The notes under the pieces are model-generated. The model searched no databases and had not been told where the DNA came from. It was given only the letters and a program-made list of their open reading frames with translations. This document shows positions 1 through 64,000 of a stretch of 64,000 nucleotides of DNA, piece by piece. The stretch covers positions 672,001 through 736,000 of the forward strand of contig CM000430.1 of the NCBI GenBank assembly GCA_000165345.1, written 5' to 3'. The position numbers and the translations under genes are program-made. The first letter of the stretch is position 1, and each line of letters begins with the position of its first letter.

Positions 1-76
1 CATTTTTTATAATATTCGATAAATTCCCCCATAGCCTTAGCGCTCTCCCCACGTAAACAAACCAATATTTAGGCGC

Positions 77-98
77 TTTTTGGCGGGTTTTGCATGCA
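77..98. promoter_or_regulatory. E2F-like box (TTTTTGGCGGG) adjacent to TGCATGCA box, upstream of ArfGAP gene
   Basis: Motifs read directly: aggcgctttttggcgggttttgcatgcaatttg. Confidence 0.4.
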
Positions 99-475
99 AT
101 TTGAGCTAATATCATTTTTTCTTGTATTTGAATGAAGTTAAAGGAAGAAAGAAAAAGAGGGAAATAGTTATTAATAATAAAATTGATAACTAACCTGGTA
201 AAAAATAAATGGGAGCTAGGTTAATAATCTTTCAGTCAGAATATTGATTTGTAAATCAGAAAGAAAGAGACAGAAGAATCTAGGGAAAAAGTAATTCGCC
301 TAGAAGGTCCGGACAAATTTTTGCAAGTTTTACTCTTTTTGGAACATTAAACTAATTGAAATAATATAAATCAGAGGAATAAAGAAATATTTAGTAATAT
401 CGGCTTTTGAAGTTAAATTCTAAAAAAACTATAATTACTAAGCAATATTGAAAGATATTTTATTAAATCGAAATA

Positions 476-1720
476 ATGGACAATAAAACCCAACAATTCT
501 TTAAGAGTATAAAGGAAAAGGACCCTCTAAATAATAAATGTATTGACTGCGGAGCGCCTCATCCACAATGGGCATCAGTTTCACATGGATGCTTAATGTG
601 TTTGACATGTAGTGGTGTTCATAGAGGTTTGGGGGTACATATTAGTTTCATAAGATCCATTACAATGGATAGTTGGACTCCAAAACAAATGAAAGCAATG
701 GAATTGGGGGGCAATACCAGATTGACTGAGATTTTTAGTGAATACGGGCTCAATGGCTGTGATATTAAGAAAAAATACAACTCTCAAATAGCTGCCTATT
801 ACAGGGGAATGTTGAAAGATTTATGTGAGGGAAATACGCCAGGTCCAAAACCCTCAAAATCAATTGGTTGTTTGGAATATGTCCCTGAGAGCAATAATAA
901 GAATAATAATGTAGGTAGCAATAACGGATTTTCTCCAATGAGAACTGGTACATCTTTCTCATCTTCTAACTCATTTGGAAATAATCCAAGCGACGACAAA
1001 TATGCAAACTTATTTGACCGTAATATTGGTTCAAAAGGCTTTGGAGGAATTCTCGATAGTTTATCATCGTTTAGCATGAAGGTCATTTCCAATACAAAAA
1101 GCTATGCAGAAAGTACAATCAACCATGTGAATGAAAGAGGGATTTTAGAGAGCGCAATCGACTCAGTAAAAGCTGGAGGAACATACATTGAAGAAGCTGG
1201 TAGAGCTGTTGTTGAGAAGGTCCAGGACGAGAAATTCTGGTCAAATACCGCTACTACAATGCAAAACTCTGCTCAATGGGTCAATAACACTATTCAGAGT
1301 GGTATTTCTGGAGTTAATGAGGTTATCCAGACTGCAATTGATCCAAGTAATTTTAATGATCCACTCAACAACATTTTCGGTGATGATATTAATGAAGCTG
1401 AGACTGACAGAAGTGGCCAAATTGATCCTCAAAAATCCTTAGATTCCATAAATTCCAATTCATTTAATTCAAGTAACAGTAATTTTACTCGAACTATTGG
1501 TAGAAAGCCTTCTCCACCTTCAGAATCTTTAGCTACTAATATGAATAGTAATTCCAAGGCTTCTCCAAGTAACAAAGCTCCACAATCTGTCATTAGCTCA
1601 AGTAATAGTAACGTCAACATTGTACAATCCGATGTAAAGAATATTAACCTCTGGGAAAGCGATCTTGGGGATGATTGGGAGCCTAAAGACTTCAAAAAAG
1701 GTAATACCAAAAAGGCATGA
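476..1720 (+). CDS. ArfGAP domain protein
   Basis: The N-terminus carries the ArfGAP C4 zinc finger [40 protein letters not shown] plus MDSWT. The rest is Ser/Asn-rich and low complexity. The ATG at 476 is clean. Confidence 0.8.
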
Positions 1721-2191
1721 GCTTTTTTTTTATATATTATTGCTTGTTCTAAAAATATCAATCCGAGTTTGAAGTAGGTAATCCATTTTGAAATATTAGA
1801 AATATTAAGAGTAAATTATTTTTTTTTATATTGGAATTACCAAACTCTTGAATTTAGTTTTAGTGGTATAATTTAATTAAATTTTAATCCTTCTTTTCTT
1901 AAGAAAAATAAGAGGATGGATGTTTTAATTTATATTCAAACTTAGAACTTGTAATATTATTTTGATTCCGTCTTTCAATTTAATATTAAATTCGAGATTA
2001 AACTCCATTATCTAGGTCGTCTCTCAAAATCTGAAGTTTTTTACCAAAAAGTAATTAAATGATAGACTATATGTTAACTCCTCATTCTTTTTGTCCTTGA
2101 ATATATCTGTGTGGAACTCTTGAACAATATTTTTCCCAATTTTCAATTTCCAAATTAATCTTAATTTTAAAAAATTTTTTGCAAGCACAAC

Positions 2192-2203
2192 TTTCCCGCC
2201 AAA
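2192..2203. promoter_or_regulatory. E2F-like site TTTCCCGCCAAA about 165 bp upstream of TTC27-like gene
   Basis: It matches the TTTSSCGC E2F consensus. Confidence 0.4.
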
Positions 2204-2367
2204 CCCATTTTGACCATTTATTTAAAGAATTTATAATTGTATTAAAAGAATTGTCAAAATTTGTATTGATTTTCTTATAATATTTAAAACATCCAAAAAT
2301 TAATATTTAACTTTATATTTATGTATAAATTATCTCAACAAAGGATTAAGTTAGGGATCTGATATAA

Positions 2368-5285
<2,918 letters not shown>

Positions 5286-5546
5286 CAAAATTTGTCTCAA
5301 CCAATTTATCAAAAGAAGTATTCTTCTATATTATTTTGATTCTTAGCAATAGTAATGATAAAATATTCATTTAAATTATTACTTCACTTAAATTAATTTC
5401 ATTAATTACATATTTTTTTAATTAACATCACATTTTTTTATTTCACTAATTGTTTTAATATTTTTATAGTAAAAAAGCAAAAAAAAAACTTTCTCAATTA
5501 CTTGCGTTAATGCTCCTTCCACATAAAATAAATATATTTATACACG

Positions 5547-5638
5547 TAATTTGCATGTAATTATTTAATACCGGTATCATTATGTAAACTCTTTCCACAT
5601 TGAAAAAAATGTTGACATATACATGCGTGCATGCAAAT
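5547..5638. promoter_or_regulatory. inverted pair AATTTGCATG ... CATGCAAATT with central ATACCGGTAT palindrome, upstream of PGM copy 1
   Basis: A 10-bp perfect inverted repeat flanks about 72 bp. The inner TGCATGCA box is at 5628-5635. Confidence 0.35.
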
Positions 5639-6134
5639 TTGCAATATATTTAGATAATATATTTCTTACTAAATCCTTTATTAGTTTTATTAAAACAATA
5701 AATAGAGAAAAGTATAAATTATTGTTATTATTACTATTATTATTATTATAAACACAAATTTTGGTTAATTATAAAAGGATAATATCAACAATAAGTAAGG
5801 ATAACAAATAAAGAGCTTAAAGTATAAATTGGAAACTAGTATTTGTGTTTTTTTTTAGAGTAAAGCAAACTGTGTGATTCAATATGAATAATAATTTCTG
5901 AATGCAAATAAATATCTTGGAAATTATCAAATTAAATTAATATTTAGTGGCGCTATGGGGAAAATATTTCTAATCTGGATATTATGTTAATATTACTACA
6001 TGAAATCAAAATAAGCTACTGAATTCAAGATAAATAATATTAAATAATTACCAATTATTTAAGTGCTTTTTTATAAAAACTTTTAAATAATTTTGTTAAG
6101 TTAATAATTGATATATTAATTATAAAATAAAAAT

Positions 6135-7841
6135 ATGGAGCAAGTTCAAGTAACGCCTTATCTTGACCAGAAGCCAGGAACAAGTGGTCTAAGAAAGAAA
6201 ACCCGTGTATTTATGGAAGGAACTTACTTGGCTAACTTTATTGAATCATACTTCCAATCATTCCCACCTGAAAATTTTGAAGGTGCAACACTTTTGGTAG
6301 CTGGCGATGGTAGATTCTTTCTACCAGAAGCAATACAAATTATTTCCGAAATTGCTGCAGCACATAAAGTTAAAAGGATTTGGACTGGTGTTAATGGCTT
6401 ATGTTCAACACCAGCAGGGAGTGCTATCATAAGAGAAAGAGAAGGCGGTATTGCAGTCGGTGGAATCTTATTAACAGCTTCACACAACCCAGGTGGTATT
6501 GATGAGGACTTTGGAGTTAAATTTAACGGAAAGAATGGTGGCCCAGCTCAAGATTCGGTTACCAATACAATTTTTGAAATTACAAAAAAATTAACATCAT
6601 ATAAGAAGATTTCACTTCCTAAAATTGATTTAAGTAAAATTGGCGTGCAGGAATTAATACCCAATCAATTTACCGTCGAAGTAATAGATACATCTGAAGA
6701 TTGGCTAAAATTAATGAAAAAGATATTTGATTTCCAAAAGATTCAAAATCTACTTAATAGAAAAGATTTTAAAATGGCTTTTGATTCTATGCATGGTGTG
6801 GCTGGACCATATGCAAGAAAACTCTTTGTTGACGAATTTGGATTGCCAGAAAGTTCATTGTTACATTTGGAATCAAAGCCAGATTTTGGAGGGCTTCATC
6901 CTGATCCAAATCTTACTTATGCAAAAGACTTAGTTGAATTAATGAAAGTTAAATCTCCAGAAAAAGTTGATAAAAGCACGCCAGATTTTGGTGCTGCTGG
7001 AGATGGTGACTGTGATAGAAATATGATTTTGGGTAAAGGATTCTTTGTTACCCCTTCAGATTCTGTTGCAATTATTGCATCATATGCGAAAGAAGCAATC
7101 CCATACTTCTCAAAAGGATTGGCTGGTGTCTCAAGATCTATGCCTACTAGTACTTCGCTCAATAATGTAGCAGAAAAGCTCGGAATCCCATGCTATGAGG
7201 TACCAACAGGATGGAAATACTTTGGTAATTTAATGGATGCAAAAATGATTGACATATGTGGTGAAGAATCTTTTGGAACAGGAAGTGACCATATTCGTGA
7301 AAAGGATGGATTATGGGCAGTGTTGGCTTGGTTATCGATTCTAGCCCACAAGAATCCAGACCCAACAAAGCCATTGGTATCTGTTGAGGATATCACTAGG
7401 GAATTCTGGAAAACATATGGAAGAAACTACTACACTAGATTCGATTACGAATCAATTGAAACAGAAAAAGCTGATCAATTCTTTAAACATTTAAATTCTT
7501 TAATGGAAGATCATCAGAAATTAAGAGAAATCATTAAACCATATGGTATTGATATCAAATTAACTGATAACTTTACATATAATGATCCAGTAGATAAATC
7601 TGTCGCAAAAAATCAGGGTTTAAGATTTATCTTTCAGGATAACTCCAGAGTTGTTTTCCGCCTATCAGGTACAGGTTCAGTAGGAGCAACAATTCGAATT
7701 TACATTGAAAAGACTGTGAGTGATCAAACAAAAGTTAATAGCACATCAAACGAAATCCTTGGCGATTTGATTGAGATAGTTGAGAAAAAGATTAAATTAA
7801 AAGAATCGACAGGAAGAGATAGGCCAACTGTTATAACTTAA
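6135..7841 (+). CDS. phosphoglucomutase (alpha-D-phosphohexomutase), upstream cytosolic-type copy
   Basis: It has the active-site loop TASHNPGG and the metal-binding loop DGDCDRNMILG, and the length is PGM-like at 568 aa. There is no signal peptide. Confidence 0.9.
   Translation: MEQVQVTPYLDQKPGTSGLRKKTRVFMEGTYLANFIESYFQSFPPENFEGATLLVAGDGRFFLPEAIQIISEIAAAHKVKRIWTGVNGLCSTPAGSAIIREREGGIAVGGILLTASHNPGGIDEDFGVKFNGKNGGPAQDSVTNTIFEITKKLTSYKKISLPKIDLSKIGVQELIPNQFTVEVIDTSEDWLKLMKKIFDFQKIQNLLNRKDFKMAFDSMHGVAGPYARKLFVDEFGLPESSLLHLESKPDFGGLHPDPNLTYAKDLVELMKVKSPEKVDKSTPDFGAAGDGDCDRNMILGKGFFVTPSDSVAIIASYAKEAIPYFSKGLAGVSRSMPTSTSLNNVAEKLGIPCYEVPTGWKYFGNLMDAKMIDICGEESFGTGSDHIREKDGLWAVLAWLSILAHKNPDPTKPLVSVEDITREFWKTYGRNYYTRFDYESIETEKADQFFKHLNSLMEDHQKLREIIKPYGIDIKLTDNFTYNDPVDKSVAKNQGLRFIFQDNSRVVFRLSGTGSVGATIRIYIEKTVSDQTKVNSTSNEILGDLIEIVEKKIKLKESTGRDRPTVIT
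6174..7530 (+). repeat. near-identical segment of tandem PGM duplication (partner 8397..9752)
   Basis: By direct comparison the two tracts are collinear at an offset of 2223 bp with only scattered mismatches. Identity collapses immediately 3' of the codons for MEDHQ/MEDSQ. Confidence 0.85.
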
Positions 7842-8051
7842 TTTTATGGTAATAAACAGGAAACTTAAAAAAGTATAATTCTAAAGATTTTAATGAATTT
7901 TTAATTTCTTAATGTAATTGTTTACAAAATGATTTAATCTGAACTCGAAAAAAAAAAAAAAAAGACCTCATCTTTCGAGGGTTTGGAAGAGCTAATAACA
8001 TTACCGCAAATTAAGAATTAAAACAACACTTTTACTACTTTTTTTACAAAG

Positions 8052-10064
8052 ATGATGAAAATTTTGAACATACTCTTTTCATTAGTTCTTGTAAGTCAGT
8101 ATGTCAATGCAAACGAAAGTGTGGGGAATTTGAGATATTTGCAGAAAATAAATCTGATCGAACCTACCGATGGTCAAGCAAAGGTAGTTACCTCCCAGGA
8201 TGTTCAAATTAATCAGGGAAGGGCCCTAATTAAGAAGAAAGTGTCCGTAGTAACAAGAAATGTCATTGAAACCGAAACAACTGAGACTTATTATTATTCA
8301 GATAAAGGTCTAGATGCTTGGAGTCCTAATGAAAATGATAATCTATTAGATATGTTAGTTCAAGAAGTTCAAATATCTCCTTATCTTGATCAAAAGCCAG
8401 GAACAAGTGGTCTAAGAAAGAAAACCCGTGTATTTATGGAAGGAACTTACTTGGCTAACTTTATTGAATCATACTTCCAATCATTCCCACCTGAAAATTT
8501 TGAAGGTGCAACACTTTTGGTAGCTGGCGATGGTAGATTCTTTCTACCAGAAGCAATACAAATTATTTCCGAAATTGCTGCAGCACATAAAGTTAAAAGG
8601 ATTTGGACTGGTGTTAACGGTTTATGTTCAACACCAGCAGGGAGTGCTATCATAAGAGAAAGAGAAGGCGGTATTGCAGTCGGTGGAATCTTATTAACAG
8701 CTTCACACAACCCAGGTGGTATTGATGAGGACTTTGGAGTTAAATTTAACGAAAAGAATGGAGGCCCAGCTCAAGATTCGGTCACCAACGCAATTTTTGA
8801 AATTACAAAAAAATTAACATCATATAAGAAGATTTCACTTCCCAAAATTGATTTAAGTAAAATTGGCGTACAGGAATTAATACCCAATCAATTTACCGTC
8901 GAAGTAATAGATACATCTGAAGATTGGCTAAAATTAATGAAAAAGATATTTGATTTCCAAAAGATTCAAAATCTACTTAATAGAAAAGATTTTAAAATGG
9001 TCTTTGATTCTATGCATGGTGTGGCTGGACCATATGCAAGAAAACTCTTTATTGACGAATTTGGATTGCCAGAAAGTTCATTGTTACATTTGGAATCAAA
9101 GCCAGATTTTGGAGGGCTTCATCCTGATCCAAATCTTACTTATGCAAAAGACTTAGTTGAATTAATGAAAGTTAAATCGCCAGAAAAAGTTGATAAAAAC
9201 ACACCAGATTTTGGTGCTGCTGGAGATGGTGACTGTGATAGAAATATGATTTTGGGTAAAGGATTCTTTGTTACCCCTTCAGATTCTGTTGCAATTATTG
9301 CATCATATGCAAAAGAAGCAATCCCATACTTCTCAAAAGGATTGGCTGGTGTCTCAAGATCTATGCCTACTAGTACGTCGCTCAATAATGTAGCAGAAAA
9401 GCTCGGAATCCCATGCTACGAGGTACCAACAGGATGGAAATACTTTGGTAATTTAATGGATGCAAAAATGATTGACATATGTGGTGAAGAATCTTTTGGA
9501 ACAGGAAGTGACCATATTCGTGAAAAGGACGGATTATGGGCAGTGTTGGCTTGGTTATCGATTCTAGCCTACAAGAATCCAGACCCAACAAAATCATTAG
9601 TATCTGTTGAGGATATCACTAGGGAATTCTGGAAAACATATGGAAGAAACTACTACACTAGATTCGATTACGAATCAGTCGAAACAGAAAAAGCTGATCA
9701 ATTCTTTAAACATTTAAATTCTTTAATGGAAGATTCTCAGAAATTAAGAAACTCTCTCCGTTCAAGTGGGTTGAAGGTGAAATTTATGGATAACTTTACA
9801 TATAATGATCCAGTAGATGGTTCAGTTACAAAAAATCAGGGTGTTAGGATTATATTTACGGACGGTTCAAGAATTATTTTTAGAATTTCTGGAACAGGAT
9901 CAGTGGGAGCAACTATTAGGGTATATATGGAGAAGACTGTTAAAAACCCTCAGGAATTTGAAAAAACAACCCAACAAGCTCTAAATCACTTAATTGAGAT
10001 AGTTGAGAAAAAGATCAAATTAAAAGAGATTACTGGTAGAAGCAAGCCTACAGTAATTACTTAA
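8052..10064 (+). CDS. phosphoglucomutase paralog with N-terminal signal peptide and ~105-aa extension (parafusin-like candidate)
   Basis: It has the same TASHNPGG and DGDCDRNM motifs. The N-terminus MMKILNILFSLVLVSQYVNANES is a predicted signal peptide. Nucleotides 8397-9752 are about 98-99% identical to 6174-7530 of the upstream copy. Confidence 0.85.
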   Translation: MMKILNILFSLVLVSQYVNANESVGNLRYLQKINLIEPTDGQAKVVTSQDVQINQGRALIKKKVSVVTRNVIETETTETYYYSDKGLDAWSPNENDNLLDMLVQEVQISPYLDQKPGTSGLRKKTRVFMEGTYLANFIESYFQSFPPENFEGATLLVAGDGRFFLPEAIQIISEIAAAHKVKRIWTGVNGLCSTPAGSAIIREREGGIAVGGILLTASHNPGGIDEDFGVKFNEKNGGPAQDSVTNAIFEITKKLTSYKKISLPKIDLSKIGVQELIPNQFTVEVIDTSEDWLKLMKKIFDFQKIQNLLNRKDFKMVFDSMHGVAGPYARKLFIDEFGLPESSLLHLESKPDFGGLHPDPNLTYAKDLVELMKVKSPEKVDKNTPDFGAAGDGDCDRNMILGKGFFVTPSDSVAIIASYAKEAIPYFSKGLAGVSRSMPTSTSLNNVAEKLGIPCYEVPTGWKYFGNLMDAKMIDICGEESFGTGSDHIREKDGLWAVLAWLSILAYKNPDPTKSLVSVEDITREFWKTYGRNYYTRFDYESVETEKADQFFKHLNSLMEDSQKLRNSLRSSGLKVKFMDNFTYNDPVDGSVTKNQGVRIIFTDGSRIIFRISGTGSVGATIRVYMEKTVKNPQEFEKTTQQALNHLIEIVEKKIKLKEITGRSKPTVIT

Positions 10065-10918
10065 ATCTTTTTCTGTATTAAAAAATAAATAATTTCATTA
10101 TTTTATAATTTTTCTTGGTGCAATTTGGAATTTAAATCAACGAATCTATGTATGGAGCCCTCATTTTTTTCTTCGTTTTGTTTTTATAGATATTTTTATT
10201 TGAGTTCAGTTCATTTTTTCAATATTTTCACTAATTTTTTCTCATTGTAATGGATTATTTAAATTTAATAAAAACTGGAATTATATCACTACATCATTTG
10301 TGGATTAATTAAGTTTTTATCCTTTCAAGTTTAGAAAGTTTGTAAAGTTTTATTATTTTTAGTTAGTCTTAAATCATTATGTGATAATTTATTCTGAATG
10401 ATGCATAATTTAATAAGATAAAATAGAATGTAATGTAATTTTGTCACATAAACCGTATTTAGGTCGTTTTGTATTACTTTATCATTAAGTTTCTATGCCT
10501 TTATTTTATCTCTTACTAAATTATCTATTTCCTTTTTTTTTTATAATGGATGCTCAAGTACATGCAACTAATTGCATGCTTTTGGCGCCAGAATGACATT
10601 TTTTCTCCTTTATTTAGCTTCAATATTTTTGTAAACTAGAAAAGGCGAACTAAAAGAAATAACTTACACACACATACAAAGTGCTTTCTTATTTTTATAG
10701 AAAAAAAAAGGAATATTAGAAATAAGCTTTTTTTTATTGTATTATTGTTTAATATGGGCTCTACAAGGAAATATTTTCTAAAAAAACATGGTTTTATTCT
10801 ATACCAAAATAAAATAATTGCTTTACTAATTGCGCAAAAATAAAATAAGTTTAATTAATCATTTCTTTGGTTTGTTAATTAATAATTTCTAACCATTATT
10901 CAAATATATTAATTATGT

Positions 10919-10986
10919 GGGCCCGCCTACGATAGAAATTGCCCGCCCAACGTCCATTCCGACGACAATGGTAGGCGGGAATTTCT
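10919..10986. promoter_or_regulatory. GC-rich island with three CCCGCC/GGCGGG E2F-like cores and 9-bp inverted repeat (CCCGCCTAC...GTAGGCGGG)
   Basis: It is the only GC-rich stretch in a 1.5-kb AT-rich intergenic region. A neighbouring TTGCATGC+TTTGGCGCC pair lies at 10572-10589. Confidence 0.35.
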
Positions 10987-11558
10987 GAGACAATTTTTAT
11001 GAAAATATTAAAGTACCGATATAGAGGTTAATTATATAACTGGTAAGATTTTTCTTTTTTTTTTTAATTTAAAAGAATTAGAAAATGTATAAATAAAAAC
11101 CGGGTAAATACAAGAAACATTATTTAAAGTAAATAATACAGCCAAGTATATTATTAAGGGGAAAAGACATAAAGTTAATGTACTTTTATTAAATAAGAAA
11201 ATAATAGTCAAAACCCCGGGATATAATTGTGGAAAAAAAAAACTGAATATAAAAAAATACCAAGGAGGAATAAGCGAAGTAATTGACAAGAAATCATCAT
11301 ATTTGATATAAATCAAGTTGTTTAGATTTTTTTCAATAATACAGTTTAGTATCCACGCATATATATATATATATATAAATATATATAAATATATATGTAC
11401 ATACATTTATGCCAATAGAGAGCCTTACATAGTTATTAAAGAAAATTTTAATTTAACTATACAAATAGAATATTGTTTAAGTTACAAGAACAATATCTAA
11501 TATATAAGAAATTTCATGTAACTATACAAATTAATTTGGGGATTTCTATGAGAAAAAA

Positions 11559-13259
11559 ATGAATAATATGAAGTTTTTATTTTATTTTGGATTTTTGGTT
11601 TATGTTATTGGATCATCTGTGAATGCTAATGATTTAGCTCTTCCTCTTAAGAAGAATAAGGAATGCGAACATTGCATTATAAAGGGCGATCAAAGTGTTA
11701 AAACTCAGGTTAAAGGAGCCTATTTAGTGGTTGAGAAGGAAACCACTCTTTCTAAAACTCCAGATACACAAATTAAGCCATTTGATGAAGTTCCAAAACC
11801 ACCAAAGGTTGGAACTGATGATGCCGAAGATGATAAAACCAATGTTAAGGAATTAAGTCCCACTGTTGGTGAAGTTCCAAATGTTGTTCCAGAGCCTAGA
11901 TATATTCCAACTGTAAAGATATATGATTCTCAAATTGAGGATTTATCATTTCCAGAAGATGTTGATTCAGAAACACAATCAGAAGAGTCTGAAGATGATA
12001 ATGAAGATGAGCTTATTTTGACACGTTTGCAACTTGGAGGCCAAGTTGAAGTGGTTTCAAAGAGAGACAGTGAAGGTAAGATTGAGATTCAGAATATTGG
12101 TAACCTTGATTTATCTTGTACTCGAATTGAAGAGGAAACTAAGCCAAAGAGTAAATCAAAACTTAGAGGTAATAAATCTTCAAATTCAATGGTTTCTGGT
12201 TCAGATTGCCCTCAAAGTACCCGTTTCCTGACATATGATCTCTTAATGTTACAGAATGTAGGAGAGGAGCCTACTGATGGTGATAGTGTTACTTCACAGC
12301 CATCTTTAGAGCATACAGAGTCTGAGCAGAATAGCGGTAACGGTCGTGTTATTAGAAAGTTAGCTAGTGGTTTGGAATGCGATAAATGTGAATTATGCAC
12401 AGAAGATAAGAAATGCTTCTACCATAATGGTAAGAATACTGATAAATCTTCTGAGGCTTTAGAGTCAGACCTACCTTCATCTACTACTACTACTACTACT
12501 ACTACTTCTTCTTCTACTACCACTACCACTACCACTACCACTACCACTACTACTACTACTACCACCACCGCAATCCCACCTTCAATGTCAGATGAGGAGA
12601 AGTCACCATTTGTAAGTGATGATATCTCCAACGATGAAGTCCCAGCTCAAGATGACTCAAATAAGACTCCATCTACTGAAACAAATAAAGATATAGATAT
12701 GAATGTTTTATTAGACAATATGAATGCTTTAGTTAAGATCGTTAAGGAAGGGAAAGAAGAAAGTGCTAAGGCTCAGTTAGAACTTCGTAAAGATAGGGAA
12801 CTATTGACCAAGGTTATTTTAGATCTTAGAGATTCCAAGGATTTGACACAATTATATATACAGCTTGCCAAACTTGAGATGGAAATTAACTTGGTTAAAC
12901 AAAATATTGGACAATTGAAGAGAGATTTAGAAAAGGCCAAATCTTCTAGTAACTTTTTGACTCAATATGAGAATAAGAATAATACAGAATTAGAATTAAT
13001 GAAAGAGAAAGCTATGAGTAGTAAATTATATTCTCCTAAACTTGCAAGAGCAATTTCCAGACTTGAAAAGAAAAAGATCAGTACTCATGCTATTCAAAAG
13101 GATGTCAGTAAGAGAATTGAAAGCTTATCACAAGCTATTTCTACTGAAGAATCTCGTATTTCTGAATTATTAGAGCAAAAGAAGAAAACTGAAAATATAA
13201 TAAATAAGATTTCAAGTGAGGAGAGGTTATCATTCGATGAAGTTGATAATAAGCATTAA
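11559..13259 (+). CDS. secreted Thr/Ser-rich mucin-like protein with C-terminal coiled coil
   Basis: It has the signal peptide MNNMKFLFYFGFLVYVIGSSVNANDLA and an acidic region. It has a tract of about 30 uninterrupted Thr/Ser encoded by (ACT/ACC)n, which is a likely O-glycosylation stalk. The C-terminus has heptad-like coiled-coil sequence. Confidence 0.6.
   Translation: MNNMKFLFYFGFLVYVIGSSVNANDLALPLKKNKECEHCIIKGDQSVKTQVKGAYLVVEKETTLSKTPDTQIKPFDEVPKPPKVGTDDAEDDKTNVKELSPTVGEVPNVVPEPRYIPTVKIYDSQIEDLSFPEDVDSETQSEESEDDNEDELILTRLQLGGQVEVVSKRDSEGKIEIQNIGNLDLSCTRIEEETKPKSKSKLRGNKSSNSMVSGSDCPQSTRFLTYDLLMLQNVGEEPTDGDSVTSQPSLEHTESEQNSGNGRVIRKLASGLECDKCELCTEDKKCFYHNGKNTDKSSEALESDLPSSTTTTTTTTSSSTTTTTTTTTTTTTTTTTTAIPPSMSDEEKSPFVSDDISNDEVPAQDDSNKTPSTETNKDIDMNVLLDNMNALVKIVKEGKEESAKAQLELRKDRELLTKVILDLRDSKDLTQLYIQLAKLEMEINLVKQNIGQLKRDLEKAKSSSNFLTQYENKNNTELELMKEKAMSSKLYSPKLARAISRLEKKKISTHAIQKDVSKRIESLSQAISTEESRISELLEQKKKTENIINKISSEERLSFDEVDNKH
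12479..12569 (+). repeat. trinucleotide (ACY)n coding microsatellite (poly-Thr)
   Basis: The sequence is tactactactact...accactaccact...; the antisense ORF 12419..12631 is a poly-Val artefact of this repeat. Confidence 0.9.
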
Positions 13260-14200
13260 TTAATGGTTCTCTAAGCTTAATTCTTGCTACTTTAACCCAT
13301 AGATAATTCTATCATAAAGAAGAAAAGAATCCAACTTGAAAATACTCTCTTAATCTAATAACAATCTTCTTCTTATATTGAAAAAAAAGAGAAGATGTAA
13401 TTTATTAACAGGATCTCCGAGACGTGGAATCATTAAAATACCCATTATTCATCCCCTTGTCTCCAATTTGGACATATATATGAGCTTCTGACTAATTTTA
13501 TCATTATTATATTATGATGGTTACTATACTACTAACATACTAGAGCAAATTCCAGATAACAAAAGTGGAAATGATCCTATTTCCTTTTTTTTCTGTTGAT
13601 TGTGGTAACTAATTAATAAAGGAGCAAGTATTTAGTTCATTTGATGATGTAATATGAGAGTTAGTAGTGTATTTATTCACTACATTGTTGTGCTACATCA
13701 TTTTTATCCATACTGAAAAGGAATTAAAGAATGTGGAGAGGAACTAAAGCGAGAAGAGAGAGAAAAACTTGATAGAAATGGAGAATAATAGTAATAAATA
13801 GATTTAGAGGTCGTTATACATAATTGTCGTCGACAACTTACTTTTAAATTCTGCCGAGAATATTCATTATTTAGTCCATTTTAATTATTAACTTTAAAGA
13901 CAATTTTTTTAATGTATTGTTTATATTAATATTGTATTTGAAAGATTAAAAAAAAGTTACTCTCCAAAATGCATGTTTGAGCGCCAATTTTTTTTCTTCT
14001 TAATCAATTTCCTACTCTGCTTATCTTTCAAATCGATAATAATTTATAAAAACTGACTATACTGGGAAATTGGTTGTAGATACATAATTCTGGAAAAGAA
14101 ATACAATTATTGCCGATCATTTAAAAGAAAGTAAACAGTTATATTTGAATAAAAAAATCTAAAATAAAACCTAATAAAGCATTGTCAGTTCTGAAACGCT

Positions 14201-14317
14201 TACCGGTATGACAAATATTTGCATGCAAAATTGAAGGATACCCGCCCAAACATTTTATGCACGCCCACTAGTTGTATAATATAGGGATGGGTATGTTTTT
14301 GTTGGCGCGCGCGCCAA
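14201..14317. promoter_or_regulatory. motif cluster: TACCGGTAT, TGCATGCAAAATTGAA, CCCGCCC, CACGCCC, perfect 16-bp palindrome TTGGCGCGCGCGCCAA
   Basis: It lies in the 3'/3' convergent intergenic region between the mucin-like gene and the Gly/Arg-repeat gene. Confidence 0.35.
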
Positions 14318-14448
14318 TAGCTGCCACCTGTTAATTAAGATGTCTGAAGAGTGGAATGACTGGAGTAAAGTGATCAATTGGAATATAGTGCATAACTGAC
14401 TTGTTATTTCTCTCATTTTTCCTTTCCATCTTTTTCTTTCTCTATCTT

Positions 14449-16161
14449 TCAATGTTTACTCGAATTTTCATGTTTAGACTTGCCATTGCCTCCTCTTCCT
14501 TTTTTTCCCCCTCCTCTAGTGGAATGTCCTCCTCCTCCTCTACTAGAATGTCCTCTACCAGAGCTTCCTCCTCTACCAGAATTTACTCCTCCCCCACCAG
14601 AATGTCCTCCCCTACCAGAATGTCCTCCCCTACCAGAATGTCCTCCCCTACCAGAATGCCCTCCCCTGCCAGAATGTCCTCCTCCCCTAGAAGAATGTTC
14701 GCCTCTCTCCATACCTCCTCCTGCTCTTCTTCCTTCTCCTTCTTGTATCACTATCCCTACTCCTTCTGAGTTTTCCCCAGTACTAAGAGCATCCTTAATT
14801 TCAAGTTTTGAGAATAAATGATCAAATAAAGTAATGTTTGAAGAATTATCATGACGAGATTTCAGGAATTCTCTAGCATCAGAGTCAATTTTCTCAGTTG
14901 ATCTAAGAAGTTTTCCTCTAAGAGGAGCTCCAGGATCTCGATCATCATGTAGCTTATTCTTGTCATTCTTACTAGATGCAGATGTTTTTGATGTAGTTGT
15001 AGCCTTTTTTGATGATAAATTAAACTTTTCCAAAGAAATCAAATTCTGTTTTTTATATTTTTGAATCTCCTCAATAAATTCATTATAAGCTTTAACACTA
15101 TTTTCCAAATTCTTGGAATCATTTTCAGATTCGACCGTATTAGTATTCCCAGTAGAAGATAAAGCCAAACAAGGAACAGATTTTAACTTGGATTGAATTT
15201 CTTTATTTTGTTGATAACTTTGTTGTGCATCTTTAACCTGTTCATTTAACTGCTTCCTTTCTGATTCCTTATTTGCAAATGGGATAAATTTCGGTGGTTT
15301 TTTTGTCAGATTTTTTGATCCAGAAAATCCTTTAGATCCTGATCCACTTAATATATTATTCAATTTCCAAGATTCCACCAAAGATTCCACATTCCCTCCC
15401 AAATATTTTACATTATTATTATTTAATAATAATATTGAATTCTGTACTTGTATTTTACTTAATCCTCCTTGTTGTAAATTCAACAATAACTTTGTACCTG
15501 GATATAATACCATATTGTCTTCATTATTCATACAATTCAATCTCTCATATTCTAAAGCGTTAATTATCACTGTATCATTCTTTTGGGTACTTGATTGTTC
15601 TGAAGTTGGTAATTTCATTTTTCCTGTTGTTAATGTAAAATATAACATTCTCTTTTTAAGCTTTATTTTACTTGAAAATCCTTTTCCTTTTTTTCCTTTT
15701 TCCTCATCTAACTCAACTTTCTCTTGTTTCTTATTCACAAAATTATCACTATGATTATTATCATACTCCATTAAATCATCCCAAATTTCATCTTTAAGAT
15801 CACTATCCAAATCATCATTATCATTATCAAAATCTCCAATTGAAGACCTTTTTGGTCTTATACAATCATATGATTTTACTACCATTACTAGTAAATTATT
15901 CAAATCTGTAACTATTTTTCCATCTCTAAATTTAATTGATTCTCCTATAAAATACTCCCTTAAATCACAATCCAATACAAACTTATCCAGATCTTTTTTC
16001 CATTCATCCTTAATCATACCGCTCTTATTACTAACAACATTCTTTTTAATCTTCCCTCCTTTTTTCTCTAATTCATCCAATATATCTTGTTTCTTCTCTT
16101 CTATTATTGATAATATCCCATACTTTTCTCTCAAATATTCTTCCACTTTAATTATATTCAT
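14449..16161 (-). CDS. hypothetical protein with C-terminal Gly/Arg (GGHSGR)n repeat, RGG-box-like
   Basis: This is a 570-aa ORF. The C-terminus is GGHSGRGGHSGRGGHSGRGG...GKKGRGG, encoded by an 18-nt tandem repeat, with a KDEL-less basic tail. The N-terminal two-thirds are unremarkable. Confidence 0.5.
   Translation of the reverse strand: MNIIKVEEYLREKYGILSIIEEKKQDILDELEKKGGKIKKNVVSNKSGMIKDEWKKDLDKFVLDCDLREYFIGESIKFRDGKIVTDLNNLLVMVVKSYDCIRPKRSSIGDFDNDNDDLDSDLKDEIWDDLMEYDNNHSDNFVNKKQEKVELDEEKGKKGKGFSSKIKLKKRMLYFTLTTGKMKLPTSEQSSTQKNDTVIINALEYERLNCMNNEDNMVLYPGTKLLLNLQQGGLSKIQVQNSILLLNNNNVKYLGGNVESLVESWKLNNILSGSGSKGFSGSKNLTKKPPKFIPFANKESERKQLNEQVKDAQQSYQQNKEIQSKLKSVPCLALSSTGNTNTVESENDSKNLENSVKAYNEFIEEIQKYKKQNLISLEKFNLSSKKATTTSKTSASSKNDKNKLHDDRDPGAPLRGKLLRSTEKIDSDAREFLKSRHDNSSNITLFDHLFSKLEIKDALSTGENSEGVGIVIQEGEGRRAGGGMERGEHSSRGGGHSGRGGHSGRGGHSGRGGHSGRGGHSGGGGVNSGRGGSSGRGHSSRGGGGHSTRGGGKKGRGGNGKSKHENSSKH
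14541..14697. repeat. 18-nt tandem repeat (ccagaatgtcctcccctac)n inside CDS
   Basis: There are 5-7 copies with degenerate flanks. The overlapping + strand ORFs 14401..14769 and 14480..14821 are antisense artefacts. Confidence 0.85.
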
Positions 16162-16364
16162 TTTATTATCTCCACTCCTAAATATATACTAATTCACTTT
16201 TTTATATTTAAGTTTTTAAAAGAACCTAAATCAAATCAACTCTTTCAAAATTATCAATTTCAATATTAATATGACCAATTTTATATTTTTAACTGATAAA
16301 AAAAAATTTTAAAATAAAAAAAAAAATCGACACAAATTTACATTTTATTTTCGTGATCCAAAAA

Positions 16365-16399
16365 CGCCGGTATAGAGAAAAAAAAATAAGGTACCGGCG
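16365..16399. promoter_or_regulatory. inverted pair of ACGCCGGTA motifs (cgccggtatag ... ggtaccggcg) followed by G-rich box
   Basis: It lies upstream of the minus-strand gene starting at 16161. Confidence 0.35.
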
Positions 16400-16593
16400 T
16401 GAGGGGGGAGGAGCAATATCACGGGTAGGGAGGATTAATTAAAAAAAAAAAAAAAAGGGAATTTTTAAAACTTAAAAATTAAATTAGCGATAACTTAGAA
16501 GAAATTTAATATCAGAAAGGAAGAAATAGTATTAAAAAAGAAAAGGAAAAGGTAGAAAATTTAGATAGCTCCAATCTTTTATTAGCTTTGTTG

Positions 16594-19065
16594 TCAAAAG
16601 TAATTAGCAATCCAAGGTTGATCCCTTTGCATAGACTTTATCTCACTATATAAATATTCTGAAACTCTTTGGTGGTTGGAAATAACACTATCTCCTGTCC
16701 CACTGAAAGATCTTTGAACTCTATTAGTCATAATTCTTGATACCCCAATTTTGATATTACTGTCGTAAGTGTTTTCAATATTAGCAGTTATTGGAGATAT
16801 TTCACCCAGCCTAAGTAAATTTGGGCTGCTCATCCTACCAACCCTTGTAATTGTCCTCCTTATAATTCTGTCATCAATCCAAGTCTCCCTCTTATGTTTA
16901 ACAATATTTGACAGAAACAATGATGATTTCAGATATCCCAAGACAAAATACTTTCTTGTACAGGTGATATTATCCAAAGTAAATTTATTTGGCCTTGAAT
17001 AATTAACTTTTTCTGTGCATCCTAAAGTTGGCTTCTTTTCCCTCCCAAAATGGTCGAAACAATTCTTAAAAATCTGAAAAGCTTTTTCCTCCAATACAGT
17101 ATTACTTATTCTACCTTGAAATATGATAGCATCCAATAGACCCCAAACTATAGAAGATCCTCTAATTTGGTTTTTACTATCCTGGTCATTCTGCCCTCCT
17201 CTATTTGTTGTCTCTTCTATTAAGCTTCTTAAAAATTCAATATCTTCAAAATTTATTAAAGTTTCAATGTAATCTAAGATTTCAATAATCAAAGATACTA
17301 AATAACCTCTATAAGTACTTGAATTTGAAATTCTTCCAACTTCTGAAGATTCTTCTTTTTTTATAGAAAGCTCAATCGCAATTCCCCAAACACAACCTTG
17401 CATAATCTTAATAATCTCAAAATTTATCATTTTTAATCTTGAACTAATAATATTCGGTACCTGTTTATTGTCCATTCCTCTACATATTTTAATTGGACTC
17501 ATTAATATCCCTTTTCTTGATTCTGAATTCAATACTTGATTACCTAAGTTCAAAATTCGAGCCCCCAAATCATTCATCCATTTTGTAGGTTTTACTCCAA
17601 ATAGACCCTTCTTTTCCTTTTCATCTTTCTTCTTATTACTATTCTCTTCTTCTAATCTCTTTTCAGCATGTTCTTTTCCTCTTTCCAACTTTACTAGAGT
17701 ATTTATCACAAGCATTAATCCAGAAGCCAATCCAGAATAAAGATACAAATTTTGTTGATTTAATGATGAAATATTTGTAAATATTGAGCCTAAATTCTGA
17801 ACAGATCTTGATAAACTTAATAGTAATTCATATATTAAATCATCTGATAATGAAATCTTATCCCCTCGGTATCTATTATTATTCCAAATATTTAATTTAT
17901 TATTAATTTTCTCTCTCTCTCTAAAGTATTTCATTATTCTTGATAACTTTGTATCCATTGATAAAGGTGTGAATTCTGAATTAATTTTTTCAAAATTGAA
18001 ATGATCAAATACTTGGGTTAGATCTAAAAACCCTTCAAAAAGATCCACCAAAAACTCACATGTTGACTTTATCAGCTGTGGTCTATCCCTATTCTTTCTT
18101 CTACTAAGTAAATTTCTCTCATCTCCCAATTCATTATCCAACCTAAAATTTTGGCATAATCTTCTTAATATATCATCCAATTTAATTTCGGTACCCCTAA
18201 TAAATAGTTCATGATCTTGATCTTGATCTTGACCTTGACAAAACAATATTCCAATTATCAACTTTAACAAATGAAATATTGAAGGATGATTCAGTAAGCT
18301 TATTAAATTTAATAAAAACCTCCCATTTTTTGTTGATAATATGTACTTCCAGGTCCATTCCAAATCATAAATCATCATATAGTAAACTAATTTAGAAAAG
18401 TTGGAAATTCCCACTATATTAGACTCTAATCCAAGTTCCTCCTCATATTCACCATTTTCATCCAGTATGAATTCTATTAATACAGATATTGGCATTGCAT
18501 ATATCCTATCAAGACGGTTCTCCTTTACTAAAATATTATCTTCCAGATTAAGACCTTGATCTGATTTTGAATATGTATTATTATTTCTTTGAATATCTGG
18601 TCCTAGTATCGAGTTTGTTTCAATATTTAAATTTGGCTTTAAGCTGAAATTGGATTCAAATCTTGAACTCGTTTCTGAATCTGTAACTAATCCAGAGTCT
18701 GAGTCTAACTCAGAATCTGATTCTGAATTTAAACCTAAATCTGAATCTGATTCAAGATCAAAATCCAATTCAGAATCTTTTACTGAATCTGAATTAGTAT
18801 TTACATTAAAGTCTATCCCAAAAGTATATCCGCTTATTAATACATCCAAAAACACATTTGTACAGAGCAGCTCTGTTGCTAATCTACTGTATTTAAATAT
18901 CTCTTCTGATGGATATAATGAGATTTCTAATAATCCCATAATATTATCATGATCCATAGCTATCTCCATCAATTCATCATTGCTCATCCCATCCAAATAG
19001 TCCAAAAATTTAAATTTAAAACCTTCAGAACATTCTCCTCCATCAATAAACTTCTCGTCATTCAT
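16594..19065 (-). CDS. SAPS-domain protein (PP6/Sit4 phosphatase regulatory subunit-like)
   Basis: The N-terminal FKYSRLATELLCTNVFLDVL resembles the SAPS signature (R/K)(F/Y)KYP..ACELLT.DV. It has an acidic (SDSE)n repeat region. The ORF-track start at 19071 is TTG, and the first ATG is at 19065. Confidence 0.45.
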   Translation of the reverse strand: MNDEKFIDGGECSEGFKFKFLDYLDGMSNDELMEIAMDHDNIMGLLEISLYPSEEIFKYSRLATELLCTNVFLDVLISGYTFGIDFNVNTNSDSVKDSELDFDLESDSDLGLNSESDSELDSDSGLVTDSETSSRFESNFSLKPNLNIETNSILGPDIQRNNNTYSKSDQGLNLEDNILVKENRLDRIYAMPISVLIEFILDENGEYEEELGLESNIVGISNFSKLVYYMMIYDLEWTWKYILSTKNGRFLLNLISLLNHPSIFHLLKLIIGILFCQGQDQDQDHELFIRGTEIKLDDILRRLCQNFRLDNELGDERNLLSRRKNRDRPQLIKSTCEFLVDLFEGFLDLTQVFDHFNFEKINSEFTPLSMDTKLSRIMKYFREREKINNKLNIWNNNRYRGDKISLSDDLIYELLLSLSRSVQNLGSIFTNISSLNQQNLYLYSGLASGLMLVINTLVKLERGKEHAEKRLEEENSNKKKDEKEKKGLFGVKPTKWMNDLGARILNLGNQVLNSESRKGILMSPIKICRGMDNKQVPNIISSRLKMINFEIIKIMQGCVWGIAIELSIKKEESSEVGRISNSSTYRGYLVSLIIEILDYIETLINFEDIEFLRSLIEETTNRGGQNDQDSKNQIRGSSIVWGLLDAIIFQGRISNTVLEEKAFQIFKNCFDHFGREKKPTLGCTEKVNYSRPNKFTLDNITCTRKYFVLGYLKSSLFLSNIVKHKRETWIDDRIIRRTITRVGRMSSPNLLRLGEISPITANIENTYDSNIKIGVSRIMTNRVQRSFSGTGDSVISNHQRVSEYLYSEIKSMQRDQPWIANYF

Positions 19066-19624
19066 CTTCAATATTATAAATTATCTCTTTTCTAAAATGA
19101 TTAGCAATTTCCAATACTAACTCTTCAATTACTCCCCAATCTGGATGCTTCTGAGAAACTCTTTAGCTTTAAACTCTAAATCTTAATTTTAACTTATTCA
19201 AAATATTTCACTTTTTTCCCATTTTTCTAAATTTTCTCTTTAATCAGAAAATTTTAATCGGTACCTTTAAAAAAAATTTTTAGCTAACTCTATACCGGTG
19301 TATAGGTACCCAATTAATTTTTTTTTTTGATAAAAAAATTTTTTTTTGAAGAAAAAAATACAAATTCTATGCTAATTCAACTAAAAAATACTTACATGAA
19401 AAAACATTAAACTAAAATCATTTTCCTAATTCTTTTTTGTTTTCCAAGCATTATTTCATTAGATATTTTTAATTACCCTCCTCTATAAAATTATCATAAA
19501 ATTCTCCACTTAATATTATTATATAATAACCACTCTATAACTTAATTCCAATTGAATTAAAGCCAAGACAATGTTTTTTCTACTTATATCCCATATTCCT
19601 ACCCTTTTGTACTCATAATTTACC

Positions 19625-22075
19625 TCATAAATATTGAAATACTGACTCATCATGTACCTTCTGCAAATCAGCCGCCTTGTACTTTCTATCACTGTCATAT
19701 ATTTTAACAGATGCTCTAACTGCTGCATGTTCAATTGATAACTCATTTACTCCTCTAATTATCCTACAGAACCCTTTCTCGCCCCAACGTTTACCCCAAC
19801 TATTTTGAACAATCCAATAAGGTATTCTTTCATTACCATAAGTTTCCCATCCCCATCCTGTTATTACCATTGCATGGTCAACTTTATGCCAAGGAATACT
19901 TGACCAAGGATATTGTCGTGTAATAGGGTCATAAAAACCTTTAAATACTCCTGAATTATATAATGAAAATTCTAATGTTGGCTCCAAACTAACTGCAACA
20001 GGCCCTTCATTCCATAATGACTCCATAATATCACGAGCAGTAGTTTTTCCATAAACGTTATTGACATAGCTGTACTCCTTTACCTTAATGATCTTTGAAC
20101 ATGACTTTGGAATGTTTTTTGTAATAGGAATATCTTTCCTACATTGAGTATTTGCTGCGCCCATATGTCCGCCTAAGTCCCAACATAATTGTTGAATAAC
20201 ATTAAACTTTTTAGGAATATTATATTTTGCACCACTGAGATGCCCCAATTCTTCATTATCTGATGAATTCTCATCATCAGAATCGCCATAATAATCGTGA
20301 ACATTTGAAATATGCTCCGCACTATCACTTCCTTCTAAGTGTTCTTCCATATCTTTATAATCATCTTGGTACTTTTGATCATGTTTTTGGCCTTGCTCTT
20401 GATCATGCTCCCGTTCATGCTCCTGTTCATGCTCCTGTTCATGCTCCTGTTCATGCTCCTGTTCATGCTCTTGATCATGCTCTTGATCATGCTCTTGATC
20501 ATACTCTTGATTATCTCCCTCTTGTTGCTTAATTTCCTTAATTTTAGACTTTTTACTTTCAAACTTCTTTCCCTTTTTTGTTTGCAGAAAACTATGGCCA
20601 TCATCTGCGATTCCAACTTCGTCTGGCGTGTAAACAGGAGTTGGATATATTTCCTTGAGACCAAGATTTTTAGCATAATCATCTACACAATCCTGCGTTC
20701 TAACGCCAACTTCCTGAGCAAATTTAAAAGCAAGAGTAATTAATCCACCTCCGCATCCTTGATTATAAACATTACATTCAGACATCTGTATTGATGATGC
20801 ATAGATTTTTCTAAGTATATCAGGCTCATTTGAATATTTAATCCACAAACGAGACGTAATTATTGTAGCTGCTGTTACTGCAAAACAATCTCCGCAATCT
20901 CCTTGATTAAAAACTTCAGGAATTAATCGTACCTTCTTTCCTAATCTTCCATAAACATGCTGAGGATTTGCCCAATCAAATGACCTAATTCTCATCCAAA
21001 TTGGTTCATCAGTGTTATTTTTAGAACCAGAAATCTGCTCTTCTTCCCTAACACTTGATATTTCTGTAATATACTCATCATTCGACTTTTTTCTTTGAAC
21101 AAAATGTGGAGAAATTTTCAATGCTTTTCTTACTTTTGGTAATGTATCCAAATTCTGAATATCTCCTATCTCAAATTTATTACTTCTACTCCATAATTTA
21201 TTCTTACTTTCAAATTCTGAATATTTTGCTGATACTTCATTTAAATACTCAGCAATTGTTGGATTTTGTGCGTTAACTGGATGATCTGGAGGTAATCCCA
21301 AAGGTGATGATCTCCATCTTGGAAGCTTCAAAGTCCATTCTGTTCTATCTGTCATCTTACCATCCCCATCAAATATCCTCATTCCATACCAACAGCCTCT
21401 TCTAAGCTTTAAATCTTCACTCATAACCAGCCAAGGATAATTATTGTACTTACTTCTTTCTTCAAGTGATAATATCTTATTCTCTTCTTTATTATCTTGA
21501 TTAGAAATTACACTTTCAGGATATGAATCCCACCATCCTAGAAGAGTTGTGTGGCAATAGCAATATGATGCATTAATATCTTCATGTTCATTAATATACT
21601 TGAAGAACGCTGTATATCTATATGATTTTGTCCAGAATGTGAAAGCTTGATCTAATATTACTGTCCAGTTACCCGTTGTACCAACTTTTTCAAAATCATT
21701 AAACTTTCCTGTATCAACGCCATCCAAATTCTGGGTTGAAATAACCTTCAATTCACTACCTTCAAATTTTACATCAAATGTAAATGAAAGTTTAAAATTA
21801 TTGTTCATCAATCCTCTCTCTGTTGGTGTTAACATACTATGCGCAAAATCCCTATCTGGAGATGGAAATCCACAAGTTGGATCTTCAAATTTTTGATCTG
21901 AAGGACATGGCTTATAAGTTCCCACATGAATTCTCCATGTGCCAACCACATCGCCATGAATACAATTTGGTGGTAAATCACTTGATATTTCTCTAATTAG
22001 TATTGAAAAAAACCAACAAAATAAAGCCCATTTCCTTCGCAAACTAATATGAAATCTTGATTTAAATCCTCCCAT
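19625..22075 (-). CDS. cathepsin C (dipeptidyl peptidase I)-like papain-family cysteine protease
   Basis: The N-terminal exclusion domain is DLPPNCIHGDVVGTWRIHVG...YTAFFKY...YCYCHTTLLGWW (cathepsin C is DTPANCTY.DLLGTW...FAFFKY). The catalytic Cys box is QGDCGDCFAVTAA and the His/Asn box is VDHAMVITGWG...VQNSWG. It has an acidic (EHEQ/EHDQ)n insertion. Confidence 0.8.
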   Translation of the reverse strand: MGGFKSRFHISLRRKWALFCWFFSILIREISSDLPPNCIHGDVVGTWRIHVGTYKPCPSDQKFEDPTCGFPSPDRDFAHSMLTPTERGLMNNNFKLSFTFDVKFEGSELKVISTQNLDGVDTGKFNDFEKVGTTGNWTVILDQAFTFWTKSYRYTAFFKYINEHEDINASYCYCHTTLLGWWDSYPESVISNQDNKEENKILSLEERSKYNNYPWLVMSEDLKLRRGCWYGMRIFDGDGKMTDRTEWTLKLPRWRSSPLGLPPDHPVNAQNPTIAEYLNEVSAKYSEFESKNKLWSRSNKFEIGDIQNLDTLPKVRKALKISPHFVQRKKSNDEYITEISSVREEEQISGSKNNTDEPIWMRIRSFDWANPQHVYGRLGKKVRLIPEVFNQGDCGDCFAVTAATIITSRLWIKYSNEPDILRKIYASSIQMSECNVYNQGCGGGLITLAFKFAQEVGVRTQDCVDDYAKNLGLKEIYPTPVYTPDEVGIADDGHSFLQTKKGKKFESKKSKIKEIKQQEGDNQEYDQEHDQEHDQEHEQEHEQEHEQEHEQEHEREHDQEQGQKHDQKYQDDYKDMEEHLEGSDSAEHISNVHDYYGDSDDENSSDNEELGHLSGAKYNIPKKFNVIQQLCWDLGGHMGAANTQCRKDIPITKNIPKSCSKIIKVKEYSYVNNVYGKTTARDIMESLWNEGPVAVSLEPTLEFSLYNSGVFKGFYDPITRQYPWSSIPWHKVDHAMVITGWGWETYGNERIPYWIVQNSWGKRWGEKGFCRIIRGVNELSIEHAAVRASVKIYDSDRKYKAADLQKVHDESVFQYL
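20380..20512. repeat. 12-nt tandem repeat (catgctcctgtt / catgctcttgat)n inside cathepsin C CDS
   Basis: About 10 copies encode (EHEQ)/(EHDQ)n. ORFs 20263..20532, 20335..20682 and 20339..20743 are artefacts of this repeat. Confidence 0.85.
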
Positions 22076-22805
22076 TAAGAATGTTTAGCTTCTCTTAAAT
22101 CTTGAGTTTATTTCTATTATAATCAAAAGTTTCTTGCCTTGATGGCTTGATTAAATAAAGTTCCTTATTTAAGTTTATTTGCTTTGTATTTTGCTAAAAT
22201 TTAAGTCGCAAAACTGAATTATAGGAATCCTCTAATAAAAGTGAGCTCCAAATCCTGCTCTATAACGTTTTTCTTTTGAACTATTACTGTTTTGACTCTT
22301 CTACTTCTTAGTATTTCTTTTTCATTACCATTATCTCAATTATATATTATTTAAATATTTTTGCGGCAGATGTTTCAATATTAATGTAAATTTTTTTTTC
22401 TTTATATGAATTTAAATATTTATAATAATTTTACCAAACATTCCAAGATAATCCAAAAATATCTCAATTTTTTAAAACTTTCAAACCAATCTCTTTTTTT
22501 ACTCACTTAAAATCTGATAATTATATAAATAAAGTTTCTCTTTAAATAATTCTTTTCCCACTTCACTTGTGTGTCCACTCACTATTTCTCAATCTAACCA
22601 ATTATTACTTATTTTCTTCTCAAAATACTTCCTATTATTTTCCTCCTTACTTTGCATTCTTCTATTTTATTCGATTTCCCTCAGGAAAATATTCATTAAA
22701 ATTCAACGGTTATTCCTATTAATATTACTCTAATCCAGATTTTATACTTTAAAAAAACTTATGTGGATAACTTTTATTTAAAAAAAAAACACCTAATATG
22801 ACTAT

Positions 22806-22877
22806 TGCATGCAATAAAAATTTGACAATTATGTGGTTTGCAACGCCGGTATATAATTTGCGCATGTGTTGCATGCA
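22806..22877. promoter_or_regulatory. two TGCATGCA boxes plus ACGCCGGTATA, bounded by inverted repeat GGTTTGCAAC / GTTGCATGCAAACC, upstream of cathepsin C-like gene
   Basis: Read directly at 22806-22813, 22845-22855 and 22870-22877. Confidence 0.35.
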
Positions 22878-23196
22878 AACCAGAAAATATTAGAGGGGAA
22901 AAAGTATTGGAATAGTCAAAAGTGAATATTGAAGAGAAAGAGTAAACAGCAGCGAAGAGAGACTTTTTAAATATTCTAATTTTTTTTAAATCAAAAGAAC
23001 TAAACTTCTCTATATATTCAACTGTCCTCCTTATTCTAATAGTTTAGATCCTAGAATGTCTTTCCTATCGTGATTATCTCATTAAGCTTTATAATTTTGG
23101 GAAACTCGTGCTATTAATAAAAACAATTCCAAGAAATCTAAGCAACAGTCATCTTATAAGCCAGTTGCATTAGCTCAGACTTTTGAACTACTCTCC

Positions 23197-25980
23197 TCAA
23201 AGCTCAGACTGATCTCTGTTTTGCTCAGAGCTTGGAACACTGGAACTGTTTGAAGAGGCTTCTGAGGATTCAGAGCTCATACTGGAGTTATTATCCATAG
23301 GAGGAATGAATTCGGAATCTATTGTGTCGTTATTTGATGGAGTTGTGAAATTGAACTGACTGGAAGTAGAGTTACTGCTAGATTGGGTTTCGTTGTCTTG
23401 CTTTTTTGGCTTTGACTTAATCTTAGGTCTAGGCTTAGGAATATTTCTAACTCTCTGAACATTAGAAACCACTTTATCTAACTTTTTGAGAGTCTCAAAT
23501 CTAAGCAAAACTGGAGAGTCTGTTGGCTTTAATTCTGATTGCTTTGATTTAGTGTCATTATACCAAGCTTGGAACTCATCCAACATACTCTTCACCTCAG
23601 CAAAGGTCGAATTCTGGACCCATGTATGAGTAAATTGTATTGCTTCAAATGTCTGAATTGTGTAGTTTAACTTCTTGTCAACATTTGTAATAAGCTCACT
23701 TCTGTACTTAAACTCTTCCGCCTTAAGATGAACTATGTCTGTTTTGTTTGAAACCTTCTTAATCTTCTCTTCTACAAGCTCCAAAGTTATTTCATCTCCA
23801 ATCTCATATAGCCAATCCTCAGTTTCTGAGAGAAGCTTTGTGATTTCTTCCCTTTCTTCCTCCAAAGTTACCTTCTGATAAATATCATCATACAACTTGT
23901 TTCTATTATCATAAATAAGTGCTTCCAATGAGTTCTTTGAGTACATTAATTGCCTGTGTTTAGCATCTAACTTGTTTAACTCATTAATATGGTGGCTAAT
24001 TGATTGCTTAATCTCCTTCGTGAGAGGAAGAGGGCAGTCAAGAGGCTCCTCCAAAAACTTAAGCATGAATGGCTGAGATCTTGTTATTACTTTCTCCTCA
24101 TAAATTGTTTTAGTAGAGCTTTTCTTATCACCATTTGAAACAGAACCATTCTGCGTTGAATTTCCTGTACTATTTGAGCTGGAAGCTGAATTCCCCTCTT
24201 CAACCTTTGTAGAGTTCACTGGTACTGTCACTGGAACTCTAATTGTCTGATTTACCATCTTCCATCCATAAGCACTCTCAAGACTCAAAATTCCATAAGT
24301 GTCTACTTTAATTTGAAGAGTAACATTCAATATAGAGTCCTCAAGAGCACCTCCCTCCTGAGCTTTAGAAATAAATTCTGGAATTCCTGAAATGTTGAAT
24401 CTAGAAATTGGTCTTCCGTTCTCGGATAAAGTTGCAATAAAGTCTTTACTTGACTTAAGCTCAATATGATGTGTTCCATGGTAATGTGATGTACTATTAA
24501 TTACTGGAATCTCCTGATCATCAAACCTTAAAGAATAATTATTGGATGAATATTCATTGTAGAATATGTTTCTAGTTCTAAAAGTGGCTGACTGGTTTGC
24601 TGCAACGAAAGCCGCACCAAAGGCCATTGCCTCATCCCCATTCAATCTCTGGCTAACATTCTTCCCAAATGATCCAAAGTATTGATCCAGCAAGGCTCTC
24701 ACACCAGGAACTCTAATACCACCACCCAAAATCTCCACATCAGTAATTTCCTTCATAGTCTTGTTTGCAACTCTTAAACTCTCATTTATTGGTTCCAAGG
24801 CCTTAGACAATATCTTCTCCTGAATTGATCGATCAAACTCCTCTCTGGAAATCGACTGAGAAATATCTACATCTTTATAAAGCGATTCTACGAAGAAATC
24901 TGCCTGCTTCAAAGTTGAAAGCAACAACTTAGTCCTCACACTCTGTTTCGCAATCTTTTGTAACACTCTTGAGTTATCCAATGGAACTCCCGCCAGCGGG
25001 CTTTTTTCTGGAGCTGCTCTGATCCTTTCGATGACTAAGTCAGCAATTGCCTGGTCTGCAAGGTACCCACCTGAGTTATAGTTTGTAGAACAACCTAATA
25101 CATTTATTTTATGAGTTTGAATTGTTCTTCCCATATGTGTGGCGTTTACTGGTTGGAAGTCCACGATACATGAAGAGGTATGTTTGGCTCCCATGTCATA
25201 GTAGAGAAAAGTTGAATTTTCGTTATTTCTCAAATCAGTTGATTGGTGTACTGCAGCTGCTCCAAGAGAGTTCACCAATCCAAATAGATTCAATCCTGCG
25301 ATTTCCGCTGAATCTACTAAGCTCTTTCTTTGTCTTTGGGTGAAAGTCGGAGGAATAGCTATAACAGCTCCGACTGTCTCACTCCCAAAAACCGGTCCAG
25401 GGTTCAAGTTCAATGAAGATCCACCCTTCTTGTTTTGATTATCCTTCATGGAAGAACCTTCAACCATACGTCTTAAGAAGTCCAAATAATGCCCATTAAG
25501 CTCCTCTGGAATCATTCCATGTCCATCAATTCTAACAAAAGTTCCATTTTGGATCTTGTTATGTTCTATAACATATGGAAAGAGATCTTTACGGAGCCCA
25601 TTAGGTAGAGTGGTTTCACTTTTAAGTTCTCCTGTAGTTTTAGTTACATCAATATCATTTCCACACATCCCCAGAAAGCTTGGAATGTGTAACAAAGTAC
25701 GGATTGGATTTCTAACCATACTTCCAAGGGCATCCTCACCAAATAGACGCACTATAGAAGGAGATGAAGTGCTGAATGATACAGCTGTCGCTGTCTTTCG
25801 TTGGCTATGAGAATTCAAAACTATCTCAATTCCTCTTCCTGGACGAATTGATGCTACTTTTGAATTATCATTTCCAATATCAATTCCAATCAATGAACTT
25901 CTAGCTAAGTTTATCAAAAATGAGGTTGAAACTAACCAAAGTAAAAAAGAACTTAAAATTTGTATTGATATAGGTTTCAT
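23197..25980 (-). CDS. ER Hsp70-superfamily chaperone, HYOU1/GRP170 (Lhs1)-like
   Basis: It has a signal peptide (MKPISIQILSSFLLWLVSTSFLINLARS). The Hsp70 ATPase N-terminus is IGIDIGNDNSKVASIRPGRGIEIVLNSHSQRKT. It is 927 aa with a long acidic/Ser-rich C-terminal extension, which is typical of GRP170 rather than canonical Hsp70. Confidence 0.65.
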   Translation of the reverse strand: MKPISIQILSSFLLWLVSTSFLINLARSSLIGIDIGNDNSKVASIRPGRGIEIVLNSHSQRKTATAVSFSTSSPSIVRLFGEDALGSMVRNPIRTLLHIPSFLGMCGNDIDVTKTTGELKSETTLPNGLRKDLFPYVIEHNKIQNGTFVRIDGHGMIPEELNGHYLDFLRRMVEGSSMKDNQNKKGGSSLNLNPGPVFGSETVGAVIAIPPTFTQRQRKSLVDSAEIAGLNLFGLVNSLGAAAVHQSTDLRNNENSTFLYYDMGAKHTSSCIVDFQPVNATHMGRTIQTHKINVLGCSTNYNSGGYLADQAIADLVIERIRAAPEKSPLAGVPLDNSRVLQKIAKQSVRTKLLLSTLKQADFFVESLYKDVDISQSISREEFDRSIQEKILSKALEPINESLRVANKTMKEITDVEILGGGIRVPGVRALLDQYFGSFGKNVSQRLNGDEAMAFGAAFVAANQSATFRTRNIFYNEYSSNNYSLRFDDQEIPVINSTSHYHGTHHIELKSSKDFIATLSENGRPISRFNISGIPEFISKAQEGGALEDSILNVTLQIKVDTYGILSLESAYGWKMVNQTIRVPVTVPVNSTKVEEGNSASSSNSTGNSTQNGSVSNGDKKSSTKTIYEEKVITRSQPFMLKFLEEPLDCPLPLTKEIKQSISHHINELNKLDAKHRQLMYSKNSLEALIYDNRNKLYDDIYQKVTLEEEREEITKLLSETEDWLYEIGDEITLELVEEKIKKVSNKTDIVHLKAEEFKYRSELITNVDKKLNYTIQTFEAIQFTHTWVQNSTFAEVKSMLDEFQAWYNDTKSKQSELKPTDSPVLLRFETLKKLDKVVSNVQRVRNIPKPRPKIKSKPKKQDNETQSSSNSTSSQFNFTTPSNNDTIDSEFIPPMDNNSSMSSESSEASSNSSSVPSSEQNRDQSEL

Positions 25981-26322
25981 ATTCTAATATATATACTTGA
26001 CTTTTTCTGTATATAAGAATCGAATTGCTTTATTTCTGTTTTATTGCGTTACCAGGCCTTTATTCCTTCTGTACAGGCTCTCTGAATTCGAAATAAAAGC
26101 TTAAAATGTAATTCCAGACTTTGTGAGAACTAAATTTAAACTCCCTGTTTACCAAGTAATCAATTATAGAAAATCTTTCTCAGGAAATCTACTTTTCTAT
26201 CTCTCCTAAACTTAGGAAACTGAGAATAAGGGAATTTCCAAACTCCTCTACTTTCTCCAAAATATGTCTTAAAGTTAAGTTTTAACCTTAATTTTGGCTT
26301 TATAGTGTACCGGGTAGGTTTT

Positions 26323-26470
26323 GGCTCCCCTCCATATTTTAAAGTGGCCCCCCTCGCGGAAATTCCTAAGGCCATAAAGGATACGACACGTATACACCGG
26401 CATATGCAAAAAAAGATTAAAAGCAAGCAAAAGGCTGAAAACTTGAGTTTCCCCCCGTATTTTAAGGAAC
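26323..26470. promoter_or_regulatory. two copies of C-tract + TATTTTAA(A/G)G element in GRP170/PAN3 divergent promoter
   Basis: The copies are ggctcccctccatattttaaagtgg and gtttccccccgtattttaaggaac, about 124 bp apart. A similar cctcccccccctcttatttaaaatag lies at 43775-43800 upstream of ARF1. Confidence 0.3.
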
Positions 26471-26799
26471 AAACAAGGGGGAATTTGTACTAATTTCTAA
26501 CTAAACGATTACTGAAGTAAGAATCTCATCAAAAATTCACGAGAAAACTATATTCCAATCATTAAAGAGTTTAATTAAAGAAAATATAATTGAGCTGGAT
26601 CTACCTTTTTCCACTTGCAACGAATATCAATCGCGAATTGAGGAGTCTCCTTTATATATAGTGAGACTTTAAAGGCAGAATTATTATGGAATTCATGTGG
26701 AAAAGAAGCTGAGTTATACTAATTTAAGCCCATATTATAGTATATATATGATATATTTACATAATATATATCATATATATATGGAAAGGTGGTCAATCT

Positions 26800-29121
26800 A
26801 TGAAAGAAAAGACACCAGGAGAAGCAAAGCGAGGTGATATTGAAACCAAATCACACTCGGGATTGGTTTCCTCGTTCCATGCAGATGCTCCCACTTTCCA
26901 GCCACGAAGTGGCTTCGTGGTAGGGATGGGATCTGGAGCAGGAACAGGAACAGGAACAGGAACAGGAACAGGAACAGGAACAGGAGCAGGAGCAGGAACA
27001 AGTGGAGCTTCAGGCTCAGGAGGGGAGATGGGATCTGGATTAACAGCTTCAGCACAACCTTTTATCCCATCGGCAATTAGACACAATACAAGCAATACAA
27101 TTGATCATGAGCATGGAGGTTTCCAGATCTCCTCTGCTAGCTATTCTAGCTCTCAGCTTGGAGCTCAGCCAGCTAGTGGCTCAAAGCATAACCTAGTTTT
27201 TAGTGGTTCGGGAAGTATTATAGGAGGTGCTAATCAGGATTCAGGAGGGTTTGGAGGGATAGATCTTCTTGGTAATACTTCCGTCTCTGACGGAGCTATA
27301 GGTGTCATTAGTGGTCTCCCCGGATCAGAGTATGAGGGATTATTGCTTGGAGGAACGACGTCTGGACAAAAGTCCAGCTCAAGCTTGCAAGAGGAATCAC
27401 AAACCTCTTTGGGGGGAGGAGGCATTCATGGTATTCAATACGGCTCTGGAGCAAGTTCTGGTTCGGGCAACTCAGGAGTTGGTAGTTTCCAGAGCCATGG
27501 TATGAATGGAATCGATTCCTCAAATTACTATGGTGACTCAGGTAGCCACACGGTGGGACAGAATCAATCCGTAGGAGCCGGATCTGGACCAGGAGCTGTA
27601 TCTGGAGGAATAGGATTGGGTCTGGGAGTAGGGGTTGGTGGGTCAGGCCCCTCTGCAGGGATTACCCAGCACCACCATCCACACCCTAATGTATTGGATC
27701 TTTCGGAATACTGTAGAAGGGTTAGAGGTTGGAATCTGCCATTCTTGAGAACAATCCCACAGATGAATGCTATAACTCAAATAAGACATGAGCTGCAGCT
27801 TCAAAACATTTCCCTTTTATTAACACAAAACGATATTATCTCAGCCAATCAAGGTCATGGCAATAACTCTGGAGAAGGAAGTGGAAATGGAGGTGGAGGA
27901 GCTGGGAATAGTTCTGGAGGAATTGGACAGCATTATGTACCTCCTATTGTACAAAGGGTCTTCTATGGTCTTTGTTTGCTCGATGATTCAAATGTGGCTT
28001 CGACAACTAGATTTTGTGGTTATCAGACCTACGCCTACAAGGCAATTAATGTTGAAGACTACTCTGCCTACTGTTTGAGAAGAATAGACGGCTTTCCTCT
28101 ATCAGAGTTTGAAGCTGTAAGACCTCTTTTAGAGAGATGGCAGAAGCTTGCACAGCATCCATGTATTGTATCATACAGACAGAGCTTTGCATCTTTGGAT
28201 TTTTCACAGGGTTCATTAATAGCAGTATATGATTATATCCCAAATGCTAGTACAATGGAATCAGTTCATTTCAAAGAACCAATCGGAGAGCCTTTATTGT
28301 GGAATTACATTATTCAGATTGTTCTTGCTTTGGTTCATATCCATAGTTCTCAGCTAGCAGCAAGAGTGATTGATCCAACAAAACTGTTAATTTCATATAG
28401 AGGCAGGTTACGTTTGAATTGCGTAGGAATTTTGGACCTAACAAGGGTAGATGAATCTAAAACGATCTTGGACTACCAGAAACAAGATCTGGTTGCTCTT
28501 GGGTACATAATCCTTGCTTTATGTTGTGGATCACTGACAATTATTAATGATTTAAATCATGCAGTTGAACAAATTTTCCTGAAATCATCCTTATACTCGA
28601 ACGATCTAAAAAAGTTAGTACTTATTCTTCTCTCAAAGCCTGCTTTGAACAAGAATAACTTGGATGTTTTCATCCTTGCCAATATGCTAGCAGCAAGAAT
28701 GATCCCTCAAATTGAGCACAGTCTGAAACTTACTGATGCTCTAGAGAACGAATTTAGGAAAGAAATTGACAATGGAAGACTCTTTAGACTTCTCACTAAA
28801 ATTAACACAATTGCGGACAGAACACAACTTAATGCTATTCACAAGTGGAACGAGACTGGGGACAGATATATTTGCAAACTTTTTAGAGAGTACTTATTCC
28901 AGCAAACAGATAGCCAAGGAAGACCCGTAATTGATATGGGGCACATTCTTGACTCTCTTGCCAAAGTCGACGTCGGTACTAGTGAAACCATCACTCTCAT
29001 GTCTAGCGATGGGTCCTCCATCCTGCTTGTCTCCTTTGCTGATATAAAGCATTCAATTGAAAAGTCATTCTGCGAAATCATCGCAGCTACCACCACAAGT
29101 TCTAACTTCCACGACTTATAA
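26800..29121 (+). CDS. PAN3 (poly(A)-nuclease PAN2-PAN3 subunit) pseudokinase
   Basis: The C-terminal pseudokinase/knob region is PCIVSYRQSFASLDF...LLWNYIIQIVLALVHIHSSQLAARVIDPTKLLISYRGRLRLNCVGILDL, which closely parallels PAN3 (ACRVMDPTKILITGKTRLRVNCVGVFD). The N-terminus is Gly/Ser-rich with a (GT)n dipeptide repeat. Confidence 0.7.
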   Translation: MKEKTPGEAKRGDIETKSHSGLVSSFHADAPTFQPRSGFVVGMGSGAGTGTGTGTGTGTGTGAGAGTSGASGSGGEMGSGLTASAQPFIPSAIRHNTSNTIDHEHGGFQISSASYSSSQLGAQPASGSKHNLVFSGSGSIIGGANQDSGGFGGIDLLGNTSVSDGAIGVISGLPGSEYEGLLLGGTTSGQKSSSSLQEESQTSLGGGGIHGIQYGSGASSGSGNSGVGSFQSHGMNGIDSSNYYGDSGSHTVGQNQSVGAGSGPGAVSGGIGLGLGVGVGGSGPSAGITQHHHPHPNVLDLSEYCRRVRGWNLPFLRTIPQMNAITQIRHELQLQNISLLLTQNDIISANQGHGNNSGEGSGNGGGGAGNSSGGIGQHYVPPIVQRVFYGLCLLDDSNVASTTRFCGYQTYAYKAINVEDYSAYCLRRIDGFPLSEFEAVRPLLERWQKLAQHPCIVSYRQSFASLDFSQGSLIAVYDYIPNASTMESVHFKEPIGEPLLWNYIIQIVLALVHIHSSQLAARVIDPTKLLISYRGRLRLNCVGILDLTRVDESKTILDYQKQDLVALGYIILALCCGSLTIINDLNHAVEQIFLKSSLYSNDLKKLVLILLSKPALNKNNLDVFILANMLAARMIPQIEHSLKLTDALENEFRKEIDNGRLFRLLTKINTIADRTQLNAIHKWNETGDRYICKLFREYLFQQTDSQGRPVIDMGHILDSLAKVDVGTSETITLMSSDGSSILLVSFADIKHSIEKSFCEIIAATTTSSNFHDL
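26935..27000 (+). repeat. hexanucleotide (GGAACA)n coding repeat
   Basis: About 9 copies then GGAGCA variants encode GTGTGTGTGAGAG. The antisense ORFs 26793..27095 and 26798..27055 are artefacts. Confidence 0.9.
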
Positions 29122-29454
29122 AACTGTCCATACCTACTTAATCTAGACTTATATAGGAAATTAAGAGAAAGGAAGCATCTTTTCTTGCTAATTAGTAGTT
29201 ATATAAATTTAGTTTTGCATGTTTTGCCCGCTCATTTTTTATATTTTTTTTCTAAGAATTGGCCAAGCTATCCTCTCCCAGAACCTTTAGATTTGAACAA
29301 TTACGCAGGAATATTCCGGGTTTATTTATACTTTAATGATAATTTAATTAAATTATTTAAAAAGAAATTAAAAAAAGAAAGTTCTAGCCCAATGTAATTT
29401 AATTTCAAAAAAAATCAATTCCAAATGCAATCCCCGACTATTTCATGTTCAATC

Positions 29455-29548
29455 TCCCGCCAAAACCAGAAATCATAATTTTAACCTCTAAGTTTAAAAA
29501 TTAATTTGATCAGTGGGTTCCCGCTCACTTTCCCGCCTTAATTGCATG
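29455..29548. promoter_or_regulatory. E2F-like sites TCCCGCCAAAA, TTCCCGC, TTTCCCGCC plus TTGCATG, upstream of gene at 30263
   Basis: Read directly. Confidence 0.35.
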
Positions 29549-30262
29549 TCTAAATACGTATAGAAGGAATCTTGGAAATAATTAAATAGGGGAGAGTTGA
29601 ATCTAAATCTAATTAAATAGATGATCGTACTGTGTGTAAAAGTGTGTAAAGAGATTCTAATATAATAAAAAAATACGTGATGAAATAACGGAGTACGTAT
29701 AATTAAGGAAAAAAATAAATAGGTTTGTTAATGCATATATATAATATAATTGGAGTAGGGTATAATTCGATAGAAGAAAAGGAGTAATAATTGTATGTAT
29801 ATGTATACTGTATATAAATAAATAAATATATTATAAATATATATACAAATATATATTGTATATATATATTAAAGAAAAAAGGGACGGAAGAGCTGAGGAA
29901 TGGAGAGATCCGGTTAATAATAAAGTTTGGTATTTGAATAACTAACGTAAATAATTTTGGAGATTAATATTTAGATATATTTATATGCAAAAAATATAAA
30001 TATATTAAAAATACGTGTATAAAAGAGGATAGAAGAGAAAATTTAGAGCCAATTTTTTCTTTTCTCTCCCCCTCTCTTCAAAGCATTACCAAATTGTAAA
30101 GTCGTAATTGAGACTGGGGAAACCAGGTAGAAGTGTAGAGTGGTTCTTTTTGTTTTTTTTTAACCACTCGAGAGAAGGTGAAATAAACTATTACTGACTA
30201 CTATTATTATCATTATTAGAATAGTGAATATACATATACATTATAATATTATATTTTGAATT

Positions 30263-31129
30263 ATGGGAAATCAATTAGTGAAATTGCGAGCAGATAGAGC
30301 ACAAGATGCTCAAGATGTTAGAGAATGGGCGTTTGCAACTTTCCCAGGATTAGAAACCAATTTAGAAGCTATCTTTGCTTATCACTGCACTGATGGAGTT
30401 GGATTATTAGACTACGAGACAATTGAAAAAATTTCAAGACATTTGATTATGAATTTTGGTTATACTGATTTACTCTTGAGATTTACAACCCCAAACGGTA
30501 CACTAGACAACAGACATGTAAGTAATGGATTAGCTATATTAGATGTTGATATTAGAAAGCCAATAACTTTGGATACTTTTAAGAACTTTGTTGTATGTTG
30601 GTTAGATAGGTTAATCGAGGCTCAAGATAAAGATGTGGAAAATTTGAATTCAGCTTTAAATAATGAGCAAGAGAAACAAAAGGCTAGAATTCTTCATGCA
30701 GTAGCCCAATGGAGAGAGAGATTTAAGACTATTGATGATTTCCATGTATTCTGTGACGATGTTAGAGATGCTAAGAAAGTCGAACTTGATGAAGTTGTTG
30801 CCGATGTTTACGATATGCAGGAAAGACTCAACGAGCAGCAACTTAGACTCTTACAAAGACAAAAAGAAGTTGAGGAAGTTTATGCCAATGTACAAGCAGA
30901 AGAGGCTGCTATACAAGAAGCTCTTTCTAATGCTCCAACTGCTACTCAAATCATTTCCGAGGAAATCGCCAAAACCTTCAAGAATAATATTCAAGGAGAT
31001 GTTACTCAAATTGCATATTCATCCGAACTTACTCCATTTGGAGCCCCAGTTTCTGCTGGTGCCTCTACTTCTTTCAAGAGAAATATTCCAAAGGCAAGAA
31101 AATCTACAAAAGTTTTAGGAATGTGCTAG
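30263..31129 (+). CDS. hypothetical protein (288 aa), N-terminal MGN.., C-terminal Cys
   Basis: The ORF is clean with an ATG start, and its composition is more balanced than the neighbouring genes. I recognised no domain. It starts MGNQLVK and ends ...VLGMC. Confidence 0.4.
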   Translation: MGNQLVKLRADRAQDAQDVREWAFATFPGLETNLEAIFAYHCTDGVGLLDYETIEKISRHLIMNFGYTDLLLRFTTPNGTLDNRHVSNGLAILDVDIRKPITLDTFKNFVVCWLDRLIEAQDKDVENLNSALNNEQEKQKARILHAVAQWRERFKTIDDFHVFCDDVRDAKKVELDEVVADVYDMQERLNEQQLRLLQRQKEVEEVYANVQAEEAAIQEALSNAPTATQIISEEIAKTFKNNIQGDVTQIAYSSELTPFGAPVSAGASTSFKRNIPKARKSTKVLGMC

Positions 31130-31480
31130 TTGTTTAAATTTCTATCATAGCCAACATTCCACTTTTTACTTTATAATATTTACAATTACAATTTGAAAAG
31201 TTTCACAAAAAGAAAAGATGTAGCTAAAAATTAAGCAAGGCCAGGTTAGAAAAGGATGTAATGTATTTGGAGCAATATTAATAATTACTTATTATTTAAA
31301 GTTATAGTCTTTTTTTTATTTACTAGAATATGATATATAAATAAATAAGCGAGGAAAAACCAAGCTGTTAAAATTAGCTTTAGGTGAAATACTCATTTTA
31401 TTTGTTTTTCTTCTAATAAGGTACACTTTATTGTCGTCAAAAAATTAACATGGAAAGTTAAGCCCAAATAACCGGAGAAT

Positions 31481-31526
31481 GTTTGCGCCAAAAAATGCAT
31501 GCAAGTGCATGCATGCAAAATTGAAA
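31481..31526. promoter_or_regulatory. E2F-like TTTGCGCCAAAA followed by three overlapping TGCATGCA boxes and the 16-mer TGCATGCAAAATTGAA
   Basis: It lies in the convergent 3'/3' region between the gene ending at 31129 and the secreted-protein gene ending at 31579. The 16-mer is identical to 14220-14235. Confidence 0.35.
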
Positions 31527-31578
31527 TGTGGGAATCAAATTAAAATAATTTCTTTTCCTATATAAAAGCAATAGAAAT

Positions 31579-34500
31579 TTAATTTGTTTGAATGTGACTA
31601 TTTAATTCTCTCTCAATAGTATTCTGTAGTTTGAATATCTCTTTCCTGATATTTTTTATATAAATTGTGATTATTTCTGGAGTAGAAGTAATTTCAGCAT
31701 AACATCTCAATTCTTTGGTAATGCCCTTAGACTCTTGAGAAAGTTTTTGAATACTTTTTTCTACAAGTTTTATTCCTTCTTCCATACTTTTGTTTAAATA
31801 AGAAGTTTGGAGCATTTCTATCTCTTTCTTTGCAAGTTGGAATTCTGTCACAAGATTATTAAACTTTAAGGAAATTTCTTCAGCTTCAGTACACATTCTA
31901 AAGCTTTCGTGGAACTCAGAAACTGTTTCTGATGCATTCTTTAGAAAAGCTGAAATATTTTCTTTTGCTTGTGAAAACTCTACTGTTATGCTTTCGCATT
32001 TATTATCAGGTTTCTTCCTTCTAACTGCATATTTGAGTATAGAAAGAGCTCTTGATGTTTTGGAAGTCCCATCTTTATCGATTCTTCCACAAAAGAGGTC
32101 TATTCTTGCTTGGAGTTGATATAGAAATTTATCCATAATTTTAAGATTATCATCTAAAATGCTTATATCATTACTATATTTTGAGATTCTTTTAACTAAT
32201 TTTAAGTCTCGATCTAAAATAACCTTGAATTTTGAAAGTTCATTCTTTAATCTGTTTGTCTCATCTCTTAATTTTTTAATATTAGCATGTTTTTCTTTAT
32301 TTGAAAATGTCTCATTTAATATTCCTTGTTTATTCAAAAAAGAATGAGAAATACCAAGTAAAATATCCAGATTCTCTTGATCTGATTTCTCTACGTTAGA
32401 AATAGTAAATTCTAATACTTGAATATGTTTTTCCAAACTTTGAATTTTATTTATTAATGGTTTGGCAAAAGAATCTACTTCTGAATCATCTTCCTTGAGA
32501 CTATCTAATTCTTTTTGAAGATTAAAATTTAGTTCTATCAGTTTTTCTTTTAAATTGGATAATTTCATGATTGTCTCATTCTTTAAAGAATCACTTTTAT
32601 TGGTATCTGAAATTACAAAACCTGTTTCAAAGAAATTCTTTATTAAGTTTTTCGATTTTTTTTCAAGTATAAAATCTAATGATAGTAACTTCAACTCCTC
32701 CTGAGTAGAAATTAGTGGAGACTCTTCTTCCCACATTGAATACTTGGTCATAAATTTGCTTGATATACCCAACCTCAAAGTTGGATTATTTATAATGTCA
32801 ACAAAATTTGTATTACACCTTTCAATCTGTTGATTCATATATGTATGATTTAATATATATTCTAACTTCTCTAGGTCAAGGACTCCTGTCATAGAAAACT
32901 TTTCTTTTTCTCTATCCAATAGCTCAATCTGAAGTTTTAAATCTGGAAATAACATCTCATTATAATGTCTTAATCTTAATATACCATTTTGTAATTCTGA
33001 AATTTTTGATATGCTCTCAGATTTAAGAAATTCATTAACTATTTTAAACAAACCAACTATTTTTGTATGGTGAAACTCTGAATTGGAATCAAACTTAAAT
33101 GGACTTTTTAACCCTTTTTCCCAAAGATTCTTAAACAGATCTTTTGAAGATTCGAAAAAACTCTCAAGCTGAACTTTTGGGTCATTTTCTTTGATTTTTT
33201 TATATATTCCATTCCAAATCTCCAAATACCCTTTCTTTAATACTTGAAAATGAATTTCAAACTTATTTAGTAATTGTTTAAAGATTTCAGAATTTTTCTC
33301 ATGTCTCACGACTAGAATCCCAGTTCTTAAAGCATCTAATGTAAATCTAAATCCATTAAGGGATTTCTTAATACCTTGATCTACCTCTTCCAAATCTCCT
33401 TGATACTCTTTTAATGTATATACTAAATCTGATAAATTACGTAAATTGTAAGCTAAAAAGGACTTTGAAAGGGCCAATATTACTTTGAATATTAAATTAA
33501 CTGATATTTGAAGCCAGTCAACAAAATATTTGACCATTTTTCTATTTGAAACAATCCAATGACTTCTTTCTCTTTGGAGACTTAAGAAATGAGATTTCAA
33601 AGCTTGAATATCTTGAGAAATATCTTCTACAGTAATAATAGAATTAAGTTCATCAGATCTAGCTTTAATAATAATGTCCAATAAACCTTTCAGATTTAGA
33701 TCTAGCTCGATTTTCTTTGAAACTATCGCATTGTGTTCTTTAATAATAGATTCATTTTTACTTTTTAAGAGTGAAATAGAGTTTTGAGATCTTTTAATGA
33801 GTTTCCTAGATATTCCATTCAAAATTGAAATATTTTGGCCTTCTCCAATAACTAGTCCCCATGCTATTTGTCTACAAGAAGAACTAGAAGTGATAGTAGA
33901 AATCAAAGACAGAATTTTATTAATCTTTTCAACGAGTTCCTGTAGTTCTTTTTTGTGAAATTTTTGTTTCTGTTTCTTATTGGAAAAACCACTACTTAAC
34001 ATTGAAATTGCAAATATATTAATTGAATCGAGCAATGAATACCACTTATTAACATCTATACCATTTACATAATTTAATGGAGTGTTTTTCAAGATCTTTT
34101 TATTACTTGTCTCATCATCTTGAAGAAATAAATCCTTGAATTTTTCTTGAACTTTTATATCTATATTGGAAAACCATCCTTTCTTATTTAGGGAAGATTT
34201 TTTTAATATTGGACCAACTTCATCCTTATATGCCAGATATTTCTCATTAAAATCAGACTCTAAATCTTGTATATGAGTTTTATTTGTAAGATCTAACGAC
34301 ATTTTCAAGCTTCCAATTTCTGAAAGTGATGACTCAATTAATTGATCAGTCTCTTGTTTAACCAATTCTAAATATAACTTTTCATTATTTAATAATTCAA
34401 AATTACTTTCTTTTTGAATATCATTTAAGCCTATATTCTTAACTTGCTCCAATTCTACCTCTATATTATTTTCTTCTTTACTTTTAATTCCATCTTCCTC

Positions 34501-34602
34501 TACTTCTACAACATCGTTTTTTTTGGAGTCTAAATCATTTCCAGAAACAAAAGAATAGGTAAACCATAGATTTAATAATAAAACATAGAAGATCTTTCTC
34601 AT
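31579..34602 (-). CDS. large secreted coiled-coil-rich hypothetical protein (1007 aa)
   Basis: It has the signal peptide MRKIFYVLLLNLWFTYSFVSGND. The rest is Lys/Glu/Leu/Ile-rich heptad-like sequence throughout. I recognised no catalytic motif. Confidence 0.45.
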   Translation of the reverse strand: MRKIFYVLLLNLWFTYSFVSGNDLDSKKNDVVEVEEDGIKSKEENNIEVELEQVKNIGLNDIQKESNFELLNNEKLYLELVKQETDQLIESSLSEIGSLKMSLDLTNKTHIQDLESDFNEKYLAYKDEVGPILKKSSLNKKGWFSNIDIKVQEKFKDLFLQDDETSNKKILKNTPLNYVNGIDVNKWYSLLDSINIFAISMLSSGFSNKKQKQKFHKKELQELVEKINKILSLISTITSSSSCRQIAWGLVIGEGQNISILNGISRKLIKRSQNSISLLKSKNESIIKEHNAIVSKKIELDLNLKGLLDIIIKARSDELNSIITVEDISQDIQALKSHFLSLQRERSHWIVSNRKMVKYFVDWLQISVNLIFKVILALSKSFLAYNLRNLSDLVYTLKEYQGDLEEVDQGIKKSLNGFRFTLDALRTGILVVRHEKNSEIFKQLLNKFEIHFQVLKKGYLEIWNGIYKKIKENDPKVQLESFFESSKDLFKNLWEKGLKSPFKFDSNSEFHHTKIVGLFKIVNEFLKSESISKISELQNGILRLRHYNEMLFPDLKLQIELLDREKEKFSMTGVLDLEKLEYILNHTYMNQQIERCNTNFVDIINNPTLRLGISSKFMTKYSMWEEESPLISTQEELKLLSLDFILEKKSKNLIKNFFETGFVISDTNKSDSLKNETIMKLSNLKEKLIELNFNLQKELDSLKEDDSEVDSFAKPLINKIQSLEKHIQVLEFTISNVEKSDQENLDILLGISHSFLNKQGILNETFSNKEKHANIKKLRDETNRLKNELSKFKVILDRDLKLVKRISKYSNDISILDDNLKIMDKFLYQLQARIDLFCGRIDKDGTSKTSRALSILKYAVRRKKPDNKCESITVEFSQAKENISAFLKNASETVSEFHESFRMCTEAEEISLKFNNLVTEFQLAKKEIEMLQTSYLNKSMEEGIKLVEKSIQKLSQESKGITKELRCYAEITSTPEIITIYIKNIRKEIFKLQNTIERELNSHIQTN

Positions 34603-35313
34603 ATTAGTTTAACATTATGTTTTCCTAAGTTCCAGTACAATCTCAAATTTAAGAATAACTTCTAAAACTACTAAAATTAGTTTCTCGAGGTTTTTAATTT
34701 TGTTTTTCACGGAATTCCTTTTTTCCCCCTTTTCCTTTAATTCTTTTTTTTTACATTAATATAAACCAAATTTGCATGCTAGTTAGAATTTCAATAATCT
34801 TTATGCGCCCTATGCTGGAAAGAAGAAGCTTACCAAAATTTTCTACAGAAAACTTTTATACAAATATTTTAGGCCCAGTTATATTTAATATCTCTGTAGT
34901 TTTACTTAAAATTGCGTTAACAAATCTCTTGTGTTCTCTTATTCTTTTTAGTTTTTTTTCTATTCAAGATAATCCTTAGTCATCTAATAACATGATCTAA
35001 TTTGCCCGCGCGCGCCACACCAAAAAAAAGCGAAGTTATTTAATGAGTGGGAAAAAAAGAATGAAGAGAAATAGATTGTTATTATCTCGAAAATGACATA
35101 TTTTAGTAAAAATGTTATAAAATGTGCAAAAAATTTTATAGGATTAGGAGATGTACGCTTTTAAAGTTCATTTATGATTATTTTAATACGTAAAAAGTAC
35201 AAGCACTCGATTATAAAACAATAAGTAGAGGTATAGAAAAAATAGATAAATAATAATGAATATGTAGATATAATCAATGTTTAGAGTCTATGTATATATA
35301 CAATAAAGAACTT

Positions 35314-36311
35314 TTAGATGATTCTCTCAAGTTCAATTGCATAGCCTAATGCGTTTGAAATAAGATCTAAATTATTTGAGGAGCTGGAAGTTTTCTTTTC
35401 AAAGTAGACAGCATTATCAATGAGCTTCCATTGAACATTTGAGGAATTTACTTGTTCTTTGTTGAAATTGGGAGACATTTCATTGATAAAAGAGATTAAC
35501 TCTTCATTGGTGGAGAATCTCATCATGCTCTTAAGCTTATCAATGCTTATCTTATCATAACTACATTCAATACATTTTGCCACTTTTTCTCTACAAGTGT
35601 CAATCAGCTCTTTAAAGAAGATTTGATAGTCTGGAGTTGGTAGTGTACTTTGCATTTGCATGATTTTACTATAATTACCATCAAGAAGATACAATTCAAG
35701 TTTTTTTGAAAAAGAAACAAACTTGTTTTCTTGGTCATTTGGAGGAATAATTTCCAGAGCAATATGGAAATCGCTGATTTTATCACAACTGAGAAGATAT
35801 AGTAAGTACAAACCTTTGATCATATCTTGGTTTTCGGATTTTGCAAGTATCTGTAAGAAAAGTTGATTAGGAATAAAATGGTAATAATTAAGGAGATTTT
35901 GAAAACTTACCGATTCATAATCAATATAGTATCTCTGTAAATTCAAAAAATCTCTTTCAAATCCAAATGAGTCTTTTTTCCTAACAGAAACCAATGCTGA
36001 AATTTCTAAAACGTCCCTTGCAATCACTAATTCTGTCAAATCTATTTCTTTAGAAGATAATGATAAGCTAGGAAGTTCAATTAACAAAATTTTCATCTCC
36101 TTTATCAAATTTGATAACTTATTTAGGTTATCTGATTGTTCTTTTCCTATCTCCACTTTTGCCTAATAGTAAAGCCGAAATAAGTATGTGATAAGTTTAT
36201 GGTTTCAAATATCTTTTGCCATGCCATTACATAGACAAAAGAAACATATTTGAACCATTAATAAGAACTTACCTGTTGTAATAAATTCAATATTTTACTC
36301 GTATCCACCAT
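35314..36311 (-). CDS. 26S proteasome regulatory subunit Rpn12 (PSMD8), predicted 2 exons
   Basis: LVIARDVLEISALVSVRKKDSFGFERDFLNLQRYYIDY, LELYLLDGNYSKIM, CREKVAKCIECSYDKI and C-terminal ALGYAIELERII align with the PSMD8/Rpn12 PCI domain. The main exon is 36162..35314. The ORF-track start is a GTG. I propose a 39-nt first exon, 36311..36273 (MVDTSKILNLLQQ), with a GTAAGT donor at 36272 and a TATTAG acceptor at 36164-36163. Confidence 0.7.
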
Positions 36312-36852
36312 TGTTTTGACGATCTCAATAATACACTCACTAATTATTAACCCTCGAAAGTCTTAGAAATAACCAAAATAAAGCAAGTAAATTCAAATTC
36401 TGTTAAACTGCAAGTCCTCTGTGAAATCCCACAAGATATTTACCTAAAACTTCTTCTCAAACTTTCTTGCTTTTTATTAATTAAATTCTCCTCCAAACAA
36501 AATTTCAATATTTGTTTACTTTTCCAGCATCATGGCTTTTTCTAAACCCCTCTAAAGTTACCGCCAAATCGAGGCGCGCCACTTTGTGAGAATCAATTAA
36601 TTATGGTTTTGAAAAGGTTTAAAAAACAAAAAACAAGAAACAGAAATTCTCGACAGAAATTAAGGATTTAGTATAAATTGACGTGATATATTGAGTATTG
36701 GATGTCTGGGATTTATACGGGGAACACAAATAAGTTGTTTTGCCGTTTTTCCTAGCATTTAATTAAGGTAGGACAAAATTTGCTCTAATTACAGTATTAA
36801 AGTTTCCTATTGCATACTGAAAATCGATAATTATTTATAAATCTAAGTAGAA

Positions 36853-38412
36853 ATGTCGAGAGATCAGATGACATATAGAGAATACTATGATATGCCACGT
36901 TCAGTTCCATACGGAATACCTGAAGGATATAGAAATGACTACTATCACATGAGGATGCGTAGGGACTTTGAAGGTGGGTATCCACCCGATTATGGGCATA
37001 ATATGGATGGCAGACACTATCCAGAAGATTATTACTCATATCCTGCTCAAAGATTTGAACATCACGGTGGGACTATGGAAGGTGTAAGAGAATCAAAGTT
37101 CTCAAATGGAAGTGATAAATGGGACAGATCAAATGGAGAAAGAAGAAATATAGGAAATGATTTAATTCAAAACTTACATGCAGAAACATACAGAAGAGAT
37201 CCCGGTATTATTTCAAGGGAAAATGATATAAGAAAGCAGATTAGACTTGAAGAGGGACCAGGAGGTCCGCCTCAACAGAGTGTTCCAAGCTCTCAAGTGG
37301 GTAAATTAAGTATGCAAGAGGTTGAATCAGGGGTTAGAATAAGTAAAGGGCCTAAAGATGGGAGTGGTGGATTATCTGTTTTCCATACAACTGGGAAGGA
37401 CTCGATTTGGACAAAAATTGATATCTTAAACAAGAAAAAGCTCTGTTATGATTGCCAGAAAGAAAAGTGGAGGGACAAAATTACTCCATTATGTAAGGAG
37501 TGCTATAAATCACTCTCAAATTCCTCAGGCGGTAACAGCTCTAAGAAAGAATGTACCTACTGTAGAATTGAGTTCCTTCAGCATAGGATTTTGAAGAAAG
37601 CTTTCAAAGTGTTTAACAAAGAGATTTGTATGGATTGTTGTAAGAATCTTTGTAAATATAACACAATTCCAGTGCGCTGCCACTTTTGTGACTGTTGGTC
37701 AGCTTGGAACTCCCATCTATTATGTGATAGATGCTCCTCTTCAAGAGAACAATTTGGTGAGCCTCTTCCATGCGATATGTGTAGGAAAAGTTGTGCTTTT
37801 GATAGGGGAGAGGAGGCCAGGAAAAAGCTTGATGGAAGACTGTTTTGTTTCCTATGCACATTTAAATATAAGAAGCTAAAGCATGAAGAGGTGAAAAAAA
37901 CCAATTCTGAATACAAGAGAGCCGAAAAGACTCTTACTAAGGTTGATTTACCAGAAATGGAACCAAAAAATGAACAAAATGATGACAAGAATTGCTTTCC
38001 GAATTTGTCATCAACATCAGATTCAAACAGCAAAGAGAATGTAGACTGGAAGATTATTGCTCAGGAAAGAACAATCTTGTATGAAAAGGCAAAACAGCAT
38101 CTTGCTGAGCTTCAAGCAAAAGAACTTAGCAACAAAATTGAAACTGGGTCATTAATTACTCAGCTTAAAGAATCGAACTCAAATCTCGAGAAGAAAAACA
38201 AGCTTCTAGAAGATAAGATTCTTCGACTTAATGCTGAACTTAATGATTGGCAACTTAAACTTAATAATATTTGCGATGAAAAGAATAAGCAACTTAAGCT
38301 AATTAAGGATGAAAAAAGACAAGCAATTCAGGAAATGGAGGGGTTACTTGAGAAGCTAAAGTCTGAAAATAGAGAGTTAATGGAGCAGCTCAGCTCATCC
38401 TCTAATTTGTAG
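36853..38412 (+). CDS. hypothetical Tyr-rich N-terminus / multi-CxxC zinc-finger / C-terminal coiled-coil protein
   Basis: It is a 519-aa ORF. It has many CxxC pairs (CYDCQKEKW...CKECYK...CTYCR...CMDCC...CHFCDC...CDRC...CDMCRKSC) and a coiled coil at the end. Confidence 0.4.
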   Translation: MSRDQMTYREYYDMPRSVPYGIPEGYRNDYYHMRMRRDFEGGYPPDYGHNMDGRHYPEDYYSYPAQRFEHHGGTMEGVRESKFSNGSDKWDRSNGERRNIGNDLIQNLHAETYRRDPGIISRENDIRKQIRLEEGPGGPPQQSVPSSQVGKLSMQEVESGVRISKGPKDGSGGLSVFHTTGKDSIWTKIDILNKKKLCYDCQKEKWRDKITPLCKECYKSLSNSSGGNSSKKECTYCRIEFLQHRILKKAFKVFNKEICMDCCKNLCKYNTIPVRCHFCDCWSAWNSHLLCDRCSSSREQFGEPLPCDMCRKSCAFDRGEEARKKLDGRLFCFLCTFKYKKLKHEEVKKTNSEYKRAEKTLTKVDLPEMEPKNEQNDDKNCFPNLSSTSDSNSKENVDWKIIAQERTILYEKAKQHLAELQAKELSNKIETGSLITQLKESNSNLEKKNKLLEDKILRLNAELNDWQLKLNNICDEKNKQLKLIKDEKRQAIQEMEGLLEKLKSENRELMEQLSSSSNL

Positions 38413-38703
38413 CTATTCGTTGCTTATAACCATTTTATTACCTTTTCTACAACTAATTTAGTCTAAAACTCAATTAATTCTGGTTTCTTCCTTTATCTTT
38501 TCTTCTGTTTGTTTTAATCAAATATTTTAATTATTCGGTACCTTTTTTTAACTTTAACATGTTATCCCATGTTTGCCGCCATTACCACACAAAATTACGA
38601 GGATAGAAAAAAATTCTAAGTAGTTATTTCTGGATAAAAATTGAAATATAAAAAAGGAGGATGAGAATATGAGAAGCCTAAATACATAATTTCTAAGAAA
38701 AAT

Positions 38704-39198
38704 ATGTACTTAGAAAAGGAGAGCCTTCATCTATTGAATGGTTCTTTCTTCAGAGTTAATTTTAAAGCAATTTCTCAAGGGGAATTGAAAAATATACTAA
38801 AAGCATGCGGATTAAAATCATCAACAAATACTTCAAGTAATCAACAAATAGCTTTATTGGAAGGAATAAGGCGGTATCTTTTAACTGAAGATCTTTCAGA
38901 GCTTACAGATCTATCGAATCCTAATATTAAAAGTATTGAATCTAAAAGATACACTTTTGATTATAAGAATATTATTAATGAAGATACTATTTCCTTGGAA
39001 CTCATTCTAAAGTCTCTAAGGAGATCTCCCCTTACTCTTGAAAAGATTATGATGAGCAATTCTGTAAGTGTTTCTGAAATCGCAGAATGCTGTTCTAGTT
39101 ACCTAAATACTCCAAAAAGTGTTTTTTTAAACAAAATAATTTTAGACAAGATCCAGTTAGTTCTTGATTCTTTAAAAATAAAAAATATAGTTAGCTAA
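38704..39198 (+). CDS. hypothetical protein (164 aa)
   Basis: This is an ORF only. A SAP-like motif (ELKNILKACGLKSS) is weak. Confidence 0.3.
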   Translation: MYLEKESLHLLNGSFFRVNFKAISQGELKNILKACGLKSSTNTSSNQQIALLEGIRRYLLTEDLSELTDLSNPNIKSIESKRYTFDYKNIINEDTISLELILKSLRRSPLTLEKIMMSNSVSVSEIAECCSSYLNTPKSVFLNKIILDKIQLVLDSLKIKNIVS

Positions 39199-39385
39199 TC
39201 ATTTGGTCTTCTTTTCAACAAACTATTTATTTTTAAATTCATTGCTTTCAAAACTTTCTTTTATTTATTCTTTAACTTTACAACTGGAAATGCAAGATTT
39301 CCCGCCAAAACATTTTTTTTGGTACTTGGCCACGGCATATAATAATTATATATACGAATATTTCCAGAGAAAAAATTAAGATAAG

Positions 39386-39751
39386 ATGGAAAATTCAGAT
39401 TCTGTTATGAAAGGGAATATTTCTGAGAATCAGGAAATGGAGACTGAGACTCAGTTAGACAAAGAGAGTTTAAATGTGATTTTGGAAGAGGGGGAGAATT
39501 TCTACCCTTTGCTAGAAAGTTCTATTGAAGATGAAATGGTGAATAACAAAGTAGATCTTTCTTCGTAAGTGAATTAAATGAATCTATTGAATTTTCATTC
39601 TGGGATTGCCCTTATTTTTTGTTTGCATGATATTTTTAGGTATATGGATAAATTCAAACAACTTCATGAATCCAAGGTCAGATCGATGAATTTAGAACAA
39701 ATAGAATACTACTGCAAAGAATTTGTGGAAGCATTAGAAGGAGGAAAGTAA
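39386..39751 (+). CDS. small hypothetical protein (96 aa), 2 exons
   Basis: Exon 1 is 39386..39564. There is a GTAAGT donor at 39565 and a TTTTTAG acceptor ending at 39639. Exon 2 is 39640..39751 and continues in frame (..SSYMDKFKQLHESKVRSMNLEQIEYYCKEFVEALEGGK*). The ORF track stops at the in-intron TAA. Confidence 0.4.
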
Positions 39752-39919
39752 TATAAAGCTAAAACTTCTCTTAAAGGCTGTTTTGATTAGTAATTTAACA
39801 AACATGATTGACATTATTTCAACATTCAAGCCGAAGCAAAATACTATCTGCAATATTTGAATTCGCAAAAACAAAAAGATAGATGATATAAGTAGGAAAT
39901 TAAGCTATGTGATAATCTA

Positions 39920-42515
39920 TTATAAGTTAAAGTTTGATATTAATGTCTCAAGCTGCTTAGTTATATTGCTCAGCTTATTTATATTTCGATGGCATTGCTG
40001 CCTTTTTTCCACTATCCCTTTTTCTTCTTGAAGAAGGTCGTCAAAAATCTCCTCTCTATAGAGTTTTGCTACCAACTCTCTCTGAATTGCTTCTTTAGCA
40101 GCATTCACCATAAAATACATGATTGCCTTGGGAACTGAGTCTGCTACGTTCTTACGCACAATGTTAAAGTATGACACAATGAAAAATTTTATCACATCTG
40201 ACTCAATCTTTTCCCGTTCTGAAGGATCCCCAGATGTTGCTATTGTTTCTGGAACCAATGGCAATCCCATCTTTCCCCCAAACCTTCCTGAATAATTCTT
40301 CTCATTCTCTGCCAAATTGGCGCCAAATACCCCTGCATGCACAGTTTTGGCGGGATTGTGGCCTTGTATTTTCTTAACTGGGCTAAAAATGTCAATGGAA
40401 GAAGTTGTTGAACGGTTGGTTGGGAAAACTGGTGAGTTTTCGTTGATGCTTTTTATTGGTTTGGAAACAGAGCTTATTTGGTGAGTTTCGATAACTTTGT
40501 AATTTTGGTAGGTTGAAATATTTTCTGTCTCGTTATATTCTGTGGAAACATATTGTGATTTACGAGACTCATGTTGATCATTAAAGAAATCATTCAAAAT
40601 AATTCTACTTTTTCCTGAAGGAGTCATCGGGACTGAATCAGAATCAAGAATAATAGAGTCTTGTACTTGTTTGTTGGACCTATCATTTGAGTTATTTCTA
40701 GTCAAACCTTCAGTTAAAAAGGCTTTTTCCTTTTCAAAAATAGAAGTTAGGGCTGACGCACCTCCAATAAAGTCTGGATGGTTTGTATTTATATAGGCCA
40801 ATTCCATATTTATAAGGTCAATCACAGCTCTGTTAGTTGGTCCAAGGCATTCTTCTAGGACATGATTGACTACTGAAATCATATTATTCTTCAAATTAGA
40901 GTATCGATTAAGCTCCGGTAAAGAACATTGCTCAACTAATCTTTTAAGTTCATCATAGACTTGTTCTACGCAAGTAAGAGAAGGCCTAAGTAACTTTTTT
41001 ATTTGGATCCTTGCAAGAACTTCAAATGCGCCTTCAGATACAAATAAAGACGATTTTGTTCCTGTTGAATTTTTTATTGCTGTTCTAATTTCAGTATCTG
41101 ATAGACCATCCAAAGGATCAAAGTTGAAAAGAGTGTTTCCAAACCAGTTATGAAATACATAATTCAGTCTTGCACCTCCTGAAAGCTTCATTAGGCCAGT
41201 TTGATAGGATGCTTGTCCATCAATCATATTTTGGAACTTTCTTGAAAACTTTGAAAAGCAGTTTAGTATCATAGCTCCTTTGTTTTTTATCATATAGGAT
41301 CCATCAAGGCCTATACTTTCTCCTCCAATGAATAAAGCTTTGTTAGTTAAGGCACTAATTCCATCTAAATAAGAAAGCAATATATTATATTGTAATTGAA
41401 GTATTTCATTATATTTACTTACCTATTTCATCCATTATATCAGATTGAGAAAAATCACCATAATTAATTAGCTCCATTTGTTTAAGATCTATAAGCTTTT
41501 TTGAATGGTTCTTAATCTGTGGAAGCAACTTAAGAATGTGATCCAGAAACTCCTTTTGGAGAATATTTACTAAGTTGTAAGTTCCACAGCGAGACTGATA
41601 AGACTTCAGTTTTGAGTTGTTTTCGAAAAAAGACTTTTCATCATTCAAAGAAGCTCTCAAAGATCTTGGACCTCCTGCTTTTTGTCTGGAATCTCTGCAC
41701 ATAACTGCTACATACCCCCTATTTAAAGGATATGATTGATTACTTAGTACTTGTAGTGTTGTTGAGTAATTTTCTACTGTGTCCAGTTTACTTAAAACAC
41801 CTATTGTTCTGATACCTTCAGGATCCACCTCTCTTGCAATATTTAAGCTATCAGAATTTGCAATATCAGTGTTTGCAGCTGTAATTGCCAAAATTAAACA
41901 GCTTGGACGTCTTATATATGACAAAACAATCTTCCTAATTTGAGTTTCTATATCAAAAGGTTGGTCCTCAATTGGTACTTTTGTCAATCCTGGTAGGTCC
42001 ACCAAAGTCAAATTAATTGCCTTCTTTGAGAAGATTCTCAGTAATATCGGAACTTCTGAAACATTCTTATTTTCTCCTATCAATCTATTGGTCTCAATCA
42101 GAATTTCTTCTTTGACTTTTTCGAAATCTGTAAATTTCAGCCCCTTTTTATGGCCAAACTCTGCGTAGTCATCTCTATTTTCTTGCTTAATTTGCTGAAG
42201 TTGCAAAATAAGTGGCCTCCTAGTGACTATTCCTTGTCCTCTTGGCAGAAAATGACGGCCTAATAGGTCATAAGTGCATTAATAAACAACGAAAATAGTA
42301 ATCATAAGAATTATTATAAATTTAATATAATTTGTCAGAAACTTACCTATAATGTATTCCAAAAGTGAAGTTTTCCCTACTGATTGAGAGCCTACTACTG
42401 CTATTTCAGGTAGGTCTAAGTTTAATTCATTTGAAACATTGCAGCCTCCTGAGCCCTCTTTTAAAATAGTCAGAATATCATGAAGTTCGTTTATAATAGG
42501 TATCAGAGAATCCAT
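39920..42515 (-). CDS. dynamin-related GTPase, predicted 3 exons (816 aa)
   Basis: Exon 1 is 42515..42347 (MDSLIPIINELHD...GSQSVGKTSLLEYIIG, which carries the P-loop). Intron 1 is 42346..42260 (GTAAGT..TATTAG). Exon 2 is 42259..41423 (RHFLPRGQGIVTRRPLILQLQ..., LVDLPGLTKV, the dynamin G2-G4 motifs). Intron 2 is 41422..41365. Exon 3 is 41364..39920 (GGARLNYVFHNWF middle domain, GED). The ORF-track start at 42527 is a TTG. Confidence 0.8.
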
Positions 42516-42999
42516 GCTTCTAACCAAATCTGAGCGTTTTTTTACTTGGTTATTTTTCTAACCTGTTTTCTCTCAATTCCTTCCGCCCTATTTTGGTCTG
42601 ACAAAATGTAAATTTCTACACTGATTGACATATTCCCGCCATTTTAAATAAACCCCACATTGAAATAGTCATTCTTGGAGAATAATTTTCCATTAATAAT
42701 TGAATAAATAAAACATTAAAAATATCTTAATAGTTTTATAATTTCAAAAGAACTTCAATCCACTAAATTGATTTCATTTTTGAATGATCTCTTTTTTCTT
42801 TAAAATCTGTGTACTTGAATTTTACTTAAGACTTAAAATAGGTTAATATAGAGTAGAATCAGTTCATACAAAATATATTTAAAAGATTTAGGAGACAGAA
42901 TTTTCACAATTAGAACAGGAATCGAAGATATCAAATAATATAAATTAAATGAAAGACGTAAAACAGATTACAAAAATTCTAAATAGGTAATAGAAACAG

Positions 43000-43551
<552 letters not shown>

Positions 43552-43950
43552 TTAACTGTTATATTTCTTTTTTATAATATAGTCACAAATATAAAATATA
43601 TTCCCTCTTTCTGACCTAAAATTTGTGTGAATACCTAATTTTGCTAACCCAAGTTCTTTTTTAATTCAAGACCCCTTGCCCTTCTCCTTGGTATTACGAA
43701 TAGTCCTTGCAAGAATTATTTGGACAGTACCTAAAGCAAACCTTAAATTCAATAAGGTTAAATAATATCAGTTGTCCAGTTCCCTCCCCCCCCTCTTATT
43801 TAAAATAGACCCCAAATTAATTATTTATTTGAACACTTAATAACCTGTCTAAATTTTAAAATTATATGTTTATACATAAATATATTGCAAACACTAGGTA
43901 AATATTACTTTTGGGCTTTATTATTATACCCAAAATCGAGCACTTTTTGA

Positions 43951-43968
43951 GCGGGAATCATTCCCGCC
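43951..43968. promoter_or_regulatory. inverted E2F half-site pair GCGGGAATCATTCCCGCC upstream of ARF1
   Basis: Read directly. It lies about 400 bp upstream of the ARF1 ATG. Confidence 0.35.
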
Positions 43969-43972
43969 TTGA

Positions 43973-45225
43973 TTAATAAGGATTGTTTTGAATTAGAACA
44001 CATTCTGGAGCATAATAATCAATTCGGCAGTTTTTGGAGCATGTGAATATTGCAATGACTCCAAATTCAACTTTGCTTGGGAGATTTCCTAGAACAATAG
44101 CCTCAGGCTGGATTTGGAATTCAAAAACCCGGTTTGAATTGCAGAGAGGGCATTTTTGAGGAGTCTCTGAGGGGATATTTTTATCAGAAATCCATAAGGG
44201 TGATCCGTTGTGGCTATATCTAATAATATGGCCAGGATACTTTCTTGAATTGTTTATGAACTTGTCGAAAAGGACATCTTTTTCTGTGTTCGAGTTTGAT
44301 ATTTTTCCGAATGCCTTCATCTCAGAATCATCCAAAACATTATCTAAAGAGAAAATAAAGTATTATTAGAGTGTTAACTAGATAGGTTGTAGAACTTACC
44401 AATATTTTCAGAAAACTTTTCCTTATAGTCTTGAAAAAGCTTGTATTCTGATGACTTGGGATCTATATTTTGTTTATTAACACTTTCAAAATGTTTCTTC
44501 TCACAATTAATCCTTTGTTCTCTTTCTAATATATTGTAAGGTTCATTATTAATGTTGTCAAGTTGATCAGGTAATTCTTCAAGACCCAAATCATTTTCAC
44601 CGGTTATGGGTGTCATTTCTTCGTCGGGATCATTTTCAAAGTTATCGTCTTGAGTTTCTTCTTGATCGTCATCTTCATCTTCCTCGTCAGTTGAGCATAT
44701 TTCGATATCTAAGCTAAACTCATCTAAAATTACTTTACCAGCTCCAGAATCGATTGCATTACACTTATCATGAGTATTAGATTGTTGACATTTAGACTCA
44801 GTAGATAAAGGTAACCCGCAAGTATTGCAAATATTATTGAATTTCAATTCTTTAAGCTCTAAAATAGTCTCCTCTGGGTTAACATCTTCAAATAGAAAAG
44901 AGGTTGGGGCTGGATTATAGTCATAATAGTCATTCATTCGAGGAAGCTGGCAACGGAATGCCTGAACACTACAAGTACAATTTGTACAAATAAATAAAAA
45001 AATACTTCTATGAAATAAATCTTCTCTGTCATCCTGAGGCGCATAAACCTGCAACAAAAATCTCATTCTTGTTCCGCAACTATTGCATTGTAAATCTCTA
45101 TACTGAGGAAGGTTTTGAGGGTTAAGCCAAGCAGGCTTTCCCCCGAATTTTGAAGGAAAATACCTGGAATCTAAAACTAAGGGCGTCCTTGGTTTTTCCA
45201 AGTATCCTAGTAAAACGTCATTCAT
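43973..45225 (-). CDS. PDCD2 (programmed cell death protein 2)-like, predicted 2 exons (398 aa)
   Basis: The N-terminal domain is FPSKFGGKPAWLNPQ...CNSCGTRMRFLLQVYAP...LFHRSIFLFIC. The PDCD2_C domain is SHNGSPLWISDKNIP...CPLCNSNRVFEFQIQP. Exon 1 is 45225..44400 and the GTAAGT intron is 44399..44344. Exon 2 is 44343..43973. The ORF-track start at 45234 is a GTG. Confidence 0.8.
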
Positions 45226-45648
45226 CACAAACACAGTGCATATAAATACTAGAATATAAGCCTTCCAACCTCTGAAACAAATAAAGTTCTTTAAAGAATC
45301 TCCAAGCTTTTTTTCTAGTCAAAATTGAATTTATTTATTTTAGGCGCCAAAGTCATGCCATTAACACGCAATTCTACAAAATTTGACAGTAATAACGGTA
45401 TAGGTAAAAAAACTCAGGCGGGCATGTGATTAATTACAGTTTTTCAATTAAAAGCAGACGAATAAAAATTCAAATTTAACATTTTGTACTAAGGCGCAAA
45501 CTCAGGTAAATTAAGTTAGGTTGGAAGTCTTTTTTTTTAACTATATTTCCAGTTGGTATTGTAGTCCAACGGTTATATAGTGAAAGTTAAGGTTGATTAA
45601 AGTTGAAACAGGTGAAAAATTTAAAAGAATATTGATAGAATTGTGAAG

Positions 45649-48600
45649 ATGGACTCTACAGCAGAAGTTTATTCTTTACCCCAACTACAAGACAGGATAA
45701 AGAGGGATCCAGGGGCTTATTTATCAGATTTTGAGCTACAATTACAGCATTTTTATTCAACATTGGATGTATTTAGATTAAATCCGCAAAATATTCCCAA
45801 AGAAATATTTCAGTTAATGATATTTATTGCTCAGACTTGCCCATATTACTATAAATATGGAGTATGTAACAAGTTTATTGAGAAACTTCTTGATGAATTA
45901 AAGAATAACTCTAGTTTAATGACTTCAGATATGCGAGTTTCAATGGCAACTTCATTAATTTTACTTTCAAATCAAAAAATTATTGACATTGTATATTTAT
46001 TGCCTCTATGGTTTGATTTAATGCGTCTTCCTGATAAAATTTTAAGATCAAAGTTATTGAAACATATAGTTTCAAGTATAGTCAATGCCAATATCAAGAA
46101 AACTGGTAAGAAAACGAGCGCAAAGAACAGGTCAAAGAGTATATTAAAGAGTAAACAAATTGGTACATCATTTTCAATTTCAGAAACAACATTTAGTTAC
46201 TTCGGCGAAACTGGGAATGATAACACTTCAGATCAAACTCTAAAACAATTAAAAAGTTATAATATATCTATGGGATATGACTTGAAAAAATTTAATTCTA
46301 CAGTCATGTCATTTTTAAGAGAAAGAATTGCAGATCCAAAAGATGTTTTACGTTCAATGGCTATTATTATTGATGTTTATAGGCAACATGTTTGGAATGA
46401 TGCTCAAGCTGTGAATATTATAGCTAAGTGTTGTGTGGGTTCAACTTCACCAAAAGTAGCTTCAACTGCAGCGAGATTTCTTTTGGGAAGGAATTGTTCA
46501 ATGGAAGAATTGGAGAATGATATAGAAGATGAAGATGAAAAGAGAGAATTGGCAGCAGAAGCAGCAAAGGCTATGAAATCTGCTTTAATCGGAATCAGTT
46601 CTAATAGTAAAAAGAAGAAAATGGAAAAGGCTAAGCAAGCAATGAAGAAATTGGAAAAACAAAAAAAGAATAAGACTGAAAACAACTCTTTAATTAAAAG
46701 TAACCAATGTATTGATTTAATACATTGTCCACAAGAATTTGCAGAAGAATTATTCCATAGAGTTGCTTCACATACTGATCCTTTTGAGGTTAGAATGACA
46801 CTTATTGGTCTTATTTCTCGTTTAATTGAACGTCATCGTCTGATTCTTATCAATTACTATTCATATCTTGGCAGATATTTATCTCCAAATAATAAAAATG
46901 TTACAAATGTTTTGGCTTTTTTGGCACAAGCTTGTCACGAATTAATACCTCCACAAGAACTTTCTTCAACTATCAAGTTACTTATGGATAATTTTGTTAA
47001 TGAATGTTGTAGGCCTGAAGTTATTGTGGTTGGTTTGAATACTATTCGAGAAATTTGTCAGAGAGTACCTTTGGTTATGGATAAGGATAAGCTCTTGGAT
47101 TTGGCTAACTTTAGAAAGATGAATGATAAAGGAGTATCAATCGCAGCAAAGAGTTTGGTTAATCTCTATAGGGAAATTATGCCAAGTATGCTTCATCGTT
47201 CTTTAATGAGCAAGGATGCTGCAATGAATATGAAGGATGAGAATCAAGATGAAAATAGTTTTGCTTATGGTTATAAAAAGATTGATCAAACTATTTCTGG
47301 AGCTGATTTGCTTATTAAGTATAATAATAGGAAGAATAAATCAAAGAAAGATACTGAGTCTGAATCTTGCCAATCTGTTGAAGATTATGATTACCAAGTG
47401 GATCAAGATACCGATCATGACCATGATGATGATGATGTAGATGGCATTGATCTTGAGGAAATTGATGAATTAAGTCAAGTTGATATGGAAGAACTCGCCT
47501 CTTCTAATGAAGATGATTTTGAGGACTCTGATGAATCAGATATTGGCTCTGATATTGAAGATTCTACTTCAATTAAGGTTTCCAAGTCTCCAGAAAATAT
47601 AATGGAAAGTAATAATATAGTTTTTGATAAGATTTTAGATCAGGATGACTTCAAATTGATTAAAAAACTTAAAACAAGAGTAGAAGCAGCAAAGGCTGTT
47701 GGAGCATCTAAAGGTCCGAAAAATGAGCAGTTAGACTTTTCTACAGCATCATCAGATGAAGGTTTTGGTTCAGGAATTAGTGAAGAGGATAATACTTCAG
47801 AAAGTGAAAGTGAAAATGATTCAGACTCTAATGATTCCACAGATTACGATATTAGTAGAGATATTAGAGATGAGATTACTCGTAACATGGGTAGAAAGAA
47901 GTTGAGTAAACAACAAAGGGTTCAATCTATTATGAAGGGAAGGCAGGACAGAGAGACATTTAAAGAAAGGAGAATTAGAGGTAAGTTTTTCTTGATTCTT
48001 ATGGTCCAATTGTTTTGTTTTTTTTTTTTGTGCATGTGGTTCAGTTATTTATAAGGAATTCAGAGAAGAATTTAAAGCAAATAGTCTTTATTTCTTTCTT
48101 TTTCCTCCTCCAAACAATTGAGTGGATAAAGTAAATTATGGCATGCAAAGCCGGCTAGTTACTACATCTATTAGTTACTAGTGACTATGTAAAAGGTTGT
48201 TGAGTCTAATGCCAAAGTAATTCGTTATTTGAATAGTTGATCAATTCTATCACTAGAAACTTTTATGTGGTTAGAGACATTCAATATATCAAGTACAAAC
48301 TTTTAATAATTATCCACAATCTAAAAAAAATTCATCTAAATGGTTTGGAGGAGTAAAAAGGGCTTATTTAGATATTAACAATAAATTTCAAACTCATGCA
48401 CTAAACTTTTAAAAGAGAAAAAAAAACCACAAAACTCTTGGAACACTTTAAAAATTAACAAACTTGTAAACAAACTTTACTTTATTTTTTTCATTTTACA
48501 GAATCTTTGAGTAAGAAACAAAGTATTCCAAATGAAGTCAAATCAAGAAATAAACCAATGATGATGGTAGTTAAGAAGAGAGGTATCAATAAGAAAAATG

Positions 48601-48695
48601 AAACAGCAAATATGAAATTGAGTAGGATCAAAAAACATCTTCGAAATTTGAAGAAGGATACTGGAAAAAAGAAAAGATTCAGAAAGAGGTAAATT
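45649..48695 (+). CDS. SDA1 ribosome-biogenesis/nuclear export protein homolog, predicted 2 exons
   Basis: The N-terminus SLPQLQDRIKRDPGAYLSDFELQLQHFYSTLDVFRLNP...FQLMIFIAQTCPYY is SDA1-like, and there is an acidic C-terminal region. Exon 1 is 45649..47980 with a GTAAGT donor at 47981. The only frame-compatible acceptor is TTTTACAG at 48500-48501. Exon 2 is 48502..48695 and encodes the SDA1-like basic tail ...NKPMMMVVKKRG...KKRFRKR*. The intron is 521 nt. Confidence 0.6.
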
Positions 48696-48882
48696 CCCAC
48701 TTCTTTTTTCTTTTTGTTTATTGTTTATATTTTATTCATCTTGATATGGCTTCTTTCTTATATATTGGAATTCTAAGCTTTTCTTTTAATTAACTTATCC
48801 ACATTTGAAGTAATTAATAATATACACGATTAACAAAATAACAACAAAACTTATGGCCATATTTATTTCTTTTTGAAGTAAC

Positions 48883-51800
48883 TCAGCCTTTTTTCTTTAT
48901 TCTATACAATTTTGGAAGGTCAAGATAATGCTCTTTAATTATTGATAATGAGCTTCTTGGATATATGTTGAATTTCTTATTTAGTATTGAGGAATACTGT
49001 TGGTACTTTATTCTATAAGATATAAAGAAATCATCAATTCCAAGTGATTTATAACGTGAATTAAGGCAAGTAATAATTGAATCATACACAGCACATTTAA
49101 TTAGCAAATTCCATTGGTATTTATTAGGAAGTTGCTTTTTATACGAATAAATATTGTAGCAACATGCGTTTGAAATCCACTCCAAAACTTTGACTAAGAA
49201 TCTGGGATTAATAAACCCTTGGTGTATTTTCTTAATTCTTTTAAAGGTTGAAAGCAGTTTTAGTATACCAATATATACAACAATCACTATATTTGTGTAA
49301 ATCTATATGATAAAGAAAAGAATTTTCATAATAAACAAGAATGAAAATTAATTAATTAATTAATTGGTTGGTTATTTGTTGAATTATATTTAAAACTTAC
49401 CGTAAATAAAGAATTGATTTTACAATCATATAGCAATCCATTCTTGATTCTAAAATCAAAGTATCTTATTAATTTTATACCCAAAACAGACCACATATAA
49501 TTTGACTTTTGAAGGTTTTCAGATATCGTCGTCGACTTAAACCTGTGAAAATTTGAATAATTACTTGTAAATTGGTGCTTAGTTGTCAAGGTTACAGTAT
49601 CCATAACACATATGAATTCCAAATTCTTCCATGGGGAAACCATGCAATTCAAATAGCTGTACTCACTGGAAAACTTCATTCCTGTCCATGATACTTGTTT
49701 ATGGAACTGTTTTAAGGCTATCTTAGCCTTGTTAATCATTTCTTTTTCATTTTGGCAGTCCTTTTCACTTTTGTTGGTATTTATTCTCTTTTCCACTGGA
49801 CTGCTTGTGCACTCTGTCGAAGGTGGGAAGGAAGAAGAGGACGATGAGGAAGACGACGAAGAAGATGAAGAGGAAGATGAAGAGGAACAAGATGATGAAC
49901 AGGAAGAGGAAGGCGAAGATAGTAAAACATCATCCTCCTCAAGGATGATGATCTCATTATTGTGGTCAATCCAAGGAAAGTTAGAGTTGATTTTGTCCTT
50001 GGAAACGTTCGATCCCCATAGTTTTTGTATATAAAGTAACTTTAAGAACTTTTTGGCGGACTCCAAATCGGATGTGAGAAAAAGAAAATCGTCTACCCAT
50101 CTCAATAAGAGACTTTCTTGCTTATTGCTCTGAGAAGGACTTTCTTGATCATAACTTTTGAGATTGGCACGGATTTGGCAATTCTGGTTGTTGATATTAT
50201 TATTAAACTCTTCGGAAGGTTGCAGTAAAACACTTTTAGCATTAATATTATATTCTGATATTTCTAGTCTTCTTTTTTTACTTGTACTAGTATTATAAAT
50301 ATTTATCTCATTTTCTTTAAATTCTGGGTAACGGGATAATCCTGTCTCAAGATCATGTTGTGAAAATAAGTCTTTTTCAGTTGGATCAAGTAATTGTACT
50401 TTTTCTTGTTTAATTGGATTCAGAAATGATAAAGAAATGTAAGAGGAGGAAAAAAATGAATGTCCCAAAAGATTCTGGATTTCTGGATTTAGATCTAAGA
50501 AATTATAATAGAGACAACAAAGAATGTAAGAAATACTTGATCCTTGTGGAATTCCAAAATCTTGCTTAAATAAGCTTAGAAATCTTTTTCCAAATTTGAT
50601 AGAATTTCCAAGTTGTTTAGATTTTATTAGTCTTAAAGACTTTGAACATGTCCTAAGTCGAAAAAAGCTTGTGTTAAGGTGGATCTTAATGATCTCCTTG
50701 ACTAATTTCCAGTTTATCACACGTCTTGAATTTAAAAAAGTAAAGATTTCTGCTTTTTTTTGTCCCAAAATACTCAAATCCTTGTTTGATAAACAAGAAT
50801 TTTTAAGATTCCAAAGAAGTTCATCTAAATCTGGTCCTATAATCCTCTTAATTTTTGATTTGACGACTTTTTGATCTTCATCATGATCTTTCTCAAAAAT
50901 AGGTACCATATTTAGTTTTCCTTTTGAAGTAATAATACATGATCTCCCAAGCTCATCTTGGTAAGAGTCTCTATTCATATTATCAAAAGGCGGAATAATT
51001 GTTGTTTTACTTAAAGCCCTTGAATATAAGCTCAAAAGGGAAATTTCATTTGGAAGAGAAATTACATCCAAAAACTCAAAAATCTTGGACTTATTTATAT
51101 TTTCAAAACAGTTCACTAAATCTGCTTTAATAATATAAATCTTTACATGGGACATTTTTTTACCTTGATTTTGATAAAAATCTTCATTCATTTGAAATTG
51201 TTGTTTGTCTCTTCTATTCTTTATCCACCAATTCTTTATAATCTTATAAATATCTCCAAACTGTACAAGAGAAGCACCAAGATGATTCTTTCCTGTCATT
51301 CTTAATAGAAAAGATCTTAAAATCTTGGAAGGATAAAACAACATATTATTTGTTGATGGACGTCTTATATCTATAATTCTATTACTTGAAGGACGTCTCA
51401 TTACCTTATTAATTGGAGTAGTAGGTACCGATGATCCTGAATTTATTCCAATTCCTATATTATAATTACCAAATCCTAATCCCACTCCTAATCTTCCTGG
51501 TGGTGTCATAATCTGACAATTTTGGCTTGAAAATGATGTAAAATTCTTTCCTCCTATATTATTAATATGACCATAATTATGATTATTTCCTACAATACCG
51601 TTATTACCATTACTATTAAAGTAGTTATAATAGTAATTGTTATTAATCCAACTTGTTGGAAGATCTCCACCAGTCCAAACTGAATTACAATCACAAAAAC
51701 CAATCTTCTTCTTTTCTTCACAAGTGTGATCTCTTTCAAGATTTTGTTGAAGAATTTGTCCAGATCCAACTTTTGATAAATTTATTAATGGTCTTAAACC

Positions 51801-53780
51801 TTTAGATTTCGGTACCCATCTTATTTTTGGGATATTTTCAGAAAACTCAGAGTTCTTATCAATTAATTTTGAAATTTCTTGAATTGAAGATAAATTCATT
51901 ATATAGTCTTTTGACTGAATTCCTTTTAATATACTTTCTAGATACCATTTATCAGCTTGTCTCACGATCTTTATCCAAACTGGATGTCTAAAATATCTTA
52001 CTTTATTACTACCCTCAATTTCTGTTGCATAGAAATGTCTTCTTAATATTGGAAATACCAAATATACTATTAAAAAATAAATGTTCCTAGCTAGATATGT
52101 TTTTCCAAGGCTAATTAAACTTTTTTTAATACTAGATCTTGTCTTATTATTCGGTACCTTTTTAGATCTTTGATTAGAATTAATTAAATTTTTTGATTCT
52201 TTAATAAATTGATAACTTTTTTCTTCAAGTATTCTATTTACCCAATTTGAAACCTCAATTCCATTCATTGCATGTTGAATCTTAAAAGTTTCTCTAATAT
52301 GAAGATTCACAATTATTGGGATCTTTTTATTAATAAAAGTCTTAAAGTTTTTAAAGGTACCAAGTATATTCTTTGGTAATACTTTAATCAAGTATAATCT
52401 TAAAAAATTTACTACTCTAGTAGAACTTGTTTCAAAACAAGGAATAGGTAATTTATTGAAGTTTTGTAAATCTGAATCTTTAATTGGTTCTATTGGACAT
52501 ATTTGATCTAGAAAGTTAACTGGAGACGTATTTCTAATATTTAACAATAAATTTTGGAATTCTTCCATCATAGCAGAAGCCAATTTACATTTAACACGGG
52601 AGAATTTTGTCATTTCATAACTTCCAAGTAATCCAATCAAACTTTGTCTGTTGTGATCTTTGAATATATGATCAGTTTGAATAATAAATCTAAGTAGTGT
52701 TCTTGCTCCTAATAAATTTGGAGGTAAAAGTCTTAGAACAGATAAACAAGGAAGACCTCCTCTTTTTGAGAAATGATCACAATAAAGAAATGTTGAGCGA
52801 TATGGAATATCAATTTTGTAGATTTTAGAAAGTCTTGAATCTTTAATAATTCCTCCTGATCTTTTGTTTACTTGTCTTGGAGTTTCATCTAAAGGCTTAA
52901 CTTCTTCTTTTTCCTCAATTGTAAGAATTGGAGTTAAAGAAGATGATGATACAAATGAATTGGTCTTTTTTGGCCCTGTCTCATAAAGTCTAGCAAGCTC
53001 TTCCAGGAAGTCATTAGTTAACATTCTACCAGCTTGTTGAATGAGAATTTCAGAGTGATCACCAAGTATTCTAAAGATAATACAGCAAACAAATAAGAAG
53101 AGAATCTCAATAGGACCTATTTTGGAAAGAAGAGTATTCCAAGCATGGAGGTTTTGAAACTTGTATAAAGTAGAATTACAGAATGAGTATTTCTTGGGCT
53201 TTATAGTGTCGAAGCTAGTTCTTAATCCTGAATAACTCCCTGAATGAAAGATCCTAATCCTTGGAAAGTGCTTACGGAGTAGGAGCTCAAAGTCTTGTAC
53301 TTGATAGGTCAGAGAATCCTTTTCAGAATCTGGAATTATATTCTTAATTTGGTCTGTAATAAAGGAAGGAGACAATGTCTCATTATATTCGGTATTTCTT
53401 GACCTCTTTCCTGAAGACATAGACGACTGATTTCTAGGTGAGCTAAAGTAGTTCTGACCTAGTATCGATGACCACTCGAGCAATTTTTCGATATTTATAC
53501 CCAACAACTTCCTCCTGTCTCCGTTAATATCAAGACTATTGTCTAAGGAATTAAATGTAAGTTCCCTTAAGCCAAGAAATCCCTCCTTTAAAGCTTTTGG
53601 TATAGAAGGATCTTCCAGTATCAAAGTCTCTTCAAGTAGCCTCCTTAACTCCCCTGAGGAATCATTGTACAATCCTTCTTCTTTGAATACTCTAATCTTT
53701 CTTTTCTGCTCCAGGTACTCTCCCAGCGTCAGAACCTCTTGCTTCATCAACACTGCTAAAGCACCCTTCAACACACTCAT
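48883..53780 (-). CDS. TERT: telomerase reverse transcriptase (TERT), predicted 2 exons
   Basis: The RT motifs present are a T-motif-like YATEIEG, motif B' FGIPQGSSISYILCCLYY, motif C LLRWVDDFLFLT, and a motif-E-like FPWIDH. The N-terminal region is long and there is a Ser-rich insertion. Exon 1 is 53780..49401. I propose a phase-0 GTAAGT donor at 49400 and a CATATAG acceptor at 49304-49303. Exon 2 is 49302..48883 and would add a 139-aa C-terminal extension. Confidence 0.75.
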
Positions 53781-53836
53781 CCTCTGTATTCATTATCGTC
53801 ATGTAATTACTTTTTGTTCACGACTTACTATTAAAG

Positions 53837-53858
53837 TGGCGGGAAAGGTGCGCGCCAT
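53837..53858. promoter_or_regulatory. E2F-like GTGGCGGGAAAGGTGCGCGCCA about 60-80 bp upstream of TERT start codon
   Basis: Two E2F-type cores lie immediately upstream of a replication-linked gene. A further TTTTGGCGCCAA is at 54269-54280 in the same divergent region. Confidence 0.4.
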
Positions 53859-54596
53859 ACATGATTGTATTTAGATTTAATGCTCTGAGGAGAAGAAATG
53901 GGTTGGGGGAGACCATAGAAAGGTTAAGAATGAAGGAGGCGATGATGGTGGGGTATTAGAAGAAGGGAGGAATAAATGTTAAGGATTTAGGAATTATAAG
54001 AGGTAAATATATGAGTAAGGAGTTTTGGTTAATTGAGTGAAGTGTTAAGTAGAAGCGTGGAGAGGGAATTTGATTATAGGCAATCGAACTATGGTAAAGA
54101 AAGAGATAAATGGAGGTAAGATATAAATCATCAGTTCAGAGTGTTTGAAAATAAAAGAAGGAAAGAAAAATAAAAGAATCAAAGCATTTTGAGAAGGAAT
54201 TAAATTTGAAAAAGTTGGAGGCCACCACACAATTTACACACAACCTAGGGGGATCTGTCTCTAACGTGTTTTGGCGCCAACAAAGATTTATGCAAGCTAT
54301 AGGAGAAGAAAGAATAGGTAAAAGAGAATAAATAGAAGAAAGGTAAAAAGTTGTGTAAAATTAATAATAAAAGATTCAAGTTGAGATACTGGAGGAATTG
54401 AAAGAGAGAAGGAGACTGCGTGTGAGGAAATTCTGGAGAAAGATAGAGGAAAAGGAGGGTCAGGGAGGGAAGTAATATACAAAAAGAGGTTAAAAGGAGA
54501 ATTTAAGAATAACAAGAAATATATCTTAGGAGTGAGAAGTATTTAGCAGGACAGATTTAGGAGGAGGAGAAAAATAGAGTTTTAGTAGGTGAAAAC

Positions 54597-54660
<64 letters not shown>

Positions 54661-54682
54661 ATATATGTACAAATAGAGTAAT

Positions 54683-55831
54683 ATGGGGAATTCAGTTCCC
54701 TCATCTTCATCGTCAGTATCATCAGAAACAGTTAATACGAATAGGAACGGGGCTGAAAATATGAGTAGTCCAATAGGAATAAAGAATTTTGGGAACACGT
54801 GTTATATGAATGCTGGGTTACAGTTTATATCAGCAATGGGAATCTTTACAGAAGAAAATTTTGGAGGGATAAAACTTAATAAGAGCTCCTCAGAGGAGGT
54901 TTGTAGGTCATTAATATCAATTTTAATTCAGTTAGGAAAACCAAGTAGAATAACAGATGCAATTTCTCCATATCAACTTTTTAAGCAGCTTAGACAACAG
55001 AACTCTGATCTTTTTAACCAGCATCAACAAGATGCACATGAATTTATTATGTATATTTTGGAAATAATCCATGATGGGACTATTAAACCATGTAATGCTC
55101 CAAAGCTGTCAAACGAAGATCTTGAGAAATTGAGCAAAAAATCAACCCGACCAGGAAATGTTTTTTGGAATAACCATATGATGAGAAATAATTCAATTTT
55201 GAATAATACAATATGTGGACAGTTCAGAAGTAGAATAACTTGCGAGAATTGTGGAAATAATAGTGATACTTTTGATCCCTTTTGGGATATAACATTGGCT
55301 CTTCCTGAAGTTTCAGATGATTATGAGAAGATTTCAATTGGGTCTTGCTTTAGAAAGTTTTTTGAGCAACAGAATCTTTTTCACGAAAATGATGAACCAA
55401 ATTACAATTGTTCCCATTGTAAGAGTGTTGTAAACGCAACAAGATGTATAAATATTTCGCAGTTCCCAAATGTATTGCTTGTAACTTTAAAGAGGTTTAA
55501 TAACAACGGAGAAAAATGTAATGGGATTGTTTCCTTTAAAACAGCAGGAATAATACTCAAATCTCTCACGGAGATTGGCCACTTCAAGTTAGTAGCAGTG
55601 CTTCAACACAATGGAAGTACTCTTTTCCAAGGCCATTATATCTCCTATGTTTTCAAAAAGGAGTTCAACGGATGGTTTAAATTTGATGATGATATAGTCA
55701 CTTTAGTAGACGATATTCTTGAGGAGGATATTCAGGCTTACTGCCTTCTTTATATTCTCGAGTCAAAGAGCGCTTTGAACTCCAACTCTGAACAAGCTTA
55801 TTCTGTGGGTATAAGGAATCAGAGAAATTAG
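54683..55831 (+). CDS. ubiquitin carboxyl-terminal hydrolase (USP/UBP, peptidase C19)
   Basis: The Cys box is GIKNFGNTCYMNAGLQF, there is a QQDAHEF motif, and the His box is GHYISYVFKKEFNGWFKFDDDIV. Confidence 0.85.
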   Translation: MGNSVPSSSSSVSSETVNTNRNGAENMSSPIGIKNFGNTCYMNAGLQFISAMGIFTEENFGGIKLNKSSSEEVCRSLISILIQLGKPSRITDAISPYQLFKQLRQQNSDLFNQHQQDAHEFIMYILEIIHDGTIKPCNAPKLSNEDLEKLSKKSTRPGNVFWNNHMMRNNSILNNTICGQFRSRITCENCGNNSDTFDPFWDITLALPEVSDDYEKISIGSCFRKFFEQQNLFHENDEPNYNCSHCKSVVNATRCINISQFPNVLLVTLKRFNNNGEKCNGIVSFKTAGIILKSLTEIGHFKLVAVLQHNGSTLFQGHYISYVFKKEFNGWFKFDDDIVTLVDDILEEDIQAYCLLYILESKSALNSNSEQAYSVGIRNQRN

Positions 55832-56281
55832 ACCCAGTAGTCTCAAACGCTTACAACTTACTCAAAATTCTATATAGCTGTTATAATTTAATGTTTTTAG
55901 TTCCATTTCTTACATGTTATTTTTCATTTTAATCAGTCCTTCCGCAATTATAGATGTTTGCAATAGTTTTGGCGGGTTAAGTCGTTTTTTCCAATGCTTG
56001 TAGGAGAGTTCAGAAAGTTGCTTTGCTTGCATAAAGGGTGGGGATTTTTTTGTTTGGTCCTTTTTAGTTTGAAATAGGCAAAATTTGAAGATATTTTTTT
56101 CTTCTTAGCTGGATTTTACTGTTGGATTACTTTTGACCAGAAACTTATCAATCTGTTTATCCCCCCAACAAATCTTTACGAGCCCAAGCAGATTTAAGTA
56201 ATTTAATAAATCACTTAATTTAGAGCTATTGTTTTCTTTAATTAAGACCGGTATAGCTTTATCGAAATTATTCAAGGAAAA

Positions 56282-58456
56282 ATGGTAGATGAAGACTCAA
56301 ACTCTTCTTTATCTCCATCTTCTAATTCGGAAATTACCAAAATCTCCAATGAATACCATGACCGTGGCAGTGGTAAGAAGAGAAGAACATTTAGCAGGGG
56401 GAGATTCAGAAAGCCAGGAGCGCATGGAAGCCATAAACCAGATATGCCCGGGCTTTCAGCACCAGGAGTTCCGGGAGGAGGTGAACCAGCATCAGTAATT
56501 TCAGAACCAGGTGCAGAAAACTCCAAAGGAAGCAAGTCTGAACCAAAGAACAATCGAAATCTTGGGGGAAGAAAAGACTTCCGTAAATACAGGAACAAGA
56601 AGGTTGACCCAAAAAAAGGCATTTCCAATGCAAAAGAAGGGGTAAGATCTGAATTCAATAAAAATGGCCGAGGTAATTTCGTAATGACGAAGCCAAAATA
56701 CAGTTGGGGGAATGAGTTCTCCAGACTTAGTAAGCTTTATGGGGCTAATATTATTGCAGAGGAGTTGGTTTGCGATGAAGATGAAAACAACAAGCCAACT
56801 GAAGAGAGAAAGAACGATGAAGTTGATGATTCTTTCAGAAAAACCTCAATAAAGTTGTCTTGCAAATATCAGCCAAGCGATCCAGATTTCCCTTTCTCAA
56901 AGCTGAGTGAATATAATATGCAAGATTCCAAGACAGAATTTTCTTCTCCTGAAAAATTTTCAATTTTAATACATATAACCATTCCATCAGGATATCCAAA
57001 AGAAAATATCGACCAAGTTGTTTTTGATACTCCAGAATACCAGTATGTGAGTTCCAAGTTTAACGAAGCTTTTCAAGAATGTATTTCAAAATCTTCCTTG
57101 ACTTCAAATCCAATTTATGAAGCTCTTAAGACATTTGATAGGAATTTTTCAGAATTAGTTTTAAATGGACTTCCTTCAATAGAATCTATTAATGAATTTA
57201 TTCTTTTGAACTGGACTCCTGGGGAGCAAAAGCTTCTAGAAGAGGCAATTTGCTATTACAAGTATACAAAGGACGTGAACAAGAAATGGATTGAGATTGC
57301 CAATCATGTTGGTAATGGAAAGACTGTTAAACAGTGCATTGACAGGTATAAGTATTGTAGGTCTTTAGTGGTCAATAAAGAATCAGAGAAAAAAACCATA
57401 ATGGGGGAGGAAAGTGATGTACAATACGCCACCAATGAATCAAAAGTTGATGATGGACTTTTGTATTCAGAAAAGGATGGTCTCGATAAAACACCAGTGG
57501 AAGAATTGAGCAGATTAAATTTGATGAATTATGAGAATTTGCTCATTAATGGTTTGGAAATTTTTTCTATTGATTTAATTTTGATTGCAATTCTGAGGCT
57601 TCAAATTTATTGCTCAAGATGTAATGAGGTGAATGATTATAAACCAATAAGTATTCCAAGTAACCATGATTTGACTTTAAATAACCAAGACGAAACAAGG
57701 GAATTGACTTTCTTGGATAATTTGGTGTTAGGTAACTCACAAAACTGTAAGAAATGTGGTTTAAAACATTCCATACACTTTTCACCACTAATATGCCATT
57801 CTAATGATATAAAAATTGGGAAGATCGAATTTTCTGAATGCTCATTGAGAGATATTTTACCTTCAGATATTCTTGTCTCATGCTCAAACTGCAGTAATTT
57901 TCTGAGGATTAGAGAGTTCTTTGTGGGGAAGCAGTATTCAGTGAACTGTAGAAATTGTTTTAAAGAACTGAAAATTAAGGCAGATGGTTTAATTGTTGGG
58001 AATGAAATATTTAATGTTGACAAAAGCACAGATTTTTTGCTTGCTGAATTGAATAATATGAAAAAGTTCAAAAAAAAGATTAATAAGGATACAAAGCTTC
58101 CCACAGCTGTTGGTACCCCTCTTCCTTCAAATGGAACTTGCTCACATTATAAGAAATCCAATCGTTGGAACAGATTTCCTTGCTGTAATAAAGCCTATCC
58201 GTGCCATGAGTGTCATGATAAGGATAATCCTGATCATAAGTTTGAATGGGCAAAACAAATGATTTGTGGATTTTGTAGTAGAGAACAGGGATTCTCTGAA
58301 AATTGTAAATATTGCCGTGCAAATCTGACAGGTAAATCAGGTAATGCATCTGGAAGATTCTGGGAAGGAGGTAAAGGGTGTAGAAATCCTCTTACTTTGA
58401 GTAATCGTGATAGCAGAAAACGAAAGCTGATTTCTCGACAACTCAAAAAGACTTGA
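56282..58456 (+). CDS. SANT/Myb-like plus CHY-type zinc-finger protein
   Basis: It has a basic/RG-rich N-terminus. The SANT-like region is WTPGEQKLLEEAICYYKYTKDVNKKWIEIANHVGNGKTVKQCIDRY. The C-terminal CHY zinc finger is CSHYKKSNRWNRFPCCNKAYPCHECHDKDNPDHKF...CGFCSREQ...CKYC. Confidence 0.55.
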   Translation: MVDEDSNSSLSPSSNSEITKISNEYHDRGSGKKRRTFSRGRFRKPGAHGSHKPDMPGLSAPGVPGGGEPASVISEPGAENSKGSKSEPKNNRNLGGRKDFRKYRNKKVDPKKGISNAKEGVRSEFNKNGRGNFVMTKPKYSWGNEFSRLSKLYGANIIAEELVCDEDENNKPTEERKNDEVDDSFRKTSIKLSCKYQPSDPDFPFSKLSEYNMQDSKTEFSSPEKFSILIHITIPSGYPKENIDQVVFDTPEYQYVSSKFNEAFQECISKSSLTSNPIYEALKTFDRNFSELVLNGLPSIESINEFILLNWTPGEQKLLEEAICYYKYTKDVNKKWIEIANHVGNGKTVKQCIDRYKYCRSLVVNKESEKKTIMGEESDVQYATNESKVDDGLLYSEKDGLDKTPVEELSRLNLMNYENLLINGLEIFSIDLILIAILRLQIYCSRCNEVNDYKPISIPSNHDLTLNNQDETRELTFLDNLVLGNSQNCKKCGLKHSIHFSPLICHSNDIKIGKIEFSECSLRDILPSDILVSCSNCSNFLRIREFFVGKQYSVNCRNCFKELKIKADGLIVGNEIFNVDKSTDFLLAELNNMKKFKKKINKDTKLPTAVGTPLPSNGTCSHYKKSNRWNRFPCCNKAYPCHECHDKDNPDHKFEWAKQMICGFCSREQGFSENCKYCRANLTGKSGNASGRFWEGGKGCRNPLTLSNRDSRKRKLISRQLKKT

Positions 58457-58558
58457 ATTGATAATGGTTATTAAGATCCAAACATTTATTTTTTTTGGAT
58501 TTCTCGACCTTTTGTTTGGCTATAATAAGAAAGAAAAAACCAAATATTATAAAAATAT

Positions 58559-59620
58559 TCAATGTAATATTTCTTGAATAAACGTGGAAACCATTTCAAA
58601 TCCGAATTGTAGACTTATTAGCATGAATGTATAATCTTCAAAATTATCCAATATGTATATTAGTATGTGATTTAATAGTAGAATCATTGATAGCATCTTT
58701 CTTGAAAAAATAAAGAACAATTTTGCAAGTATTATTACCAATAAGTAATATTCTAGGATACGAGAATATAACTTTTTTCTTATGTTATCGAATGAATTGT
58801 TTATTTTCTCAATATAGGATGTTAATTTTGATTTTATATTTTCCAAGATAAATTCAATTTTTCTTGACAAACTTTTTTTCTTATTTCCCATAGAAACTTC
58901 TAAGTTTTTCATTAAATTTTCAATATCTTCGTCTATCAGTTTAATTTCTGTGCTAACAGATTTTGATAAATGTTGAATATAATTATTTACAGTATCTGTA
59001 TTTTCAGCTATTTTTCTGTAGGCTAATTGATCAATTGAATATTGTTTATAAAAAATAGACAAAATAACTAACTTAATAGTAAGATTTTTTGAATTGTTTT
59101 CAAATTTACTGTTTTCATTTCCAAATTTCATTATACCATAATCACCTAGATTAATTTTTGAAAGTTGATTTACAATCCTCTCAATATCTTCAAGCTCATA
59201 CTGATTATACCATTTAATGTCATAGTTACTAATTATTGTGCTATTCAAATATGGATGACTTTGATATGCTATAAATCTTTCTCTTATTTTTGATTTTGTA
59301 TTTTTATTAATTAAATCTATTAATTTTCTTAAGAATATAATATTCTTAGTTCTACCATTAAAGCCAAATATACCATTACTTCCACTCTTAGCTGCTTTCA
59401 ATAAATGAATTAACTCACTTTCTAGAATAATCCAATAACATTTTAATTCTTCTTCTTTCCTAGTAGTACATTGGTCAGTAATTAATATATCTTTTCTTAA
59501 CTCTTGCACAAAATTTTCAAAAAAATCCAAAAAATTCACTTTACACCTGATTTCACAAATTATTACTACGATTAGCAATGCGAATAGCCAAATCTGACTA
59601 CTTTTGAGCTTTGCATGCAT
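58559..59620 (-). CDS. hypothetical membrane/secreted protein
   Basis: The ORF-track start at 59641 is a GTG, and the first ATG is at 59620, giving MHAKLKSSQIWLFALLIVVIICEI (a signal peptide or anchor). There is a C-terminal hydrophobic segment. Confidence 0.35.
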   Translation of the reverse strand: MHAKLKSSQIWLFALLIVVIICEIRCKVNFLDFFENFVQELRKDILITDQCTTRKEEELKCYWIILESELIHLLKAAKSGSNGIFGFNGRTKNIIFLRKLIDLINKNTKSKIRERFIAYQSHPYLNSTIISNYDIKWYNQYELEDIERIVNQLSKINLGDYGIMKFGNENSKFENNSKNLTIKLVILSIFYKQYSIDQLAYRKIAENTDTVNNYIQHLSKSVSTEIKLIDEDIENLMKNLEVSMGNKKKSLSRKIEFILENIKSKLTSYIEKINNSFDNIRKKLYSRILEYYLLVIILAKLFFIFSRKMLSMILLLNHILIYILDNFEDYTFMLISLQFGFEMVSTFIQEILH

Positions 59621-59971
59621 GCCGGTATTAATTTTTGTCACCTATTAAAAATGAACAAACAGGCGCCAACATGTACATGCATACATTGAGAGTATTTTTT
59701 TGGCCACGTAATAAGGGAGGAAAAAAAAAAAAAAAAAATTAATCCCACACAAATTACAAACTGACATAAAATAATAAAAAAATATTATAAAGGAGGAGAC
59801 TCGTAAGGAAAATTTATGTAAAGATATGCCATAGTTGAAGGTTTTGTATATTTTTCAAGTTAATGATTAAATGTTAAAGAGCAATTTGTTAGGATTAAAA
59901 AATACACATACACACGTAAATATAAAGCAATAAATAAACTTTTTGAAGAGAAATATAATGAATTGATATAG

Positions 59972-61951
59972 ATGAAATTCATCAAATGTTCAAAGGGGCA
60001 GAAGAGAGTGTTATTAATGATAATTTTATTACTAATTTCGTACTACATTTATATTGGAGGCTTTACTTATAGCAAAAATAATAATTCCAAATATGTAGGA
60101 AGATATATACAAGCTTATAGTAAGTGCTTACACGGATATTTTCGAATTTATTGGTTGGAAATACCCAAACTGGCTTTTAAATTAACAAGTTTACTTCCAT
60201 TTGTCAAACGAGGAAGCATTCAGAAACTTTTTGATTGGGGAAATCTCACTAGATTGAATAATGAGGATTCATTATCTAAAAAACAAAGCAAGAGCTGTAA
60301 ATACCTTATTATGCTTTTAAACCCATGGGACTTACCAATTGATTGCATTTCTGAGGAATTTTTGGAGGAGAAATTTATTAGTAGTAGTAGCAAATCATCC
60401 ACATTTATAATGGAGCGTAATCTGAATGATAATCCATGGAGGAAAGAACTCTATAGAAGCATTTCGGAAAGGACAAGTAATACTAATTTTTTTGAAGATC
60501 ATATAACTCTGGCAATGCTCGTAGAAGATTTAGAAAACGAATTATCGAGTTTAATTATAGGGGAAGGCTTTCCGAAAGAAACGGGAGAGGATTATCTAAA
60601 TAGATTATTGGATATATCACTAGACTTGGAGTTTAGTGATGTAGAGTGTAAGAGAACTGTCAATATTAAGAGGCTTTGGGAATTTGGCCGTCTATATAAC
60701 GAATTAAATAAAAACAGTGAATCTTCTAAAGCTGGAGAGTCCAAATACTATAGAGAATTTTTGGCTTTTGTTTATTATAGATGCATTTATGGTGCAGAAG
60801 GCTCTAATATATCTAAGAGTCTAGAAAAGAATACAAATACTGAGCATCTTTTTATTAAGCTTGGAATTAGAGATAAAACTGACTTAAATAAAGGCTCATT
60901 CTTTGATGTGGTTTCCTGTTATCAATTAATTCCTGTCATTGGAATTGAAGATAATGAATTAGTTTCTCTTGGAAATCTATGTGGTTGGGAGTTTGAGAAA
61001 AAAAATTTCTACTCTCAAAATGACATTGATCAGGAAAAAATACACCTTATAAGACAACACATAGTCCAAATCGATGAGATTTATTCAAAGTTAGATATTA
61101 TTCGGCTAAACAACAAGTATTATCAGAATCTAACTAAAGAAAATGAAATGGAGGACTTTCAGACAAGCTATTTTAACCAAATAATACTTCTGTTGAAGAA
61201 GACTACTAGGCAAATAATGATTCAATATACCTTTATGTCTGAAGAAATCGGCAACTTTATTAATTCTTCAAGGAAATTTGATCAAAGTTTTGAAGCCAAA
61301 TCCCCAAAAAGCCCTAGTGTCTATCCTATTATATCAACTACCGATCTCAAAAATAATATTTCCAATCATTACAATAAACAAATTTCAGATTCTATCAACT
61401 GGAAACAACTCATATCAAGTATAGTTGACAACACACAAAACATCCTGGTGAGGGAACACATCAACACAATGTTAATCAATTTCCTATTCGATGCAATTAT
61501 TAACATGCTGAATCCCTGGATAAGCTTGTTCTATCAAGCAAGTTTTATCATTAATTCTTATCTGAGCATTATATCTTTTCTATTGGTTATAGTAGCAATC
61601 CTGGTATGCTTTAACACAATTCCATGCTTCAGAAATGAAAAAGATGAGAAAAAGTCACAAAGTATTTGGTCAAAAGTTTTGAGAATTTACAAGGCTAATG
61701 TAATTGTTATATTATTGAATGCAATTCTTATTTTGGGCGGGCTAATTAGGTATTTATATTTGCCTAATGAAATTGAGCTTTTAAACACAAATATAGCAAT
61801 AATAAAAGCAGTCAATAAGGTATTTAATATTGTACTCTGTCCATGTGTGGTGAATATAATAACATCATTTTCTACAGTTTTTTCAATTTTTCAGTGGCAA
61901 TTAATATGGATGAGCAGAAAACTCTCGTTTTCGAGCTTAATTAATTTATAA
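59972..61951 (+). CDS. hypothetical multi-pass membrane protein (659 aa)
   Basis: It has an N-terminal TM (VLLMIILLLISYYIYIGGF) and a C-terminal cluster of 3-4 hydrophobic helices. There are no recognisable motifs. Confidence 0.4.
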   Translation: MKFIKCSKGQKRVLLMIILLLISYYIYIGGFTYSKNNNSKYVGRYIQAYSKCLHGYFRIYWLEIPKLAFKLTSLLPFVKRGSIQKLFDWGNLTRLNNEDSLSKKQSKSCKYLIMLLNPWDLPIDCISEEFLEEKFISSSSKSSTFIMERNLNDNPWRKELYRSISERTSNTNFFEDHITLAMLVEDLENELSSLIIGEGFPKETGEDYLNRLLDISLDLEFSDVECKRTVNIKRLWEFGRLYNELNKNSESSKAGESKYYREFLAFVYYRCIYGAEGSNISKSLEKNTNTEHLFIKLGIRDKTDLNKGSFFDVVSCYQLIPVIGIEDNELVSLGNLCGWEFEKKNFYSQNDIDQEKIHLIRQHIVQIDEIYSKLDIIRLNNKYYQNLTKENEMEDFQTSYFNQIILLLKKTTRQIMIQYTFMSEEIGNFINSSRKFDQSFEAKSPKSPSVYPIISTTDLKNNISNHYNKQISDSINWKQLISSIVDNTQNILVREHINTMLINFLFDAIINMLNPWISLFYQASFIINSYLSIISFLLVIVAILVCFNTIPCFRNEKDEKKSQSIWSKVLRIYKANVIVILLNAILILGGLIRYLYLPNEIELLNTNIAIIKAVNKVFNIVLCPCVVNIITSFSTVFSIFQWQLIWMSRKLSFSSLINL

Positions 61952-62528
61952 TGGTAGATCTAGACTATAAATGGACATGGTAGGAAAATAATATTTTTTC
62001 AGAACAATTTTTGCAAGTAAAAAAAAATAGAGGAGAAACCCCTTACTTGCTAGATTTTACATGTACTAGAGAGTTATAGAAGAGAAAAGGAACGAATTAA
62101 AAAAAAAAGTTTGGAATAAAAAGCAAAATAAAGTACTGAGGATAGATTGAATTGGGAAAATAATTGCGATAAGTTGGGAAGAAAATAAAGGTTTCATGAT
62201 ATATATGTGACTGAATAAGACTATATATTATTGGAATAGTTAATAAACAGGTTTGAAAGAAAAATTAGTAATATTTAATCCAGGATAAAGTTGCAGGTTA
62301 AAAGATTCAAGACACAAAAATACTCACATGATATATATAAATATATGCAAAAAAAGGTAAAAGAGTGATTTGGCTATTTGGAAGTGCTTATTACTCATTT
62401 CGTATATTTATACATATATATGTATTTATATTTTTATACATATATATGTATAAATATATAATATGTATACATGTATATAAATAGTGAGAGAAATTGAATT
62501 AGATTATTGAAACATAATTGGTGGAAAT

Positions 62529-64000
62529 ATGGAATCATCAAAGTACAAGCTATTAGAGACAGGATTTTGGAGTGAAATGCCATCAAAAATGAAGATAGAA
62601 TCACTAAAATCCCAAGAAATTAGTGGAGTAAAACAAACAAGTGTTGAGACAATGCATCCAATAATAGGGCAGGATCAATGGACAAATGGTATGGAATGCC
62701 TAATAAGTTCAGAAGGAAAAGATGGAAACTCAATTGATTCAAAAGATCTAGATAATAGCGAAGGATTAGTTGTTGTAGGCGGAGTAATTGAACAAAATAA
62801 GAACGAAATAATAGGAGGATTGGGTTTGGAATCTTCGGTAATTTCAATGAATAATGGTTTTGGTGGAGGTAATAATGATCCATTAAAAAGTTCGGATGAT
62901 TTAAGTATAGGATTGTCCCCAAAGAGGTCAAAATGCATGTTGAATGATGGTTTAGAGTTGGAGTCAGCAATAGCTACAAATGGTAGTGGGGTTGCAGGAG
63001 GTTCATGTTCAGCAGTAGGGAAATCTTCCCTAAAGTGGAATGGCGGAGGGACAGGTAGTAATAATGGTGGAATAGTGACACCATGTTCAGGCCAAGATAG
63101 CAGCCATATAGTGACTCCACCACCTCCAATGAACCATTCTTATCGACAACTTGGAAGTATGAATGCTTCAACAATATCAACAACTCCAACAAGAAGTATT
63201 CACCACAGTGCAGGGGTAGATGTTGACTTAGATTTGGATGTTGAAATAGATGAAGAGGAGATAGTTGATGATGAAGCAGATTTAAATAACCAAGATGAAC
63301 CTAATGTTGGTTTGAGTGGAAGCTCTCGGGCTAATAGCGACGTTGGAGGCGGCAGTGGAAATGGAGGAAGTGGCAGTGGGGGATCATTGTTTAGTGGAAC
63401 TCAGAACGGTATATTCTTCATTAAGAAGAACAATGGAGGTAATGGAGTTAATAGTCACCACCATCATCACCATAATCAAGGAGGAAGCGGTGGCCAGACA
63501 AAGCCAAGTGGAGGATTAGGAGTGACCCAAACTAGCGATCAGTATAAAAGCGGATACAAAGGTGTATCTTGGAATAAAAGGATGCAGAGTTGGCTGGCAT
63601 TTTGGACTGAGGGTCAAAGACGTAGAAGTAAGACTTTTAACTCTAAGATATATGGGTTTGATGTGGCTAGGAGCGAAGCAATAGCATTTTTGAAGGCAAA
63701 GCAAAGCGAATTACAGAGTATTGGTCAGCTTCCAAGTAAGAAATCAGTGCAATATATTCGTTCAAACATGGATGAATTATCATCTTTAAAGAGTATGAAT
63801 GGCATGTATTTATCAAATATGATTTCAGGAAGAAATTTGAATAGTATTGCGAGGCCAAAGTTTGGGGGTATTTTGAAATCGCAGAAAGGAGATATGCTTT
63901 GTGATTATGATGATGGGCATGAAGGAACTTCTTTAAGTGGAATTGGAGCAGTAATAGGAAACAATGAAACTAATGAGGGATTAATATTGGATAATTTGTC
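62529..64000 (+). CDS. ApiAP2 transcription factor (partial; runs off the 3' end of the window)
   Basis: I found an open frame from the ATG at 62529 to the window end by manual translation. It is missing from the ORF track, presumably because it lacks a stop codon. The AP2 DNA-binding domain at about 63549..63720 is YKGVSWNKRMQSWLAFWTEGQRRRSKTFNSKIYGFDVARSEAIAFLKAK, and the N-terminus is low complexity. Confidence 0.7.
   Translation, partial: MESSKYKLLETGFWSEMPSKMKIESLKSQEISGVKQTSVETMHPIIGQDQWTNGMECLISSEGKDGNSIDSKDLDNSEGLVVVGGVIEQNKNEIIGGLGLESSVISMNNGFGGGNNDPLKSSDDLSIGLSPKRSKCMLNDGLELESAIATNGSGVAGGSCSAVGKSSLKWNGGGTGSNNGGIVTPCSGQDSSHIVTPPPPMNHSYRQLGSMNASTISTTPTRSIHHSAGVDVDLDLDVEIDEEEIVDDEADLNNQDEPNVGLSGSSRANSDVGGGSGNGGSGSGGSLFSGTQNGIFFIKKNNGGNGVNSHHHHHHNQGGSGGQTKPSGGLGVTQTSDQYKSGYKGVSWNKRMQSWLAFWTEGQRRRSKTFNSKIYGFDVARSEAIAFLKAKQSELQSIGQLPSKKSVQYIRSNMDELSSLKSMNGMYLSNMISGRNLNSIARPKFGGILKSQKGDMLCDYDDGHEGTSLSGIGAVIGNNETNEGLILDNL

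Follow-up and report, generated by a model that had tools for sequence, protein, structure and literature searches.

The locus examined here is, with high confidence, a single-copy, two-exon telomerase reverse transcriptase (TERT) gene of Cryptosporidium, with a 98-nt phase-0 intron in the thumb-coding region, a serine expansion and a probable E2F/DP-type element upstream. It lies in a 64,000-nucleotide stretch of contig CM000430.1 (positions 672,001 to 736,000; hereafter, the window) from a Cryptosporidium species of the C. parvum/C. hominis group, and the gene is an ordinary Cryptosporidium TERT that is already known. Splicing after Thr1460 would join 1,460 to 139 codons and yield a TERT with a complete helical thumb, while the unspliced 1474-aa form would stop 14 codons into the intron, without most of the thumb. 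The TERT thumb is needed for primer/template binding and processivity. The main value of the finding is for annotation, in that the deposited models of the matching assembly and of five species lose ~139 thumb residues; we advise using the spliced 1599-aa form for modelling, expressing or targeting Cryptosporidium telomerase.

Table 1. Positions of the features described in the text, in window coordinates.
Feature	Position	Strand	Basis or remark
TERT exon 1 (codons 1-1460)	49401..53780	-	ORF, Pfam Telomerase_RBD and human TERT collinearity
Telomerase RNA-binding domain (TRBD), residues 455-609	51954..52418	-	PF12009 and alignment to human TERT 538-646
T motif FYATEIEG, residues 583-590	52011-52034	-	within TRBD
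RT motif C LLRWVDDFLFLT, residues 1225-1236, catalytic Asp-Asp	50073..50108	-	aligns to human LLLRLVDDFLLVT
Ser-rich low-complexity tract, residues 1288-1317	49830..49919	-	linker between motifs D and E
Predicted spliceosomal intron, 98 nt, phase 0, GTAAGT...CATATAG	49303..49400	-	position kept in 9 species
TERT exon 2, 139 codons + TGA, rest of thumb helices	48883..49302	-	
E2F/DP-like GC box pair, -77 to -58 from ATG	53838..53857	-	positional conservation
First box TGGCGCGC	53857-53850	-	-77 to -70 from ATG
Second box TTTCCCGCC	53846-53838	-	-66 to -58 from ATG

Gene identity and domain layout

The minus-strand open reading frame at 49356..53780 begins with ATG and encodes 1474 aa. Exon 1 takes in the N-terminal region, the TRBD and reverse transcriptase (RT) motifs T, 1, 2, A, B', C, D and E, and ends 98 residues past the start of motif E. 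We assigned the gene to TERT because its product matches the Pfam family Telomerase_RBD (PF12009; E=3.5e-20, 72.9 bits against a cut-off of 25, residues 455-609), because human TERT is the sole PDB sequence matched at E<=1e-3 and because the orthologs retrieved by homology search carry the name TERT. The human alignment consists of four collinear stretches, running in order through motifs T/1/2, B', C/D and the C-terminal extension. The TRBD precedes the RT domain, whose motifs 1, 2, A, B', C, D and E come in order, motif A contributing the catalytic Asp and motif C the Asp-Asp pair, and a helical C-terminal extension (the thumb) comes after motif E. An initial annotation of this DNA had read the gene as a TERT with T, B' and C motifs, and the TRBD match and human collinearity bear this out.

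Motif B' (FGIPQGS) occupies residues 1075-1081. Of 146 TERTs, 114 are matched by the region around motif A (IYIIKADLVNCFENI), with its Asp aligned and a best E of 2.4e-12. Across 9 Cryptosporidium species all RT motifs are invariant or nearly so, motif C being invariant. Pfam RVT_1 gave no match to the protein at E<=1. Residues 1-330 are conserved within the genus, and Lai et al. (PMC5405514) report that a clear GQ motif could not be identified in Cryptosporidium TERT. Judging from its sequence, the protein would be expected to have TERT enzyme activity.

The gene order UCH-TERT-SDA1 is common to nine Cryptosporidium orthologs. Neither the 1474-aa nor the 1599-aa protein was found by exact look-up in the protein collection, the homology search returned no protein of >89% identity to the spliced query, and our literature search found no paper devoted to Cryptosporidium TERT itself.

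The predicted 3' intron and the spliced thumb

The donor GTAAGT (49400-49395) directly follows the ACG codon of Thr1460, which places the intron in phase 0, and the AG of the acceptor CATATAG (49304-49303) is the first AG past the donor hexamer. Both sites had been proposed, with a phase-0 join, in the initial annotation, and both are present. The intron is 84% A+T, contains (AATT)5 and has stop codons in all three frames, the in-frame read-through stop lying at 49356-49358. It shows the canonical features of Cryptosporidium U2-type introns, namely GTAAGT, AG, short length, A+T richness, a conserved position and a restored frame; 84% of Cryptosporidium introns start with GTAAGT, and C. parvum introns have a median length of 61 nt and ~78% A+T, as read from a table (PMC2483917). 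GTAAGT is not rarer in the window than chance predicts (29 found, 23 expected), so what makes the intron significant is the conserved, open frame of 139 codons and not the hexamer. An alternative in-frame acceptor 15 nt downstream (AG at 49288-49287) would delete IYTNI and was rejected, since all species conserve this peptide, which is aligned to VCTNI in human TERT.

In 9 species, the donor GTAAGTT, the phase and the acceptor AG coincide at one codon boundary. The intron itself has diverged, ranging from 53 to 164 nt with sequences that are 55-81% alignable. Exon 2 keeps 83-96% nucleotide identity across the Cryptosporidium species without any indel, and third codon positions account for 59-66% of its differences, which is a coding pattern. 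For C. meleagridis, C. ubiquitum and C. canis, the deposited models already contain this splice. The models of five others (chipmunk genotype I, C. felis, C. xiaoi, C. ryanae and C. andersoni) and of GCA_031892065.1, the matching assembly, which is identical to the window, follow the unspliced, 1474-aa-type reading, most likely because gene prediction missed the intron. A corrected C. andersoni model would require one further intron, of 56 nt. Since splicing restores the last part of the enzyme, which is cut off in several public models, the 3' intron proposed in the initial annotation is almost certainly real as judged from these comparisons, and the transcript is predicted to be spliced at these sites. 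Logan contigs bearing the gene proved to be genomic, with breaks at its (TA)n and (AATT)n repeats.

In vertebrates and plants, TERT is regulated by alternative splicing. We considered whether regulated retention of the intron might produce a thumb-truncated, inactive or dominant-negative TERT, with splicing efficiency setting activity across life-cycle stages. Besides the vertebrate and plant precedents, such a role would fit the in-frame stop 14 codons into the intron and the persistence of the intron in an intron-poor genus, at a position common to Vitrella. However, every species has the optimal consensus donor GTAAGT(T), which suggests efficient constitutive splicing, and the intron sequence itself is not conserved; we regard regulated retention as unlikely. 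The more specific proposal, that an ancestral intron shared with Vitrella was kept because regulated retention toggles between an active full-thumb and a thumb-less TERT as replicative and non-replicative stages alternate, strikes us as equally improbable.

With the intron removed, the 139-aa extension that the initial annotation had joined in frame, for a protein of about 1599 aa, gives a computed product of exactly 1599 aa. When the spliced C-terminus was searched against all of the PDB, the top match was the human TERT thumb (5ugw), with the junction inside the alignment; at E=0.06-0.07 this match is marginal taken alone, and a profile brought no improvement (E=0.06 vs. 0.07 for the single sequence). 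Among TERTs that had been retrieved by their TRBD region only, the same profile matched 15 at E<0.01 (best 8.6e-12), compared with a best E of 0.1 for the reversed-sequence control, and all of its alignments cross position 98/99 gap-free. The proposed resemblance of the downstream frame to TERT C-termini was thus upheld. The spliced junction aligns gap-free to the thumbs of human, Babesia, Vitrella and other TERTs. Exon 2 alone gave only four matches at E<0.005 in the 146-TERT set, and it matched no family in Pfam. A structure model of the C-terminus from C. meleagridis (96% identity in exon 2) reached a mean pLDDT of only 57; the fold search aligned it to TERT thumbs over 134-175 residues, which is more than the confidently modelled part of exon 1. 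Foldseek against the PDB returned nothing at E<=0.001, with TERTs at ranks 3 and 22 only. In both homology and fold, the spliced C-terminus matches TERT thumbs.

It is highly improbable that there is no intron, with the 1474-aa read-through protein as the true product and the downstream 134/139-codon frame as a small gene of its own or an ORF that arose by chance. Annotation to the read-through stop in the matching assembly and five other species, and a GTAAGT count in the window that is not over-represented, speak for this reading. Against it, read-through would add short tails that bear no relation to one another across species (VSFKYNSTNNQPIN, VSLTN, VSYLWV, VSL and others), and exon 2 is kept in 9 of 9 species, always immediately past an AG. 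The spliced junction also restores an unbroken helix that can be aligned to the thumbs of other TERTs, and the thumb alignments from the fold search extend beyond the confidently modelled part of exon 1.

Serine tract, upstream boxes and the neighbouring gene

A poly-Ser insertion of about 30 residues had been placed past the RT motifs, ahead of the C-terminal extension. The tract is present (27 Ser, 2 Cys and 1 Pro in 30 residues), but it lies in the linker between motifs D and E and not after the RT motifs. Its Ser codons are all of the form TCN and vary in the third base. Uninterrupted Ser runs reach 19 residues in the window, 10 in C. meleagridis, 6 in the chipmunk genotype I and 0 in six other species; five contigs, having been selected through an exact protein match, are necessarily identical, Ser tract included. 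The tract is a lineage-specific low-complexity expansion in a variable loop between the two motifs.

Near upstream of the start codon lie TTTSSCGC/SGCGCS boxes that are conserved in orthologs. The arrangement GGCGCG-N(5-8)-CCCGCC stands at an unchanged position in the window, C. meleagridis, the chipmunk genotype I and C. ubiquitum, with partial retention in C. canis, C. felis and C. andersoni, so that the position of the footprint is conserved in 4-7 species. For the motif TTTCCCGC, found at 53839-53846, the window has 10 occurrences where 1.5 would be expected, a count reached in 0 of 100 shuffles. The pair is probably an E2F/DP-type promoter element, the commonest promoter motif of the genus, to which E2F would be predicted to bind. 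In C. parvum, about 2,379 genes have E2F-like motifs upstream; these genes are spread over 163 of 200 expression clusters and share no particular expression pattern (PMC3734150), and the presence of the motifs is therefore no evidence for S-phase control. Thus, of the initial reading, the two boxes stand, but the suggested fit to S-phase regulation is not specifically supported. As a conserved promoter feature, the box pair may interest specialists, as may the intron position common to Vitrella. A GTAAGT lying ~45 nt ahead of the ATG, at 53823-53828, was weighed as a possible donor of a 5'-UTR intron and rejected because it is unconserved in C. ubiquitum and in more distant species.

An intron of the neighbouring gene SDA1 contains a conserved RNA element at 48139-48214. 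Its candidacy as telomerase RNA was rejected for now because Rfam gave no match and a CCUAAA-type template was not seen, the telomere repeats being presumably TTTAGG.

Comparison with known telomerase reverse transcriptases

The closest known TERT is that of C. meleagridis (P0001, 1556 aa), named by NCBI 'Telomerase ribonucleoprotein complex - RNA binding domain protein', which covers 100% of the spliced query at 89% identity. Its deposited model splices at the identical boundary (...SSLFT/IYTNIV..., the slash marking the junction), and its gene stands in the same UCH-TERT-SDA1 order. It differs in having an intron of 89 nt vs. 98 nt and, besides the shorter Ser run, several shorter low-complexity inserts. 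The TERTs of C. ubiquitum (P0003) and C. canis (P0004) resemble that of C. meleagridis.

Identity to human TERT (PDB 7qxa, 7trd and 7bg9; thumb 5ugw) is very low, at 9-13% in the thumb, and Cryptosporidium TERT is ~470 residues longer, with inserts between motifs 2 and A, A and B', B' and C, and D and E. Piroplasm and coccidian TERTs share the TRBD plus RT architecture with Cryptosporidium, and those of Babesia caballi (P0036), B. bovis (P0094) and Besnoitia besnoiti (P0011) give the best thumb sequence matches (E=8.6e-12 to 1.7e-6). The B. caballi gene has zero introns; that of B. besnoiti has introns ~29 codons upstream and 38 codons downstream of the Cryptosporidium position, and none at the position itself.

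In contrast, the TERT of the chromerid Vitrella brassicaformis (CEM14175.1, P0013) has a phase-0 intron at the exactly homologous boundary (...NDWQT/ICRNVYF...), likewise following an ACG Thr codon, and its thumb aligns to the spliced Cryptosporidium thumb at E=1.7e-9. The Vitrella gene is many-introned, and its intron at the shared position is 81 nt long and G+C-rich, with the donor GTCAGG rather than GTAAGT. The common position suggests that the TERT 3' intron is ancient and has been retained in an intron-poor lineage.

TERT identity and a predicted 3' intron

The 1474-residue open reading frame (ORF), in an A+T-rich window (about 30% G+C) from a Cryptosporidium species, carries a Pfam telomerase RNA-binding domain (TRBD; E=3.5e-20). 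Among all PDB sequences, human TERT was the sole match at E<=1e-3 (E=1.1e-7), aligning in four collinear stretches that correspond to motifs T/1/2, B', C/D and the C-terminal extension, and the motif A region matched 114 of 146 TERTs that had been retrieved independently, with the catalytic Asp aligned and a best E of 2.4e-12. The closest database relative was the TERT of C. meleagridis (89% identity, 100% coverage), followed in the homology search by eight more Cryptosporidium orthologs. An identical ORF is carried by a 992-kb chromosome of assembly GCA_031892065.1, and the gene order UCH-TERT-SDA1 is common to all nine species. These domain, motif and ortholog matches bear out the TERT identity proposed in the initial annotation.

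Features of the TERT locus and its neighbors
Feature	Position	Strand	Remarks
SDA1 start	45643		convergent with TERT
SDA1 3' intron	47981-48501	plus	521 nt, phase 1, GTAAGT...TTTTACAG
SDA1-intron element	48139-48214	plus	about 76 nt
SDA1 exon 2	48502-48692		encodes ESLSKKQSIPNEVKSRNKPMMMVV...KKRFRKR*
TERT exon 2	48883-49302	minus	139 open codons; TGA 48885-48883
Acceptor CATATAG	AG 49304-49303	minus	first AG past the donor hexamer's own AG
TERT intron	49303-49400	minus	98 nt, 84% A+T
(AATT)5	49346-49365		within TERT intron
TERT ORF, unspliced	49356-53780	minus	1474 aa
Donor GTAAGT	49400-49395	minus	hexamer at codon boundary
TERT exon 1	49401-53780	minus
TRBD	residues 455-609
Ser tract	residues 1288-1317		SSPSSSCSSSC, then 19 Ser
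Region with conserved GACGATAA	53800-53830		near TERT start
E2F-like box TTTCCCGCC	53846-53838
E2F-like box TGGCGCGC	53857-53850
Palindromic E2F-like site TTTGGCGCCAA	54270-54280
(AT)34 microsatellite	54600-54666		UCH-TERT intergenic region
UCH start	54683		divergent from TERT

A phase-0 intron near the 3' end of the gene had also been predicted, and the coordinates assigned to the ORF, donor, acceptor and second exon were all correct. Exon 1 ends in the codons TCT TTA TTT ACG, followed by GTA AGT TTT, so that the donor falls directly after Thr1460; the intron has stops in all three frames, and joining the two exons yields a protein of 1599 aa. GTAAGT occurs 29 times in the window compared with 23 expected. 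Since the hexamer alone is thus unremarkable, we built the case for the intron on cross-species evidence and on homology to the thumb, the helical C-terminal extension of TERT.

We compared orthologous loci from the eight other species, mapping in every one where exon 1 stops and exon 2 begins. In nine of nine species, GTAAGTT directly follows a conserved Thr codon in phase 0, and a conserved frame, (I/V)Y(T/S/A/K)N..., begins directly after an AG. The intervening sequence measures 53, 70, 71, 72, 84, 89, 98, 109 or 164 nt and is only 55-81% alignable between species, with many gaps, and the read-through tails that an unspliced reading would carry into it are short and dissimilar from species to species. 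Among the four closest species, exon 2 contains no indels; its nucleotide identity is 83-96%, with 59-66% of the differences at third codon positions.

The spliced C-terminus found the isolated human TERT thumb (5ugw) as its top PDB match, at a marginal E=0.07 (0.06 with a nine-species profile), and the alignment passes unbroken over the splice junction (ydckinslft|iytnivivv versus LDLQVNSLQTVCTNIYKIL). A Foldseek search returned no significant match. For a TERT set independent of exon 2, a TRBD-only profile was run against 1.84 billion representative proteins, giving 691 matches at E<=1e-3; a profile of the spliced C-terminus was then run locally on 146 of the best 150, the other four being Cryptosporidium orthologs. 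It matched 15 of the 146 at E<0.01 (best 8.6e-12, Babesia caballi), while the best reversed-sequence control reached E=0.1. The top targets are TERTs by Pfam and by their source names. Profile position 98/99 was spanned gap-free in all 15 alignments, most of which stop 64-160 residues before the target C-terminus. A profile of exon 2 alone was weaker, with four matches at E<0.005 in the 146-TERT set versus 0.18 for the control. Together, splice sites kept in every species, a coding-like exon 2 and thumb homology running through the junction indicate that the intron is very probably spliced as proposed.

Serine tract and upstream DNA

The Ser-rich insertion reported initially is present, but it lies between motif D (...KDKINSNF) and motif E (VSWTGMKF) rather than after the RT motifs. 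It does not separate the RT domain from the thumb. Every Ser codon is of the TCN type, the third base varying, and only an imperfect 9-30-nt periodicity was detected by Tandem Repeats Finder. The spacing between motifs C and E is 127 residues in the window protein; C. meleagridis and chipmunk genotype I have 107-108, five other species 72-92 and C. andersoni 46. In 45 other TERTs the median, a rough estimate by regular expression, is about 62. The longest Ser run likewise falls from 19 to 10, 6 and 0 with growing phylogenetic distance. Because both shrink across species, the tract is a low-complexity expansion of recent origin, specific to this lineage and located in a variable surface loop.

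The two E2F-like boxes upstream of the ATG are likewise present and conserved in position, but the S-phase regulation read from them was not supported. TTTSSCGC occurs 10 times in the window, compared with 1.5 expected (0 of 100 shuffles as high). The arrangement GGCGCG-N(5-8)-CCCGCC is found at a constant position in the window and in C. meleagridis, chipmunk genotype I and C. ubiquitum, and C. canis, C. felis and C. andersoni retain part of it, amid upstream DNA that is otherwise divergent, so that the pair may reasonably be regarded as a phylogenetic footprint. However, the E2F-like motif is the commonest C. parvum upstream motif, found at 2,379 genes spread over 163 of 200 expression clusters without any particular pattern in time (PMC3734150), and the boxes are therefore little informative on S-phase control. 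The palindromic E2F-like site lies upstream of both genes, at a distance of about 490 bp from the TERT ATG and about 400 bp from UCH; seven species keep it, at -270 to -500. Nearer the TERT start, conservation of GACGATAA extends as far as C. xiaoi and C. ryanae; AAGCATGG is common to C. felis, C. xiaoi, C. ryanae and C. andersoni.

A structured element in the SDA1 3' intron

The neighboring SDA1 gene also has a 3' intron, whose length is high in every species (about 250-585 nt versus a genus median of 61 nt); spliced, SDA1 comprises about 841 aa, the size of the annotated C. meleagridis protein. Within this intron lies an element kept in nine of nine species, including C. andersoni. It consists of a terminal stem (UGGCAU/AUGCCA), the invariant stretch GCAAAGCCG, a hairpin of 11 bp and a GACU/AGUC stem whose 16-nt loop, AUGUAAAAGGUUGUUG, is likewise invariant. 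Covariation for this three-helix fold is strong, with compensatory double changes at seven pairs, and pairing holds in 96.8% of cells versus at most 49% when partners are slid (0 of 500 shuffles as high). G.U pairs place the structured element on the SDA1 sense strand. No Rfam match was found at E<=10, and inspection revealed neither obvious C/D or H/ACA boxes nor a telomere template. The element may represent a new small RNA hosted by the intron or a cis-regulatory structure and is probably more novel than the TERT finding.

Gene models across the genus and age of the intron

Neither the TERT gene nor its structure is of a new kind: C. meleagridis, C. ubiquitum and one C. canis assembly already have deposited models with the same splice. 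Conversely, a read-through tail (T-V-S...) closes the models of chipmunk genotype I, C. felis, C. xiaoi, C. ryanae and C. andersoni, and GCA_031892065.1, identical to the window, calls TERT as 1474 aa, yet annotates its SDA1 neighbor as spliced. The read-through models (GCA_031892065.1 and the five species; loci L001 and L006-L010) lack the last 134-160 or so thumb residues. Since the splice was deposited for some species and missed in others, the initial annotation rediscovered a structure that is correct but inconsistently annotated over the genus, and the practical gain is a corrected TERT model for the window genome and five others. We found no paper on Cryptosporidium TERT itself; the TERT motif survey of Lai et al. 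covers it (PMC5405514).

Other irregularities were observed among these models. That of chipmunk genotype I starts 11 codons late. Both C. canis TERTs (P0004 and P0005) bear the NCBI name of the neighboring gene, "SDA1-like protein"; P0004 is missing about 100 N-terminal residues, and P0005 joins the same donor further on (…NSTDT|VLDWISS…), skipping 38 conserved residues. The C. andersoni model P0009 (locus L006, 2501-6598) spans 4098 nt for 1337 aa, implying removal of 84 nt, and has ...ETSNTNMIIPRELFG... where all other species carry the conserved ...ETSSTKVVNFLRLYLIKVLPKNILG...; this internal intron in the TRBD may be spurious. C. andersoni also has a second TERT intron inside exon 2 (L006 6744-6799, from LRBS01000103.1; 56 nt, phase 1; GTAAGTT...TATTAG at ...INPKFVL(K)|IFEWIS...), absent from the eight other species, whose excision restores the conserved exon 2 frame. 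Logan short-read contigs with the TERT gene start and stop at the (AT)34 and (AATT)5 repeats.

The TERT intron conforms to the published Cryptosporidium pattern, in which 84% of introns start with GTAAGT and C. parvum introns have, as read from the table, a median of 61 nt and about 78% A+T (PMC2483917). Beyond the genus, Vitrella brassicaformis TERT (CEM14175.1) aligns gap-free with the Cryptosporidium thumb, and its gene (locus L015, 6205-6501, from CDMY01000455.1) has an 81-nt phase-0 intron, GTCAGG...CTGCAG, at the identical boundary (...NDWQT|ICRNVYF...). The TERT gene of Babesia caballi has no introns, and that of Besnoitia besnoiti has introns close by, none at the Cryptosporidium site. 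Cryptosporidium and Vitrella could conceivably have gained the intron in parallel; the simplest reading is an old intron kept in these two lineages and lost elsewhere.
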